A DNA stretch of 64,000 nt, from contig CAVYXA010000001.1 of NCBI GenBank assembly GCA_963772365.1, forward strand, positions 544,001-608,000, read 5' to 3'. Shown here in pieces: positions 1-64,000 of this stretch (positions are counted from its first letter, which is position 1; each line of letters opens with the position of its first letter). The stretch is from an uncultured Verrucomicrobiae bacterium. GTDB taxonomy: Bacteria; Verrucomicrobiota; Verrucomicrobiia; Chthoniobacterales; UBA10450. The notes under the pieces were generated by a model, which had not been told where the DNA came from, made no database searches, and saw only the letters and a list, made by a program, of their open reading frames with translations. The translations under genes and the position numbers were made by a program.

Positions 1-14
1 CACAGGCTGAAAGT

Positions 15-990
15 CTATGTTCCGGCGAAGATCCTTAAGAACGCCACTTCGATGGCGAGCGCTTCCTGAATATTGCGGCCCGAGATGATCGCGTAATTCC
101 TCCACATAACCTATCCGGCGCAGGATCTCGGTGCTACTGAGTTGTTTGGCGATTATGCCGGTTTCCTTTCGCGCTTCGGGAAAATCCCGTCGATCAAGAT
201 CAGTCGCAGCGCGAAGAACGTCCGTCCACCAGCATAGCAGGACTTCAATGAGGTCAGCCCTTCGTTGCAAATAGCGGCTTTCGGAAAGCGCCTTGTAATA
301 TTGTTCTCGCTCTTCCAGCCAGACGCCATCCGTTGAATTGCGATAGCGTGCTTCCTCCATTTTCAATGCTTCGTCGGTGTTCGCTTTGATCTCTTCCCGG
401 ATCGATCGCAGCAGAAGCTGAAATTCTTGGGCCAATCGATAGGCAGACTGAACGCTCCACGATCTTTCTTTCGCCGATTCCCGGAGCAAGTCTACAAATT
501 TCATCTTGTCAGGATCGGATTGGGCGGCCCCGTTTGGAGAAAGAGAAATAGCGATGCACCGCGATACAATCGTGTCCGGCAACGCTTCAGGCAGGGCGCT
601 CAAGAGAAGCAGCAACGAATCTTTGGGAGGTTCTTCGAGTGTCTTGAGAAACGCATTGGCCGCCTGCGGCTGAAGCCGGTCCGCCTCGAAAATAATCGCC
701 ACCTTCAGGCGTCCGCCAATCGCACGCATTTGCAACGTGTGCTCCAGCTCGCGCACCTGCTCGATGACAATCCGTCGCGATTTCGATTCCGGTTCCGCGG
801 TGAAAACCTCGCGCGAATTGGCCGAGAAGATCTCATTCGCATCGGTCTTATTGACGAACCCAGCCAGTTCCGCGGCGAGCTGCCGCTTTCCACTGCCGGC
901 CGGACCCGAAATCAAATAGGCATGCGCAAGCCGGTTCTGGTCGTAAGCCCGCCGCAGATAATCGAGTGCTTTGTCTCGGGAAAAGGACAT
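15..990 (-). CDS. holB: DNA polymerase III subunit delta' (one apparent extra base near 80)
   Basis: Manual translation from ATG at 990: AHAYLISGPAGSGK, EADRLQPQAANAFLKTLEEPP, TIVSRC. The C-terminus RNIQEALAIEVAFL* (stop 15-17) is reached only after removing one base in the C run near 79-81. Directly downstream of tmk. Absent from the ORF track because the uncorrected frame runs off the window. Confidence 0.92.
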
Positions 991-991
991 T

Positions 992-1666
992 TCAGATTTT
1001 CGATTTTCGATTTTCGATTTTCGATTGCGACGCAAGCGCCGGAAATCGCGTCAAAAGTATTTGCCAGATTTCCTCGTCGATCTTCTCTGGCGACTGCGTG
1101 CCATCGATCAGCATCACCCGCTTGGGCTCACGAACGGCAAGCTCGCGATAAGCTTCACGCACTCGCTCGTAAAACTCGGCTGGCTGTTGTTCCATTCGAT
1201 CGGATCTGCGCGGTTGTTGGCGCATTCTTGTTTCTGCCGTCTCCGCATCGACATCGAGAACAAATGTAATATCCGGAATGCAGTCCCCGATCGCGAATGC
1301 ATTCAACTGCTCAACCATTTGGCGATCCAGTTTCCGCGCGGCGCCCTGGTACACAGTGGTTGAATCAAAAAAACGATCGGCGATTACGCAGACGCCGCGT
1401 TCCAGCGCCGGTTGGATCACTTCGCGCACAAGCTGACTCCGGCTCGCTTCAAACAAAAGCAGCTCGCACTCCGGCGTCATCGCGCTGTTATGCGGCGCGA
1501 ATTGAATCAGTTCCCGAATGCTTTCTCCGATCGGCGTGCCGCCCGGCTCGCGAGTCACCAGAAATGGAACGCCAAACTTTTCCAGACGCCTCGCCAGTCG
1601 CCGCACCTGCGTAGATTTCCCGCAGCCTTCCGATCCTTCAAATGTGATGAATGGCAAGCGCTCCAT
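992..1666 (-). CDS. tmk: Thymidylate kinase
   Basis: FITFEGSEGCGKST P-loop, TREPGGT, ADRF, YQG motifs. Confidence 0.97.
   Translation of the reverse strand: MERLPFITFEGSEGCGKSTQVRRLARRLEKFGVPFLVTREPGGTPIGESIRELIQFAPHNSAMTPECELLLFEASRSQLVREVIQPALERGVCVIADRFFDSTTVYQGAARKLDRQMVEQLNAFAIGDCIPDITFVLDVDAETAETRMRQQPRRSDRMEQQPAEFYERVREAYRELAVREPKRVMLIDGTQSPEKIDEEIWQILLTRFPALASQSKIENRKSKI
995..1026. repeat. Heptamer tandem repeat (GATTTTC)n encoding the Tmk tail SKIENRKSKI
   Basis: gattttc gattttc gattttc gattttc gatt visible directly. Confidence 0.9.
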
Positions 1667-1820
1667 GATGTCGATCTTGAAGTAAATCGACGGCGATGTC
1701 GAACCCGCTGTAGCCCCGAATGCTTTCGGGGCTGTCCACAGCGGATGAATCGAATTGCCAGATTACGATGACGATGCGCTCAGGAAAGCGCACTCTACAA
1801 CCCGAACTGTTGCTTGCCGC

Positions 1821-4009
1821 CTAGGGCAAACCCGTGCCGATTTTCGATTTCAGGAGCGCAATGTCCACTGAATCGATAAAGCCGTTGGCAGTCACGTCGG
1901 ACCGGAAATTTGTCTGATTCATTTGTTGACCGATCCGCGATTTCGTCTGAACCAGATCGGAGGCGTTGACTGCGCCGTTCCCGTTCGTGTCACCGACGAG
2001 GATCGACATCGGAATTACGAAATTTGTCGAACCGTTCACACCATACAGTGTCACTTGAATGGTCTCTGCGTTAGCGACACTGGTGAGTGGAATGACCACA
2101 ATATTTCCGCTTACCTGAACCACGCCGCCATTGCCAACGCCGTTGCTTCCGACGGTTCCGACCCCTGACGTGACTGCTGCCTGCGGGCTACCGTTAATTG
2201 TTACGGTAGCTGAAAAAGTTATCACCATGGTATAATCGCTTGTGTTTCCGCCACTGCGGCATTCGATGCCATGCGCTCCATCTAACGGAAGAGAGATGTC
2301 AAAATCAGCAACAACGCCGTGCCTTTTTCTCGAAACAGCGCTCTGCAATGTAGGCAGCGGCGTCGCCGCGTAGTAAACTCCACCTGAATTCAAGTAGTCG
2401 TAGTTGTTGCCGACATAGTAGCCGCCGCCCCAGATCACCATTTTATCGCCAGTCCACACCGCCGTGTGTGAGTCCCGGGCATGGGGCACATTCAAGGTGC
2501 TCGTGGCTGTCCAGCTATCCATCCCAGGATCGTATCTGCCACCGGTGTCGAAATCCAGCCCGGGGCTGCAGCAGACACCGCCCCAAACGATCATTTCGCT
2601 GCCCGTCCACACCGCAGTGTGAGAATCTCGGCCAGAGGGGGCGTTGAATGTGCTAATCGCACTCCAGCTATTCGCGGAAGGACTGTATCTAGCTCCCGTG
2701 TCATAATCGTTGAGGTTCGAATCCAACCCACCCCAGATGATCATTTCGTTGCCGCTCCAGATACTTGTGTGAGCGAACCGGCCACCGGGCGCGTTCGCAG
2801 GACCTAGTAGCCGTCCAGCTATCCGTCGTCGGATTGTACTTGCCACCAGTGTTGAGCGCAATCGTTTGATTCGTCCCGCCCCAGACGACCATTTCACCGC
2901 CCGTCCACTCAACCGTATGATACCATCGTCGTTCTGGCGCGTTTGTTGTGCTCATCGCAACCCAGCTATCGGTCGCCGGATTGTATTTGCCGCCAGTGTT
3001 GTACCAGGTGGAGTAATCGTAGCCACCCCACACGATCATCTCAGTGCCGGTCCAGGCAGCACTGTGTAAGGCTCGCCCTATAGGTGCATTGACAATGCTG
3101 ATAGCCATCCAGCCATCATCGATAGGATCGTACTTCGCTCCCGTGTTAAAAAATTCGCCATTAGCGCCACCTCCCCAGACGATCATTTCACTCCCAGTCC
3201 ACACGGCAGTGTGAAGCCACCGGGGGGTAGGTGCATTTATGGTACCTGGTAGGTGTCCAAAGATCAGTCGTGGGATCGTATCTCCCTCCGGTGTTCAGGT
3301 TATGCCAACCGTTGTTAAGAAAAGCTCCACCCCATATTATCATTTCACTCCCGGTCCAAATTGCCGTGTGCCCGCTGCGGGCGTCCGGAGCACTCGCGCT
3401 AGTGGTAGCCGTCCACATGTTGCCTGCGCTGCCGGTCGGTACGACGATTTTCGGGAGCCTGTAAATGAAATTCCTCGAATCGTAGGGCGAAGGTGTTGTT
3501 CGGTCTATTGCTGCACTCCTTCGATTTTTGACGTCACGAATTAGGCGGTCTGTTACAACTGGCATGGCCAAACACTGTGCAATGAGAAAGGGATCATTGC
3601 CGAGTGCCTCAAATAACTCGCGTAACATCTCAGGGCGCTTGGTGTGACTGGCCATGCGATTGATCTCTCCCTGCAGCTCGCTGGTGGTGACTGACCACCC
3701 GCGGTGATCACTGATGAATTGTGACTGATGTAGATAATCCCTCACCTTCTGCTCAAGCCGCTCGCGCGAGATCACAGCATCTAGCGGAGGTTTTGCGCTT
3801 GCATTCCCCCTCGGCCAAATCCGATGTCTCCAATAAACCTCTTCGATCGCTTTCTGGTAAGTCACGCGATCGGCGAACGACAGTGTTCTGGGGGCATTGT
3901 CCTCCGGCGCTTTCGTGCCGGAGGACGTAAACTCAGGCAGCTGAGCATGCAGCGCGCCTATCCCCATCAGGCATATACCCGCCAGACGGAAAGCGTCAGT
4001 CAGGTGCAT
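1821..4009 (-). CDS. Secreted Kelch-repeat beta-propeller protein with C-terminal Ig-like + dockerin-like module; split by two apparent +1 indels (~3246, ~2803)
   Basis: Three overlapping ORFs (3188-4009, 2701-3204, 1821-2912) carry continuous repeats HTAVWTGSEMIVWGG...NTGGRYDP; signal-peptide-like N-terminus; GDTNGNGAVNASD...SDVTANGFIDSVD tail. Confidence 0.85.
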
Positions 4010-4013
4010 TTGC

Positions 4014-5075
4014 TCAATTGCAAGAGGGATCAGGCTCGAGGTAAAGATAGACGTGATTATCGTCGTAAGTGATTGTCGGCGTAAAGCAGTTGCCGCTGGC
4101 GCCCTTGATTGAAACGATCGCGAACCTTGTGCTGTTCAGCCCGCCGCTCGCCTGCAGAAGAGTATAGGTCGTGCCAGCCGTGAAGGTACCGGTCATCGTC
4201 ACCGAGATACGTGCTCCAGTTAGCGATGCCGCACCTGAAACCGTGATATTATCCGCACCACTCGGCACAATGCTGCATTCGAGTGTAGCAGCGTGGCCGG
4301 AAAATGTCAGATCGCCAACGATGGCGAGCGTTCCACCACTTGGTGTGAGCGTACCCTCGACGGTCGTTCCGCTCGTTGCGGTGACAGTGCCGTTGCCGGT
4401 CAACGTACCGGACTCGTACACATGAACATTTACTGCGTTAACCATCCCATCGTTGGTGACGGTTAAGAGGCCAGTTCCGCCAGCACTGCTATTGGTTCCG
4501 CCGACAAACAAGTTCCCGTTACTGGTAACCGTCCACGTTGACTTTCTTCCATCTGGGTTTGTACCATCCACGGTTGTCGAGCCGCTCGATCCCGAATCTG
4601 CTGCGATATCCGCACCTACAGGCGTGGTAACAAGCCCGCCATTCTTAATTGTCAGCACGCCTTTGCCGTCGTAGCCGACATGCATCTCGCTGCACATGTC
4701 CAGGGTAGCATGATCTACAGACAGGTTGCCAGACTGCCCAGAATCCTTGCCAAGAAACGTCTCGCAGGCGTGAGCGGTCTGACTCAGCCCGCTAATTTGA
4801 GCCGTGCCACCGTTATTGATGTCCGCCTCGATCGTGCCTCCATCTTCGGGACAAGCGTTGCTGGCGCAAGCAGGCACGAAGTCGTGGTAGGGAGCCCAGT
4901 TCGACGGGTTGAACCAATCGCCTGCGCCGGCGTTGTCCCAAGACCTTATACAGCCACACAATGCGGCAGCGCGACTGCCTTGTGAGCTGAAAAGCACCAA
5001 GGCGGCTACGGTGAGTAGAATTATAGTTTTCGAAGAGAGTTTTGGTGCCCTTTGTGAAGCGGATTTCTTTTTCAT
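4014..5075 (-). CDS. Secreted Gly/Thr-rich beta-strand-repeat (autotransporter passenger-like) protein, no beta-barrel
   Basis: MKKKSAS leader and hydrophobic signal; WFNPSNW; VGYDGKGVLTIKNGG and VGGT..GTGLLTVTNDG repeats; GTLTGNGTV. Confidence 0.7.
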   Translation of the reverse strand: MKKKSASQRAPKLSSKTIILLTVAALVLFSSQGSRAAALCGCIRSWDNAGAGDWFNPSNWAPYHDFVPACASNACPEDGGTIEADINNGGTAQISGLSQTAHACETFLGKDSGQSGNLSVDHATLDMCSEMHVGYDGKGVLTIKNGGLVTTPVGADIAADSGSSGSTTVDGTNPDGRKSTWTVTSNGNLFVGGTNSSAGGTGLLTVTNDGMVNAVNVHVYESGTLTGNGTVTATSGTTVEGTLTPSGGTLAIVGDLTFSGHAATLECSIVPSGADNITVSGAASLTGARISVTMTGTFTAGTTYTLLQASGGLNSTRFAIVSIKGASGNCFTPTITYDDNHVYLYLEPDPSCN

Positions 5076-5124
5076 AGTTCTCATCAGAGATTAAGGTTTG
5101 CGGAGATCAGAGTTTCAAGCCCTG

Positions 5125-5154
5125 CTTGTAGCGCCCCCCCCTCAACAAAATCAA
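5125..5154 (-). promoter_or_regulatory. Putative sigma70-type promoter (TTGATT-18-TACAAG)
   Basis: Spacing and position parallel the promoter-like sequence upstream of the 8670 gene. Confidence 0.35.
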
Positions 5155-5363
5155 GCTTTTCTTTTCACAAGTTGTCTTGATCGATGTGTTGATGTTTCGC
5201 CCTTCCAGTCCGGTGTTGGAGCCACTAGCATCTCAGTCGCTGCATTCCAGTGCCGATGCTGGATTTCACGATCTGCTGTCATAACGGATCAATCGAATCG
5301 CCAGATCACTTCAGGATGCGCTCAGGAGAGCGCACTCTACAACCCGAACTGTCATTTGCCGCC

Positions 5364-5453
5364 CTATGGCAGACCGGTGCTGATTTTCGATTTCAGGAGC
5401 GCAATGTCCACCGAATCGATAAAGCCGTTGGCAGTGACATCGGAGAGGAAGTT
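5364..5453 (-). pseudogene. Orphan 3' end of a dockerin-tailed gene (NFLSDVTANGFIDSVDIALLKSKISTGLP*)
   Basis: Near-identical to the last 30 codons of the 1821 gene; downstream non-coding DNA is also duplicated (5285-5453 vs 1742-1910). Confidence 0.85.
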
Positions 5454-5474
5454 ACCGGAATCACTTTGCCCACA

Positions 5475-5772
5475 CGTCATTTCATCAAATGAGTCGAGGA
5501 ACCCTGTGGCGTGCTCTGTTTGTCATGTTGAGCGAAGCGAAACATCTCAAATCATTGGCTTGTCACGCTTACTTTAAATGATCGGAGATTGAACTCGTTC
5601 CTCTCCCGACTCACTCGCCGCTACCCTTGCGGCCTTACAGTCCATGTCGTTGACTCGCGATCTCCCGATCCGCTCGGTCGGATTCCCATCGACCAATGCA
5701 GTCCATCCTCCGGCTTCCCAGCACGGTGTATTCATCCCATTCGCTCCATTCTTCGCTCCTCTCAGAATGACA
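5475..5772. repeat. Cluster of GTCAT...ATGAC-type REP-like palindromes
   Basis: tgtcatgttgagcgaagcgaaacatctc at 5521 has an inverted near-copy at ~31979-32014; cttcgctcctctcagaatgaca at ~5750 resembles 9235-9317 and ~10470-10503. Confidence 0.7.
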
Positions 5773-5847
5773 AGAGAATGCTTTTCGCGCTCCCCACCTG
5801 CTTTATCCTCAGGCTTTGCGCCCCAACGCCGTTCATAGAAGAGCCTG

Positions 5848-8670
5848 CTACGGCAGATTCTGTTTGATTATCGTGATGTCGGCTGAGTTGATGCCGCCGC
5901 TGGCGTTTACATCCGAACGAAAATTAGATGCAGTGATTGGCTGGCCAATCCGCCCTTTGGTTTGAGCGACATCAGCCGAGCTCACGCTGCCGTTGCCATT
6001 GGTATCGCCGATGAGAATGCTTATCGGGGTCGTGAAATCCGTCGCTGGTGTGTCAGCTGCACTGTTCACGCCATTTATCCGGACATTGATCGTCTGCGCA
6101 TCCGCAATGTTCGTTAACGGAACAGTGACCGCGTTGCCGCTAACGGAAACGTTTCCATTACAAACACCGCTAATGCCAACGCATCCTGTACCCAATGTCA
6201 CCTCTGCCTGCGGGTTACTGTTGACGGTGACATTGCCGGAAAATGTCACCACCATCGTGTAGTCATTCGTTCCGCCTGTGGTTCGGCATTCAATTCCGGG
6301 CATGCCAGTGAGCGGAAGATCGACATCGAATGCGCCGGCACCGCCATGGGTCTTTCGAGAAACGGCGCTGGCGATCGTTGCCGTGCACGGCGCAACAGCA
6401 TAAGTGTGGCAACTGTTCGGCGGAGGATCGCCACAGAAGTCCTGCGTATAGAGCCCGTTGGGCCCCTGCGCGCCGCCGACAGACGGATTAAGACTACCGT
6501 TGAGCGGGCCGTAGATGACATCGAAGCGGGACTGCCCTTCATACAGGCGGACTTCGAATTGCTGCGTGGCGCTGCTGTCGCCAAACAGCACGGTGTGCCA
6601 CTCCATGTTGAAAATGCGGTTAGGCGGACTGCCGCTCACGGAAGTGAACACACCACAGCCATTCGAAAAATTGGAACAGCCCGAGCCAGCGTCGGTGCGG
6701 AGATCATTCCACAGCGGGAAGATCGTGTAGTCGTATGGGCAGATATTCGGCGGTGCTGGCAGACAGGAACTGGGAACGCCATCGGGTTCGTTGATGCAGG
6801 CGAAGTCGAGCCGCCCGTTAGAACTGACTCTCACCTGATTGAAGATTTGATCATACAACCCAACGCTAAATGGAACCGTGACAACCGTATCGCAATCGTC
6901 GCAGTGATTGCCCGTATCCACAACGCCGGGCACGATGGAGCAGTTCGATTGCGTAATCACATATTGGTTGGGCACGCACACGCTCGGTTCGCGATCAAAA
7001 TAGGCATCCGGCTGGGAGGCGCCGTTGATCGGGTTGCGTCCATCCACCCACGCGTGCATGTGCACGTTGAGCACATTGTTGCTGTAGTCGTAATCACTGA
7101 CGTAGTTCGGGATAATGTTCGGGTCGGGAAGTGGCAGCGGACTCACAACATCCGAGAATGGCATATCGGGCTGCCAGGTCACACCGCCGTCCGTCGATTT
7201 ACGCGCCCACATTCGATAGCATGGAGTGCTCGGACTCGACGGCTGACAACCGAGCGACGAGCGCTCGCGCTCGTCGTACCACACGGCGAGGAGACTATCA
7301 TCCGAACCGACGGAGAGATTCGGTTCCCACTGAGCTTTGTCGGGAGCGCCATCGGTGTTCAACATGAAAGGTGCACTGAAAGTCGCGCCGCCGTCTGTGG
7401 AACGGATGTAAAATATATTGCCCGGATCGCCGTTGCTGGTAGGACACCCGCCCGCACCGCACGCCGCATAGACGTAGTGAACGATGTTGTTGCGAGCAGC
7501 CGGTTGACCCCAACCCATGTACCGCCAGAAAGCGGGATTATCGAACATGTCAGCGAAATATCCCACGGCGGTACGGCACGGACCGACGAAAGCAGGTCCG
7601 GTGTAGGAATTGCTCCAAGTCACGCCACCGTCGGTGGACTTGTAGAGAACGTTCTGGCGCGTGCCGCCGCAGCCACCACCGCCCTCATTCATTGTCATCA
7701 GGTAAACGTTGCCGTTGGTCGGATCACCGGTGAGCTGAACATTGCGGATGAAGGTTGCGTTGATCTGCACCGGATTCCAAGTCGCGCCAGCATCACTGGA
7801 CCAGCGCACATATAATGCGCCGCCGCCAATGTTAAAGTCGTTGTACGAAACATACATCCGGCCATAGAAAGGCGAGCTCGGGTTGTTATCCAACCACCCC
7901 GACGCGCGATCGATTGAATTGGAGCCGGTGGCAACGCAAAAATGTGTCCAGCTTGTGACGTCGCCCGGAGTAGTCGTTTTGTATCCGCCAAGGCCACCGC
8001 AGAAGGTGTAGTCAGCCCAAATCGTAAACCACGTCTGGCTTGGACGATGGTAGAGAGCGATAGGATTGCCACCGGTCCCGGCGAACGGGCTCTGGCCGTC
8101 GCTGCCTGTCAGGCGTACAAAAGTGTTGCCGCCATCAGTTGACCACGATGCGCCGGAACCGTTGGTCGGGTTTTGGTTGGCGCCGCGCAAATCGTCATAC
8201 GCTACCAGCATCTCGAGCGGGTTATCCGGATTGCCCACCGCGAAAGTCGTCGACTGGGTAACGTGCGGAGAGGTCTCCGCGCCAGTGATCAGGTTCACAT
8301 CAGTGGCGCCATAGACCAAAGGATAGACCAGTTTTTTATAGGAATCGCTTAGCGAGCCAAGCAGGGATTTCCAAACCGAAGCGCGCGAATCTCCCTCAGC
8401 TTCGCCACAGGCGACCATGATTGCCCCAGCCCGCATATTCAGTTGCTTGTCGATGCCGAACTTCTCGATGTTCGCACAGTCGAACGGAACTGGAACGAGC
8501 GGATTATCGGAGTGCGTGATGACAACGGTTTTGTGTTGTCCCTTGGCAAAGCCTTGCGCAAGCAGACCGGAACCGGCGAGCGCCAGAAAGACCGCGGCCA
8601 GTACGAAACCAAGCCCAGTGAGAACACGCAGGTTAAAGAAAGCAGATCGCGAGGCGGATTTCTTTTTCAT
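5848..8670 (-). CDS. Secreted BNR/Asp-box (sialidase-fold) protein with C-terminal Ig-like + dockerin-like module
   Basis: Five S(T/S)D(G/A)GxT(W/F) Asp-boxes; MKKKSASRSAFFNLRVL leader; SAVSRKTHG...GDTNGNGSVSSAD tail. Confidence 0.85.
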   Translation of the reverse strand: MKKKSASRSAFFNLRVLTGLGFVLAAVFLALAGSGLLAQGFAKGQHKTVVITHSDNPLVPVPFDCANIEKFGIDKQLNMRAGAIMVACGEAEGDSRASVWKSLLGSLSDSYKKLVYPLVYGATDVNLITGAETSPHVTQSTTFAVGNPDNPLEMLVAYDDLRGANQNPTNGSGASWSTDGGNTFVRLTGSDGQSPFAGTGGNPIALYHRPSQTWFTIWADYTFCGGLGGYKTTTPGDVTSWTHFCVATGSNSIDRASGWLDNNPSSPFYGRMYVSYNDFNIGGGALYVRWSSDAGATWNPVQINATFIRNVQLTGDPTNGNVYLMTMNEGGGGCGGTRQNVLYKSTDGGVTWSNSYTGPAFVGPCRTAVGYFADMFDNPAFWRYMGWGQPAARNNIVHYVYAACGAGGCPTSNGDPGNIFYIRSTDGGATFSAPFMLNTDGAPDKAQWEPNLSVGSDDSLLAVWYDERERSSLGCQPSSPSTPCYRMWARKSTDGGVTWQPDMPFSDVVSPLPLPDPNIIPNYVSDYDYSNNVLNVHMHAWVDGRNPINGASQPDAYFDREPSVCVPNQYVITQSNCSIVPGVVDTGNHCDDCDTVVTVPFSVGLYDQIFNQVRVSSNGRLDFACINEPDGVPSSCLPAPPNICPYDYTIFPLWNDLRTDAGSGCSNFSNGCGVFTSVSGSPPNRIFNMEWHTVLFGDSSATQQFEVRLYEGQSRFDVIYGPLNGSLNPSVGGAQGPNGLYTQDFCGDPPPNSCHTYAVAPCTATIASAVSRKTHGGAGAFDVDLPLTGMPGIECRTTGGTNDYTMVVTFSGNVTVNSNPQAEVTLGTGCVGISGVCNGNVSVSGNAVTVPLTNIADAQTINVRINGVNSAADTPATDFTTPISILIGDTNGNGSVSSADVAQTKGRIGQPITASNFRSDVNASGGINSADITIIKQNLP

Positions 8671-8702
8671 GGAATTTCGGTTTAGCTGGAAGTGAAGCTC
8701 CG

Positions 8703-8732
8703 CTTATACCGGAAAAATCAGCATCGCGTCAA
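8703..8732 (-). promoter_or_regulatory. Putative sigma70-type promoter (TTGACG-18-TATAAG)
   Basis: Near-consensus hexamers ~35 nt upstream of ATG 8670. Confidence 0.5.
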
Positions 8733-8794
8733 TGCTGTGTTTCCTAATCGCAAGATGCGACTTCAAAGAATTCGTGAGAAGTTGCTCGTCTCGC

Positions 8795-9244
8795 ATGAAC
8801 AACTTTTGGCTGGTGAAACAGGAACCGAGCGCTTACTCGTGGTCGGATTTTGTTTCCGAAGGAAAAACCGCCTGGACCGGTGTCCGCAATTACACGGCGC
8901 GAAATAATCTGCGAAAAATGCGCAAGGGAGATGAGGTTCTCTTTTATCACAGTGGTCCGCCTTCGCGCGAGGCTACGGCGCGACAAGTGACGAAAGCCGT
9001 CGTCGGAATTGCAAAAGTCGTGCGCACCGGGTACCGCGATAAGACCGCGAAGGAAGGCGACTGGAGCGCTGTCGATCTTGTGCCGGTCAAAGCGTTGCGC
9101 AGGCCAGTCACGTTGCATGAGATCAAAAAGACGTCGGGACTTAAGAACATGCCGCTCATTCGCCAGTCGCGATTGTCGGTTATGCCAGTGAGCGCAGAGG
9201 AATTTCAAACCATTCTGAAAATGGGCGCTGCTCCATCATCCTGA
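8795..9244 (+). CDS. EVE domain protein (with 11-aa in-frame palindrome-derived insert)
   Basis: WLVKQEP..YSWSD, WTGVRNYTARNNLRKM..GD..LFYHS, RQSRLSVMPV. Confidence 0.92.
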   Translation: MNNFWLVKQEPSAYSWSDFVSEGKTAWTGVRNYTARNNLRKMRKGDEVLFYHSGPPSREATARQVTKAVVGIAKVVRTGYRDKTAKEGDWSAVDLVPVKALRRPVTLHEIKKTSGLKNMPLIRQSRLSVMPVSAEEFQTILKMGAAPSS

Positions 9245-9358
9245 GCGGAGGGAAGGATCTCGCGGAATTAGCTTTAAGCTCGCGATTCGGGATCCCTCGA
9301 CTTTGCTCGGGATGACAGGGAGAGCAGGCTTGCGACGGTCATAGACCGCCGCTACAAA
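9235..9358. repeat. REP-like doublet plus cgacggtcatagaccgccgctaca repeat
   Basis: catcctgagcggagggaaggatct...gatccctcgactttgctcgggatgac inverted pair; the cgacggtcatagaccgccgctaca motif recurs at ~45693-45714. Confidence 0.75.
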
Positions 9359-9367
9359 GGAGAGAGA

Positions 9368-10177
9368 ATGGAATCGGCAGCAGCCATGGAATTCCTGCCG
9401 GTCGCGGCCGCACCCAGTGTGTCCCGCAATTTTTTCGTTGTCTCTCTTCATGATGTCGCGCCGTCAACTCGAGAGATTACCGAAAAAATTCTCGGCGAAT
9501 TGAAACAGATCGGCGTCCGCTCCTGTTCGCTGCTTGTTGTTCCGGATTATCATCACCAGGGAGTTGCTACCGAGGATCGAGAATTTGTTTCGTGGCTACG
9601 CAATCTCGAGGCCGCCGGTCACGAAATTGTGCTTCATGGGTATTTTCACGAGCGAACACGACGACGAAACGAGAGCATGCGCGATAAATTGCTGACTCGT
9701 GTTTACACGCAGGATGAAGGCGAATTTTACGACATCGATTATGCTGAGGCGCTTCGGCGAATTAACGCGGGCCGTGATCAATTGCGCATGAGTGGCCTAA
9801 ATCCAGTCGGCTTTGTCGCACCGGCCTGGCTGCTGAGCAAAGAAGCCGAGCGGGCTGCTCGCGACGCCGAGATGGAATACACCACCGGGCTGCGAACGGT
9901 GCGCGATCTGCGCTCCGGCGAGAACTTCGCGACCCGATCAATCGTTTACAGCGTTCGAAATCACTGGCGTCGCGTGGTCAGTTGTCGATGGAATGCCACG
10001 CTGTTCCGGCTTTTGCGCGGCAATCCGCTTTTGCGGATCAGTATTCATCCGCCCGATTATTCGCATCCGAGGATTTGGCAGCAGATTGTCGATCTTGTGC
10101 AGAAAGCGGCCGAATCAAGAACAGTCACGACCTATCAAGGCTGGATCAGCGAACAACGATTGAGACGCGGAATCTAA
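9368..10177 (+). CDS. Polysaccharide deacetylase-like protein (DUF2334-type)
   Basis: VSLHDVAP, EIVLHGYFH, GFVAPAW, RISIHPPD motifs. Confidence 0.85.
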   Translation: MESAAAMEFLPVAAAPSVSRNFFVVSLHDVAPSTREITEKILGELKQIGVRSCSLLVVPDYHHQGVATEDREFVSWLRNLEAAGHEIVLHGYFHERTRRRNESMRDKLLTRVYTQDEGEFYDIDYAEALRRINAGRDQLRMSGLNPVGFVAPAWLLSKEAERAARDAEMEYTTGLRTVRDLRSGENFATRSIVYSVRNHWRRVVSCRWNATLFRLLRGNPLLRISIHPPDYSHPRIWQQIVDLVQKAAESRTVTTYQGWISEQRLRRGI

Positions 10178-10259
10178 CCACATAAATATATGTTGAATTT
10201 ATCCAACACGTTTGGAGTGATTTGCGGCGCGAGGGTAACAGCATTGCATGGAAATCTGG

Positions 10260-10383
10260 CCCTCACTGCCGCGCTGCGCGCGTGCGTCTCTCCCACCGGG
10301 AGAGAGCAACTCCGGCAACTTTGCTACGCACAAAGCGATCCTCTCTCCCGCTGGGAGAGACGGACGCGAAGCGCCAGTGAGGG
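10260..10383. repeat. Inverted-repeat doublet (ccctcac...tctcccaccgggagag / ctctcccgctgggaga...gtgaggg)
   Basis: Arms are reverse complements; intergenic. Confidence 0.75.
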
Positions 10384-10516
10384 GGGAAACCGACTAGGAA
10401 GATGCAAACATCCTCATTGGCAGCAAACCGAAACATCTCCGACTATTTCCGTGGAGCAAAAGATCAGAGATTCTGCTCCGGCGGCCCCCGGATCAGAATG
10501 ACAGGAATAGGCTTGC

Positions 10517-12919
10517 ATGAGTAAGTGCGATCTTCACATCCATTCGCGGTGCAGTTCCCGCTCGGAAGAATGGCTCTTCCGCCGGCTTAGCTTCCCGGAT
10601 TCCTACTCCGATCCGAGGGAACTGCATCGACAATTGCTCGGGGCCGGAATGGATTTCGTGACGATTACCGATCACGACACGATCGACGGTTGTCTCCAAA
10701 TTATCGATCTGCCCAATACATTCATAAGTGAACAGGTTACAACCTATTTCCCGCAGGATCCGTGCAAGATTCATATCCTGGTCTGGGGGATTACCGAAGC
10801 GCAGCATGCCGACATTCTGATCGTGCGCGACAATATCTTTGGCCTTCAGAGATACCTGCAAATCGGTCGTATTGCCCATGCCGTGGCGCACCCGCTTTAC
10901 AGCATCAACGGGAAACTTGATGCGCCGCATCTGGAGCGGTTGATCCTTCTGTTTAAGCATTTCGAAGGGATCAATGGCTTGCGCGATGCCATTCTGAGCG
11001 AGCTTGCCCAGGATCTCTTTGGCTCGCTTACGCCGGAGAAGATCGACAAGTTTGCCAAGAAACATAGTCTGGCGCCGACTCATCCCGAGCCGTGGAAGAA
11101 AGTTTTCATCGGCGGTTCGGACGATCATGGCGGCCAATTCATTGCCTCAGCCTTCACCGAGACGCCTCCCGCTAGTTCCGCCGAGCAATTTCTCGAACAG
11201 GTCCGCAACGGCAACTGCCAGGCTCGCGGCAAAGGCGGAACTCCCCTCGCCCTTTCCCACGGTTTCTACAACACGGTTGGCTGTTTCATTCAAGATCGCT
11301 TCCACGAAAAACTTGGGCCGAGCGCGGCGTTGGTGGAGCAAATGTTCTCGCGGTTCATGGAGGGACGCGACCCGACCGAGTTCACTCTCACCGAAAAAGT
11401 GAACTTCATTGCTCAGGGCGTGCTTTCCGGAAAGCTGTTCGAGCTCGTTAAACCGGCGAATGTTTCGCTCTGGAAAGAACTCTCCGGCTATTTCCAGCGG
11501 CCGGACATAAAAGCGAAACTAGCCGAGGAACTCGATGGAGTTTCCGAACCCGAACGCCGCACGTTTCTCATGGCGAACCTAGTGGCGGAGCAACTGGCGT
11601 TTCGGTTTTTCAAAAAATTTGTTCAACAAATCAGCAGCGGAAATCTCGTGGAAAGTATGCAAGCGATCAGCGCGATCGCGCCGCTGCTGGTGATCCTCAC
11701 GCCATACATCTATGGATTTCACAGCCAGGCACCGTCGCGGAAATGGCTGCGCGGAATTGTTAAAGATTTGACGGGCGAAATTCCCGTTGCCCTGCAAAAT
11801 CGGAAACGGGCCTGGTTCACCGACACCCTCGACGACGTCAATGGTGTGGCGACAACGATCCGAAAGATGACCGCCGCCGGCGCCGCTGCGGGCAAGGAAT
11901 TAACCGTAGTCGTTTCGCGTAACGAATTACAGACCGACAATATCCCCATCAAAAACTTCAAACCGATTGGCGAATTTGAGCTGCCCGAATACGAGCTGCA
12001 AAAGCTCAGTTTCCCGCCGATCCTGCAAATGCTCGATTACATTCAACGGGAGAGATTCAGCGAAATCATCATCAGCACGCCCGGCCCAGTCGGTCTGACC
12101 GGTTTGCTCGCCGCCAAGATGCTGAACCTGCAAACGAGCGGGATTTATCACACCGATTTCCCCCAATACATTCGCATCCTGACCGAAGACGCGTTTCTCG
12201 AAAGTGTCACCTGGCGTTACATGCATTGGTTTTACGGCCAGCTCGACACCGTTTTCGTTAACTCGGAGGAATATCGCCAAAGCTGGATCAAACGCGGTTT
12301 TGATCCCGAGAAACTGAAGATCCTCCCGCGCGGACTCGAGACCGAGCTCTTTCATCCGACCCGCCGCGATCCCGCGTTCTTCGAAAAATTCGGCGGCGGA
12401 CGAAATGGCGAGGTGCGTCTGTTGTATGTCGGCCGGGTTTCCCGCGAAAAAGATCTCGATCTGCTCGCCGCGGCTTATCGGCGGTTGCGTGAGGAAGGAT
12501 TGTCGATCCAACTTTTCATCGTCGGGCACGGTCCATATTCCGAAGAGCTTTCCAAGTCTTTGCCCGACGCCGTATTCACTGGATATCTCACCGGCAAGGA
12601 ATTGGCTGCGGCTTACGCGTCCGCCGATGTTTTCGTTTTCCCCAGCACCACCGATACTTTCGGCAATGTGATCATCGAAGCCCAGGCTTCCGGTTTGCCG
12701 GTTGTGGTGTCCGACGCTGGCGGCCCGAAAGAACTGGTCCAGGAAAACGAAACCGGTCTGATCACCAAATCACACGATGTCGATGATCTGGTGCGCGCGA
12801 TTCGCGCTTTGGTTGTCGATCCTGCTTTGCGCCAGCGAATGGGCAATCAAGCACGTGAGAGCGTGATGAACCGAACGTGGCCCGCCGCCTTCCGCAAATT
12901 CTGGTCGATCACCGATTGA
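10517..12919 (+). CDS. PHP-domain / GT4 glycosyltransferase fusion
   Basis: N-terminal DLHIHS, TITDHD, GGSDDH; C-terminal YVGRVSREK, DTFGNVIIEAQASG. Confidence 0.9.
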   Translation: MSKCDLHIHSRCSSRSEEWLFRRLSFPDSYSDPRELHRQLLGAGMDFVTITDHDTIDGCLQIIDLPNTFISEQVTTYFPQDPCKIHILVWGITEAQHADILIVRDNIFGLQRYLQIGRIAHAVAHPLYSINGKLDAPHLERLILLFKHFEGINGLRDAILSELAQDLFGSLTPEKIDKFAKKHSLAPTHPEPWKKVFIGGSDDHGGQFIASAFTETPPASSAEQFLEQVRNGNCQARGKGGTPLALSHGFYNTVGCFIQDRFHEKLGPSAALVEQMFSRFMEGRDPTEFTLTEKVNFIAQGVLSGKLFELVKPANVSLWKELSGYFQRPDIKAKLAEELDGVSEPERRTFLMANLVAEQLAFRFFKKFVQQISSGNLVESMQAISAIAPLLVILTPYIYGFHSQAPSRKWLRGIVKDLTGEIPVALQNRKRAWFTDTLDDVNGVATTIRKMTAAGAAAGKELTVVVSRNELQTDNIPIKNFKPIGEFELPEYELQKLSFPPILQMLDYIQRERFSEIIISTPGPVGLTGLLAAKMLNLQTSGIYHTDFPQYIRILTEDAFLESVTWRYMHWFYGQLDTVFVNSEEYRQSWIKRGFDPEKLKILPRGLETELFHPTRRDPAFFEKFGGGRNGEVRLLYVGRVSREKDLDLLAAAYRRLREEGLSIQLFIVGHGPYSEELSKSLPDAVFTGYLTGKELAAAYASADVFVFPSTTDTFGNVIIEAQASGLPVVVSDAGGPKELVQENETGLITKSHDVDDLVRAIRALVVDPALRQRMGNQARESVMNRTWPAAFRKFWSITD

Positions 12920-13147
12920 CTGAAATCACTCTCCGCCGATCACCGCACCGTGCGTTTCAGTTTTTCAGAAGAGACCCAAAGAAACACTCACCTAATTAGG
13001 AAAGCAGGAATGCAGGAGATTTCATTCATACGGTCGGATGCATGCATCCCTTCCTGTTTTCCGCCCTTCCTGATTCATTTCTAGCTGCTTTCGAATTCAT
13101 TCCTTAACGCTCGCGAAACATTTCGGAGTAGCCTCGGCGAAGGCTGG

Positions 13148-13468
13148 TCACTTCTTGGCCAGGCCGTCGCGCCAGGCCATCACTTCCAGTTCGCCGCGGA
13201 CCGCGTCCTCTATCGGAATTACTGGTCGCGCTTCGAATTTGAACGCCGGCAACATCGTGGAGAATTTGTGAATCTCCAATGGATCGTCGCAATCCAACAA
13301 CATATAGCCGCCCCAATCGCCCACGCGGATCACGAACATCTCGATCTTAAAATTGGCCGGCGCTTTCCATTGCCGAAACACCTCCAGTATGCGTTTCTGC
13401 GCATTCTCATACTCTATCGGCGAACCTTGCGAGCGCTCCCACCAGCTGATCATGTACTTCATCGACAT
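13148..13468 (-). CDS. DUF3303-like small protein
   Basis: KYMISW.ER.GS..EYE.AQKRIL..F..W pattern; RBS-like AAAAGG upstream. Confidence 0.7.
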   Translation of the reverse strand: MSMKYMISWWERSQGSPIEYENAQKRILEVFRQWKAPANFKIEMFVIRVGDWGGYMLLDCDDPLEIHKFSTMLPAFKFEARPVIPIEDAVRGELEVMAWRDGLAKK

Positions 13469-13856
13469 CCTTTTCTGTTGAATTTAGATCCGTCGACGTG
13501 ACGCTGGCGATCCGGTCGCCGAAGCGCAAGCGGAAACGTCAGCGGCATAGCAACGCCCGTTTCTCTCTTAATCAAAATCAACACTGACTCCCGACCTGTG
13601 CCCTCTGAGATTCTCTTAACTCCGTAAAGGAGCGTGGCTGCCGAGAAGCTTTACGCCTCAACGTGCCGGCTTCTCCGGGCGAAATCGATTGACTTGCCGG
13701 TAGCATGGACTATCGGGCTCTAACGCCCAGCAAGCGAGCATCCGGTTTCTCAACCGGTTCGGCGGCAATAGCTAACATGACCGTTGCCCGTCGCGGTCTA
13801 AACATTGAGTCCGGTCCGCTCAAGCACACGGGGGTTTTTCCCCTTAGAAAATAGAA

Positions 13857-14345
13857 ATGAAAAAATTAATGTTCGTATTAATCGCATCGGCCTGTTGCTC
13901 GGCTTTCGTGATACAGGCGTCGGCTCAGCAAGCTGACCAGGCAACAGCTGATGCCGTCATTGCCATGACAAGGGCGCAATGGGCAGCCGGGATGAAAGAT
14001 CCAACGAATGTCGCCGCGCAGTCGAAAGACATGGCAGACGACTACACGGAGTTCAACGCCGATTTCGCCACGCGCATCGACGGAAAGGCAATGAATTCGC
14101 GACTGGCAGAAGGGGTCGCAAAAGACTCGAGTAAGGGCACCGCGGCGGAAATGCTCAACGAGAAGGTCCAGGTTTACAACGGCGATGTCGCCATCCTGAC
14201 CTATAACTACGCCGGAACGACCATGGACAAAGACGGCAAGACGACGCCGAGCCGGGCGAAATCGACGCGCGTTTTTGTGAAGAAGGGCGACAAATGGGTT
14301 ATGGTCCACGCCAACTTCGGGGCGGATCCAGTGCCAAAACAATAA
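13857..14345 (+). CDS. Secreted NTF2-like (DUF4440) protein
   Basis: Signal peptide; KVQVYNGDVAILTY, STRVFVKKGDKWVMVH. Confidence 0.8.
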   Translation: MKKLMFVLIASACCSAFVIQASAQQADQATADAVIAMTRAQWAAGMKDPTNVAAQSKDMADDYTEFNADFATRIDGKAMNSRLAEGVAKDSSKGTAAEMLNEKVQVYNGDVAILTYNYAGTTMDKDGKTTPSRAKSTRVFVKKGDKWVMVHANFGADPVPKQ

Positions 14346-14364
14346 GACTTAGAACCTGAAGAAT

Positions 14365-14829
14365 ATGAAAACAAAAACAATTGGTTTAGCTCTGCTGCTT
14401 TCAGTGGCGGCAGCCGGAATCTGTTTCGCGAACAACCCGACGTTGGGCACGTGGAAACTGAACGAAAGCAAATCCACCTTTGGCGACGGCGCGGGCAAGA
14501 GCACTCTGGTGGTGTGGGAGAAAGTTGGCGACCAGCAAAAATGCACGGTCGACGGAACTGACGCTGAGGGTAACAAAACTCACAGCGTGTGGACCGGTAA
14601 ACTGGACGGCAAAGATTATCCGATTACCGGCGATCCGAAGTCCGATACTCGCTCGTTCAAGAAAAACGGCGCGAAGACCCTCGACATCGTGAGCAAGAAG
14701 GATGGCAAAGTCGTTGGTGACGGAACCATCGTCGTGGCGGCAGATGGAAAAACGCGCACTGTCACAAGCAACATGACGAACGCCAAGGGCGAGAAGGTCA
14801 CGAGCAAATTAGCTTACGATAAATCGTAA
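14365..14829 (+). CDS. Secreted hypothetical beta-barrel-like protein
   Basis: Signal peptide; GTWKLN, LDGKDYP, ADGKTRT. Confidence 0.75.
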   Translation: MKTKTIGLALLLSVAAAGICFANNPTLGTWKLNESKSTFGDGAGKSTLVVWEKVGDQQKCTVDGTDAEGNKTHSVWTGKLDGKDYPITGDPKSDTRSFKKNGAKTLDIVSKKDGKVVGDGTIVVAADGKTRTVTSNMTNAKGEKVTSKLAYDKS

Positions 14830-14857
14830 CCTAAGGACGCCATAGATTGAATTAACA

Positions 14858-14888
14858 GCGGCCGAACGTTAAGACGTTCGGCCGTTTT
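14858..14888 (+). terminator. Rho-independent terminator
   Basis: gcggccgaacgt-taag-acgttcggccgt followed by T run, between convergent genes. Confidence 0.75.
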
Positions 14889-14948
14889 CGTTGGTGCCGA
14901 GCGAGGAGAACACGATGAGATTTTTTGCGCAGTTCCTACCGCTAATTA

Positions 14949-16310
14949 CTAGCGGTGCCGTCGATAAGATTTGCGCGGCGGACGGTTGTTCGAGGAAGCA
15001 TTCCGAAAACGCCACCCGACATTGCCACGTGGAGCATCGCCGCTTCCGCGCGGAGAATTTCCCGGCAATCGCGGCTCGATCTTTCGTTGCGGAGTTCGCC
15101 TTACCCTGCTCCGCTCCTCGCGCGGGGGCGCTGGCTGCTCGTAATCGAAACCTTCCGCTTTTTTCCGCACGATCCCGCGGCCGATAAAACGCTCGAGCGA
15201 ACGCAACGGTCCCTGATCTTCAGGCGTGATGAAACTGATCGCGTCGCCCACCGCCTGTGCACGACCCGTGCGGCCGATGCGATGCACATAATCCTCCGAA
15301 TGCATCGGGAAGTCGTAATTCACCACGTGCGAAATCCCATCCACATCGATCCCGCGTGCAGCGATGTCGGTCGCCACCAGCACTCGCACCGCGCCCGACT
15401 TGAAATCTTTCAACGCGCGCAGCCGCTGATTTTGCGAACGATTCGAATGGATCGTGCCCGTCTTAATGCCGCTGCTTTCAAGGCGCCGCGCGATCCTGTC
15501 CGCGCCACGTTTTGTCCGCGCAAAAACCAGCACGGTGTCGAACTGCGGATCGCCTAACAAATGCAGGAGCAGCGCCGCTTTCAAATGCGGCCGCACTTCG
15601 TAAACGAACTGCGTCACCGTCTCTGCCGGATTCGCCCGACGACCGATCTCGATAATTTTGGGCGAACGCTGGAACTCATGCGTCAGCGCTTCGATCTCGC
15701 GCGAGAGCGTCGCGGAAAACATCAGCGTCTGCCGTTTCTGCGGCAACGCTTTCACGATCCGCCGAATCGGCGGAAGAAAACCCATGTCCAGCATTCGATC
15801 CGCTTCGTCGAGCACGAGAAACTCGATGCTCGAAAGATTAGCCACTCGTTGATCCATCAAATCGATCAACCGTCCCGGTGTCGCCACCACAAGATCGACA
15901 CCGGATCGCAGCGCCTCAATCTGCGGACGTTCGCTCACGCCGCCGAAAACCGTGGCCATGCGCAACGGAACGTGTTTGGCGTAAGCGAGTGAATTCTCTT
16001 CGATTTGCACCACCAACTCTCGCGTCGGCGCGACGACCAGTGCGCGCGTCCTCCGGTCCGAGGTGAATGGGCGATTACGTGCTCCGTTATGGGCCTGCGT
16101 TACCGCCTGTTTCGATTCCATCAGCTTCATCAAAATTGGCCAAACGAAAGCTGCGGTTTTTCCCGTGCCAGTTTGTGCGATGCCGATTACATCCTGCCCC
16201 GCGAGAATGTGCGGAATCGCCGCGATCTGGATCGGAGTTGGCTCGGTGTAGCCGGCGTCCTGCACGGCCTGCAAGATTTTCGGCGAAAGATTAAGCGCAC
16301 GAAATGACAT
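14949..16310 (-). CDS. rhlE: DEAD-box RNA helicase (RhlE-like)
   Basis: Q motif PTPIQ, AQTGTGKT, PTREL, TPGR, DEAD, SAT, ARGID, HRIGRTGR; start taken at MSFRALNL. Confidence 0.9.
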   Translation of the reverse strand: MSFRALNLSPKILQAVQDAGYTEPTPIQIAAIPHILAGQDVIGIAQTGTGKTAAFVWPILMKLMESKQAVTQAHNGARNRPFTSDRRTRALVVAPTRELVVQIEENSLAYAKHVPLRMATVFGGVSERPQIEALRSGVDLVVATPGRLIDLMDQRVANLSSIEFLVLDEADRMLDMGFLPPIRRIVKALPQKRQTLMFSATLSREIEALTHEFQRSPKIIEIGRRANPAETVTQFVYEVRPHLKAALLLHLLGDPQFDTVLVFARTKRGADRIARRLESSGIKTGTIHSNRSQNQRLRALKDFKSGAVRVLVATDIAARGIDVDGISHVVNYDFPMHSEDYVHRIGRTGRAQAVGDAISFITPEDQGPLRSLERFIGRGIVRKKAEGFDYEQPAPPREERSRVRRTPQRKIEPRLPGNSPRGSGDAPRGNVGWRFRNASSNNRPPRKSYRRHR

Positions 16311-16625
16311 GATGCAGCTACTATCGCCCGCCAGGCGTCTAAAGCACCTATTATATAATATATAGGCGCATCCCCGCGTTGCGATTTCGCCGCCGCGATG
16401 TATGCGCCTCGTCCGCAGCACAGGAAAAGCTCGGCGACAATCCCGCCGGCCACCACGGATTCAATCCGTTGCCGAACCAGAACAGGATCGCTGAGATAGA
16501 ACGACAGCGAGCGAAAGCATCGATTACTCTTTATCGCAAGTACGGCAGACCGAGCAAGTCAGGGAAAACGAAGAAGGAAAAAGTAAGAAGCCCTGTCCCA
16601 AATTGACACCAGATCCTCGGGCGAT

Positions 16626-17215
16626 ATGATCGGCGCCGTGGCGGAAGAAAAGGCGACGCGCGGAGCCAGCCGATATGACGCAATCATCGCGACCCTGGTC
16701 GGATTCTGCGCTTTGTGTCTTTCGGGTTATACCGCTTACGTACAACGGCAACAGGTGCGCGCCGCGGTCTGGCCAATTCTGGAGTTCGATACCGGCAACC
16801 AGCCCGACATTCACTTTACCCTGTCGAACAAAGGTGTCGGGCCCGCAATCATCCGTCATGTGATCGTGAGAGTGGACGACCAGCCGGTCCGGAATTGGAA
16901 GGAAGCATTTGAAAAATACTGGGACCGGGGAAGCATTGGTTCTCCGAAAGCGACATGAACGGACACACGCTATCGGCCGGTGAATCGATGATTGTTTGCA
17001 GCCCTCACGACGCCGACAACAAACCGCTCGCTTACGACCGGTCGAACCCGGCTTGGATCGAGATGGATAAGGAGCGCGCACGTGTTTCAGTCGAGATTTG
17101 TTATTCTTCTACGCTCGGCGAATGCTGGACTCTGCGGGGCGGCGGATCTTCACCGGGTATTACCACCGAGACTCATCATTGCCCCACTCGGTCGGAGCTT
17201 ACTTTTAAGCAGTAG
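16626..17215 (+). CDS. Membrane-anchored hypothetical protein, split by an apparent 1-nt deletion in the A run near 16915
   Basis: ORFs 16626-16958 and 16955-17215 join as ...EKILGPGKHWFSESDMNGH; N-terminal TM helix, NKGVGPA, ICYSSTLGECW. Confidence 0.7.
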
Positions 17216-17250
17216 GCGCGATTGTCTTCTGGCGATTGGAGAGAATCAGT

Positions 17251-17655
17251 CTAATTCAGGGCGGAAAAGTTGGTCGGATCCATAAAGTAGTGATCGATGT
17301 GATCTACTAAAGGCCCGTTCGCTTCCGATTCGGCCTTCACCTTTTTCCATTCCGGGTCGGCATGGAACGCGTCCCAATTCTTCTCTGCCTGATCGCGGCT
17401 GGGATGCTCCAAAATGTAAACGAACAAGTTTTGCCCGGCGTCTTCGGGCACCCAGTAACCGATGCTATTCATGTTATGGCGCCTGAAGATCGCGTCGGTG
17501 TGATCGCCAAAACGGGCTTTGAGCGCATTCATCTTGCCCGGGTTCACGTGATACATCCGCAATTCGTAAACGTGATGTGAAGGCTTGGGCGCTCCAAATG
17601 TGTTGAAAGCAATTACTATCGCGGCACCGCAAACGAACGAGAGAAATGTTTTCAT
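17251..17655 (-). CDS. NIPSNAP family protein
   Basis: VYELRMY...PGK, F.RH.M..IGYW, W..F.ADPEW. Confidence 0.88.
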   Translation of the reverse strand: MKTFLSFVCGAAIVIAFNTFGAPKPSHHVYELRMYHVNPGKMNALKARFGDHTDAIFRRHNMNSIGYWVPEDAGQNLFVYILEHPSRDQAEKNWDAFHADPEWKKVKAESEANGPLVDHIDHYFMDPTNFSALN

Positions 17656-17978
17656 AATGCGCAAGATAGCGCCGCGCTGCGGCAAACCACAAGCGATCGT
17701 CCTATCGATGGATTAGCGAGAGGGTAAATCCCAACAATTAACTCTGAGCCTTCAGCCGCTCGTTCTTAGTAAGTTGTCAGCCGACTCTGGCAGCATGCCA
17801 GCTTCCACCAGCTCTGCCCGCTCGATTTTTTAATCTCTTGACGGCCAGGCAATGAATAATCACTCTGCCAGACAAAACAAAGAGCGATTGCACCGACGCG
17901 GCGCGCGCGTCCTCCCTTAACGGCGCCACGGTTCTGGACACGCTTCCGTTAGTCCAACGAAAACAAAAAACCAATCCT

Positions 17979-18770
17979 ATGAAATCAAACCGCACCTCCT
18001 TAGCAACAATTGCGATCCTGTGCCTCGGCGTGGCACCGATGTCACGTGCCGCAGATGATTCCTTCGCCGGTAAATGGAAGTTGAACCCGGATAAAGGCCA
18101 GCTGAGCGGCCTCAGCTACAAGGTCGAAGATGCCGGGAAAAACAAAATGACATTCAAGTTCGGCGACACTGCTGAGACCGTCTCACTCGACGGTAAGCCG
18201 CACACGACAAGGTTCGGCAGTATCTGGGAGATTACCAAGAAGGACGCGAACACCTTTAAGTGGATCCGCAAAATGCATGGCAAAACCCTTTCCGACGCCA
18301 CCTGGACGGTGGCGGGTGATGGCGCCACCTCCACTTACGATACGACCGAGACGCGGCCGGATGGCTCTACCTCGCACGATGTCATCACACTCAAGCGAAC
18401 CGCCGGCGGCAATTCTGGCTTGGTGGGCACCTGGGAAAGCACGGAGATAAAGATTGGATCTCCCGGCACGATGGAAATAGAGAAGTCGGGAACAGACGGT
18501 TACTCCATGAAGAATCCTGCTTACAAGGAAGAGACGGATTTCAAGACCGATGGGAAATCGTATAAGCCAAAAGGCCCGAACGTGCCTCCTGGCACGACCA
18601 TCTCCGCCAAACAAGACGGCGATAACAAGATGGAGCTGACCTACAAACTAAAAGGTAAAGTGACCGAGACTGATGCCTACGAACTCTCGTCAGACGGGAA
18701 AACGCTAACCGAAACCATCACTTTCCCGGGAGAGAACAAGCAGGAAGTCGACGTCTTCGACCGAGAATAG
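17979..18770 (+). CDS. Secreted hypothetical protein with two tandem copies of the domain seen in 14365-14829
   Basis: FAGKWKLN...LDGK...GDGAT and LVGTW...TDGK...SDGKTLT. Confidence 0.75.
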   Translation: MKSNRTSLATIAILCLGVAPMSRAADDSFAGKWKLNPDKGQLSGLSYKVEDAGKNKMTFKFGDTAETVSLDGKPHTTRFGSIWEITKKDANTFKWIRKMHGKTLSDATWTVAGDGATSTYDTTETRPDGSTSHDVITLKRTAGGNSGLVGTWESTEIKIGSPGTMEIEKSGTDGYSMKNPAYKEETDFKTDGKSYKPKGPNVPPGTTISAKQDGDNKMELTYKLKGKVTETDAYELSSDGKTLTETITFPGENKQEVDVFDRE

Positions 18771-18787
18771 AACGTATTAGCAGCGAG

Positions 18788-18822
18788 AAGCGCGCGGATG
18801 ATTATATCCCCGCGCTTTTTTT
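18788..18822 (+). terminator. Rho-independent terminator
   Basis: aagcgcg...cgcgctt hairpin and T7. Confidence 0.65.
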
Positions 18823-18958
18823 GCTTGCATCGCCACGCGGCCCGCTTTCGACGACCAGCCACGACTGCGGCTGATTGAAAACTCGCTCGTTGGGCCGCGC
18901 GACAGCTGCCAACCGCCACGGGCGAAGAATCTTTGTCATTGTAATGTTAGATTCTGGC

Positions 18959-19420
18959 ATGACGACAAAATTGGATCATGCCCCGAATTTGGCTCAGCGT
19001 CCCCCGCGCAGTCCGCGGGTGAGACTTGGCGGTTACGTTGTTCTTCCACGCATCCTTGATAAGGGGCGCGCCGAACTGGCCGGAACTGCCGGAGAATTCA
19101 AATACAACAATCCAGGCGATTATCATTGGTTCCGGTTCACTGGAATCACGCCCGAAGCATTGAAAGCCGAGCTGGCCACCGGCAAAGGCGATGGCGAAAT
19201 ATTGGCCTGGGTCCAGGAGAACGCGCCTAACAAACGCAGCCCGTGGGAGATTCAACAATGGAGCGCCTATTTTTCCGAGCGCGGTCCCGATAGCGACGTC
19301 GAAACACTTGAGATGTTTGCCGACCGCATGAAAAAGTTCAACCCGACTCGCGAAGACGTGAAAACCTGGTTCGACCTGCTCGATTTGGACGACCACGTTA
19401 CTTTCGGAGGAAAAGCCTGA
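18959..19420 (+). CDS. DUF5069 family protein
   Basis: PRSPRVRLGGYVVLPRILDKGRA, TWFDLLDLDD. Confidence 0.8.
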   Translation: MTTKLDHAPNLAQRPPRSPRVRLGGYVVLPRILDKGRAELAGTAGEFKYNNPGDYHWFRFTGITPEALKAELATGKGDGEILAWVQENAPNKRSPWEIQQWSAYFSERGPDSDVETLEMFADRMKKFNPTREDVKTWFDLLDLDDHVTFGGKA

Positions 19421-19499
19421 GGAATTGATCCGGCCGAATAACCGGACGCCGTTCGCCGTCCCGATTAACAATTAAACGATAATCGATAATCGAACGCGC

Positions 19500-19973
19500 C
19501 TAGCGGTTGCAAGGAATATTCGTATCCTGCGCCGCCACGATCTGCCATTTCCCGGCGCGTTTCAGCCACGTGTCGGTCCAGATCAGACAATGCTTTGTCT
19601 CCCTGCCATCTTTAGCCTTGGAGACTGCGCTTTCCGCTCCATACGCGATCGCGATGGAGTCGCCGAAAAATCTCACCTTTACCTTGCCCAGTTGGCAGTC
19701 GCGCTCGAGCGCCTTGGTATCTGTGGTGATCGCGTCCTTCTTGCCGTAGCGCCGTCCGCTTGGCGATGTCCCCTGGAAGTCGTCCGCAATCACGTCCTTA
19801 AGATCCGGTTGCGGGCTACAGGCCGAGTTGGCCCACTTCGCCTCGGCCGCAATGATGAACTTCACGGTCTCCTCCCCCGGCGATCCCCAGCGAGATTCCT
19901 GCGCATGGCTGGGTGAGGCAAACCCACCGAGAAACAACAGTGCGAGCAAAGATGCTGGGATGACCGATTGCAT
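19500..19973 (-). CDS. Secreted NTF2-like (DUF4440) protein
   Basis: IADDFQG, VKVRFFGDSIAIAYG, WTDTWLKRAGKWQIVA; start taken at MQSVIP. Confidence 0.8.
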   Translation of the reverse strand: MQSVIPASLLALLFLGGFASPSHAQESRWGSPGEETVKFIIAAEAKWANSACSPQPDLKDVIADDFQGTSPSGRRYGKKDAITTDTKALERDCQLGKVKVRFFGDSIAIAYGAESAVSKAKDGRETKHCLIWTDTWLKRAGKWQIVAAQDTNIPCNR

Positions 19974-20242
19974 CGTGAATTCAGGCCCAAGGCACGCGCC
20001 ACTAGACCTTCTTAATATTATAGCATGGCTTTCTTTTCGTTTTTGAAAAATGTGAAACCGCAGTATGTCTCCCACGCGTTGGAGACAGGCCACACGTAAT
20101 CCTGCGTGGAACGAAGCGAGTGGAACGCTTGTTGGAAACAGGAAACCCACCCGGTGGACTGACCGCGCGCAAGATCGACAATCGCATTTGTGGAGCAGAC
20201 TTTGTACTGTGAGTTTTCCACCGGAAAAGTCATAACCAACAC

Positions 20243-23200
20243 ATGGCAGGTAGCACCGATTCGCCCGAAGCACCCACTGACGTAGCGCAGAGCCGCCTCA
20301 CGCAGGTCTTCAAATTTCTGAAAGCGCTAAACGAGCTCAGGAACCCGGTGCCCCGTGATTTGTCCGCCTATTCTCAAATACTCTGGCTTGATAAATGGCC
20401 GACGCATCCAACGATCGTGATTCAACGCGGCGACCGCGAAGATAATGAAGAGGAGACAGACGTCGATGCTGAGATGGAACCGACAATCCGCGTTCAACGG
20501 GCACGACTCACGGCCTGCCCCAACCCGCCGACGCTCCTTGACGGCTGGCTCAACCCAACGTGGCAATCCATCGATGCTGAAGTTGAAGTGCTTCACTCCC
20601 GCAACTTCGTAAACAAGGAAAAGGAAACGGTCACAATTCAGTTCGTCGATGAGGCCGCGCGCGTCGATGCGTTGAACGTTTGGAAAGCTACGCGAGAAAA
20701 ATGGGCGGCAGCAGAGCGACCGACGATTGAGGCGCGACAGCTGTTCGAACGGATTCACGCCTTGTGGACGACGATACAACGCGAAGGTGATCGCGTGGAG
20801 CTCGTCCTTGCTGAGGGGATACTGGAAGAGGCGACACAACTAATTCGGCATCCCATTTTATTGCAGCGCATCAATTTTGAATTTGATCCCGCAGTACCGG
20901 AATTCCGATTTTCGACTGGCACTGAAAACGTTGAATTGCATCGCGCGTTATTGCGCTTAGTCCCGACGATTGAAGGCCGAATGATCGCGCACTTCGACAA
21001 AGAACTTGAGAAACGCCCAGTCGAACCGCTTGGCGGCGAAAGTACAATCGGTTTTCTCCGCGCCGTTGTGCAGGGTCTTTTTACTGATGGCGAGTTTATC
21101 GAGAAAACGCCGGGCATTATCGGTAATCATCCGACCATCCATCGCGAAGCTGTGATATTCCTCCGCCCGCGAACTGCCGGACTAAGTACCACGGTGGATT
21201 CGATTATTGAGGACTTGGAAGGCGAAGTGACGATCCCGGAAGGATTGTCTACGATTGTGGGAGTCGAGACGGATGCTACTGGGGCTTCGCAAGATGACGG
21301 AAGGGATGACGAAAAGCCTGCAACTACACCAACGGCAGAACCGGACATTCTTTTCAGTAAGCCTGCGAACTCCGAGCAGTACGAGATTGCCGCTCGACTA
21401 GCGAAAAACAGAGCGGTGCTCGTGCAAGGCCCGCCGGGAACCGGAAAAACACATACGATCGCGAACTTACTTGGGTATTTGCTGGCCCAGGGAAAAACAG
21501 TGCTGGTGACTGCCCACACGACAAAAGCATTGAGAGTATTGCGGCAACAAGTCGATACAGCGCTTCAACCGCTTTGCCTGAGCGTTCTGGGAAGAGACTC
21601 CGAAAGCCAAAGTCAGATGAAAGAGTCCGCGCAAGAAATTGCGAATCGGCTTTCTAGTTCGAACGCCGCGACACTGCGCAAACAAGCAGCGCTTCTGCGA
21701 GAGAAAAGGCGCAAACTGCTTGATACATCGGCGGAATTGCGACGCCGACTTCGCGACGCGCGATTCAGTGAAGTCGAAGAAATCGTGGTTGCTGGAGAAG
21801 GTTTAAGTCCGATCGACGTTGCAAAGCGAGTGAAAGCAGATGAAGACCGCGACGGTTGGATTCCCGGACCGCTTGAAACTGGTCTCTGTCCACTCACCGA
21901 GTCGGAAGTCCGTCAGATGTACGCTACTCACGCCGTGCTAGCAATTTCCGACGAACGACAAATCGCTGTTAAGCAGCCGTTGCTCGCCCAGTTAGTGTCA
22001 CCTGCGGATTTCCGATTGCTCGCAAATGAACGAGCCGGCACGACCTCGCGCGCGAAATTGCATCGGCGCGAATTTTGGAACGACACGGCCATAGCTGGAT
22101 GTACGGCGAAGCAACTCCAAGAACTACATCAGCGTGTTTGCGCAGCTGCCGCAGTTCTGACCGAGAAAGAAGACTGGCTGCGCGAAGTACTATTCGCTGG
22201 ATGGACTGGAGGCGATCACCGCGAAGTCTGGAATGATCTATTAAGTTCCATTGATTCACTTGGAGTCGAAGCGGCTACCGCCATGCGCCTACAAAAGGCG
22301 CACGGACCGGAGCTCCCCGGCGACCGACCAGTCGAGCCTGTGGCAGCGACACTCGATGAGATTATTCATCATCTGGAGACCGGACATTCTCTTGGATTGA
22401 TGACAAAACTTCGTCATCGAAACTGGCATGAACTCATCGAGCTTTGTCGGGTTGAGGGTCACGTGCCCCAAACGATCGATGAATTTCGCGCGTTGCGTGC
22501 GATTGCGCGGTTACAAGAGGGCCGCACGCGTTTCGGAGGGCGTTGGCAGCGCACGGTCGAATCGTTAGGCGGTCCACGAGTAGAAGCGCTTGGGAATTCA
22601 CCGGAACGTGCCGCCCAAGGTTATGCTGCGGAAATTCGGAACAGACTCGAATGGCGTACAACTAAGTGGGAAGCGCTGACAAACGAGTTGCGGGCTGCCT
22701 CCTTTCGATGGGACGATTGGCTCGCCACGCACCCGCCGGTAACAGGCGATCATGGCGAACTTGCTCGCGTGCAGCGCGCAGCTTCCGAAGGATTGGCTGA
22801 CATCGTCGAGGCGCAAGCAGCGTTAATTCGCCAAACAGAACTCGCGACGGCACTTCAATCGCAGCGCACGTATCTCGCCGGCTTTCCAGAAAGCGATGCG
22901 GCCTCAGTGTTGCTCACCGCGCAGGATGCATGGAACACTGAAGAGTACAGAAGCTGCGTGTCGCGAACTAGCGAGATTGGAGGGTCTGCACACTGCATAT
23001 GATATTCGTTCGGAATTGCTCGCAAAATCGGAACATGCAGCGCCCGCGTGGGCGCTCGCAGTTTTTCAGCGCGAGAAACCACACGATGCTCCAGAGCCGC
23101 CGGGCGATGTAGCCGCAGCGTGGAGGTGGCGTCAATGGTGTCAAGAACTCGAGCGGCGCGCGTCAGTTTCAATGACGGACTTGCAAGAGCGACTTGAGAA

Positions 23201-24821
23201 AACAGAGAAAGATTTGCGAGAGATCGCGGCGCAAATTATCGAACATGAGACTTGGGCTGCACAGTGTGAGCGTACCGGCCTTCAGGCAAAGCAAGCGCTC
23301 ATGGGTTTCGTTCAGACGATTCGAAAGATTGGAAAAGGAACTGGCAAGCGCGTTCCAGAACTTCTTCGTAAGGCTAGAGAACTTCTTGCCTCAGCCCGAC
23401 GCGCCGTTCCGGTTTGGATCATGCCGTTAAGCAGGGTTTATGAAAGCTTCGATCCTCGCGAAACAAAATTTGATGTCGTTATCATCGATGAAGCCAGTCA
23501 GAGCGATGTCACCGCATTAGCCGCTCTTTACTTGGGATGTGAACACGTTGTTGTCGGCGATAAAGAGCAGGTGACGCCAGATGCAATCGGTCAACGTGTA
23601 GATCAAGTGACCCGACTCATCGCCACTGATCTGCAGGGCGTTCCTAACAATCATTTGTACGATGGGCAAACTTCGATCTATGATCTCGCCGAAACTGCGT
23701 TCGGCGGTGTCGTTGCGTTACGCGAGCACTTCCGCTGCGTACCAGAGATCATTCAGTTCAGCAATCATCTCTCTTACAACAATGCGATTCGACCGCTGCG
23801 TGAGCCTTTCTCTTCGCCAGTTCGCCCAGCATTAATTCCCCATCGAGTTCAGGGCTTTCGAAATGAAGCGGGAAAAGCGAATGAAGTTGAAGCGGAGGAA
23901 ATAGCGTCGCTCGTTGTCGCCTGTCTCGTTGATCCGGACTATGAGCTTAACGATTTCGGTCAACCGACAACATTCGGTGTGATTTCACTTTTGGGAGAAG
24001 AGCAAGCGCTCCTCATAGAAAATATTCTCCGACGACATCTCACGCCCGACAAATTCGCGAGACATCGGCTTCTCTGCGGGAATGCAGCGCAGTTCCAAGG
24101 TGATGAACGCGACGTGATGTTTCTTTCGATGGTGGACGGCCCACCGGACGATGGACAGTTGCGGATGTTGGATGCCGGGCCAAAAGACTTATACAAGAAA
24201 CGCTACAACGTCGCGGTCAGCCGTGCTCGTAATCAACTTTGGGTCGTTCATTCGATTGACATGAACAGGCATTTAAAGAGCGGTGATTTGCGGCGGCGTT
24301 TACTCTCGCACGTTCACGATCCGGAAGCGCTGCTGAGAGAAATGGAAGTACAAGGCAATCGCGTCGATTCGCCGTTTGAGAAACAGATCATGCAACGCTT
24401 GGTCGCTGCTGGCTATCGGGTTCGCTCGCAGTGGCCTGTTGGCGCATATCGCATCGATTTGGTCGCGGAAGGCCTTAATAGAAAATTGGCGGTCGAATGC
24501 GACGGCGAGAAATGGCACACACCCGAGCAACTTCAGAATGATCTGGAACGCCAAGCTATTCTCGAACGGCTCGGATGGATTTTTGTTCGCGTGCGAGGCA
24601 GCATCTTCTTCCGCAACCCCGATGCGGCGATGGCTCCGGTTTTTGCAAAACTCGCCGATCTCGAAATCGAACCGTTAGGTCCGGCATCAGACTCCGAGCG
24701 AAGAGGTGACTCTCCTTTGGTCGAGCGAATCAGGCGAAACGCCGAAGCTCTGCGGACGCAGTGGCTCGCTGAAAAAGAATTGGACGTCGAGATCGGAGCA
24801 GAGGAATACGTTCCGTTTTGA
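20243..24821 (+). CDS. Large superfamily-1 (Upf1/DNA2-like) helicase with C-terminal Vsr/DUF559-like endonuclease; one apparent extra base at ~22949
   Basis: VQGPPGTGKT in 20243-23002; IIDEASQ, GDKEQ, EHFRC, FQGDERD, NVAVSRAR and DSPFE...RIDLV...VECDG..WH...LERLGW in 22896-24821. Confidence 0.88.
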
Positions 24822-24859
24822 TTTCCCAGTTGCAGCGGTGCATCTCGGGGGTCTGTGAT

Positions 24860-24960
24860 TGGGTCAGTCAACATATCTTGACTGGCGAAGCCGATTGAAG
24901 CGAATGAAAAACCCGGCTTTGGATCTGCCCGATTCTGTCAAGATTTGTTGACTGACCCCC
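24860..24960. repeat. REPIN/MITE-like element with 22-bp terminal inverted repeats
   Basis: gggtcagtcaacatatcttgac ... gtcaagatttgttgactgaccc (one mismatch). Confidence 0.85.
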
Positions 24961-25025
24961 TTTTCCCCTTTTGCGCCTTCGACTGCTATTGACTTCACGA
25001 AACGAGCGTCCCACGCTTTTCGATT

Positions 25026-26123
25026 ATGAAAGACGAGCGTCCATTATATGAGACCGATCGGGATTCGGAGCCAGATCCCGACGAAACACCAATACGCGAT
25101 CGACGTTTGTTTACCCAGCCTTACGACCTTGTCGTTGAATCATTGATCGAGCAGATCGCCGCCAAAACTATGTTTCTGCGGCCATTATCTGAGCGACCGC
25201 AATTCCAACGGCGATATGTCTGGTCCAATCAGCTGGCTTCAAGACTGATCGAATCGATTCTACTAAATGTCCCAATCCCACCATGCTATTTGTCACAAAG
25301 CGAGGAATTCGAACTCGACGTTATCGATGGTCAACAGCGACTCTTCTCAATCTATCGATTTCTTGAAAATCAGCTAAAACTTACAGGGCTTGAAGTCTTA
25401 ACAGAATTCGCGGGATTGCGATTTTTCGAATTGCCCGACCGTGCTCAGCGGCGCATCAAAACACACACCCTCCGGTGCGTTCTCATCACAAATGAATCGC
25501 ATCCCGAGATCAAGTTTGACGTTTTTCAACGCCTGAACACAAATACTGTTCCTCTAAATGCCCAAGAGCTGCGCAATTGCATTTATCGCGGGACTCTGAA
25601 CTCCTTATTAAAAGAAGCCGTGGAATATGAGCCGTGGCTAAGAATCCTGAACCGCCGAAAGCCGGATAAGCGTATGCGGGATGAGGAGCTCGTCTTGCGA
25701 TTCTACGCGTTTCGATTGCATGGCCTTCAGTCTTATCGCACGCCGCAGAAACATTGGCTTAATGACACGGCTCGACAGGGCAAAAGCTATGGCGCAAAGC
25801 GGATCGCTGAACTTGGGGATCTTTGGCGGCACTCAATAGATGTGTCTCTTATCTGGTTTGACCCGAAAGACTGTTTTCGGCGAGGAGCAGGTCCAAAATC
25901 GAAAGCTATCAATCGTGCCCTATTCGATTTGATAATGCTACTTGCTGCGGACATGACTACCGTACGTGCCCGCAAGGTCCGCAACAAGCTTCGCACGGCA
26001 TATAGGTCGCTATTCGATGGCGATGAGTTCGTAGATTTGATCAGCAAATCTGTAGATCATACGAAACGGACCAAGCGACGATTTACGATTTGGAACCAGC
26101 AAGTCGTTAACAAACTTGGGTAA
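25026..26123 (+). CDS. DUF262 (ParB/Srx-fold, GmrS-like) protein
   Basis: FQRRYVW, IESILLNVPIP, IDGQQRL, FQRLN. Confidence 0.92.
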   Translation: MKDERPLYETDRDSEPDPDETPIRDRRLFTQPYDLVVESLIEQIAAKTMFLRPLSERPQFQRRYVWSNQLASRLIESILLNVPIPPCYLSQSEEFELDVIDGQQRLFSIYRFLENQLKLTGLEVLTEFAGLRFFELPDRAQRRIKTHTLRCVLITNESHPEIKFDVFQRLNTNTVPLNAQELRNCIYRGTLNSLLKEAVEYEPWLRILNRRKPDKRMRDEELVLRFYAFRLHGLQSYRTPQKHWLNDTARQGKSYGAKRIAELGDLWRHSIDVSLIWFDPKDCFRRGAGPKSKAINRALFDLIMLLAADMTTVRARKVRNKLRTAYRSLFDGDEFVDLISKSVDHTKRTKRRFTIWNQQVVNKLG

Positions 26124-26821
26124 TGCCACGCTATACCGTTGCGTATTCTTCCTTCCTGACCCGATTAGACGAGGTTCAGACTCTTCGCGGCCTCGCGGCG
26201 AAACAGGAGGAAGCCGACCCAATCGCACTTAGTGCGTCGATAAACGCGCTGTGTAGAGGGACGATCGTCCTTTTATCCAGCCACGTAGAGGGCTTCATCA
26301 AAGAATTGGGTGAATTGACACTCGAACGTGTTCACTTACGCGGCGTGGCGCGTGGCGCGATCGTTCCGCAATTCTTTTACCACTTGTCAAAAGACAAGCT
26401 GACTGAACTTCGGGATGCATCTCAACCAGATACAATCGCGACGCGACTGTTCGAGATTGTTCAACGAGACTTGGATCTATGGAATAAGGCTGGTCCGTTT
26501 CCCCGGGCGCTACCAGCCGAGATGTTCAACAGAGGCTTTGCAAATCCTGCATTCGTGAAAATCAAGACATACTTCAATCGATTTGGGTATGATACATTTA
26601 CGAACGACCTCGGGGCCGCGCTCGCCGCCAACTACCTCCCGACGACGAACATGATAAATCACGTTGTAGATCTTAGAAATAAGATCGCTCACGGCGATCC
26701 AACCGTCACGGAAACTCCAGCGGATTTAGGAGACATGATTCGCTTAGTTCGCACGTTTTGCCGAAGTACGGACGACGTGTTTGCGCGATGGTGTCGTGCA
26801 TCTCTTTGTTCAATCCGATAA
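26123..26821 (+). CDS. HEPN-domain protein (RiboL-PSP/MAE_28990-like), putative RNase
   Basis: SHVEGFIKE and RNKIAHG (Rx4H); translationally coupled to DUF262 via TAATG. Confidence 0.8.
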   Translation: MPRYTVAYSSFLTRLDEVQTLRGLAAKQEEADPIALSASINALCRGTIVLLSSHVEGFIKELGELTLERVHLRGVARGAIVPQFFYHLSKDKLTELRDASQPDTIATRLFEIVQRDLDLWNKAGPFPRALPAEMFNRGFANPAFVKIKTYFNRFGYDTFTNDLGAALAANYLPTTNMINHVVDLRNKIAHGDPTVTETPADLGDMIRLVRTFCRSTDDVFARWCRASLCSIR

Positions 26822-27158
26822 CCATTGCGTCGCTCCGGCGTGCAGCTGGCACGTTGTCGGTGCCGGCTCGTATTCTTTCTCGTGCTCCACGGGGACCGAA
26901 GCCCAATCCACTTATAATTTTCAGCTGAGGCGCGGGACGCCACGAGATCTAACATTGAGCCAAAATGATCGTTCACCTCGTCGACGGCCGCGTAATCCCG
27001 TAAAAGGCTTCGCCTCACGTGATCTCATCGTTCATACGCCGGCCTTCGCAAAGTTGGCGAGGCGGATGGACGCGCCGCGGCCGCTGGAGCGCATTAAAAA
27101 ACTGACAACGGAAAGCTGAAAGCGACGAATGACGATGCGCGATTAGCGCGAGAGTTTC

Positions 27159-27449
27159 TTATATTTGCGGTTCGCGGCGAGCGGAATGCCAGTAGTCCAT
27201 GACCTCGATCACTTGTTCCTTTCGCCGGAGACGATAGTAAATGTAATACGACTTGCACAGGAGCCGTCGAACATTGGCTCGCTTTCGGTATGGCGTTCCC
27301 ATGTCTGGAAACCTAGCCAAAGATTCAGTACGGTCCGCCAAGTAGTCGCCAAACCGAATGGCAGCGAGCGGATCGTCTTGCGCGATGAAGCGAACGATTT
27401 GTTCGAGTTCTCCGAGCGCTTGCGGAGCAAAAATTATTCTCCAGCCCAT
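27159..27449 (-). CDS. RelE/ParE family toxin
   Basis: WRIIFAPQALGELEQI..FIAQDDP.AA, L..FP.MG, YYIYYR, WHSAR. Confidence 0.9.
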   Translation of the reverse strand: MGWRIIFAPQALGELEQIVRFIAQDDPLAAIRFGDYLADRTESLARFPDMGTPYRKRANVRRLLCKSYYIYYRLRRKEQVIEVMDYWHSARREPQI

Positions 27450-27658
27450 TCGCGAATTTTCTCGCGAACGCGTTCGAGGGGGACGCCTTTGCCGGCATCC
27501 AGCTCGGCAGCAGCTTTATCGAGGCGGGCGAGCAAAGCCTTCTCTTCGGCTTCGGACATGATTGGTTCCTCTTGAGATTGAAGCCAGGCAGCGAGCGCCG
27601 ACTTCTCATTTGCCGGCAATTTGTCGATCGCTTTCTGGATCTCGGTGATCGTGCTCAT
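27434..27658 (-). CDS. Addiction-module antitoxin
   Basis: MSTITEIQKAIDKLP..EK...GKGVPLERV; overlaps the toxin start. Confidence 0.8.
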   Translation of the reverse strand: MSTITEIQKAIDKLPANEKSALAAWLQSQEEPIMSEAEEKALLARLDKAAAELDAGKGVPLERVREKIREWAGE

Positions 27659-27834
27659 GAAATCGGATTCGCCAGTTCGCGATTCGCCTGCAAAACCATC
27701 TCGACCGCTTCCTTCAAGTTTGCGCGCGCTTCCTCCAGCGTTGCGCCCTGCGTATTCGCACCGGGCAGCTCTTCCACGAATGCGGCGTAGCCTTCGGGAA
27801 ATTTTCGGAAGACCGCAGTCAGCTTGATTTCCAT
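27655..27834 (-). CDS. hicB: HicB-family antitoxin, orphan and possibly C-terminally truncated
   Basis: GYAAFVEELPGANTQGATLEEARANLKEAV; no hicA recognised nearby. Confidence 0.8.
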   Translation of the reverse strand: MEIKLTAVFRKFPEGYAAFVEELPGANTQGATLEEARANLKEAVEMVLQANRELANPIS

Positions 27835-28023
27835 GTCGATCTTGTAGCACAAAACACGAGTGCTGGACAGCTACGTCTTCGAATACAGCTTCGCTCCGGC
27901 TTTGAGGGCGCGGCCATAAAATCTAACATTGACCCAAGATGATCGTTCACCTCGTCGACGGCCGCGTAAAGTGCTTCGCTCCACCCGGCTGTCGCGGCGT
28001 TTTCATCCTCGAGCGGACTCGCG

Positions 28024-28266
28024 TTATCCGAACAGCGTTTGCACCTTCCTCAAAACTTCAGCGAGCTTTGTTCCCTTCACCTTTCCGACTGAATACAGAA
28101 TCACGTTTTGCTCAACCGTGAAGAGCCGTTGGGGACGGATAAAGCTCGCTTGATGGAGCTTTCCACGTTCGAAGTCGGGAGCGTCCAATGCGACTGAGGA
28201 TTCATCCGATCTGGCGCGGCTTGTGATCTGGCAAAGAATCACATCGTCGCCCGGAAGATCGACCAC
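28024..28266 (-). pseudogene. mazF: MazF/PemK toxin, 5'-truncated
   Basis: DDVILCQITS, SFIRPQRLFT present; the N-terminal PFP...KRRPA segment is missing and the break coincides with the hairpin repeat at 28264. Confidence 0.8.
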
Positions 28267-28486
28267 GTAAAAGGCTTCGGCTCACGTGGTCAGCGCGCCA
28301 GGTACCTCGGCGTCGCCACCGACCACATGATCGAGTCGTTTCGCAATCGGCTTTGGGCAGACGACAAGACCGGCGCCGGCATCGAGCCCGCGTTGCTCGC
28401 GCAATTCCATCCGAGCTTAATCGAATTATAGCGAGTTTACCGAGTTATATCTTGAATTGGATATAATCGGGTATAAACAGATACAA

Positions 28487-29671
28487 ATGGATCCAATCAA
28501 GAATCCTTTCTCACCGGGTGCCGGCTCCCCGCCTCCCGAACTAGTTGGGCGAGATCCAATCCTCGAGCAGGCTCGAATTCTCTTGGGGCGCGTCAAAGAA
28601 AGACGTCCTGAGAAAAGCATGTTGCTCACCGGATTACGCGGCGTGGGCAAGACCGTTTTGCTGAACGAAATCGATCGAATAGCGAAGGCGAGTACGTATC
28701 GCACCATCGTCGTTGAAGCACACGAAGACAAACCACTGGGACCTCTTCTCGCGCCATATCTGAGAAGCCTTCTCTTTGAGTTGGATCGAGTCGCAGGTGC
28801 AAGCAATAAAGTAAAACGCGGCCTTCGAGTGCTCCGCAGTTTTTTGGGAGTGCTAAAAATTACTTACAATGACGTAACGATCGGTGTGGATGTCGATCCT
28901 GAAAAGGGATCGGCGGACAGTGGTGATTTGGAGATCGACCTACCGAATCTTCTTGTGGCGATCGCTGAAGCGGCAGAAGAGCGGAAGACTGCGATCGCCG
29001 TGCTAATCGACGAAATCCAATACTTCGGCCAAAAGGAACTTGGCGCATTGATTATGGCGATGCACCGAGTGCAACAGCAAAGACTCCCGTTGGTCTTGCT
29101 CGGAGCTGGACTCCCTATTCTCCCTGCTTTGGCGGGCGAAGCGAAGTCTTATGCCGAGCGGCTATTCAGTTTTCCGGATATCGGTGCGCTCTCCGAGCCT
29201 GATAGCGCAAAAGCGCTGCAAGAGCCGGCACGCGTAGCAGGCGTCTCGTTCGCCCAGCGGGCGTTGCGAGAGATATTTCGTTTAACGAACGGCTATCCTT
29301 ACTTTTTGCAGGAATGGGGATATCAATCATGGAATTTGGCGACGACGAGCCCGATTACGTCCCGAGTCGTTGAGAATGCAACTCGCGCAGTAATTCCGCG
29401 TCTTGACCAAAATTTTTTCCGGGTGCGATTCGATCGACTTACACCAAGTGAAAAGAATTTTCTTCGGGCAATGGCGCAACTAGGTTCGGGCCCACAGCGT
29501 ACTGGCGACATCGCTCAACTTTTGCGCGTGAAAGTTACAGGTCTCGGCCCGCTTCGAGCTAAGCTAATCAAAAAGGGTATGATCTACAGCCCCGCGCACG
29601 GCGATCTGGCATTTACTGTTCCGTTGTTCAACGAATTTATGATCCGTGCGATACCGACATTCAAACCGTAG
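28487..29671 (+). CDS. AAA-family ATPase with C-terminal winged helix
   Basis: NPFSPGAG..PPELVGR, GLRGVGKT, IDEIQ, GYPYFLQ, LIKKGMIY...FTVPLF. Confidence 0.88.
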   Translation: MDPIKNPFSPGAGSPPPELVGRDPILEQARILLGRVKERRPEKSMLLTGLRGVGKTVLLNEIDRIAKASTYRTIVVEAHEDKPLGPLLAPYLRSLLFELDRVAGASNKVKRGLRVLRSFLGVLKITYNDVTIGVDVDPEKGSADSGDLEIDLPNLLVAIAEAAEERKTAIAVLIDEIQYFGQKELGALIMAMHRVQQQRLPLVLLGAGLPILPALAGEAKSYAERLFSFPDIGALSEPDSAKALQEPARVAGVSFAQRALREIFRLTNGYPYFLQEWGYQSWNLATTSPITSRVVENATRAVIPRLDQNFFRVRFDRLTPSEKNFLRAMAQLGSGPQRTGDIAQLLRVKVTGLGPLRAKLIKKGMIYSPAHGDLAFTVPLFNEFMIRAIPTFKP

Positions 29672-30337
29672 GTATCGTCGTGGGGTGTCGCTTGCGTTAT
29701 CCGTGATGCTGCAAAGATTTATTCGACGATGTCGATCTTGCGCGCGCAGTGGCGACGCATGCGTTACGGGACGCAAAGCTCGTTGCCTTTCTCGACGAAC
29801 TCGCGCGACATTGGCCCAAAATGATCGTTCACCTCGTCGACGACCGCGTAAAAGGCTTCGCCTCGGTTTTGAAACTCGTTCGTTGCCCGCGCTTTGACTC
29901 ATGTGCTCCCGCCCATTTCGACCTCTCGGTTTGCCCATCTATGTTGCTCGCGTCCCCGCGGCTCCATTCTCGCTCCTACCCGCAATTCCCAATCGCAGTG
30001 CCCGGTTTCCTAGGTGCGCTCACTTTGCTCGGCACCTCCCACCGTAAGGTTCGCACCCTGTAAACGCCTCGTCGCTTTACCTTCTATGTCGCGCGTCCCA
30101 CGCGCTCCATTCGCAAGAACTCCTTGGGTTCCCGACCCAAGCTCTCGATTTCCCTAGGTCGACAAGCGACCCCCCATCGCAGAGTTCGCTCCCGCGAACG
30201 ATGGCCTCCAGAAATTTCCAATTCGGTGCCCGGCCTCCCTCCCGAGCACATCCCCGTCCAGCCGTAAAGTTGGCTCCCGAGCAACGCTCTAGACCGACTC
30301 AGTGCGAGCCGCACTGCCTCAGTATTTCAACAGTCTC

Positions 30338-30667
30338 CTAGGCCGGAGCGAGATCAGCCGCCACGTATCGGGTCTGATTGAGCACAGCGTCGGTGGCTTC
30401 GACCGGCACCTGCTTGATCAGTTCGCGGATGCTGAATTCCTGCTGCCCGACAACTTCAATCCCAATCACATTGTCCTTTTCGTCGAAATCGAGCATGACC
30501 AAGCCTTTCTCCGATTCGTGCTGTTCGGTGCGGGCAACTTTGCCGTCGCGAAGGCTGATGTACGCCGCGGTGGCTTCGGTATCGATCTCGACCACCGGAG
30601 GCTCGGTGATAGCAATGACGACGTCTTTACTATTCTTCCCAGTATCCGGTGATGATCCAGCACTCAT
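30338..30667 (-). CDS. DUF2283-domain protein (putative antitoxin)
   Basis: D.EATAAYISL, VMLDFDEKDNVIGIEV. Confidence 0.75.
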   Translation of the reverse strand: MSAGSSPDTGKNSKDVVIAITEPPVVEIDTEATAAYISLRDGKVARTEQHESEKGLVMLDFDEKDNVIGIEVVGQQEFSIRELIKQVPVEATDAVLNQTRYVAADLAPA

Positions 30668-30875
30668 TAGCAGATTGTCGATCTTAAGAAAAAAGTTCGC
30701 GATGGCGAGGGCGCCATCGCCAGCACGCGAGTCGCGTGCGCTCCCCGGAGAGGAAAATGCATTCGCGAGCGCGCTTTTCGATGTGCGCCGTGTCGTGAAA
30801 TTCATAAGCCATCGCACTCGTGATTACGCCTGCGAGCAAAGATCGGCGAGGTTATTTCCTTGAATTCTTCGCTAA

Positions 30876-31065
30876 CTACAGGTTTGCCCACGCGGCATTC
30901 TCTTCTGGGGAGTTCCAATCACGAGCCAGGACAGACTCTCTCAATTCTGCGCCGTTAAACGATTCATCGTCTCGGCTCTTCCTTAGACGCAGCGCAAAAT
31001 CGTAAACCTTGCGCTGCAGATTCTCAGGCAAGTTGGCGATTTCTTTCTCGATCAATTGTGCTCAC
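30876..31065 (-). pseudogene. DUF2281-like antitoxin of the type paired with MazF; start region disrupted
   Basis: Manual translation LIEKEIANLPENLQRKVYDFA...ESVLARDWNSPEENAAWANL* (31055-30876); the GTG at 31065 is out of frame. Confidence 0.7.
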
Positions 31066-31221
31066 CGTGGGACATTATCTCACAACCAGGTCTTGGCGTA
31101 AACTTCCCGCGTAAAAGGCTTCGCCTCACGCGGCTCCGATCGTGGTGCGGCGACGCTCTCCAACAGCCACGTGAGCCAACGCTCTTACGTGGCCTGCGAA
31201 GCGCAAAAATCCCGGGTGCTA

Positions 31222-31249
31222 TTGACCCCTTCCACACTGCTGCTAGCAT
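31222..31249 (+). promoter_or_regulatory. Putative sigma70 promoter (TTGACC-16-TAGCAT, extended TG)
   Basis: Just upstream of GTG 31259. Confidence 0.4.
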
Positions 31250-31258
31250 CGACAACAC

Positions 31259-31921
31259 GTGAAAATTCCGTTCCTCGCGAATCGTCTTTTAGTTCCGATC
31301 CTCTTCTTAGCGGGTTCATTCGCTACCCGCCCTCTCCTTGCTCAGGAAGCTGTGACTGATAAACCGGTGACGGAAACAGAGGAAACGGAAACGCCGACCG
31401 AGGAAGCAACACCGGCGGAAGAGACCACGCCTGCCGCCGAGACGGAGAAGGAAAGTTCGAAGCAAAAGAAATCGGCAAAAGATCTTCGGCAAATGATGAC
31501 TCCGGAGGAATTCAGCGCTGCCGGGTTAGATAAGTTGTCGCCGGAAGAGCTGGAAAAACTGAATTCCCTGCTACAGGGCTACCGCAAAAAAGCGGAAACG
31601 AAGGCGGCCGAAAAAGCAGCAGCTGAGGCGACGGCGAAAGCAACCAAGGAAACAACCAAGAAGGTCCGGGCAAGTTTTTTTGGTGGGGGAGAGCCGATCG
31701 TTAGCCGGGTGGATGGCACCATGATTCCCTTAACCGGGCACACAGTGATCCGGCTGGAAGATGGCACCAGGTGGAAACAGGCAAATATTGAGGATCGCTA
31801 CCGGCCGCGAGTTAGCGATCGCCCGGCCGTGCTTGTCGTCCATACTGCGTTCGGCTACAAAATGCGCATCGAAGGCATGCCGGATTTCTACGTCAATCCG
31901 GCGCCGGAAAAGAACCGCTAG
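31259..31921 (+). CDS. Secreted hypothetical protein
   Basis: Signal peptide, Glu/Thr-rich linker, MTPEEFSAAGLDKLSPEEL, LEDGTRWKQ. Confidence 0.75.
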   Translation: MKIPFLANRLLVPILFLAGSFATRPLLAQEAVTDKPVTETEETETPTEEATPAEETTPAAETEKESSKQKKSAKDLRQMMTPEEFSAAGLDKLSPEELEKLNSLLQGYRKKAETKAAEKAAAEATAKATKETTKKVRASFFGGGEPIVSRVDGTMIPLTGHTVIRLEDGTRWKQANIEDRYRPRVSDRPAVLVVHTAFGYKMRIEGMPDFYVNPAPEKNR

Positions 31922-32054
31922 GCTCCTTTTCGCCAAGGCGCGCTGCGACCATATCTCATTGTCATTCTGAGTTCTCATAATGATTGGAGATGTTTCGCTA
32001 CGCTCAACATGACATGGAAAGCAGGTCTCTTTCCCTATGCGGGCAAAGAAATAA

Positions 32055-33302
32055 TCAGACTGGGGTCGTCGCGCTCTCGGCCGGCATCAGACGCGCCAGG
32101 CCGAATTCTTTGTGAATTAATTGCGCCGCACGATCGGCGTCTTTTTCATCGATGATGACAGCGATCTTGATCTCGGACGTCGAGACTAATTGAATATTGA
32201 TTCCGCCTTTGCCGAGACACTCGAACATTCGCGCCGCCACGCCGGAATGAGAGCGCATTCCGATTCCAACCACACTGAGCTTGGCCACCTCGCTCGCAGT
32301 GTTGAGACGATTCGCGCCGATCTCGCTCACGATCGGCATCAACACTTTTCGCGCATCCTCCAAATCGTCCTGGTGAATGGTGAAGGAAATGTCGGTGGTA
32401 CCGCTGATCGATGCATTTTGCACGATCATGTCCACGACAATGTGCGCGGCGGCAACAGTCGAAAAGATCCTGCCGGCCACTCCTGCTTTGTCCGGCACAC
32501 CGGCAACAGTTAGTTTGGCTTGATTCCGGGCGAGGCTGATCCCGCGAATCACGACATCCTCCATGCTGGGCGTTTCCTCCTTCGCGACCGTTCCCTCGCG
32601 CGGTTTGAAACTGGATCGTACTTCAAATTCGACTCCGAACTTTTTCGCAAACTCCACTGCGCGCGATTGCATCACTTTCGCGCCGCTGCCGGCCATCTCG
32701 AGCAGCTCGTCGTATGCGATCTCGTCGAGCTTCTGCGCATCTTTTACAATTCGAGGGTCGCACGTGAACACACCATCGACATCGGTAAAAATCTGGCAGG
32801 CATCGGCATTCAAGGCGCTGGCCAGCGCGATTGCAGTCAAATCGGAACCGCCACGACCGAGCGTTGTGGTTTCGCCTTCAACGGTCTGTCCCTGAAAACC
32901 TGCCACGATCACGATGTAATCATCTTCGAGTAGTTCCAGGATTTGCTTCGGACTGATATTCGCGATCCGCGCTTTTGTATGCATCGCGTTGGTCAAAATG
33001 CCGGCATCCGCGCCGCACAACGAAACCGCCCGCCCGCCGAGAGCATTGACGGCCATCGCCGTCAGTGCGCTCGATGCACGTTCGCCCGTTGCCAGCAAAA
33101 CATCCAGCTCCCGCTTGGTCGGATCGGGTGACATTTCTCGCGAAAGCTTGATCAGCTCATCGGTCACACCGGCCATGGCCGAAACTACGGCGACGACTTT
33201 GCAGCCTTCCTTTTGCGTCTCGATCAGCCGTTGGGCGACTTTGCGGATCCGCTCGGCCGATCCAACCGATGTCCCGCCATATTTCTGAACAATCAAACGC
33301 AT
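32055..33302 (-). CDS. lysC: Aspartate kinase
   Basis: VQKYGGTSV, VVSAM, TLGRGGSD, DVDGV, two ACT domains (STSEIKI). Confidence 0.97.
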   Translation of the reverse strand: MRLIVQKYGGTSVGSAERIRKVAQRLIETQKEGCKVVAVVSAMAGVTDELIKLSREMSPDPTKRELDVLLATGERASSALTAMAVNALGGRAVSLCGADAGILTNAMHTKARIANISPKQILELLEDDYIVIVAGFQGQTVEGETTTLGRGGSDLTAIALASALNADACQIFTDVDGVFTCDPRIVKDAQKLDEIAYDELLEMAGSGAKVMQSRAVEFAKKFGVEFEVRSSFKPREGTVAKEETPSMEDVVIRGISLARNQAKLTVAGVPDKAGVAGRIFSTVAAAHIVVDMIVQNASISGTTDISFTIHQDDLEDARKVLMPIVSEIGANRLNTASEVAKLSVVGIGMRSHSGVAARMFECLGKGGINIQLVSTSEIKIAVIIDEKDADRAAQLIHKEFGLARLMPAESATTPV

Positions 33303-33325
33303 GTAAAAATCGTGCGGAGTTTAAA

Positions 33326-34408
33326 CTAAAAACCAATGTCGCGAAGCACATTGTCGATGGTCGTTTCGACAGGCTGGACATTGTCGATGGTCCCGCGGAA
33401 CGGCTCGGGGTCTTTTAAACCATGGCCGGTAACGGTGCAGACGATCCGGCTTTCACTGCGAATTTTGTGGCAATATTTGAAGAGGCCCGCGATGGAAGTT
33501 GCGCTGGCGGGCTCGACAAAAATTCCCTCCTTCCGCGCCAACCAGGATTGCGCGTCGAGAATTTCCTCGTCCCTGACGATCTCGATCGTCCCGCCCGATT
33601 CCTCGACCGCGGCGCGCGCTTCTTTCCAACTGGCAGGATTACCGATTCGAATAGCCGAAGCAATTGTGTCCGGATCTTTGATAATTTGATTAAAAAAAAT
33701 CGGCGCCGCTCCCAAAGCCTGGAACCCGATCATAGCTGGCAATGTTCTCGACTTGGCGTTTTGCCAGTATTCGCGGTAACCCGCCCAGTAGGCCGTGAGG
33801 TTGCCCGCGTTGCCAACTGGCAGGAGATGGAAATTGGGCGCGTCGCCTAGAACATCGACAATCTCGAATGCGGCGGTTTTCTGGCCGGCGATGCGGTCGG
33901 GGTTAATCGAATTGACGATTGCAAAACCAGCGCGCTGCCCGAGGTCGCGCACGATCCGAAGTGCATCATCGAAGTTGCCATCCACGCCAATCATGCGCGC
34001 GCCGCAGGCAAAGGCTTGCATCAGTTTGCCACTGGCAATTTTTCCTACGGGCAAAACCACCACGCTGGGAATTCCCGCCCGCGCGGCATACGCCGTCGCC
34101 GAAGCCGAAGTATTGCCGGTCGATGCACAAATCAAAGCACGCGCCCCACGTTCCAGAGCTTTGGAGACGGCGACGGTCATCCCGCGATCTTTGAACGAGC
34201 CGGTGGGATTCACGCCTTCGTTCTTGATAAAAACTTCGCAGCCGCGCCCGACGTGTTTACTTAGATGCGCGGAATAGAGTAATGGCGTGCTGCCTTCGCC
34301 TAACGAGACAATGGGTGTGTCCTGGCTGACCGGAAGAAACTCGCGATAGCGAGCGATCACTCCCCTATCCTGTTCGAATGACCTCCACATGCGGAAAAGA
34401 CTTTGCAA
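33326..34408 (-). CDS. thrC: Threonine synthase
   Basis: NPTGSFKDRG, ASTGNTS, PVGNAGN, TGHGLKD. Confidence 0.95.
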   Translation of the reverse strand: MQSLFRMWRSFEQDRGVIARYREFLPVSQDTPIVSLGEGSTPLLYSAHLSKHVGRGCEVFIKNEGVNPTGSFKDRGMTVAVSKALERGARALICASTGNTSASATAYAARAGIPSVVVLPVGKIASGKLMQAFACGARMIGVDGNFDDALRIVRDLGQRAGFAIVNSINPDRIAGQKTAAFEIVDVLGDAPNFHLLPVGNAGNLTAYWAGYREYWQNAKSRTLPAMIGFQALGAAPIFFNQIIKDPDTIASAIRIGNPASWKEARAAVEESGGTIEIVRDEEILDAQSWLARKEGIFVEPASATSIAGLFKYCHKIRSESRIVCTVTGHGLKDPEPFRGTIDNVQPVETTIDNVLRDIGF

Positions 34409-34475
34409 AAGTGGCCGAATCTTTTTCCTTTAGCAATTCGGCGCTCACCGGAGTTATTGATAGGATCGACATTGC

Positions 34476-37400
34476 ATGCCCTCGTTAAACAAAGAAACCA
34501 AGCTTCGCCTGCTCCGGTTGATTCTGGAAAGTCGTCATGCGGACTTGCGTGAGCAAAATCTGATCCGCCAGGGCAAAGGACACTTTCATGTTTCCGGAAT
34601 GGGGCATGAAGCGCTCGCGGCGGTGTCGATTCAAATGGAGCCGGACGATTACATCGTTTCGTATTATCGCGATCGTGGCCTGGTGCTTGGCCGGGGAATG
34701 ACCACCCGCGAGCTCGGTCTCGAATATTTCGCCAAACGAAACACCGGCAGTCACGGCCGGCAGATGCCGTCGCATTACAGCAATCGCAAATTAAACATCT
34801 GGAGTGTGCCGACTCCGACCGGCTCGCAGCTTCTTCCCGCGTGCGGCATGGCCTGGGGAATTCAGCTCGATGGCAAAAAAAATCTGGTCGTGACGACGGT
34901 CGGTGATGCGGCGACGCGCCAGGGCGATTTTTTTGAGGCGATCTGTTTCGCGAAAGAGAAAAAGCTCCCGATGCTTTTCCTTGTCGAAGACAACGCCTAC
35001 GGCATCAGCATGCCGACGCGGAAAAACAATCCGCTCGCACTAAATATTCTCGAATCGGACCACTGGCGCAGGATCAACGGCAATGATGTCCAGCAAGTGT
35101 ATGAGGCAACCGCAGAGGGGTTCGAAAAAATTCGCGATGGAAATGGGCCGTTCTTTTTCTGGATCAAAATGGAGCGGCTCTCCAGTCACACCAGCTCGGA
35201 CGATCATAAGCTGTATCGCAGCGCCGAGGAGATCGACTCGCTCTTGAAGTTCGATCCCCTCACCTGTTGGCGGAATGAGCTCACGAAGGAAGGCGCGATC
35301 ACGGCGGATGAATTCGCGAAGATCGACAATGAAATCAAAGAACGGGTTCGCCAAGAATACAGCGATGCTGAGAAAGCGGAAGATCCGTCGGCCAAGGAAT
35401 TGTTTGATGAAGTGATGCAGCCGCGGTCGTCCGCCTTCGCCAAGGCTACGGCGGACAAGCCGCCCGCGGCCACAGAGGTTTTGCCGCCGGGGAAATATCG
35501 AATTGGCGACACAGTCAACATGACTCTGCGAGCGGGACTGAAAGAAGATTCGGGCCGGATCATTTTCGGCGAAGATGTCGAAGACCCGAAAGGCGGCGTG
35601 TTTCGGCTGACCCAGAAACTTTCCACCGAATTTCCGAAACAGGTTTTCAATTCGCCGCTGGCTGAGTCGACAATCCTCGGGGTGGCCTGCGGCCTTGCCG
35701 CATATGGCAAGCGGCCTGTGTTCGAAGTGCAATTCATTGATTTTATTTATCCGGGATTCAATCAATTGGTCACGAACATCTCGAACTTGCGCTGGCGATC
35801 CCTCGGAAATTGGAAATGTCCGGCAGTCATTTACGCGCCTTACGGTGCGTATTTGCCGGGCGGAAGTTTATGGCATAGCCAGGCTAACGAATCAGCATTC
35901 GCGCATTATCCGGGGCTCTCGGTCGTGATCCCAAGTACGCCGGAAGACGCGGCTGGATTGCTCTGGACAGCAATGCACAGCGAAGATCCTGTCATTTTTT
36001 TGATCCCAAAACATATGCTCTGGGCTGAGCGCGAATCGAAAGAGCCGGTGCGAGCCATACCCTTCGGAGAAGCACGAAAATTCCGCGACGGGTCTGATGT
36101 GACGTTGATCGCGTGGGGGAACACGGTCGAGAAATCTCTCGAGGCTTTGGCGAAAATCGAGAACGAAACCAGCGTCGAGCTGATCGACTTGCGTTCCATC
36201 GTCCCATGGGACAAAAATGCGATTGAAAAATCTGTGCGCAAAACCGGGCGCATCGTCGTCGTTCAGGAAGACACGGAGAATTGCAGTGTCGGTCAGATGA
36301 TCATTTCTCACCTGTCGAGCAATCCCGAATTGTGGAGCGCGATGGTCAGCCCACCAATTTTGGTGAGCAAAGGCAATGTGATGATTGGTTATAATCCGAT
36401 CTACGAATATGCAGCATTGCCCGATGTGGAACGGATCCTCAACGCGATCCGGCAATCGGTTGCAACAAAGGAAAAACGCGCTGCAGCCGTAGGCTTTGAC
36501 CACAGCCGGGCTGAACCAGTGGCCGATTCGAAGAAGCCGAGGTCAACGCCCTCGGCTACAAACGTCCAACCGATCGTGGTCCCGATCATGGGCGAAGGAA
36601 TTCGTAATGCGAAAATAGTTTCGTTGCTGAAGAAGCCGGGCGACCCGATCGCGCTGGATGACGATTTATGCGAAGTCGAAACCGACAAGGCGGTCTATCC
36701 GATCCAATCATCGTTCGTCGGTACGATGGGCGAATGGAAAACAAAAGTTGGCGAGACGGTCGAGATCGGTCAGGAACTCGGGACAATTTTAATGGACGCT
36801 GCAGATGCGGGCGTCGAGCGCGGCCGGATCGAATCCGCCGTTGAAATACAAAAGCCGGGGTCAAGGCCCTCGGCTGCAACCATTGAGCCGGCGCTGTCAC
36901 CAACGGTTACGCGCAAGCTTTCAGACGTGATTCCGGCAAATCTGCAAATTGATGTTCGTTGGGACGCGATCCGAAAGGCGCGCGAGGCAGCGAAGAAGAA
37001 AAACGGCCAGGATGCACCGACCCCGAGTGTCATGATTGCGTGGGCAGTCGTGAGGGCGATGGAGAAGCATGCTCCGTTTCGCCGGTTGATCCTTGAAGAC
37101 GATCGCATTGTTGAAAATGAGAACTTTGATCTCGGTATCGCTGTCGCGCTGGAGGACGATCGGCTCGCGACGGCGGTGATTGTCGAGGCCAACAAGAAGA
37201 GCTGGCCCGAGTTCGTGAAGATTTACGATGAAACAGTGAAGGCCACGCGCCGCGGGCGAGTCGATGCCATGAATGCGCCGGTCGTGATTACCAGCCTAGG
37301 CGCTTTTGGAGTAAAAGTCGGAGCACCAATTGTCGTGCCGCCTTCGGTGGGAACGCTGTTCGTCGGCACGGCCCATCGCGAAATCGTTTCAAACGGCAAA

Positions 37401-37556
37401 AAAAATGAAACCGCCGAAGTGGTTACGCTTTCGCTCACGTTCGATCATCGGGTGGTCAACGGCGCCGGCGCCGCCAATTTCGTTCACGATGTTAAGGAGG
37501 AACTAGAAGGTTTCAGGATGCCAGCCGCGACTCCGAAGCTTTCCGGAAAATCATGA
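34476..37556 (+). CDS. Fused 2-oxoacid dehydrogenase E1alpha-E1beta-lipoyl-E2
   Basis: GDAA...EDN TPP motif and SHTSSDD (alpha); FGEDV, SPLAES, EVQF.DF, WHSQ (beta); VETDKA lipoyl site; TFDHRVVNG (E2), all in one 1026-aa ORF. Confidence 0.92.
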   Translation: MPSLNKETKLRLLRLILESRHADLREQNLIRQGKGHFHVSGMGHEALAAVSIQMEPDDYIVSYYRDRGLVLGRGMTTRELGLEYFAKRNTGSHGRQMPSHYSNRKLNIWSVPTPTGSQLLPACGMAWGIQLDGKKNLVVTTVGDAATRQGDFFEAICFAKEKKLPMLFLVEDNAYGISMPTRKNNPLALNILESDHWRRINGNDVQQVYEATAEGFEKIRDGNGPFFFWIKMERLSSHTSSDDHKLYRSAEEIDSLLKFDPLTCWRNELTKEGAITADEFAKIDNEIKERVRQEYSDAEKAEDPSAKELFDEVMQPRSSAFAKATADKPPAATEVLPPGKYRIGDTVNMTLRAGLKEDSGRIIFGEDVEDPKGGVFRLTQKLSTEFPKQVFNSPLAESTILGVACGLAAYGKRPVFEVQFIDFIYPGFNQLVTNISNLRWRSLGNWKCPAVIYAPYGAYLPGGSLWHSQANESAFAHYPGLSVVIPSTPEDAAGLLWTAMHSEDPVIFLIPKHMLWAERESKEPVRAIPFGEARKFRDGSDVTLIAWGNTVEKSLEALAKIENETSVELIDLRSIVPWDKNAIEKSVRKTGRIVVVQEDTENCSVGQMIISHLSSNPELWSAMVSPPILVSKGNVMIGYNPIYEYAALPDVERILNAIRQSVATKEKRAAAVGFDHSRAEPVADSKKPRSTPSATNVQPIVVPIMGEGIRNAKIVSLLKKPGDPIALDDDLCEVETDKAVYPIQSSFVGTMGEWKTKVGETVEIGQELGTILMDAADAGVERGRIESAVEIQKPGSRPSAATIEPALSPTVTRKLSDVIPANLQIDVRWDAIRKAREAAKKKNGQDAPTPSVMIAWAVVRAMEKHAPFRRLILEDDRIVENENFDLGIAVALEDDRLATAVIVEANKKSWPEFVKIYDETVKATRRGRVDAMNAPVVITSLGAFGVKVGAPIVVPPSVGTLFVGTAHREIVSNGKKNETAEVVTLSLTFDHRVVNGAGAANFVHDVKEELEGFRMPAATPKLSGKS

Positions 37557-37954
37557 ATAGAGACATCCGTTGGAGGCAGCGCTTTCAAAACTTCACTAAA
37601 GCTCTCGCCCTTTTGCGGGAGCCATTTGCTCGCGAAACCGGGTCGCTTTCCGACTTGGAAAAGGAAGGAGTCGTGCAGCGTTTTGAAGTTACATTCGAGC
37701 TGGCCTGGAAGACATTGAAGGACTACCTGGTTTTTAATGGCGTGGTTTTTCAGCAGGTAACGCCGCGCAACGTGATTAAGCAGGGTTTCGCAAGTAAAGT
37801 CATTTCAGACGGGCAACTTTGGATCGACATGCTAGACCGCCGCAATCTGCTGGCCGACGAATCGCTTCTCGATGAGACGGTAAATCAGGTGGCGACAAAA
37901 TTCCTTCCCGCCTTCGAGCAACTATTTGGATTGCTCGAAGGAAAATCGAAATGA
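37553..37954 (+). CDS. HEPN / nucleotidyltransferase substrate-binding protein (HI0074-like)
   Basis: RWRQRFQNF, EGVVQRFEVTFELAWKTLKDYL, W.DML..RN; lacks the usual SHTY. Confidence 0.88.
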   Translation: MNRDIRWRQRFQNFTKALALLREPFARETGSLSDLEKEGVVQRFEVTFELAWKTLKDYLVFNGVVFQQVTPRNVIKQGFASKVISDGQLWIDMLDRRNLLADESLLDETVNQVATKFLPAFEQLFGLLEGKSK

Positions 37955-38280
37955 TTTCTTTCGGATTGAACGAACGAGAACGCAGCCTTCTGGCCGGAGT
38001 GTTCCGAAGCCATCCCGAGATCCAGGAAGTCCGCGTGTTTGGCTCGCGAGCAAAAGGAAATAACGAGCCGAATTCCGATATCGACCTGGCCCTATGGGGA
38101 ACGGTTGATTCACGACTGCTTGCCCGGGTAATGGGTGAACTGGATGAGCTGCCGCTTCCCTATACGTTTGACGTGGTAATCTACGATCACGTCGATAACC
38201 CCGACCTGAAGGAACACATTGATCGTGTAGGCAATTCCCTGTACCGGAGCGCAACGCCCGGGCAGCGCATGACCAATTGA
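37951..38280 (+). CDS. Minimal nucleotidyltransferase (MNT) antitoxin
   Basis: FGSRAKG.....SDIDL; ATGA overlap with the HEPN gene. Confidence 0.9.
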   Translation: MISFGLNERERSLLAGVFRSHPEIQEVRVFGSRAKGNNEPNSDIDLALWGTVDSRLLARVMGELDELPLPYTFDVVIYDHVDNPDLKEHIDRVGNSLYRSATPGQRMTN

Positions 38281-38385
38281 ATTCATGAATCGGCGGGGTC
38301 GCGGGCGGGACTTTTGAAGGGGGAGTCGAGGCTTCGAGTGGCCGTTCTTTGGTTCGGCATATCTATCCGTGCCGCGTAGGATCGA

Positions 38386-39327
38386 TCAGGCACGCGGCAC
38401 AGAAACGCGCTGAACTTCTGCTTCTTTTTTAGGACCGATCTTTCGAAAGATCATCCACACTCCGGCCAGGACAAAACAAGCGCCGACCAGCGACCAGACT
38501 GGAAATTTCTCACCGCCGACCAGCCACCCCAGCGTGACCGCGCCCGGGGGTGTAATAAGTGCGATCGTTTGCAAATTCGTTACCGTCATTCGCGGTAACA
38601 ACCAATAAAGGAGAAGGAACGTGAGAGCCGATCCGATCACGGCCAGATACAGCAGGCAAAAGATCGAGGTCGCGGTCCAATGAAACTTGAGTGGACTTCC
38701 ATCGACAACGCGCCCGGTTACAAGCAACGGAACCGCGCCGAAGATCATTTGCCAGGCGGCGATCATGCTTGGGGCCAGTCGAATCGCCCGCCGCTTGAGA
38801 ATGACGTTTGAGAAAGCCGCGCCCGCGGCTCCGAAAACAATCCCGAGCCCGCCCCAAAACGCCATCATTCCGCCGAAGCTGAGTAATCGAGTGCAGATGA
38901 GCGCTACTCCGCCCATGGCAAGCAGCGCACCGGCAAATTTTTGCAGCCGGATCGGTTCTTCCGGAAGCATCCAGTGCGCGAAAATCATTCCGAAGATCGG
39001 AATAGACGCCTGCAATACCGCCGCTAGGCCGGAAGAAACGTGGAGCTCACCCCAAAAGAGTAGTCCGTAATTCACTGCGAACATCAGCACTCCGGTGAAT
39101 GCGAGCAATGCATAATCACCGCCGCGAATCGGCAACAGTCGCACACGTCCGATCGAGACCATCACCAAAACAATGATTGCAATCAGAAAGCGGATGGCGG
39201 CATACGAAATCGGCGGCAAATCGCGCAAACCGACCTTAATGGCCAGCCACGTTGAACTCCAAACTACGCAAAGCGTTAACCACGCTAACGGCACTCCCCA
39301 GCCCACGCGTGGCCGCAGATTTTTCAT
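38386..39327 (-). CDS. EamA/DMT family transporter
   Basis: WSSTWLAIK, PP....AIRF, SGLAAVL, YLAVIGS; about 10 TM segments. Confidence 0.9.
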   Translation of the reverse strand: MKNLRPRVGWGVPLAWLTLCVVWSSTWLAIKVGLRDLPPISYAAIRFLIAIIVLVMVSIGRVRLLPIRGGDYALLAFTGVLMFAVNYGLLFWGELHVSSGLAAVLQASIPIFGMIFAHWMLPEEPIRLQKFAGALLAMGGVALICTRLLSFGGMMAFWGGLGIVFGAAGAAFSNVILKRRAIRLAPSMIAAWQMIFGAVPLLVTGRVVDGSPLKFHWTATSIFCLLYLAVIGSALTFLLLYWLLPRMTVTNLQTIALITPPGAVTLGWLVGGEKFPVWSLVGACFVLAGVWMIFRKIGPKKEAEVQRVSVPRA

Positions 39328-39516
39328 CGATACCTCCTTTCCATCGGCTACGCGACCATCGCGTTGCCCCAAAGATTCGCAAAGACGAGCGCGACGCCTT
39401 CCGCTTCCAGCCGAATGCAATGGAATCGGACGATCAGGGCCCAAAAAATAATGACAGATTCTTCTTGCCGCCGGAATCGGCGTTTACTAAATGGATGCCT
39501 TGAAACTTCCCTAACT

Positions 39517-39966
39517 ATGAAATGGCTCGTAAAAATCTCTGTCGGCGCGGTTTACCTCGCGGTCCAAATGCAAGAATTAATTGCTCAGCAACCTGGTGAA
39601 TACACCACAACAGCCCACGGTCCTGGTCCTGTTTTCTGGATCATTTACGTCGCGGTCCTGCTCTTCATGCTGGCAGCGATGTGGAAAGTGTTTACCAAAG
39701 CTGGCCAACCCGGGTGGGCGATCCTCATTCCAATTTATAATCTCTATGTCCTTTGCAAAATCGCCGGACGACCTGGATGGTGGCTCATTCTTTGTCTTAT
39801 TCCGTTCGTTAATCTGATTATTTTCATTATTCTGGACATCGACATCGCTAAAAATTTTGGCAAGGGCGCTGGATTTGGGATTGGGCTGTTGTTGCTGCCC
39901 TTTATCTTTTTCCCAATCCTTGGCTTTGGCAGCGCGCAATACCAAGGTGGGGCGGCGACAGCATAG
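39517..39966 (+). CDS. DUF5684-family membrane protein
   Basis: WKVFTKAGQPGWAILIPIYN, AKNFGKG.GF. Confidence 0.85.
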   Translation: MKWLVKISVGAVYLAVQMQELIAQQPGEYTTTAHGPGPVFWIIYVAVLLFMLAAMWKVFTKAGQPGWAILIPIYNLYVLCKIAGRPGWWLILCLIPFVNLIIFIILDIDIAKNFGKGAGFGIGLLLLPFIFFPILGFGSAQYQGGAATA

Positions 39967-39969
39967 TCG

Positions 39970-40746
39970 CTACGGAACCCACTTGGGCTTTCGCTTTTCG
40001 TTAAATGCGGCGATGCCTTCCACGGCCTCGTCCGACTCGCGCGCTTGCATGTGATATTTCAACGCAAGATCGACATCTTCTTTCACGCTGCTCGACCAGA
40101 GTTCTTCGATCAATTTTTTTGTCTGTTGCAGCGCGCCGGGGGCACCTTGCAAAACTGAATCGGCGAATTTGCTCGCCTCGGTCATGAGATCGCGTTCGGG
40201 AACAACGCGATTGACTAGTCCGATCTCGCGAGCACGTGCGGCATCAATTAATTCCGAGCCGAACAAAAGCTCCCGAATATCCCGCTCGCGGACCTGACGT
40301 CGGAGAAAAGTCAAAACCAGACCCGCGACCAGGCCGCGCCGGACTTCCGGATAGCCGATCTTTGTCCGCTCCGCGGCAACGACAAAATCGCAGGCCGACA
40401 TGATACCCGCGCCACCAGCCACCGCTGCGCCGTGAACCGCCGCAATGGTGACCAGTCGGGTCTGACTCAGTGTGACCAAAGTCTTTGCAACGCATTCCGC
40501 CGTCGCATGAGCTTTCGTCTGGTCCGCAGCTTCTTTTAAATCCAAACCAGTGCAAAACGCCACGCCGGCGCCACGCAAAATCAGGATTCGCTCCTGCGGT
40601 TGAGCCGAGGTCGATTCGACGGTATCGATCAGCTCCTGGAGAAGCTCAATAGTCAAAGCATTGCGGCGCTCCGGCCGGTTCAGTGTCGCGATCGTGATGT
40701 GCGGCCGCAATTTTTCGACGAGAAGAACGGGCATAACAATGCGCAA
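39970..40746 (-). CDS. Enoyl-CoA hydratase/isomerase family protein
   Basis: LNRPERRNAL, FCTGLDL, AVHGAAVAGG, EGIAAF.EKRKPKW. Confidence 0.92.
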   Translation of the reverse strand: MRIVMPVLLVEKLRPHITIATLNRPERRNALTIELLQELIDTVESTSAQPQERILILRGAGVAFCTGLDLKEAADQTKAHATAECVAKTLVTLSQTRLVTIAAVHGAAVAGGAGIMSACDFVVAAERTKIGYPEVRRGLVAGLVLTFLRRQVRERDIRELLFGSELIDAARAREIGLVNRVVPERDLMTEASKFADSVLQGAPGALQQTKKLIEELWSSSVKEDVDLALKYHMQARESDEAVEGIAAFNEKRKPKWVP

Positions 40747-40914
40747 ATTAATCTGCGGACCGCGTGTGCGAAAGTCGAATTCACCATTCGATCGATCGCT
40801 CTAATTGGCCGCATTTGAGCGAGTTGACAGGCAAAAAAAATTTTAGGAGGGCCAAAAAGCTTGCTTGCTACGATTCAGCAATTGACCCAATATGGCCCTT
40901 CGAACTACATAATT

Positions 40915-41103
40915 ATGAAGAAATACATCTGCATACTAGCCGGTGCCGCGCTTCTCGCGGCGTGTGAGCAAAAAACTGAAACCGTCGCCCCAGAAGCTAG
41001 CCCCACTGCGACCATGGCGCCGGAGATGAGTCCGGAAGCGACTATGGCGCCGGAGATGACGCCAACTCCGGCCATGTCACCGGAGATGACGCCGACACCA
41101 TAA
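40915..41103 (+). CDS. Small lipoprotein with Pro/Met/Thr repeats
   Basis: Lipobox LAAC; three ~30-bp repeats encoding M(A/S)PEM(S/T)P. Confidence 0.75.
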   Translation: MKKYICILAGAALLAACEQKTETVAPEASPTATMAPEMSPEATMAPEMTPTPAMSPEMTPTP

Positions 41104-41134
41104 ATCAGCACAGATAAAATCCCAGGAGGTACGA

Positions 41135-41356
41135 ATGAAAAAATGGATGTTTCTCCTGCTCGGGGCCGGATTGTTGATGGCCTGTGAGCAAAAAGAAACG
41201 AGCGTAACCAACCCGCCCGCGCAAAAAGAGGAGAATACAACAATCATTAATAAGGAATCGCCGCCTCCGGAGCAGAAAACGGAGACCGAACCCAAAACGG
41301 AGACGGAAACCAAGAGCGAGACGAATATTAACGTCAATCCATCTCCTACTCCGTAG
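41135..41356 (+). CDS. Small lipoprotein
   Basis: AGGAGG RBS, lipobox LMAC; CEQK start shared with the neighbouring lipoprotein. Confidence 0.8.
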   Translation: MKKWMFLLLGAGLLMACEQKETSVTNPPAQKEENTTIINKESPPPEQKTETEPKTETETKSETNINVNPSPTP

Positions 41357-41377
41357 TTTCACAAACGGTCTTTAACG

Positions 41378-41418
41378 GCAAAGTCTTCCCGCGGATTTCC
41401 GCCCGCGGGGAGACTTTT
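41378..41418 (+). terminator. Rho-independent terminator
   Basis: aaagtcttcccgcgg...ccgcggggagactttt. Confidence 0.65.
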
Positions 41419-41484
41419 GCTGTACTGGTCGAAATGTCTGCTGACATTTTTGGCCGGTGTAGATCGGGATTATCGTATCGAGTA

Positions 41485-41850
41485 ATGCCACAGGCGCGTT
41501 CCCTTCGATTTCCCAAGAAGCGCCGGCTTGTTCGCACTTCGGAATTCGACCAAGTTAGGCGACATGGATCTTTCTGGCGGGGAAAATTCCTCCTGTTGAG
41601 CATTTGGAAGAGCGACAACGAAGGTCCATTTCGCGCCGGCTTCATCACCGCGCGTCAGCTCGGCAACGCCGTCACACGTAACCGCATCCGGCGTCGCCTG
41701 CGTGAAGTTGTGTGGCGGCATCAGCATGAAATGCGAGGCAAATTTTGGATGGTGATCATCGCCCGGACGGCCGCCAGAGACGCAAGCTATCAAGCGCTGG
41801 AGGATGAATGGTTGCGTCTAGCAAAGCGCGCTTCTATCCTGACGCCCTGA
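41485..41850 (+). CDS. rnpA: Ribonuclease P protein component
   Basis: FPKKRRL....[17 protein letters not shown]; operon context. Confidence 0.93.
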
Positions 41851-42125
41851 TGATTTTTTTGTTGCGGCTGTTGATTCGCCTCTATCAATACACGCTCTCA
41901 CCGTTGCTCGCACTTTTTGGCGGTGGCTGCCGTTTCGAGCCGACCTGCTCGGCCTATTTTCTGGAAGCAATTGAGAAACACGGCTTTGCCCAGGGGAGTT
42001 GGCTCGGATTGAAACGCCTCGGCCGATGTCACCCGTGGGGCGGTTCAGGATACGACCCCGTGCCGAACCGGGAGAGATGCCAGATCGTGCATTCCGTATC
42101 CGGTATTGGGGCCAGGGCGAAATAG
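41850..42125 (+). CDS. yidD: Membrane protein insertion efficiency factor
   Basis: [23 protein letters not shown]. Confidence 0.95.
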
Positions 42126-42141
42126 CCAAGCGTGAGAATCT

Positions 42142-43872
42142 ATGGATCGAACTGCATGGATCGCGATTGCGTTTTGCGTTCTTGGCCTTGTTTTGTGGGA
42201 AGTGTACGTCGCAAAACAGGTGCAGCCACACCACGCTGCTGCAGCTGGTGCTACTCCCGCTCCCGTATCTCCGTCTGTCGCACCCGGGGTTAGCAACTCG
42301 GCCACGCCGAGCGCCACCATTATTCCATCTCCGACTCCGCAACCGGCGGAAAGTGTTCCTGAGTTTGCCGAGAAGATAGAAACGCTCCGCAATTCCGACG
42401 TCGAGTTGCATCTCACAAATCGAGGCGGCGGAATCAAGGAAGTCGTTTTGCTCAACCACATGGCCGAAAAAGGCGAGCCGGTGATCTTGAACGCAGCCGA
42501 AAACATCCCGATTGGCACAATCGTTGAACAACCGGCGGCCCCCGTAGTTCACGAATACAGCGCAGCTTCGACGACCGATGGCTCCCTGGAATTCCAGCGC
42601 GTTACTCCGGAGCAGGTTACGATTCACAAAAAAATCGCGTTCGCCAAATCAAGCGAGGAAAAAGACAATTTCGTAATTAAAATGGACGTCGATCTTGCGA
42701 ATGGCGGCGCCAAGCCGTACGCAAAACCGAATTACTATGTGGCACTTGGGTCAGCCGCGCCGATTCACCCGAAAGATTACGCTTCATTTACGCGGGTGGT
42801 GTGGTGCGTTAACGGACGGGCCAAAGGCGTTGACGTTGGCTGGTTCGGCGCGGGGGGAGGACTTTTCGGAATAGGCGCCCATCCCGCGCGCCCGAATTAC
42901 GAGGACCAGATTCCCGGCGCAGAATGGGCGGCCGTCAGTAATCAATTCTTCACAACGTTGATCGCTCCCCTCAATGCCAAAGCGACCGGCATCTGGGGTC
43001 GCCGGTTTGAAATCAAGCGATGGCCGGATCATCCGGCATTCGGAATCGAAGGGGCAATGCAAATGCCGGGCTATCAAATCGCTCCTGGCGAAAGTTACCA
43101 TGCCCGATTCGAGATCTATACGGGACCGAAAATTTATCATCGTCTCGCGCAGCTTCCGCACAACGAAGCCGAGATCATGGATTTCGGCATGTTCAAGATC
43201 GTCTGCCAATTTCTTCTCAACTTCATGAACCTGCTGCACAGCTGGTTGCATGATTACGGGCTGGCCATTCTGGCTCTGACCACTGTGATCAAACTGACGC
43301 TCTGGCCGATTCAAAATAAAGCCAATCGCTCCATGCGCCAGATGGCGCTGCTTTCGCCGAAAATGCAGGAGCTCCGCGAGAGGTACAAAGATGACCCGAC
43401 CAAAATGAATCAGGAAGTGATGAAGCTGTACAAGCAATACGGCATCAATCCTGTCGGCGGTTGTCTGCCAATGATGATTCAGATCCCGATCTTTTTCGGT
43501 CTGTTTAAAATGCTCGGGCAGGCGGTTGAATTGCGGAACGCGAAGTTTCTCTGGATCAAAGATCTCTCCCAGCCGGACACCCTCGCTTATCTGCCGGTTT
43601 TGGGTTGGCGAATCAATCTCATCCCGATCCTGATGGCGGCATCACAAATCTGGCTGATGGCGATGACGCCCAAGACGGGTGACGCCACCCAACGGCGGGT
43701 AATGATGTTCACGCCGCTGATCTTCCTATTTATCTGCTACAATTTTGCTGCGGCTCTGGCATTGTATTACACGACCCAAAATCTTTTCAGTATCCTCCAA
43801 TTTTATCTGAACAAACGACAACCGATGCCGACGCTCGAAAAAGTTGCCCCTCCCACAAGACGGAAACGATGA
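42142..43872 (+). CDS. yidC: Membrane protein insertase
   Basis: YTGPK, DFG, GLAI, NPVGGCLP..IQIPIF, WIKDLSQPD. Confidence 0.96.
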   Translation: MDRTAWIAIAFCVLGLVLWEVYVAKQVQPHHAAAAGATPAPVSPSVAPGVSNSATPSATIIPSPTPQPAESVPEFAEKIETLRNSDVELHLTNRGGGIKEVVLLNHMAEKGEPVILNAAENIPIGTIVEQPAAPVVHEYSAASTTDGSLEFQRVTPEQVTIHKKIAFAKSSEEKDNFVIKMDVDLANGGAKPYAKPNYYVALGSAAPIHPKDYASFTRVVWCVNGRAKGVDVGWFGAGGGLFGIGAHPARPNYEDQIPGAEWAAVSNQFFTTLIAPLNAKATGIWGRRFEIKRWPDHPAFGIEGAMQMPGYQIAPGESYHARFEIYTGPKIYHRLAQLPHNEAEIMDFGMFKIVCQFLLNFMNLLHSWLHDYGLAILALTTVIKLTLWPIQNKANRSMRQMALLSPKMQELRERYKDDPTKMNQEVMKLYKQYGINPVGGCLPMMIQIPIFFGLFKMLGQAVELRNAKFLWIKDLSQPDTLAYLPVLGWRINLIPILMAASQIWLMAMTPKTGDATQRRVMMFTPLIFLFICYNFAAALALYYTTQNLFSILQFYLNKRQPMPTLEKVAPPTRRKR

Positions 43873-44348
43873 TGACGCCGAAAGAGCTGCTCGATACGAT
43901 CCTCGGTTATCTCGGTTTTGTCGTCCAGATCGAGGAATCGAAAAACGAGGCCGGCAACCAGGTTTTGCAAATTTATACCGAAGAAAGCAGGCGCTTGATC
44001 GGGCGCAATGGCGAAACGCTGGAGGCGATCCAGTTTTTGCTCAACCGGCTTTTGCAAACCCGGGACAGGGACGCAGCCAAGGTGGTGGTCGATTGCGAGC
44101 ATTATCGCTCGATGCGAGAAGACCGAATCGTCGAGCGCGTCCGGACTCTAGCGGAACGGGTCCGGATCACCGGCCGATCCCTTCAATTAGAGCCGATGAA
44201 TTCCTACGAGCGGCGCATCGTTCACAATGCATTTAAAGACGATCCAGACGTGGCAACATGGAGCCCGTCGGATTCTGCGCGGATCAAACAAATTACATTG
44301 GTCAAGCGCCAGCCCAAAAAAGACGCTGCGGCGCAGGCTGCGCCCTAG
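43869..44348 (+). CDS. jag: Jag/KhpB-like KH-R3H RNA-binding protein
   Basis: LIGRNGETLEAIQFL, LEPMNSYERRIVH; follows yidC. Confidence 0.88.
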   Translation: MMTPKELLDTILGYLGFVVQIEESKNEAGNQVLQIYTEESRRLIGRNGETLEAIQFLLNRLLQTRDRDAAKVVVDCEHYRSMREDRIVERVRTLAERVRITGRSLQLEPMNSYERRIVHNAFKDDPDVATWSPSDSARIKQITLVKRQPKKDAAAQAAP

Positions 44349-44481
44349 GTGGATCGGATTCTCCGAAGACGATGGTAAATTAACCGCCGAAGGCGCAAAC
44401 CACATCCTACAGATCCACTACCTCGAAAGCTGGGCGGCTGCGCCGCATTGATACCAACGCGTTGAGGACAACGCGTTCCAC

Positions 44482-45648
44482 CTATTGTTGGCAACGCGCG
44501 GCCTCTTTTTGTTCTCCCGCGCGCACCTCGGGTCGCCAGCGAAATCTTTCCAGTACCGGATTTGGTTTGCCTTCCACCGAATCGGCAATGATCTCGCCCA
44601 GGATTGGTGCGAACTTGAAACCGTGACCGCTGTCGCCTGCCGCGATTATCAAACCGCTTCGGCCCGGATCGTGATCGATCCAGAAATTGCCGTCGTGCGT
44701 ATCGCAATAGAAACATCGCCGGGTGAATACAATCGGAGCATCGTAAAGCGCAGGGAATGTCGATCGTAGGAAGTCGCGCAAATTTTCTTCCTCTTGAGCT
44801 GTCACGCCGCGTTCTGCCGATTCGGGAGACATTTCTTTCCCGGCGCCATGATTGGCGATTTTCACAACACCGTCGCGACTCAGCGGAAAACCGTAATAGC
44901 CGGTGCCTGAAATGTCCGCGCCGAAAACGGGGAAAACCTCCGGCCTGAAAAGATCCGGTTGATGTGGCTTTAGATGAAAGACCGGTTGGCCGCTGGACCG
45001 GAAAAACTTTCGTGTAAACGGCAATATATAAGGCGTCCACGCTCCAACTGTCAGGACGATCATGTCCGCAGCGATCCGTTGTCGATCCTCCAGAACGATG
45101 CCTGTCACGCTATCGTCCTGGCTCAACCTCGCCAACCGACTGTTCTCACGCAATTCAACGCCGAGCGCGACAGCGCGTTCGAGAAGAATGCGAACTACCC
45201 GCCCGCTTTCGGCATAGCCGGCTTTCACTTCCAAAATCCCATCGACGTATCGATCCGCATTCCAAGCCGGAAATCGCTGACGCAGTTTAGTCGAATCGAT
45301 TCGCTCAAATTCTGCTCCGCGTCGTTGGAGAATTTTGAAACTTTCGTACTCAAAGTCGCCGGGCTGCATTCTTTCCCGTCTGAGAAACATGGCGCCGACT
45401 TCGTGATACAGCTCACTACCAAACTCGAGGTTCCATTCTCGCCAACGCCGGATCGAGCGTTCAGCCATTTCTGTATAGAATTCATCCAAGCCATAAGCCG
45501 CTCGCACTGCTTTACTGATATCGGTGGATGCAGCCAAGGGATGCGGCAACGGCCCAGGATCGACAAGGACAACGGCATGGCCGCGACTCCTTAGTTCGAT
45601 CGCAGCCGTGACTCCATTAATTCCCGCGCCAACGATGACGATTTTCAT
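44482..45648 (-). CDS. FAD-dependent oxidoreductase (sarcosine/fructosyl-amine oxidase-like)
   Basis: IVGAGING, ASTDISK, CFY.DT.DG.F.ID, SGHGFKF; the upstream ORF extension to 45726 is repeat-derived. Confidence 0.88.
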   Translation of the reverse strand: MKIVIVGAGINGVTAAIELRSRGHAVVLVDPGPLPHPLAASTDISKAVRAAYGLDEFYTEMAERSIRRWREWNLEFGSELYHEVGAMFLRRERMQPGDFEYESFKILQRRGAEFERIDSTKLRQRFPAWNADRYVDGILEVKAGYAESGRVVRILLERAVALGVELRENSRLARLSQDDSVTGIVLEDRQRIAADMIVLTVGAWTPYILPFTRKFFRSSGQPVFHLKPHQPDLFRPEVFPVFGADISGTGYYGFPLSRDGVVKIANHGAGKEMSPESAERGVTAQEEENLRDFLRSTFPALYDAPIVFTRRCFYCDTHDGNFWIDHDPGRSGLIIAAGDSGHGFKFAPILGEIIADSVEGKPNPVLERFRWRPEVRAGEQKEAARCQQ

Positions 45649-45650
45649 GG

Positions 45651-45716
45651 CTGTAGCGGCACCCTTGTGAGCGCCGAAACTTAATTGAGCTCGACGGTCA
45701 TAGACCGCCGCTACAA
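45651..45716. repeat. REP-like doublet tgtagcggc...gccgctaca
   Basis: Inverted ends; right arm identical to the copy at ~9333-9357. Confidence 0.75.
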
Positions 45717-45722
45717 TTACTG

Positions 45723-46718
45723 TCACGTATCGAATTCAAAGATGATCTTGCCGCTGCGCTTTCCCTGAGCGGCGCGCATCACGGCAGCATTGGCTTCAGA
45801 AAGCGGATAACTCTTTTCGACCTTGGTTTTCAGCAACCCTCGGTTGGCCATTTTAAACAGCGGTCGAAACGCATCCATGCGCTGATCGTGCGTTGCGTCG
45901 TCGTACCATTTGTTGATCCAAATCCCGCGAAATCTCAGGTCCTTGAAAATCAACAAGCCGGTCGGGATTTTCAGCGGCTGCAAACTCATCGCGCCGAAAC
46001 TCACGAGCGTGCCGCCGAAAGCGAGACAGTTGGCCAAATGCAGGGCGCTATCGCCACCGACGGAATTTAGTCCGAGCCGAATCGCCGCTCCCTGTGTCGC
46101 ATTCCTTACTTCATCACGAAGCTTTTCACTATCGACCAAAACCACGTCGCCGCCTTTTTCGCGAAGTTCTTCAATCAGCTCCGAGCGCCGAACGATATTC
46201 ACAGTTTTGTAACCAAGTTCCCGCGCGATCTGAATCACCGCGCGGCCCACAGCCGAATTTGCGGCATTCTGGATCAGCCACTCCCCCGGCGTAAGATCGA
46301 CATAATCGTGCAAGAGTCGCCATGCAGTCATCGGGTTGATCTTGAGCATCGCTGCCTGCACTGGCTCTATGCCCAATGGGACAACGACTAACTCGCCAGC
46401 CTTCACAGCAACCGCGTCCCGCCACGTGCCGATGTTGTGCGGTAAGATTACAAGGTCGCCGATCGCGACGTTCTTTGTGTCTTTGCCAAGATCGACAACC
46501 ACTCCCGCACCTTCGAATCCAGGCACCGCGGGAACTTCACGGCGAGCGGGATATTTGCCTTCAATGGCATTAATATCGGCGGGATTAATGGGCGCAGCCT
46601 TCATTTCCACGACAACTTCATCTGGTTTAGCTGTCGGCCACGGCTGCTGCTGAACCTGCAAAACATCCGCCGGATTTCCGTGCGTTTCGTAGACGGCGAC
46701 GTTAATGGTTTTGTTCAT
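45723..46718 (-). CDS. Trans-2-enoyl-thioester reductase (MDR, Etr1/MECR-like)
   Basis: AAPINPADIN.IEG.Y, INPMTAWRLL, QNAANSAVG, LIFKDL.FRG.W. Confidence 0.9.
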   Translation of the reverse strand: MNKTINVAVYETHGNPADVLQVQQQPWPTAKPDEVVVEMKAAPINPADINAIEGKYPARREVPAVPGFEGAGVVVDLGKDTKNVAIGDLVILPHNIGTWRDAVAVKAGELVVVPLGIEPVQAAMLKINPMTAWRLLHDYVDLTPGEWLIQNAANSAVGRAVIQIARELGYKTVNIVRRSELIEELREKGGDVVLVDSEKLRDEVRNATQGAAIRLGLNSVGGDSALHLANCLAFGGTLVSFGAMSLQPLKIPTGLLIFKDLRFRGIWINKWYDDATHDQRMDAFRPLFKMANRGLLKTKVEKSYPLSEANAAVMRAAQGKRSGKIIFEFDT

Positions 46719-47619
46719 GATGTCTCCGGCAGCCAATCCTCAGGCTTCCAATGAGAATCTGCAAACCGGCGCGCGCGTGGCGCTGCTGGGTCTCACGATC
46801 AATGTCGTTTTGGCGGCAGCAAAAATCACCGCCGGAATTTTGGGTAACGCTTACGTCTTGATTGCTGATGGAATTGAATCCGCGCTGGACGTGGGCGGTT
46901 CGATTGTGATTTGGGGCGGATTGAAATTTGCCGCTCGCCCGCCAGACGCAACGCATCCATACGGTCACGGCAAAGCCGAACCAATCGCGGCGGCTGTTGT
47001 TTCGGCCGGTGTCCTCGCGGCCGCGCTTGGTCTGGCCATTGAAAGCATCCGCGAGATTTTTCAGCCCCGTCATGGTCCAGCGCCATTTACTCTGGTCGTG
47101 CTCATCGTTGTCATAGCGATCAAAGAAATCATCTACCGGCTGGTGAACCGTTTCGGTCGGAGCATTGAAAGCACTGCCATGCAGACGGATGCCTGGCATC
47201 ATCGAATTGATGCGCTCACTTCTGCGGCGGCTTTCATCGGGATTTCGATCGCGCTAATTGGCGGCGAGAAATGGCAAAGCGCTGATAATTGGGCGGCGCT
47301 TTTCGCCTGCGGATTAATTGCGATGAACGGCTCTCAACTTTTATGGCCGGCCTTGCGCGAGATCATGGACACCGCCCCGCGTGGGCCAATCGTTCACTCC
47401 GTGCAGACTGCTGCTCAATCTGTCCCGGGCGTTCTTGAAGTGGAGAAATGTTTTATTCGAAAGATGGGACTCAACTTCTATGTCGATCTTCATGTAGGCG
47501 TAGATGGAGAGATATCGGTCCGGGAAGGTCATCGCATTGCGCACGAAGTGAAACGCGCGATCCAGGGAACAGATAGCCGCATTGTCGATGTTCTGGTGCA
47601 CATCGAACCAGTCGCGTAA
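46717..47619 (+). CDS. Cation diffusion facilitator transporter (start uncertain)
   Basis: PPD..HPYGHGKAE, DAWHHRID, VDLHV, GH.IA, DVLVHIEP. Confidence 0.92.
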   Translation: MMSPAANPQASNENLQTGARVALLGLTINVVLAAAKITAGILGNAYVLIADGIESALDVGGSIVIWGGLKFAARPPDATHPYGHGKAEPIAAAVVSAGVLAAALGLAIESIREIFQPRHGPAPFTLVVLIVVIAIKEIIYRLVNRFGRSIESTAMQTDAWHHRIDALTSAAAFIGISIALIGGEKWQSADNWAALFACGLIAMNGSQLLWPALREIMDTAPRGPIVHSVQTAAQSVPGVLEVEKCFIRKMGLNFYVDLHVGVDGEISVREGHRIAHEVKRAIQGTDSRIVDVLVHIEPVA

Positions 47620-47640
47620 AAAAGAAACGCGAGTTCCTGC

Positions 47641-47696
47641 TGTTGTAGGGCAGGCGCTCCGCCTGCCGGGCAAGCGAGGCGCTTGCCCTACAAACA
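47641..47696. repeat. REP-like doublet ttgtagggcaggcg...gcttgccctacaa
   Basis: Same family as the tandem array at 54827-55049; lies between convergent genes. Confidence 0.85.
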
Positions 47697-47709
47697 TTTT
47701 GATCCCGAT

Positions 47710-48423
47710 CTATTCTACGCTTCCATAGCGCCGTTGGCGGCGCCCATATTCCTCGACCGCAGCGAACAAATCCTTCCTGGTAAAATCGGGCCAGAGTTTC
47801 GGCGTCACATACATTTCCGTATAGGAAAGTTGCCAGAGAAGAAAATTCGACAACCGCATTTCGCCCGAGGTGCGGATAAGTAAATCGGGATCGGGATAGT
47901 ATCGAGTGTAGAGATGTTTACTGAACATCTCGACGTCGATCATGCCTTTGTCGATGTGACCGAGCTCGATCGCGCGAAGCAGGCTCTTGATTCCATCAAT
48001 GATCTCGAGCCGGCCACCGTAGCTGAGTGCAAGAATCAGGGTAAGTCCGTTATTGTCGGCGGTTTTTTCGATTGTCTTGTGCAACTGCTCCTGGCAGGTC
48101 TGTGGCAAATCGGTCAGACGTCCGATTGCCTGAAGGCGCACATTTTTCTCGATCAACTCCGGCGTTTTTTCCTTCAAGAACTTCTCAAGCAGCCGCATCA
48201 ATGCGAAGACCTCGCTTTTCGGCCGTCTCCAGTTTTCGGCAGAAAACGCGTATAGCGTCAGATATTCGATTTTCAATTCACCACAGCCTTCTACGCACTC
48301 ACGCACAGCTTGGGCTCCCTGCTCGTGGCCCTTAATTCGGGGTAGTCCACGAGACTTTGCCCAACGGCCGTTCCCATCCATGATAATGGCCACGTGGCGG
48401 GGAACCGATTTGATCGACGGCAT
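47710..48423 (-). CDS. uppS: Undecaprenyl diphosphate synthase
   Basis: HVAIIMDGNGRWA, YAFSAENW.RP, IRTSGEMRLSNFLLWQ. Confidence 0.96.
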   Translation of the reverse strand: MPSIKSVPRHVAIIMDGNGRWAKSRGLPRIKGHEQGAQAVRECVEGCGELKIEYLTLYAFSAENWRRPKSEVFALMRLLEKFLKEKTPELIEKNVRLQAIGRLTDLPQTCQEQLHKTIEKTADNNGLTLILALSYGGRLEIIDGIKSLLRAIELGHIDKGMIDVEMFSKHLYTRYYPDPDLLIRTSGEMRLSNFLLWQLSYTEMYVTPKLWPDFTRKDLFAAVEEYGRRQRRYGSVE

Positions 48424-48425
48424 CT

Positions 48426-49700
<1,275 letters not shown>

Positions 49701-49910
49701 TCAACTGTTCGGCAAAAAATTTCCCGATGCATCGAGCGAGCCATCGGAGGAATTCTTCCTTCGGCTGACAAGAGGCAATCGGGACTTGCCGACGAAGAAT
49801 AAGGAGGAGAAACGCCGACCGCAAGACTTTTTGAAAGACGCACTTGAGGCAGCAAAAATCTCACGCAAAAAAAAACATCCAGCCCCCCAATCAATTACGT
49901 AGGTGAGTTG

Positions 49911-50063
49911 ATGCGACTAATTCTATTCATAATCCTGATTCTGTTAGTACTTGGATTGCTTCCAGCTTGGCCTTACAGCGGAGGCTGGGGCTGGTATCCG
50001 AGTGGCGGGATCGGGCTAATCTTGTTGATTGTGATCATTCTGGCCCTGCTCGGCAGAATCTAA
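49911..50063 (+). CDS. DUF3309-family small membrane protein (50 aa)
   Basis: Manual translation ...LPAWPYSGGWGWYPSGGIGLIL...LLGRI*. Confidence 0.85.
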   Translation: MRLILFIILILLVLGLLPAWPYSGGWGWYPSGGIGLILLIVIILALLGRI

Positions 50064-50099
50064 CAATCACCGTTCGCGGACGTGGAATTCGCTCCCGTT

Positions 50100-51158
50100 C
50101 TAGCGGGACGTTGCGTTTTGCGAAGCGAGCGCCCTTTTCAGGGCAACCGCCGATTCTCCACCGCCGCCGCGATAACCCGAGAAGTAGCGCTTCTTTTCCC
50201 AACGAATCGACTTGTCTCGGGTGAACGTGTTTAACGCGATGCGATAGCTCCCGCCGCCACCGCGTAAAGTTCGATGAGCCTGGATAAATTGAGTCGGGTC
50301 GTAGTAGTTGTTGTAGTCGCGTGCGAACGCGGCCCGGCTCATGCCGATCTCGATGTTCTTGCGAATCTCGAAATGCAGATGCGCATCGTAGAGACCATGC
50401 GCATTCCCCATCGTGGCAATCTGCTGTCCACGCTCTACCCGCTGGCCATGACGCACCAGGATTCGCTGAAGGTGCCCGTAAAACGAATCGATATTTTTGA
50501 TCGTGCCGTTCTCCCGAAAGGCATGACGCACAATGATTACATTCCCCCACCCTAGTTTGCAGTCCCGCGCAAATACGACGACGCCATTGCCGATGCAATA
50601 AATTGGGTCTCCCAGATCGGTGTCCCCGCCGCCGAGACCATCCCAGTCTTCGCCCAAATGACCGTGCTCCCGAAAACCGCGCGCCTTATAATATCCTTTC
50701 GTGTCTGGTTTCCCGATCGGGAAGTCAAACCCGTCGGCTAATTTTGTGAATGCGGTTGCGCCCTGATAATTGAGCGATTCGAGCGAAGTCTTCACTACTT
50801 GGTTATTGCTGCGCGATGTTGAAGAGGTTGCGACAATCTCCGGCTTGGCAGAAGCCGATTCAGCGGCTGAACTCGTGCGAGATTGCGCAGGTCGTGGCCG
50901 GTCGGTTGCGGATTGAGAAGTCGCCTTAATTGGGGGCTGGCTCTGCGCAACAGTGTGCGGCACGGGCGACGACGCGGCTGGAAGTTCCACAGTCACCACT
51001 TTTGAGACCTGAGGTTCGCGCCTAATCTCCTTTGCAACCGGTTGTTCAGCTGGAGAGATCTTTGGCTTTAGCTCGCGAACGATGACTACTTCCTGGGCTG
51101 AGATTCTTCCCGCGATCACGAAAGCACAGGCTGGTATTACAAAGAGCCGCCAGGACAT
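50100..51158 (-). CDS. M23 family metallopeptidase
   Basis: HLGED, YGHL, HLHFEIR motifs; signal peptide and low-complexity linker. Confidence 0.9.
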   Translation of the reverse strand: MSWRLFVIPACAFVIAGRISAQEVVIVRELKPKISPAEQPVAKEIRREPQVSKVVTVELPAASSPVPHTVAQSQPPIKATSQSATDRPRPAQSRTSSAAESASAKPEIVATSSTSRSNNQVVKTSLESLNYQGATAFTKLADGFDFPIGKPDTKGYYKARGFREHGHLGEDWDGLGGGDTDLGDPIYCIGNGVVVFARDCKLGWGNVIIVRHAFRENGTIKNIDSFYGHLQRILVRHGQRVERGQQIATMGNAHGLYDAHLHFEIRKNIEIGMSRAAFARDYNNYYDPTQFIQAHRTLRGGGGSYRIALNTFTRDKSIRWEKKRYFSGYRGGGGESAVALKRALASQNATSR

Positions 51159-51251
51159 GGAGCGCCCGTTTTAAGAAATCTGCGCCTGTCTGGCAAGAGG
51201 TTATTTGCGAAAAGACGTCGAAGAATCTGGTGCTATTTATTCGGGACGCGC

Positions 51252-51328
51252 GCTGTAGCGTCCGCTGTCCCCAGCGGATATGATCGTCACCTTAATATGG
51301 GATGCGCTGAGACGGCGCACACTACAGC
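51252..51328. repeat. REP-like doublet gctgtag...ctacagc
   Basis: Inverted ends with internal hairpins tccgctgtccccagcgga and tgcgctgagacggcgca. Confidence 0.65.
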
Positions 51329-51379
51329 ACGCGTTCGTTTTCACGGGCTAAACCCAGCTTCGCTCTGCTCAACCGTATC

Positions 51380-52243
51380 CTACATGAGTTCCCGCCAGAG
51401 CAGCGTAAGTAGTAACGCTCCGAGGATGATTCGGTATAAAGCAAAGGCAGCAAATCCTCGTTGGCGCACCCAATGCATGAACCAGGCAACGACACCGAGG
51501 GCGACAAAGAATGAGACAACAAATCCGATCACTAACACGATCCATTGGTGACCGTTGATCGACAAGGGCGCGAGATTTTCCGATGCATGGTGACTTGGCA
51601 GGACGGCTTTCAGAAAGTCGTATCCAGTGGCCGCGGCCATTGTGGGCATGGAAAGGAAAAATGAAAACTCGAGTGCAGCCGGGCGCGACATTCCAGCAAT
51701 TTGTCCGGCAGCAATAGTGGACATCGAACGCGAAGTGCCCGGGAAAACGGCGGATAGAATTTGCGCCGCACCGATCCAGACCGCCTGGGGAAAGCTCATC
51801 TCTTCCATGTGCAGTGTTCGGGGCCGAGTAAAAATTGCATCGACAATCCACATCACCACGGCGCCAATCAGAAGCGCAAACGCCATTACCCACAGGTTCT
51901 CGAGATTTTTACCGATTACTTTTGCCAAAAGCCACGCCGGAACTGCGGTGACCACAAAGGCAATCAAGGTCAGCGTGAGCGGATGCGTGAAGAAGTTTCG
52001 ATCTCCGCGTTCGCCGCGCGGAAACGTGCTGATGAATTTGAGGATACGGTTCCAGAAATAAACCGGCAACGCCAGGATCGCGCCGAGCTGAATCACGATC
52101 GTATACATCTTCCAGAAACCGTCGTGAAGGTCGATATGGATCAGCGCCTCGCAGATGCGCAGATGCGCTGTCGAGCTCACCGGAAGAAATTCCGTTAGAC
52201 CCTCGATGATCCCGAGGAAAATAGAGAGAAGATAATCGTTCAT
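51380..52243 (-). CDS. uppP: Undecaprenyl-diphosphate phosphatase
   Basis: GIIEGLTEFLPVSSTAH, IQLGAILA, PGTSRS. Confidence 0.95.
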   Translation of the reverse strand: MNDYLLSIFLGIIEGLTEFLPVSSTAHLRICEALIHIDLHDGFWKMYTIVIQLGAILALPVYFWNRILKFISTFPRGERGDRNFFTHPLTLTLIAFVVTAVPAWLLAKVIGKNLENLWVMAFALLIGAVVMWIVDAIFTRPRTLHMEEMSFPQAVWIGAAQILSAVFPGTSRSMSTIAAGQIAGMSRPAALEFSFFLSMPTMAAATGYDFLKAVLPSHHASENLAPLSINGHQWIVLVIGFVVSFFVALGVVAWFMHWVRQRGFAAFALYRIILGALLLTLLWRELM

Positions 52244-52268
52244 TGGTAAGGAAGAAAACGCCGAACAC

Positions 52269-52540
52269 TCAACGTCGAACACCGAATTCTGAATCGGAAC
52301 AACTTTGTGTTCGGCACCGCAAAAGTTGGCCGGCGATGTGATTTGCCGCTCTCGAACTTGGTAGAGAATCCACGGGTTCAACGATGGTCGCAGCGAATTC
52401 CAGCAGTCTATCCTCCAAATCGTACTCTCCACGACCGCCATACACTCTGTCGGTTTCGTCGGCCACCTTAAGACCGTTGCTTCGCCATTCCATATTCCGC
52501 ATTCGGCGTTGGCCGTTCGGCGTTTTCCTCTGTCTTTTCA

Positions 52541-52541
<1 letters not shown>
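52269..52541 (-). pseudogene. Truncated four-helix-bundle (TIGR02436-like) gene flanked by heptamer-like repeats
   Basis: YDLEDRLLEFAA.IV..VDSLP.SRAANHIAGQLLRC, then similarity is lost. Confidence 0.7.
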
Positions 52542-53470
<929 letters not shown>

Positions 53471-53489
<19 letters not shown>

Positions 53490-53680
53490 AGCATGGCATC
53501 TCCGCAGAGCAGGAGCGCGCGATGCGGCGGGAACAAAATCGAAAAGACCTGCTCTATTGTGCATCGTGGTCGCTGGCCCAAAAAATCGAGGCTGTGGAAG
53601 GAATGGAACAAGTGGCCCGCTCGATCCGGCGTGAAAAGTTCTCCTCCACAACCGACGAGCACGAAGAACTCAAGTGGTAA
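53471..53680 (+). CDS. Small hypothetical partner of the nucleotidyltransferase
   Basis: 69-aa charged helical ORF overlapping the upstream gene end. Confidence 0.55.
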
Positions 53681-53704
53681 CCCGCGGCGGATCGGCTGCG
53701 CATC

Positions 53705-54814
53705 GTGGAGAAGTTTGATTTCTTAATCGTCGGCGCGGGCTTTGCCGGCGCCGTCCTGGCAGAACGAATCGCCACTCAACTCGGCAAGACCTGTCTCGTG
53801 GTAGAGCGCCGCAACCACATCGCCGGCAACGCTTACGATCATTACGACGAAGCCGGCGTGCTCGTCCACGATTACGGACCGCACTATTTCCGGACAAACT
53901 CGCAACGGATTGTCGATTATCTCAGCCGGTTCACCGACTGGCGCCCGGTCGATTACAAGATTCTCTCCTGGACCAACGGTCGTTACTGGCAGTTCCCGAT
54001 TAATCTCAACACGTTCGAACAATTCATCGGCCGGCCATCCACCAGCCAAGAGATGGAAGAGCAACTGGCCAAGTGGCGGGTCAAGATCGACAACCCGAAG
54101 AACTCCGAGGAAGTAATCGTGTCCCAAGTCGGCTGGCAGTTGTATGAGATGTTTTTTAAAAATTACACGCGCAAACAATGGCAGCGCGACGCCAAAGATC
54201 TCGACCCAAGCGTGTGCGGCCGGATCCCGATTCGGACCAACCGCGACGACCGATATCTGTCCGAGAAATTTCAGGCTCTGCCGAGTGAAGGTTACACCAG
54301 GTTATTCGAACGAATGCTGGATAATCCCAGGATCAACATTCGCCTCAACACCGATTTTCGTGAGGCGCGCGAACAGCTCGCATATCGACATCTCATTTAC
54401 ACTGGTCCCATCGACGAATACTACGATCATTGTTTTGGTCATCTGCCTTATCGCTCGCTCCGGTTTGAACCGGAGAACCTGTGCCAGGAATTTTTCCAGC
54501 TGGCGATGCAGGTAAATTACCCGAACGATCACGAATTCACCCGGATCGTGGAGATCAAACACGCCACGGGACAAAAAATAGGATCGACAACGATCGTGCG
54601 CGAATATCCGCAGGAATTCGGTCCGGGGTGCGAGCCATATTATCCGGTCCCGGCCCCCGATGCCAAAGCGCTCTACGCAAAATATGCCGGGCGCGCCGCG
54701 GCCGAGAAAAAGGTCAGCTTCGTGGGACGCCTGGCTACTTATCGCTACTACAACATGGACCAGGTAGTCGCCATGGCGCTGTCGGAATTCGAAAAGCTGC
54801 GAGCGGGAGGTTGA
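53705..54814 (+). CDS. glf: UDP-galactopyranose mutase
   Basis: VGAGFAG, GNAYD, YGPH.F.T, YTRKQW, LPYRSL, EPYYP, GRLATYRYYNMDQ. Confidence 0.96.
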   Translation: MEKFDFLIVGAGFAGAVLAERIATQLGKTCLVVERRNHIAGNAYDHYDEAGVLVHDYGPHYFRTNSQRIVDYLSRFTDWRPVDYKILSWTNGRYWQFPINLNTFEQFIGRPSTSQEMEEQLAKWRVKIDNPKNSEEVIVSQVGWQLYEMFFKNYTRKQWQRDAKDLDPSVCGRIPIRTNRDDRYLSEKFQALPSEGYTRLFERMLDNPRINIRLNTDFREAREQLAYRHLIYTGPIDEYYDHCFGHLPYRSLRFEPENLCQEFFQLAMQVNYPNDHEFTRIVEIKHATGQKIGSTTIVREYPQEFGPGCEPYYPVPAPDAKALYAKYAGRAAAEKKVSFVGRLATYRYYNMDQVVAMALSEFEKLRAGG

Positions 54815-54826
54815 GAAATAACGATT

Positions 54827-55049
54827 TGGCAAGCGGAGCGCTTGCCCTACAAACATGGACTTCGAATTGTAGGGCGGGTGTATCGCCTGTCCCGGCGCAG
54901 GGCTGGCAAACGGAGCGCTTGCGCTACAAACATGGATTCCGAACTGTGGGGCGGGCGCATCGCCTGCCCCGGCGCAGGGACTGGCAAGCGAGGCGCTTGC
55001 CCTACAAACATGGATTCCGAATTGTAGGGCGGGCGCACCGCCTGCCTAC
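54827..55049. repeat. BIME-like tandem array of three ~78-bp REP doublets
   Basis: ggcaagcg(g)agcgcttgccctacaaacatggattccgaattgtagggcgggcg unit repeated three times, no unique spacers. Confidence 0.9.
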
Positions 55050-55122
55050 CGTTTTCGTATGTGACGAATGTCGCCATCGGTGAGATTGCCCCTAGCTGCG
55101 TGAGCTGTTAAATTAGGCAATC

Positions 55123-55362
55123 ATGCATCTGGCTGAAACTCCGGAAGAACAACGCAAATGGATGCAACAATGGCGTGAAGCGGAGAAATATCTGCGGCAG
55201 GTGAAACGGGAAGAACTGCGCGCGATGACAGATCAGGACGCGGTGGCCGCTTTCAATGCCTTGGATATGCCGCTCCATCTCGTCTGGCGCAGTCCCGAAC
55301 GTGTAAACAGCGAGGGTTTGATCGAACAGCAACGCATTTTCAAGAAAGCGCACCGCCATTAA
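55123..55362 (+). CDS. Small hypothetical protein, putative antitoxin
   Basis: W.QQW..A...L.QVKREELR, SEGLIEQQRIF; overlaps the next gene start. Confidence 0.7.
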   Translation: MHLAETPEEQRKWMQQWREAEKYLRQVKREELRAMTDQDAVAAFNALDMPLHLVWRSPERVNSEGLIEQQRIFKKAHRH

Positions 55363-55930
55363 CAAGGTTTTCGAAGCCGCACTTGAGCTCCAAGATTTCT
55401 GCAAATCGCAGAATCATCCTTTCTGCTTTATTGGTGGCCTGGCCGTTCAGCGATGGGGTGAGCCCCGCCTAACGATAGACGCGGGCGCTACTTTGCTGAC
55501 CCGTTTTGAAAACGAGCCCGCTCTTGTGTCCGCCTTGACGAAAAAGTTCCGAACCCGGCGCGCAGACGCAGCTGATTTTGCCCTAAAAGCTCGCGTCGTG
55601 CTCCTCTTGGGTTCCAACGATGTTCCAATCGATATCGCCTTAGGAGGTATGCCTTTTGAGGAGCGGACCATAACGCGCGCTTCACTTTGGGAAATTTCGG
55701 AAAGAGACAGCCTCATCACCTGTTCTGCGGAAGACTTGATCGTGCACAAGGCGTTCGCTAATCGCCAGCTCGATTGGCTCGACCTCCAAGGAATTCTCCG
55801 GCGTCAGCGAGAACAACTAAATCTAAAACTCGTGTTTCAAGAGCTGCGGCCGCTGTTGCAGCTAAAAGAAGCGCCCGAAATCGAGGACCGCTTGCGCCGG
55901 ATGATCGAAAATGAGACAGCCGAAAATTGA
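55358..55930 (+). CDS. Nucleotidyltransferase-fold (AbiEii-like) protein, ATT start, probably decayed
   Basis: Frame extends upstream of the listed ORF: FCFIGGLAVQRWGEPRLTIDAG; CSAEDLIVHKAFANR..DW.D. Confidence 0.75.
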   Translation: MNKVFEAALELQDFCKSQNHPFCFIGGLAVQRWGEPRLTIDAGATLLTRFENEPALVSALTKKFRTRRADAADFALKARVVLLLGSNDVPIDIALGGMPFEERTITRASLWEISERDSLITCSAEDLIVHKAFANRQLDWLDLQGILRRQREQLNLKLVFQELRPLLQLKEAPEIEDRLRRMIENETAEN

Positions 55931-55934
55931 GCGG

Positions 55935-56010
55935 TCGCTACTACAACATGGACCAGATGATCGGCATGGCCCTGGCGGAATTTGAAAAGCTGGCGATGAA
56001 AGACGTTTGA
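55935..56010 (+). pseudogene. Duplicated 3' end of glf (RYYNMDQMIGMALAEFEKL...*)
   Basis: Matches 54742-54814 with synonymous and conservative differences. Confidence 0.9.
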
Positions 56011-56034
56011 TCAGAAGATTCGGTTAGTGGCGGA

Positions 56035-57024
56035 TCACATTTCGAGCTGTTTCAGCTCCGCTTCCACCATTTCGCTGACCAACTGTTCGAACGTGCCACT
56101 CGGTTTCCAGCCAAGTGTCGTGCGAATCTTATCGTCGCAACCGACCAGCCGCGTCGGTTCCGCTGGACGATTAAACGCCGGATCGAATTTTACGTACTTT
56201 TTCCAAGGAAGATCGACGGCTGCGAATGCGGCCTCGACAAAATCCCGAACAGAATGAGTCTCGCCCGTGGCAACGATATAATCATCTGCTGTGTCGTGTT
56301 GTAGCATCAGCCACATCGCTTGCACGTAATCCTGCGCTCGGCCCCAGTCTCTTCGGCTTTCCAGATTCCCGAGCACAACATCCTGATCAAGCCCCCTGGC
56401 GATTCGCGCGGCTGCCCGCGCAATCTTGCGGGTGACAAAATTTTCACCGCGCCGGGGAGATTCATGATTGTAGAGAATTCCGTTGCAAACAAACATTGCG
56501 TAAGATTTCCGGTAAACTCGGCCCAATTGCGTGGCGAAGGCTTTGGCGCAACCGTAAGGACTCGTCGGTGAAATCGGCGTATTTTCGCTTTGCGGCATTT
56601 CTGCCGCACTACCGAAAATTTCCGAGCTCGACGCATGATAAAAACGCACCGATTGCGACTGATCGCGCACGATTTCGAGCAGGCGAAGCGTCGCCATTCC
56701 GGCTTCGTCGCAAGTTGATTCCGGGATTTCGAAACTCAAGCCGACATGGCTTTGACCAGCCAGATGATAAAACTCACTCGGCTTCACATCGCGAAAAATC
56801 CGTCGCAGCGTCGTACTATCCGAGAGGTCGCCGTAGTGAAGAAACAATCGGTGACCATAAACCTTTTCGTCCCGCCGCAAATGCTCGATGCGCGACCGAA
56901 GCAGATTGCTGGTGCGCCTTACGATTCCGTGGACAGTATAGTTTTTTTCCAAAAGTAGCTCGGCAAGATAAGAACCATCCTGGCCAGTGATCCCGGTAAT
57001 GAGGGCGATTTTCGGCTCGCTCAT
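56035..57024 (-). CDS. gmd: GDP-mannose 4,6-dehydratase
   Basis: GITGQDGSYL, QSHV..SF, ASSSE, SPY..AK, NHESPRRG..FVTRKI, RDWG. Confidence 0.95.
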   Translation of the reverse strand: MSEPKIALITGITGQDGSYLAELLLEKNYTVHGIVRRTSNLLRSRIEHLRRDEKVYGHRLFLHYGDLSDSTTLRRIFRDVKPSEFYHLAGQSHVGLSFEIPESTCDEAGMATLRLLEIVRDQSQSVRFYHASSSEIFGSAAEMPQSENTPISPTSPYGCAKAFATQLGRVYRKSYAMFVCNGILYNHESPRRGENFVTRKIARAAARIARGLDQDVVLGNLESRRDWGRAQDYVQAMWLMLQHDTADDYIVATGETHSVRDFVEAAFAAVDLPWKKYVKFDPAFNRPAEPTRLVGCDDKIRTTLGWKPSGTFEQLVSEMVEAELKQLEM

Positions 57025-57161
57025 GGAATTTCAAAATTCAGACTCCGAGACCGATTGCATGGACATAGAGGCCAAGCAACGCCTCTACATCGAATTTCCC
57101 CAGTCAGAGCGCGATTTCGGCTGCGGCCAGGCTCTGCAAATCCCGACTGAGATGCTTCTCG

Positions 57162-59111
57162 TCAGGGCACAACCATGCTCCAACCTGACGCCAGCGTGGG
57201 CCCATTAGCCCCGGAGCGATAGCTGTTGTTGTTCATGTACCAAACCGCCGTATGACGGTTGCTGGTTTTGCAGAGCATGTAATCTGGGTATCCATCGGAG
57301 TTGAAATCAGCTGTTCCCATCAGCGAGTAGCCACTTGCAATGGTGGGTCCGTACGCCTTTGTTGTGAGGCCGCATCCGCAGAGATACCAAATCGCTGAGC
57401 GTCTGGTGCTTGACTTGAATAGAACAAAATCTGGATTTCTATCGCCATTAAAGTCGCTGGCCCCGACAAGTTGCCAGCCAGCCGCAACGGTCGGTCCGTA
57501 TTTGCTCGATACAAAACTGTTGTTGTTCAGATACCAGATGGCCGTCTGACGGGTGCTGGAATTGCACAGAAGATAATCTGGTTTCCCGTCGAGATTGAAA
57601 TCGGCAACGCCTACAAGTTGCCAGTTGCCGGGCGGTGTAGGCCCAGCTGCATTTCCCCGATACGTTGCTCCGGACAAATACCAAATCGATGTCCGGTGAG
57701 AGCTTGGATTAAACAGAGCATAATCCGCGTGTCCGTCGCCATCGAAGTCCGCTGAGCCGGCCAGTGTCCATCCAGAGGGAAGCGTAGGACCATACGCCGT
57801 ACCAGTTTGAACATTGCTGTTCATGTACCAAATTGCCGTCTGACGTGTGCTGGATTTGTACAAAACCAGATCCGGCTTGATATCGTTGTTGAAGTCCGTC
57901 GGAGCGGACGAGACCGACGTGCTGTCGGGAAGGAACGAAACAATTGAGTCATCGAAATAACGGTTGCCGGACATCCAGCCTGGAGTGGCAATCCTGCTTC
58001 CATTAGTAATGGCAGGATCGAATCGATTATTTATGATCGAGGTTGAGCAAGTCGTCTGAAGCGGTCGCCACCAGTTATTGTAGGGCGAGCTGGGATAAAA
58101 TGCATTGTTCCGGATTGTCACGTTTGTGGCTCCGTCGGTACGGACAATAATATCTCCGCCGGAAAGGGTGTTATTCTCGATCAGGACATTGTCGGCCAGC
58201 GCGCCAACTAGGCCGATCGCATTGACAACGCCGCTAATATTGGAGTTCTTAATCGTGACTCCAGCTTGTGGAAGCGTGTCACGATAGATTGCATAGCTGC
58301 AGCCGACTGTAGAACAATTGTCGATCACGGCAGATTGATAGCCGTTCACTTGAAATCCGATTCCACCTGTTATCGGATCTCCGGTACCTTCGACATAACA
58401 ATTGCGAATAGTCGCCAGACCAGCACCTGGAAAAGTGTCGCTGTTATTATCGGTCTGCGAATTGCTCGCGTAAATTGCGGTCACTTTTGGGCCGCTTTGC
58501 TCGACCCGGCAATTCTCAATCAAAACGGAGCTTGGCGGAATACTGCCGACGCCCCACAGGGCGAAACCCAGAGTAAAGGTCTCAATCATGCCGCCGGCAT
58601 GAATTACCTTGATGTCGTGAAAGTAGCCGTCCACTGCGCAAATGGCACCAATCGCTTTACGCGGATCATTCAATGTGGGTGATAAATTGATATAGTTACA
58701 GTCGACGGTTAGATCGGAAACCGTGAGATTCCGAATGTAGGCGCCGGCGATTACTTGAAATTGACCTGGATAAATTGCTGTCTGCAGCAGGATAGTTGCG
58801 TCGATACCGGCTCCCGAAATTGTCCAATTGTTCCGTGGGTGCCAGACCATTCCTCCGTGCGTTTCAAATATGCCGGGCCCCAAGTGAATCGTCGTATTCT
58901 CCGAAATACCGTTCATCACGGCATCAAATCTGGCTTGCGTACTTCCGTCGTAGGGATCCTCCTGTGTACCGGTCCCGAGATAGCCATCTTCGCGGAACGC
59001 GATCCAAACTTCGTGCGGAGGGGACGTGGGCAACGCTTGATTTACAGAAAGGAGCGAGAAGAAAGCGAGCGCTAGAAGAAACAAGCAAGCACGTCGTGTT
59101 ATAAAAACCAT
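57162..59111 (-). CDS. Secreted right-handed beta-helix protein with C-terminal FG-GAP/VCBS-like repeats
   Basis: GTGTQEDPYD, Asn-rich helix repeats, five DFN.DG.PDY.L....TRQTAIWY repeats. Confidence 0.85.
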   Translation of the reverse strand: MVFITRRACLFLLALAFFSLLSVNQALPTSPPHEVWIAFREDGYLGTGTQEDPYDGSTQARFDAVMNGISENTTIHLGPGIFETHGGMVWHPRNNWTISGAGIDATILLQTAIYPGQFQVIAGAYIRNLTVSDLTVDCNYINLSPTLNDPRKAIGAICAVDGYFHDIKVIHAGGMIETFTLGFALWGVGSIPPSSVLIENCRVEQSGPKVTAIYASNSQTDNNSDTFPGAGLATIRNCYVEGTGDPITGGIGFQVNGYQSAVIDNCSTVGCSYAIYRDTLPQAGVTIKNSNISGVVNAIGLVGALADNVLIENNTLSGGDIIVRTDGATNVTIRNNAFYPSSPYNNWWRPLQTTCSTSIINNRFDPAITNGSRIATPGWMSGNRYFDDSIVSFLPDSTSVSSAPTDFNNDIKPDLVLYKSSTRQTAIWYMNSNVQTGTAYGPTLPSGWTLAGSADFDGDGHADYALFNPSSHRTSIWYLSGATYRGNAAGPTPPGNWQLVGVADFNLDGKPDYLLCNSSTRQTAIWYLNNNSFVSSKYGPTVAAGWQLVGASDFNGDRNPDFVLFKSSTRRSAIWYLCGCGLTTKAYGPTIASGYSLMGTADFNSDGYPDYMLCKTSNRHTAVWYMNNNSYRSGANGPTLASGWSMVVP

Positions 59112-59280
59112 AAATATTACTAAGCACGAATCGTGCGAAATTTCCGGAGTTTTTCTCGGGTTCTATTAAAAAAATCAAGACTAAAAAAACAGGTCCGGGA
59201 AAGAACCTGTTTTCCATCGAAACCACACGAGCCCAAGCTGGATACCGCGTGAATCTGCTCCTTGCTCCCAGCCAAAAGGG

Positions 59281-60127
59281 ATGCGATTTAGTCGCGGTTT
59301 GAAAAAGGCCATCGTCACTATTTGTCCTGGCGGACGCCAAAGGAAAATTCTGAATATCGTCTGGCCAACTTGGGACGGGTTCAGCAAGCGTGTTGGCATT
59401 CCGCTCGTCGTAATCGAACGGCCGCTGCACCCGCAGCACTTCTATTGGGGCAAATATTTTCCGTTCGAGATGCGGGAGTTAAACGGGTTCGACGCAGTTT
59501 TGTATCTTGATAATGACGTAATCATTAGTCCCAAAAGCTCTTCCCCATTCGACCAGTGGAATCCCGAGTTGATTGGAATTGTCGACGAACGTAAGCAGCA
59601 GTCGCTCGATGAGATCGCGACCCGTCAGGTACTATCATTCCTACGGCATTCCGGATTCAGCAATACCGACAGCAGCCAAGATTTATAATACGGGCCTTCT
59701 GATCTATTCGCGTGCAAGTGCGCCGTTTTTCAAAAGCATTTATACTCATTGGCAGGATTTCCTCCAACAAATGGCCGACGGCCAGAAACGCCATTATTTG
59801 TTCAGTATTGCCGACCAACCGCACGTCTCGCTCGCTCTTCAGCGGGAAAAAATGGCATATGAACTCGATGTCCGCTTCAACACTCTCTGGTGGCACTGGT
59901 ACCAGAACAATATCAGTACGCGCCATCTTCCCTTCCTCTTGCGATCAAAAGCTGCGGCCTTGACCGTAGACCGGCTTCCGCCAAAACTTTGGTGCTCCAT
60001 TTTCCGCCGCGAAAGAGCGATCTTTGCCGCTGCGCGAGACCGATGTCATTTCCTCCATGTGGCCGGAAGCAAATCTTCGCTCTTTCTGAGCATCGAACCT
60101 AGGCCTTCCATGCAAAGTAATAAATAA
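59281..60127 (+). CDS. GT8-like glycosyltransferase, one apparent extra base at ~59628
   Basis: VLYLDND in the first ORF; YNTGLL, DQP, FN, FLHVAG in the second. Confidence 0.75.
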
Positions 60128-60290
60128 TGTTTCACCAATGGGACCAGTTAATCTCAAAAGACCTCGTCGTGATCAGCCCGACTAATGGCTCTATGCGGAC
60201 TTTCGACTCTCCCGCGAAAGCATTTTAAATCGCATCTTGGTTAATGCCTCGACCGCCACCTAGCCCCAACCGAATCCGCAACACAGACCG

Positions 60291-61067
60291 ATGATTCAGC
60301 TTCTTCATATTTTCAGGCGCAAGGCGACGACGCTGGGACTGACGATTAGGATATGCTCAAATTGGCCCTCGATTACCCTAGCCAAACTCGGACTTTCCAG
60401 CGGACCAGAGATCATTCGCTTTCGGGACGGTTTTCGACTTAAAATTCTTCGCCCGCTCAAAAGTACCTGGGGCGAAATCTTCGAGCCGGCGATTGCCGAT
60501 GTTTACCAGATTGCCCGGCAAGCACCAGAGCTGATTATCGATGTAGGCGCGAATATCGGGGCGTTCGCCTGCCGGTCTGCCTTTTTGCACTCTAACGCGA
60601 CGATCCACGCGTTTGAACCTTCAGCTGAACATGGAGCGATGCTTCGAAAGAATATTGGCGTAAATGGCCTCTCAAATGTAATAGTCCACGATTACCCCGT
60701 TACGAAGGATGGTAGAGAGGTAATTTTTTCACGGATTGGTGCCGGCGGTAGCTCGGGGATCTTTCTTAAGGACAATAGCGATTCCGCAATTCCCCTAAAA
60801 AGCGTTTCACTCGACGGAATCGATTTTGCAGCGTTTGAGTCCTGCTTTTTCAAACTCGATTGCGAAGGAGCCGAAGGCGAACTTATCGAGTGGATCTGTT
60901 CAAACCTCTCCAAGTTGCCGAAATACATCGTGCTTGTATGTGAATATCATCCTTGGTGCCCAGTGCCGATTGATGAGAGTCTGGCGAAATTGAAAGCAAG
61001 CGGGTTTTCGGCGGAACAAAAAGATCCCTTCGATGAGTGTTACATTTTCGCTTCAAAAGATCATTGA
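60291..61067 (+). CDS. FkbM family methyltransferase
   Basis: IDVGANIG, AFEP, KLDCEGAE, EYH. Confidence 0.92.
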   Translation: MIQLLHIFRRKATTLGLTIRICSNWPSITLAKLGLSSGPEIIRFRDGFRLKILRPLKSTWGEIFEPAIADVYQIARQAPELIIDVGANIGAFACRSAFLHSNATIHAFEPSAEHGAMLRKNIGVNGLSNVIVHDYPVTKDGREVIFSRIGAGGSSGIFLKDNSDSAIPLKSVSLDGIDFAAFESCFFKLDCEGAEGELIEWICSNLSKLPKYIVLVCEYHPWCPVPIDESLAKLKASGFSAEQKDPFDECYIFASKDH

Positions 61068-61230
61068 GCTGGCGGCAGGCCTACGAAGTGTTACTGACCC
61101 GACATGATCCTCTCCATTACTGGGGCAGTCCTTCGAACAGATGTGGGTACAAAGTTCCTCGCCATTATTCTGAAAGCCTAAACGCGTTGAAGCATTTGAG
61201 GACAAGGAAAATTCGGTTAATCAGGCGGTA

Positions 61231-62643
61231 ATGCTAAGGAACTTTATTCGTCGCACCTACAGCTCGGCGGTGGCATGGAGCCTTGTTTTCGCGGTCGTTC
61301 GCAGCTGTGGCAACCTGCTCGTGCTCCCGTTGATGTTGCACAAACTGCCCCAGGAGCATCTCGGCTTCTGGTACGTTTTTTTATCGCTGGCCGGGCTTTC
61401 GACTCTTGTGGACATGGGATTCTTTCCAACGATGTCGCGTGTCACAGCCTATCTCTGGGTGGGCGCAAAGCAGATCGACAAACTAGGAGTAACCCCAGTT
61501 CAGAAGGAGGCTGGTTCCAGCGCAACGCCAAATTTTCAGCTTCTTGCCGATCTCGTGAAGACGATGCGATTCTATTATTTAGGTCTGGGCATTTTGATCA
61601 CGCTCGTACTGGCAATTTTCGGAACGCACTGGATCGCCCAGAAAGCTGAACATCTCGCTGGCACACGCAGCGTTCTTGGAGCGTGGTTTCTCTTTCTACC
61701 AGCTATTTTCGTAAATATTGCCAGCGGAATGTGGCATCCTCTCCTTTCGGGCATCAACCAGGTCCGTCTCAATCTCCAGATTCTTATTTGGAGCCTTATT
61801 GCCAACTATCTGATCTCGTTTGCTGGATTGCTTATCGGGCTGGGACTGTTTGCACCGGTGGCCGGATATTTGGCCATGGGCTTGATTTCGCGGACAGCAG
61901 CGCGGAGCAAGTTCCGCCACTTCAGCCAGGCGCATATCTACGCGAGTCATGCGCGTTGGTCACGCGAGTTGCTGGCGCGTTTATGGCCGACGGCCTGGCG
62001 CACGGGTCTTGTGAGCGTTGGGCTTTATGGAACCCTCAATTTCAACACCCTCATTTGCACAGCCTACCTCGGAGTGAAAACGGCAGCCTCATTTGGGCTC
62101 AGCCAGCAACTGGCCTTCGCGGCAATGTCTATTGCCAGCGGTTTTTTTCTTGTAAAGATTCCCTTGATCGCGCAGCTACGCGCGTCAGGGAAGGTCGACG
62201 AGATTTCCCGAATCATCTTTCCGCGGATGCGATGGTTTTGGGCGGTTTACATCGGGCTTGCTGCTGCCGCCATCATCGTCGGCGAACCGGTACTACGCGA
62301 TGTTCTTCACTCGCAGACTCCTTTGCTGTCTACCTCCCTCCTGATTGGACTATTCGCTGTCGTAGGCCTTGAGGGCCATCACGCAGTTTTTCGAGAAATC
62401 ACACTTACGTCGCACTGTAATCCATTTGCCGCACCGGTGATAATTGCCGCTATCTTCATTGTTTTGTTAAGTTTAATCCTGGTGCGATGGTTTGGGTTGT
62501 GGGGTCTGATCGTTGCTCCTGGCATAGTCCAGCTATGCTTTAATAACTGGTGGACCGTTCTCGTCGGTCTTCGCTCAATGGAAAAATCAGTGCGCGACTA
62601 CATTTACGGGCTTGTGGGCATACGCCGGAGTAGCAGTGGGTAA
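61231..62643 (+). CDS. Polysaccharide flippase-like membrane protein (Wzx-like)
   Basis: About 12 TM segments, G.WYVF, DMGF.PT..R; glycosylation-cluster context. Confidence 0.75.
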   Translation: MLRNFIRRTYSSAVAWSLVFAVVRSCGNLLVLPLMLHKLPQEHLGFWYVFLSLAGLSTLVDMGFFPTMSRVTAYLWVGAKQIDKLGVTPVQKEAGSSATPNFQLLADLVKTMRFYYLGLGILITLVLAIFGTHWIAQKAEHLAGTRSVLGAWFLFLPAIFVNIASGMWHPLLSGINQVRLNLQILIWSLIANYLISFAGLLIGLGLFAPVAGYLAMGLISRTAARSKFRHFSQAHIYASHARWSRELLARLWPTAWRTGLVSVGLYGTLNFNTLICTAYLGVKTAASFGLSQQLAFAAMSIASGFFLVKIPLIAQLRASGKVDEISRIIFPRMRWFWAVYIGLAAAAIIVGEPVLRDVLHSQTPLLSTSLLIGLFAVVGLEGHHAVFREITLTSHCNPFAAPVIIAAIFIVLLSLILVRWFGLWGLIVAPGIVQLCFNNWWTVLVGLRSMEKSVRDYIYGLVGIRRSSSG

Positions 62644-62766
62644 ATCGGCAAGGACGTTGCCCGAAATCTACATAGTGGCAAAATCTTTGCCCATATTGAG
62701 CAGCACTTCAATGGCGTGTTTTTTAGCCTAACCTTTCGTTCAAATGATCTGGTCGCGGAATTAAAC

Positions 62767-63909
62767 ATGTCCATCAAGAAGATTCCCTTAGTGCTAAATG
62801 GTCTTCCGCTAGCTAATCCTAAAGTTGGTCAGGGAGTTTACACATCAAGGCTGATTAGCGCATTGGAGCGACGCGGCGACGTCGATTTCACTGTTGTAAC
62901 AAGACCAGATGTCGATGTTCCAGCAGACTTGCCGCGTCATCGGTTTATCTGCCTCCCTAAAGGCCCGACGCCGAAACATGATCTCCTTGCCCATATTTTT
63001 TGGTCGGAACGTTTGCTTCGATTTGTATCGAGAGAATTTCCGAACGCGATTTTTCATTCGCCCGGGCCGATTTCAGGGACTCGAATGCCGTCCCGAACAA
63101 TTGTAACGCTACACGATTGTATCTATCGGACATTCCCACGATACATCGGGCGTTTCTTTGTTCGGAGGTTCTTACTGCGGTCCACGGAGCGGTTTGCAGC
63201 GCGAAGTCATCTAATCCTCACCGATTCGGAATTTTCCAAACAGGAATTGATAAGCAAGGTGGGATTACCGCAAGAAAGAATCGAAATTCTTTATCCGTGG
63301 GTTGGATCGGAATACTTGCGCGAAATATCCGATGCGGATGTCGATCTTGTTAAGCGAAAGCTAAAGCTGCCGAATCGCTTTTGGCTCTATATCGGCGGAT
63401 ACGATTATCGGAAAAACGTCGAATTTCTTTTGAGAGCCTATGCGGAAGCCACTCGGGTACGTCCGCTGCCTCCCTTAGTGTTGGCAGGAAAAATTCCACC
63501 AGCGGGTCCTGCACTATGCGACGTGCGCGGGACATTGCATGAGATTGCTCTTCCTGACGATCAAATCATTTTACCAGGACCAATTTTGCAAGACGATCTC
63601 CCTGCTCTGTACCACGCGGCATCGCTCTTTATTTTTCCTTCATTGATGGAAGGATTCGGATTGCCACCAGCCGAAGCAACGGCAGTAGGCACGCCGGTCC
63701 TGGTTTCAAACAGATCCAGCCTTCCCGAAGTTATCCCAATGCAGTCCTCTTGGTTTGACCCGACGGATCTCAAAAGCCTGACAACAAAGCTCAATGGAGC
63801 TATGGAAAATGAGCAACTGTTCGCTGTGAAACTCGATCCTCGTTTTACTGAGGATCATGCAATACGGCGGTACACCGATCTTCTGCAAAGCAATTATGGT
63901 TCGTCCTAA
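62767..63909 (+). CDS. GT4 glycosyltransferase
   Basis: TLHD, TDSEFSK, RKN, EGFGLPPAEA, SSLPEV. Confidence 0.92.
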   Translation: MSIKKIPLVLNGLPLANPKVGQGVYTSRLISALERRGDVDFTVVTRPDVDVPADLPRHRFICLPKGPTPKHDLLAHIFWSERLLRFVSREFPNAIFHSPGPISGTRMPSRTIVTLHDCIYRTFPRYIGRFFVRRFLLRSTERFAARSHLILTDSEFSKQELISKVGLPQERIEILYPWVGSEYLREISDADVDLVKRKLKLPNRFWLYIGGYDYRKNVEFLLRAYAEATRVRPLPPLVLAGKIPPAGPALCDVRGTLHEIALPDDQIILPGPILQDDLPALYHAASLFIFPSLMEGFGLPPAEATAVGTPVLVSNRSSLPEVIPMQSSWFDPTDLKSLTTKLNGAMENEQLFAVKLDPRFTEDHAIRRYTDLLQSNYGSS

Positions 63910-64000
63910 GGTCGGATTGGATCTTTCGCCCATCGCGTTTCGCAGTCGGGCGCCCGGGTCACTGCCGTGCACGTCGAACACCAGGCGCGTGCGCTATTGA
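63896..64000 (+). CDS. Probable start of the next glycosyltransferase (partial, possible indel near 63960)
   Basis: MVRPKVGLDLSP... overlapping the previous stop; too short to assign firmly. Confidence 0.35.
   Translation: MVRPKVGLDLSPIAFRSRAPGSLPCTSNTRRVRY

Follow-up and report, generated by a model that had tools for sequence, protein, structure and literature searches.

What assembled a mosaic of toxin-antitoxin (TA) genes, an ATPase gene and gene fragments whose blocks are separated by copies of one short hairpin? The mosaic lies in the window, the stretch of 64,000 nucleotides from an uncultured Verrucomicrobiae bacterium (genome G000) that was analyzed here, and was originally predicted to be an integron-like hotspot where small cassettes are gained and lost at a structured site under the action of an enzyme provided in trans.

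The hairpin and its copies

All six predicted copies of the hairpin, which is 27 bp long, were found in the window: the five direct copies start at 26996, 27962, 28263, 29844 and 31107 on the + strand, and the inverted one occupies 31167-31192 on the - strand. Good folds are predicted for the copies at 28263 (z -3.7), 31107 (z -2.6/-3.5) and 31167 (z -4.8/-5.3); those at 26996 (z -1.0) and 27962 (z -0.3) are decayed, and the copy at 29844 stops after 21 nt. The compensatory stem change noticed within the window was borne out and also holds among the copies of relatives: across 257 full-length copies, which are not independent of each other, pair 3/25 is G-C in 229, A-T in 15, G-T in 7 and A-C in 2, and pair 11/19 is G-C in 231 and A-T in 19. 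The hairpin is not a common genome-wide REP, as indicated by a gapless scan with at most 4 mismatches (which the truncated copy at 29844 escapes) that detected only 7 copies in the entire 3.35-Mb genome, 5 of them in the region and 2 elsewhere, with 0-1 in the reversed control.

Gene content of the mosaic

The composite repeat of approximately 55 bp that contains the hairpin consists of the upstream region and the first 8 codons of a 5'-3' exonuclease gene fused to the hairpin. This gene is intact in relatives (PF02739 and PF01367) and shattered in the window. Its first fragment there, Block A (26926..26988, + strand), includes the upstream region and codons 1-8 (ATG at 26965) and is cut at the commonest codon-8 junction. 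Next on the same strand come a partial hairpin, the decayed copy (26996-27022) and a short tail similar to what follows the inner hairpin in full elements (together 26989..27035), and then the 3' end of the exonuclease gene, from codon ~249 to the stop (27036..27119). The missing codons 9-248 match the loss in genomes G019 and G099, in which an element replaces the middle of the exonuclease gene. The following cargo is encoded on the - strand and consists of a ParE/RelE toxin (27159-27449) and a putative antitoxin (27434-27658), with homologs upstream of the exonuclease gene in G020 and G025, and a short HicB-like (UPF0150) gene (27655..27882). The latter has lost its downstream partner, which we take to be the hicA-like gene of relatives, at a hairpin-free junction near 27670.

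Block B (27883..27997, +) repeats the exonuclease upstream region and codons 1-8 (ATG at 27939), followed by the decayed hairpin 27962-27988 and 9 nt that resemble the leader of a GIY-YIG gene; this haplotype, hicB joined to an exonuclease start, is also present in L165, L028 and L123. The 3' part of mazF (PemK; 28024..28262, -) is 88% identical at the DNA level to the intact gene of G016 and, as predicted, is cut exactly at a hairpin, the one at 28263. This hairpin (28263-28289) and the adjacent exonuclease codons ~49-86 (28290-28413) form a unit (28263..28413, +) that corresponds to the in-frame codon-45 hairpin allele of L181, L194 and L270, and is joined to mazF through a common 7-nt stretch just 5' of the hairpin. 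The AAA ATPase gene (AAA_16; 28487..29671, +) is flanked by the exonuclease fragment and a displaced 3' tail of what is presumably thiC, a name assigned from the sequence of the tail (29764..29806, -), with no hairpins on either side; the block is ~97% identical to a sequence in one soil metagenome contig.

Block D (29807..29864, +) contains exonuclease codons 1-8 (ATG at 29821) and the truncated hairpin, and adjoins a non-coding block (29865..30337) composed of pieces of other dispersed repeats of the same genome. Then follow, on the - strand, a DUF2283 gene (30338..30667), with a homolog upstream of the exonuclease gene in G025, and a segment (30867..31106) that encompasses a DUF2281-like antitoxin gene (30876-31055) with its promoter region, as well as the first ~7 codons of mazF, such that the mazF start is retained at 30867-30886; an intact DUF2281-mazF pair adjoins the exonuclease gene in G016 and G019. 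The mosaic ends with a hairpin doublet (31107..31193; direct copy 31107-31133, inverted copy 31167-31192) that corresponds to the right-end doublet of a GIY-YIG element and forms the right edge of an island of ~18 kb that is absent at this position in G001, a genome of the same genus. The proposed identities of the cargo hold for ParE, the HicB-like UPF0150 protein, the PemK fragment, AAA_16 and DUF2283, with weak matches for the antitoxin and DUF2281; for the AAA ATPase and the toxins, PADLOC yielded no notable result.

Alleles of the exonuclease gene in relatives

The hairpin is found near the exonuclease gene in 16 of 27 loci of Verrucomicrobia vs none of 53 loci of other phyla. thiC and the exonuclease gene are convergent in 7 of the 27 Verrucomicrobia loci, and in an eighth, a piece of thiC lies upstream. 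Host DNA always joins at the 5' base of the hairpin, the 5' flank of which is unconserved except for one C, and the two element ends join independently at many positions of this one gene: 13 left-end and 6 right-end positions, 19 altogether. In relatives, gene starts are stacked in front of the gene. In 17 pairs of such a fragment and the downstream copy, selected by DNA identity alone and including one spurious pair, 50% of the third codon positions differ vs 9.5% of the first and 3.2% of the second. Given this divergence at third as opposed to second positions, the stacked starts are different functional alleles that were imported from other lineages rather than target duplications. Codons 1-7 do not differ among the three gene starts of the window, so that the allele test depends on the relatives and not on the window locus; the same test on the peptidase target yielded no usable pairs.

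The GIY-YIG element

In relatives, the hairpin forms the inverted ends of a unit of ~380 bp (median 382 bp among 57 complete units) with a single gene for a GIY-YIG nuclease of ~90 residues. A GIY-YIG gene starts 21-25 nt 3' of the hairpin in 56 of 277 distinct copies (3 and 0 in two controls). Conversely, among 41 GIY genes from 40 loci (41 of 71 GIY matches were examined), 32 have the hairpin at the left end, 32 have it inverted at the right end, 24 at both and 40 at at least one end, compared with 0 of 500 in the control. The units accordingly possess terminal inverted repeats, a hallmark of insertion sequences and MITEs. The hairpin is present in 48 of 61 nuclease-bearing genomes vs 47 of 190 other genomes of the family, kin not being independent, at 1-11 copies per genome. 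Residues Y5, Y16, R26, H30 and E62, presumably catalytic, are invariant in 74 proteins, and the nearest solved relatives are UPF0213/SLX1-like. GIY-YIG units reside in several unrelated target genes, and integrase genes are among those interrupted. In genome G000 itself, only a decayed copy is left and an intact cognate nuclease is missing, which makes the window a fossil. Viral contigs contained only 3 exact matches, none with a match to the query set.

The nuclease lineages appear, from sequence comparison, to stay with particular host genes and yet to cross genera, which is a new observation. Clades linked to tRNA-Gln (5 rows, support 99/96) and to an M28 peptidase (5 rows, support 98/82) are well delineated, and the host-gene label changes 21 times on the nuclease tree vs 43 times after shuffling; exonuclease-linked nucleases account for 13 changes and integrase-linked ones for 5 on this tree of 83 columns with unsettled bootstrap. 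In line with horizontal spread, 12 of 15 genome pairs show a lower third-position divergence for the GIY gene than for aspartokinase (0.10 vs 0.53 in one of them), with aspartokinase obtained from 6 of the 12 genomes.

Origin of the mosaic

The mosaic is a scar field of the GIY-YIG element in a shattered exonuclease gene, and there is, in our estimation, an even chance that it was produced by nicking of single-stranded DNA (ssDNA) 5' of the hairpin combined with homology-anchored import. Under this scenario, DNA of relatives would repeatedly enter the cell by natural transformation, and the nuclease, by analogy with SsnA, would nick the incoming ssDNA just 5' of the hairpin. The piece would then be joined illegitimately at the hairpin and anchored by homology on the other side, and the TA genes, which adjoin the exonuclease gene in relatives, would come along because they neighbor the anchor gene, not as cassettes that can be excised. 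Later microhomology deletions likely account for some of the joints in the window; the mazF joint is explained equally well by the shared 7 nt. ComEC and DprA are encoded in the genome, but the majority of the control genomes have them as well (10 and 11 of 14, respectively), so that their presence is no demonstration of competence. A bolder version, which we regard as possible but somewhat doubtful, is that the ~380-bp unit is a selfish element that lacks any transposase or recombinase and spreads across genera by programming the transformation machinery of the host. The nuclease would cut donor ssDNA at its own hairpin, making the element a fragment end; the neighboring gene would anchor the fragment, and the other end would be joined illegitimately. 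Each round of import would displace the old gene start or tail and could drag in TA and defense neighbors, and if so, defense islands would grow without an integrase.

The originally predicted array, in which a tyrosine or HUH enzyme acting in trans moves discrete cassettes at the hairpin, as in integrons or REP/RAYT systems, is already largely refuted and appears very improbable. The genome does encode an integron-type integrase (C1:1.249 Mb; named by similarity to L177) with an attC-like site and has 9 Y1-transposase matches, and the hairpin co-varies; moreover, several junctions are marked by the structured site and the enzyme is missing from the window, so this part of the hotspot proposal stands, but an HUH or tyrosine recombinase partner does not. 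No attC (RYYYAAC...GTTRRRY) was detected in 26.9-31.25 kb by a scan that recovers a 123-bp site beside the integrase of the genome, PF00589 has no match in the window, none of the 9 Y1 loci carries the hairpin within 900 bp on either side, and neither GTAG nor CGTC tags the hairpin consensus. Rather than having fixed cassette ends, the DUF2281-mazF and hicB modules end at different places next to differing neighbors from genome to genome, and hairpins are lacking at the hicB/antitoxin (27670), exonuclease/AAA (28413), thiC tail (29807) and mazF start (30867) junctions. Furthermore, the hairpin is part of GIY-YIG units that even interrupt integrase genes. The ATCTAAC boxes at 26946 and 27920, considered as attC candidates, belong to the exonuclease upstream region and are unconserved in relatives; a separate repeat at 30692-30749 matches one RAYT flank; and a search of 10 loci against Rfam returned only tRNAs and one chance match. 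A conserved hotspot beside the aspartokinase-linked gene was likewise rejected: none of 29 relatives has the hairpin within 1.5 kb of it, and an ancestral array at this site is thereby excluded. An assembly artifact of this metagenome-assembled genome is hardly credible. No run containing the source sample was found (best share 0.09), and no contig of the 4 small-share soil runs used for the read test, in which uncovered parts are uninformative, spans the stretch; however, the repeat copies differ among themselves (91% and 75%), the order AAA-thiC tail-exonuclease start recurs in contigs of two other soil runs, the hicB-start haplotype is present in L165 as well, and similar mosaics occur in other assemblies.

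The remaining alternatives retain the element and assign it a different part. It might be a minimal transposon that inserts itself via the inverted ends, hops locally and causes adjacent deletions and duplications, with the duplicates diverging through later homologous exchange. The inverted ends, the narrow size range, the several unrelated targets, the ends nested inside the element's own gene start (L117, L006 and L130) and the almost perfect duplications of 22-24 bp at tRNA-Gln, likewise expected from an ordinary insertion, are compatible with such a transposon. Nevertheless, only 12 of the 57 complete units have duplications of at least 12 nt, these vary in length, and other units delete up to ~700 nt. 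Together with the heterologous nature of the exonuclease duplicates, the low copy number and the fidelity of the lineages to host genes, this makes self-insertion unlikely; besides, the GIY-YIG domain is not known to join DNA strands. Alternatively, the hairpins could be passive scars of old insertions, the TA mosaic having arisen by general homology or microhomology exchange within an accessory island beside thiC and the exonuclease gene, with no involvement of the nuclease in cargo gain. The lack of an intact cognate nuclease in G000, the hairpin-free junctions, the 7-nt microhomology at mazF, the displaced thiC tails that in G016 and G019 lie between TA cargo where no hairpin is present, and a second island with exonuclease and hicB fragments at a spot without a hairpin (C1:201.6-201.8 kb) are all in line with this possibility. 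It appears rather unlikely, considering that 19 positions of one gene are joined at the 5' base of the hairpin, that the doublet acquired different TA promoters as left neighbors in the window and in L040, and that the right edge of the island is an element end.

In abundant soil Verrucomicrobia, the analysis provides a partner and a likely function for the small, stand-alone GIY-YIG genes that do not belong to the Ssn family, and it offers a testable route for the movement of hairpin-flanked nuclease genes. Anchored import, if true, would explain the displaced starts and tails of genes scattered across these genomes as well as the integrase-free building of TA and defense islands, and would add a new pair of an ssDNA nuclease and a 27-mer. 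The window is a dead example, valuable as a pointer to the element.

Comparison with known systems

In integrons, small accessory and TA genes are stacked at a structured site, which resembles the present mosaic, but here there is no attC, no adjacent intI and no fixed cassette ends. Free-standing GIY-YIG homing endonucleases are tied, as lineages, to a host locus and spread between genomes via flanking homology, similarly to what is proposed for the nucleases described here. The differences are the 19 junction positions in one gene instead of a single fixed insertion site, the hairpin ends that belong to the element and the lack of a separate DNA-binding domain. With REP/RAYT systems and REPINs (Di Nocera et al., 2013; PMC3733652), as far as the main text of that article describes them, the element shares a single nuclease gene placed between short hairpins, doublets that lack a gene, and hairpins inserted in frame in proteins. 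However, its partner is a GIY-YIG rather than an HUH-Y1 protein, the GTAG/CGTC tag is missing, and the element is low-copy and faithful to host genes; 'GIY' does not occur in that main text.

In the literature searched, no description of a hairpin-ended GIY-YIG unit was found, and Ssn/NTS is the closest system. According to Chenal et al. (2025; PMC11893778), SsnA (cd10448) cleaves ssDNA a few bases 5' of its hairpin, where the joints of the present element fall; both systems involve a single-domain GIY-YIG protein of ~90 residues and oriented hairpin repeats on the flanks, in the present case in relatives. The sections of that article on Ssn/NTS liken NTS-ssnA-NTS to an insertion sequence, leave the movement of hairpin-flanked nuclease genes as a hypothesis and describe no mobility mechanism. 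In contrast to Ssn/NTS, with its hundreds of copies, the present element is found in 1-11 copies, and its ends are inverted around the gene and lie within particular host genes that have imported alleles as duplicates. The SRM motif is found in 0 of the 277 hairpin copies (the coded pattern finds 18 sites in the genome) and, because in addition the structures nearest to the nuclease are UPF0213/SLX1-like, the analogy with SsnA crosses subfamilies. Finally, a one-sided homologous anchor combined with an illegitimate joint is known in transformation as homology-facilitated illegitimate recombination (de Vries and Wackernagel, 2002, as cited in PMC6382021). The present case differs in that a single hairpin base is where the illegitimate joint is fixed, which suggests that an enzyme sets the joint.

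GIY-YIG Element in Related Genomes

The 27-bp hairpin is the end of a small element encoding a GIY-YIG nuclease. In 56 of the 277 distinct copies from relatives (3 and 0 in controls), a small GIY-YIG gene (PF01541 match, 54 bits) begins 21-25 nt past the hairpin, and an inverted copy, often in a doublet resembling that at 31107-31193 of the window, ends the unit. When counted from the gene, covering 41 of the 71 GIY-YIG matches, at least one hairpin end is found at 40 of these 41 genes and both ends at 24 (control, 0/500). The median length is 382 bp among 57 complete units. Among 127 loci with an exact hairpin (124 from metagenomes and 3 viral; 44 have short flanks), the nuclease is present in 36, the 5'-3' exonuclease described below in 30 and a tRNA in 11. 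Close homologs of the nuclease in two other families retain related hairpin ends and reside inside integrase genes; other distant homologs are mostly located behind tRNAs, with other hairpins. In many genomes (loci L177, L185, L188, L307, L319, L324, L335, and L338), the middle of an integron-integrase gene is replaced by the element.

The genome that contains the window (G000) has only a decayed copy of the cognate nuclease gene, and its intact GIY-YIG genes show 35-48% identity to the query and different hairpins. Tandem GIY-YIG genes are found behind tRNA genes (C1:376966-379100 and C6:180-620); five near-identical units of ~321 bp follow one tRNA, each closed by a hairpin and a duplicated 3' half of that tRNA, and two other tRNAs have single units.

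All six hairpins of the original prediction are present in the window, at 26996, 27962, 28263, 29844, and 31107 on the plus strand and at 31167-31192 on the minus strand; three have good folds, the others being decayed (two) or truncated (one). A common genome-wide REP is contradicted by the presence of just two further copies in all of G000, at the ends of what we take to be a peptidase T-like gene and an M28-peptidase-like gene, the latter followed by the decayed GIY-YIG gene. The hairpin is kept, in few copies each, in 95 of 251 family genomes (at most one mismatch; reversed control, 0), and the window DNA has matches in 18 of 36 family genomes versus 0 of 24 from other families; a few unpublished genomes count as rows in both tallies, and no claim uses their sequence. 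The predicted integron-like array finds no attC-like site in the region, and the same scan does detect one next to the distant integrase of G000. Neither is a RAYT/TnpA partner apparent, with the hairpin at none of the nine Y1 loci of G000, and the interruption of integrase genes by the element itself also opposes both readings. The evidence is also against an assembly artefact, as the repeat copies differ from one another and the order AAA ATPase, thiC tail, exonuclease start recurs in contigs from two other soil runs, but a search for source-sample reads found none.

Exonuclease Gene as the Hotspot

The predicted ~55-bp composite repeat is real, and its left part turns out to consist of codons 1-8 and the preceding upstream region of a 5'-3' exonuclease gene (274 residues, PF02739 and PF01367) that is intact in several relatives; no intact copy was found in the G000 assembly (90% complete). 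The window contains three such starts, in blocks A (26926-26988), B (27883-27997), and D (29807-29864), codons ~49-86 on the 3' side of the 28263 hairpin, and the final ~27 codons at 27036-27119. A further fragment, at C1:201.6 kb, adjoins a hicB piece. All three starts have the widespread codon-8 junction; block A, from which the nuclease and mid-gene are gone, resembles relatives G019 and G099 plus one more deletion. The 28263 copy is an in-frame codon-45 allele known from relatives, joined to mazF via a 7-nt shared stretch. CRISPR-like looking stacks of hairpins and exonuclease starts of different alleles are present at L004 (G001 C6:1228080-1228500), L117, and L012, and in several of these the exonuclease ORF is joined to the GIY-YIG leader where the nuclease would be.

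Host DNA is joined at the first base of the hairpin, and the flank is unconserved except for one C. Within the exonuclease gene, left ends occupy 13 positions and right ends 6, and the ends either overlap by a few to ~25 bases or leave a deletion of up to ~700. Across 17 pairs of overlapping gene starts, differences amount to 50% at third, 9.5% at first and 3.2% at second codon positions. Within a pair, neither start is a copy of the other: the skew implies selection on the protein in both, in different lineages, up to their joining, and decay after duplication would affect every codon position alike. The nuclease lineages group by host gene (a tree from a short alignment, with rough support), yet for 12 of 15 pairs compared between genera the nuclease gene has diverged less than a core gene. 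Together, the junctions, allele differences and lineage pattern fit import of hairpin-starting, gene-anchored donor DNA.

Cargo, Island Edge and Other Features

Homologs of all toxin-antitoxin (TA) genes of the window directly adjoin the exonuclease gene in relatives: hicB at L028, L040, and L123, antitoxin-parE at L014 and L002, DUF2281-mazF in G016 and G019, and DUF2283 at L002. In 7 of 27 Verrucomicrobia loci, another gene, presumably thiC by identity, is convergent with the exonuclease gene; its tail is found at 29764-29806 of the window. At G000 C1:710041-710727 there is a long displaced thiC 3' portion; TA-like cargo lies in the 4 kb that separate it from the intact gene upstream. The region is the end of an ~18-kb island because the genes matching 12.9 kb and 31.26 kb are neighbors in G001, of the same genus; the right edge is the hairpin doublet. 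This doublet cuts into the DUF2281 promoter region, the uncut continuation of which is present in G016 and G019, and an equivalent doublet is placed on the hicB promoter at L040. The mazF start was left 2.6 kb away from the 28263 joint, behind its antitoxin. Other junctions in the window lack the hairpin, and displaced thiC tails part TA cargo hairpin-free in G016 and G019; therefore, the hairpin accounts for the mosaic only in part, and the cargo does not form the predicted set of defined cassettes.

A different dispersed palindrome (30690-30750), interrupting the small gene upstream of DUF2283, has many copies genome-wide and matches a RAYT flank at C1:531.4 kb. A second hairpin family (35430-35455 and 13130-13150) is read in-frame as A-F-A-K-A-T-A-D-K within a 1026-residue dehydrogenase-like gene. 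The window also encodes a helicase and REase_MTES_1575 gene (20243-24821; PADLOC best PDC-S37), broken in two by a frameshift at around 22.9-23.0 kb, and a GmrSD_N and HEPN gene pair (25026-26821), the first scoring 275 bits as PADLOC NsnA; between the helicase and GmrSD genes is a 22-nt inverted repeat with arms 54 nt apart (24861-24958).

Comparison with Known Systems

The window contains a real feature, a fossil of hairpin-plus-nuclease mobile DNA in a variant that appears undescribed. Full-text literature searches, mostly outside subscription papers, found no account of this element; the comparison used portions of PMC11893778, PMC3733652, and PMC6382021, and the supplements of the first may list such proteins. 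The exonuclease hotspot, junction map and allele test are new here. The imported donor DNA would begin at the hairpin, with the neighboring gene as anchor. The hairpin might direct a nick on single-stranded DNA, for which SsnA is a precedent in the sections of PMC11893778 compared, and the joint could be made by homology-facilitated illegitimate recombination, as in the corresponding portion of PMC6382021. At L010, L015, L014, and L004, an in-frame hairpin (at codons ~23, 45, and 48) is translated as R-V-K-G-x-A-S-R-G in an otherwise full-length exonuclease; in this read-through inside a protein-coding gene, the hairpin resembles the Rickettsia palindromic elements.
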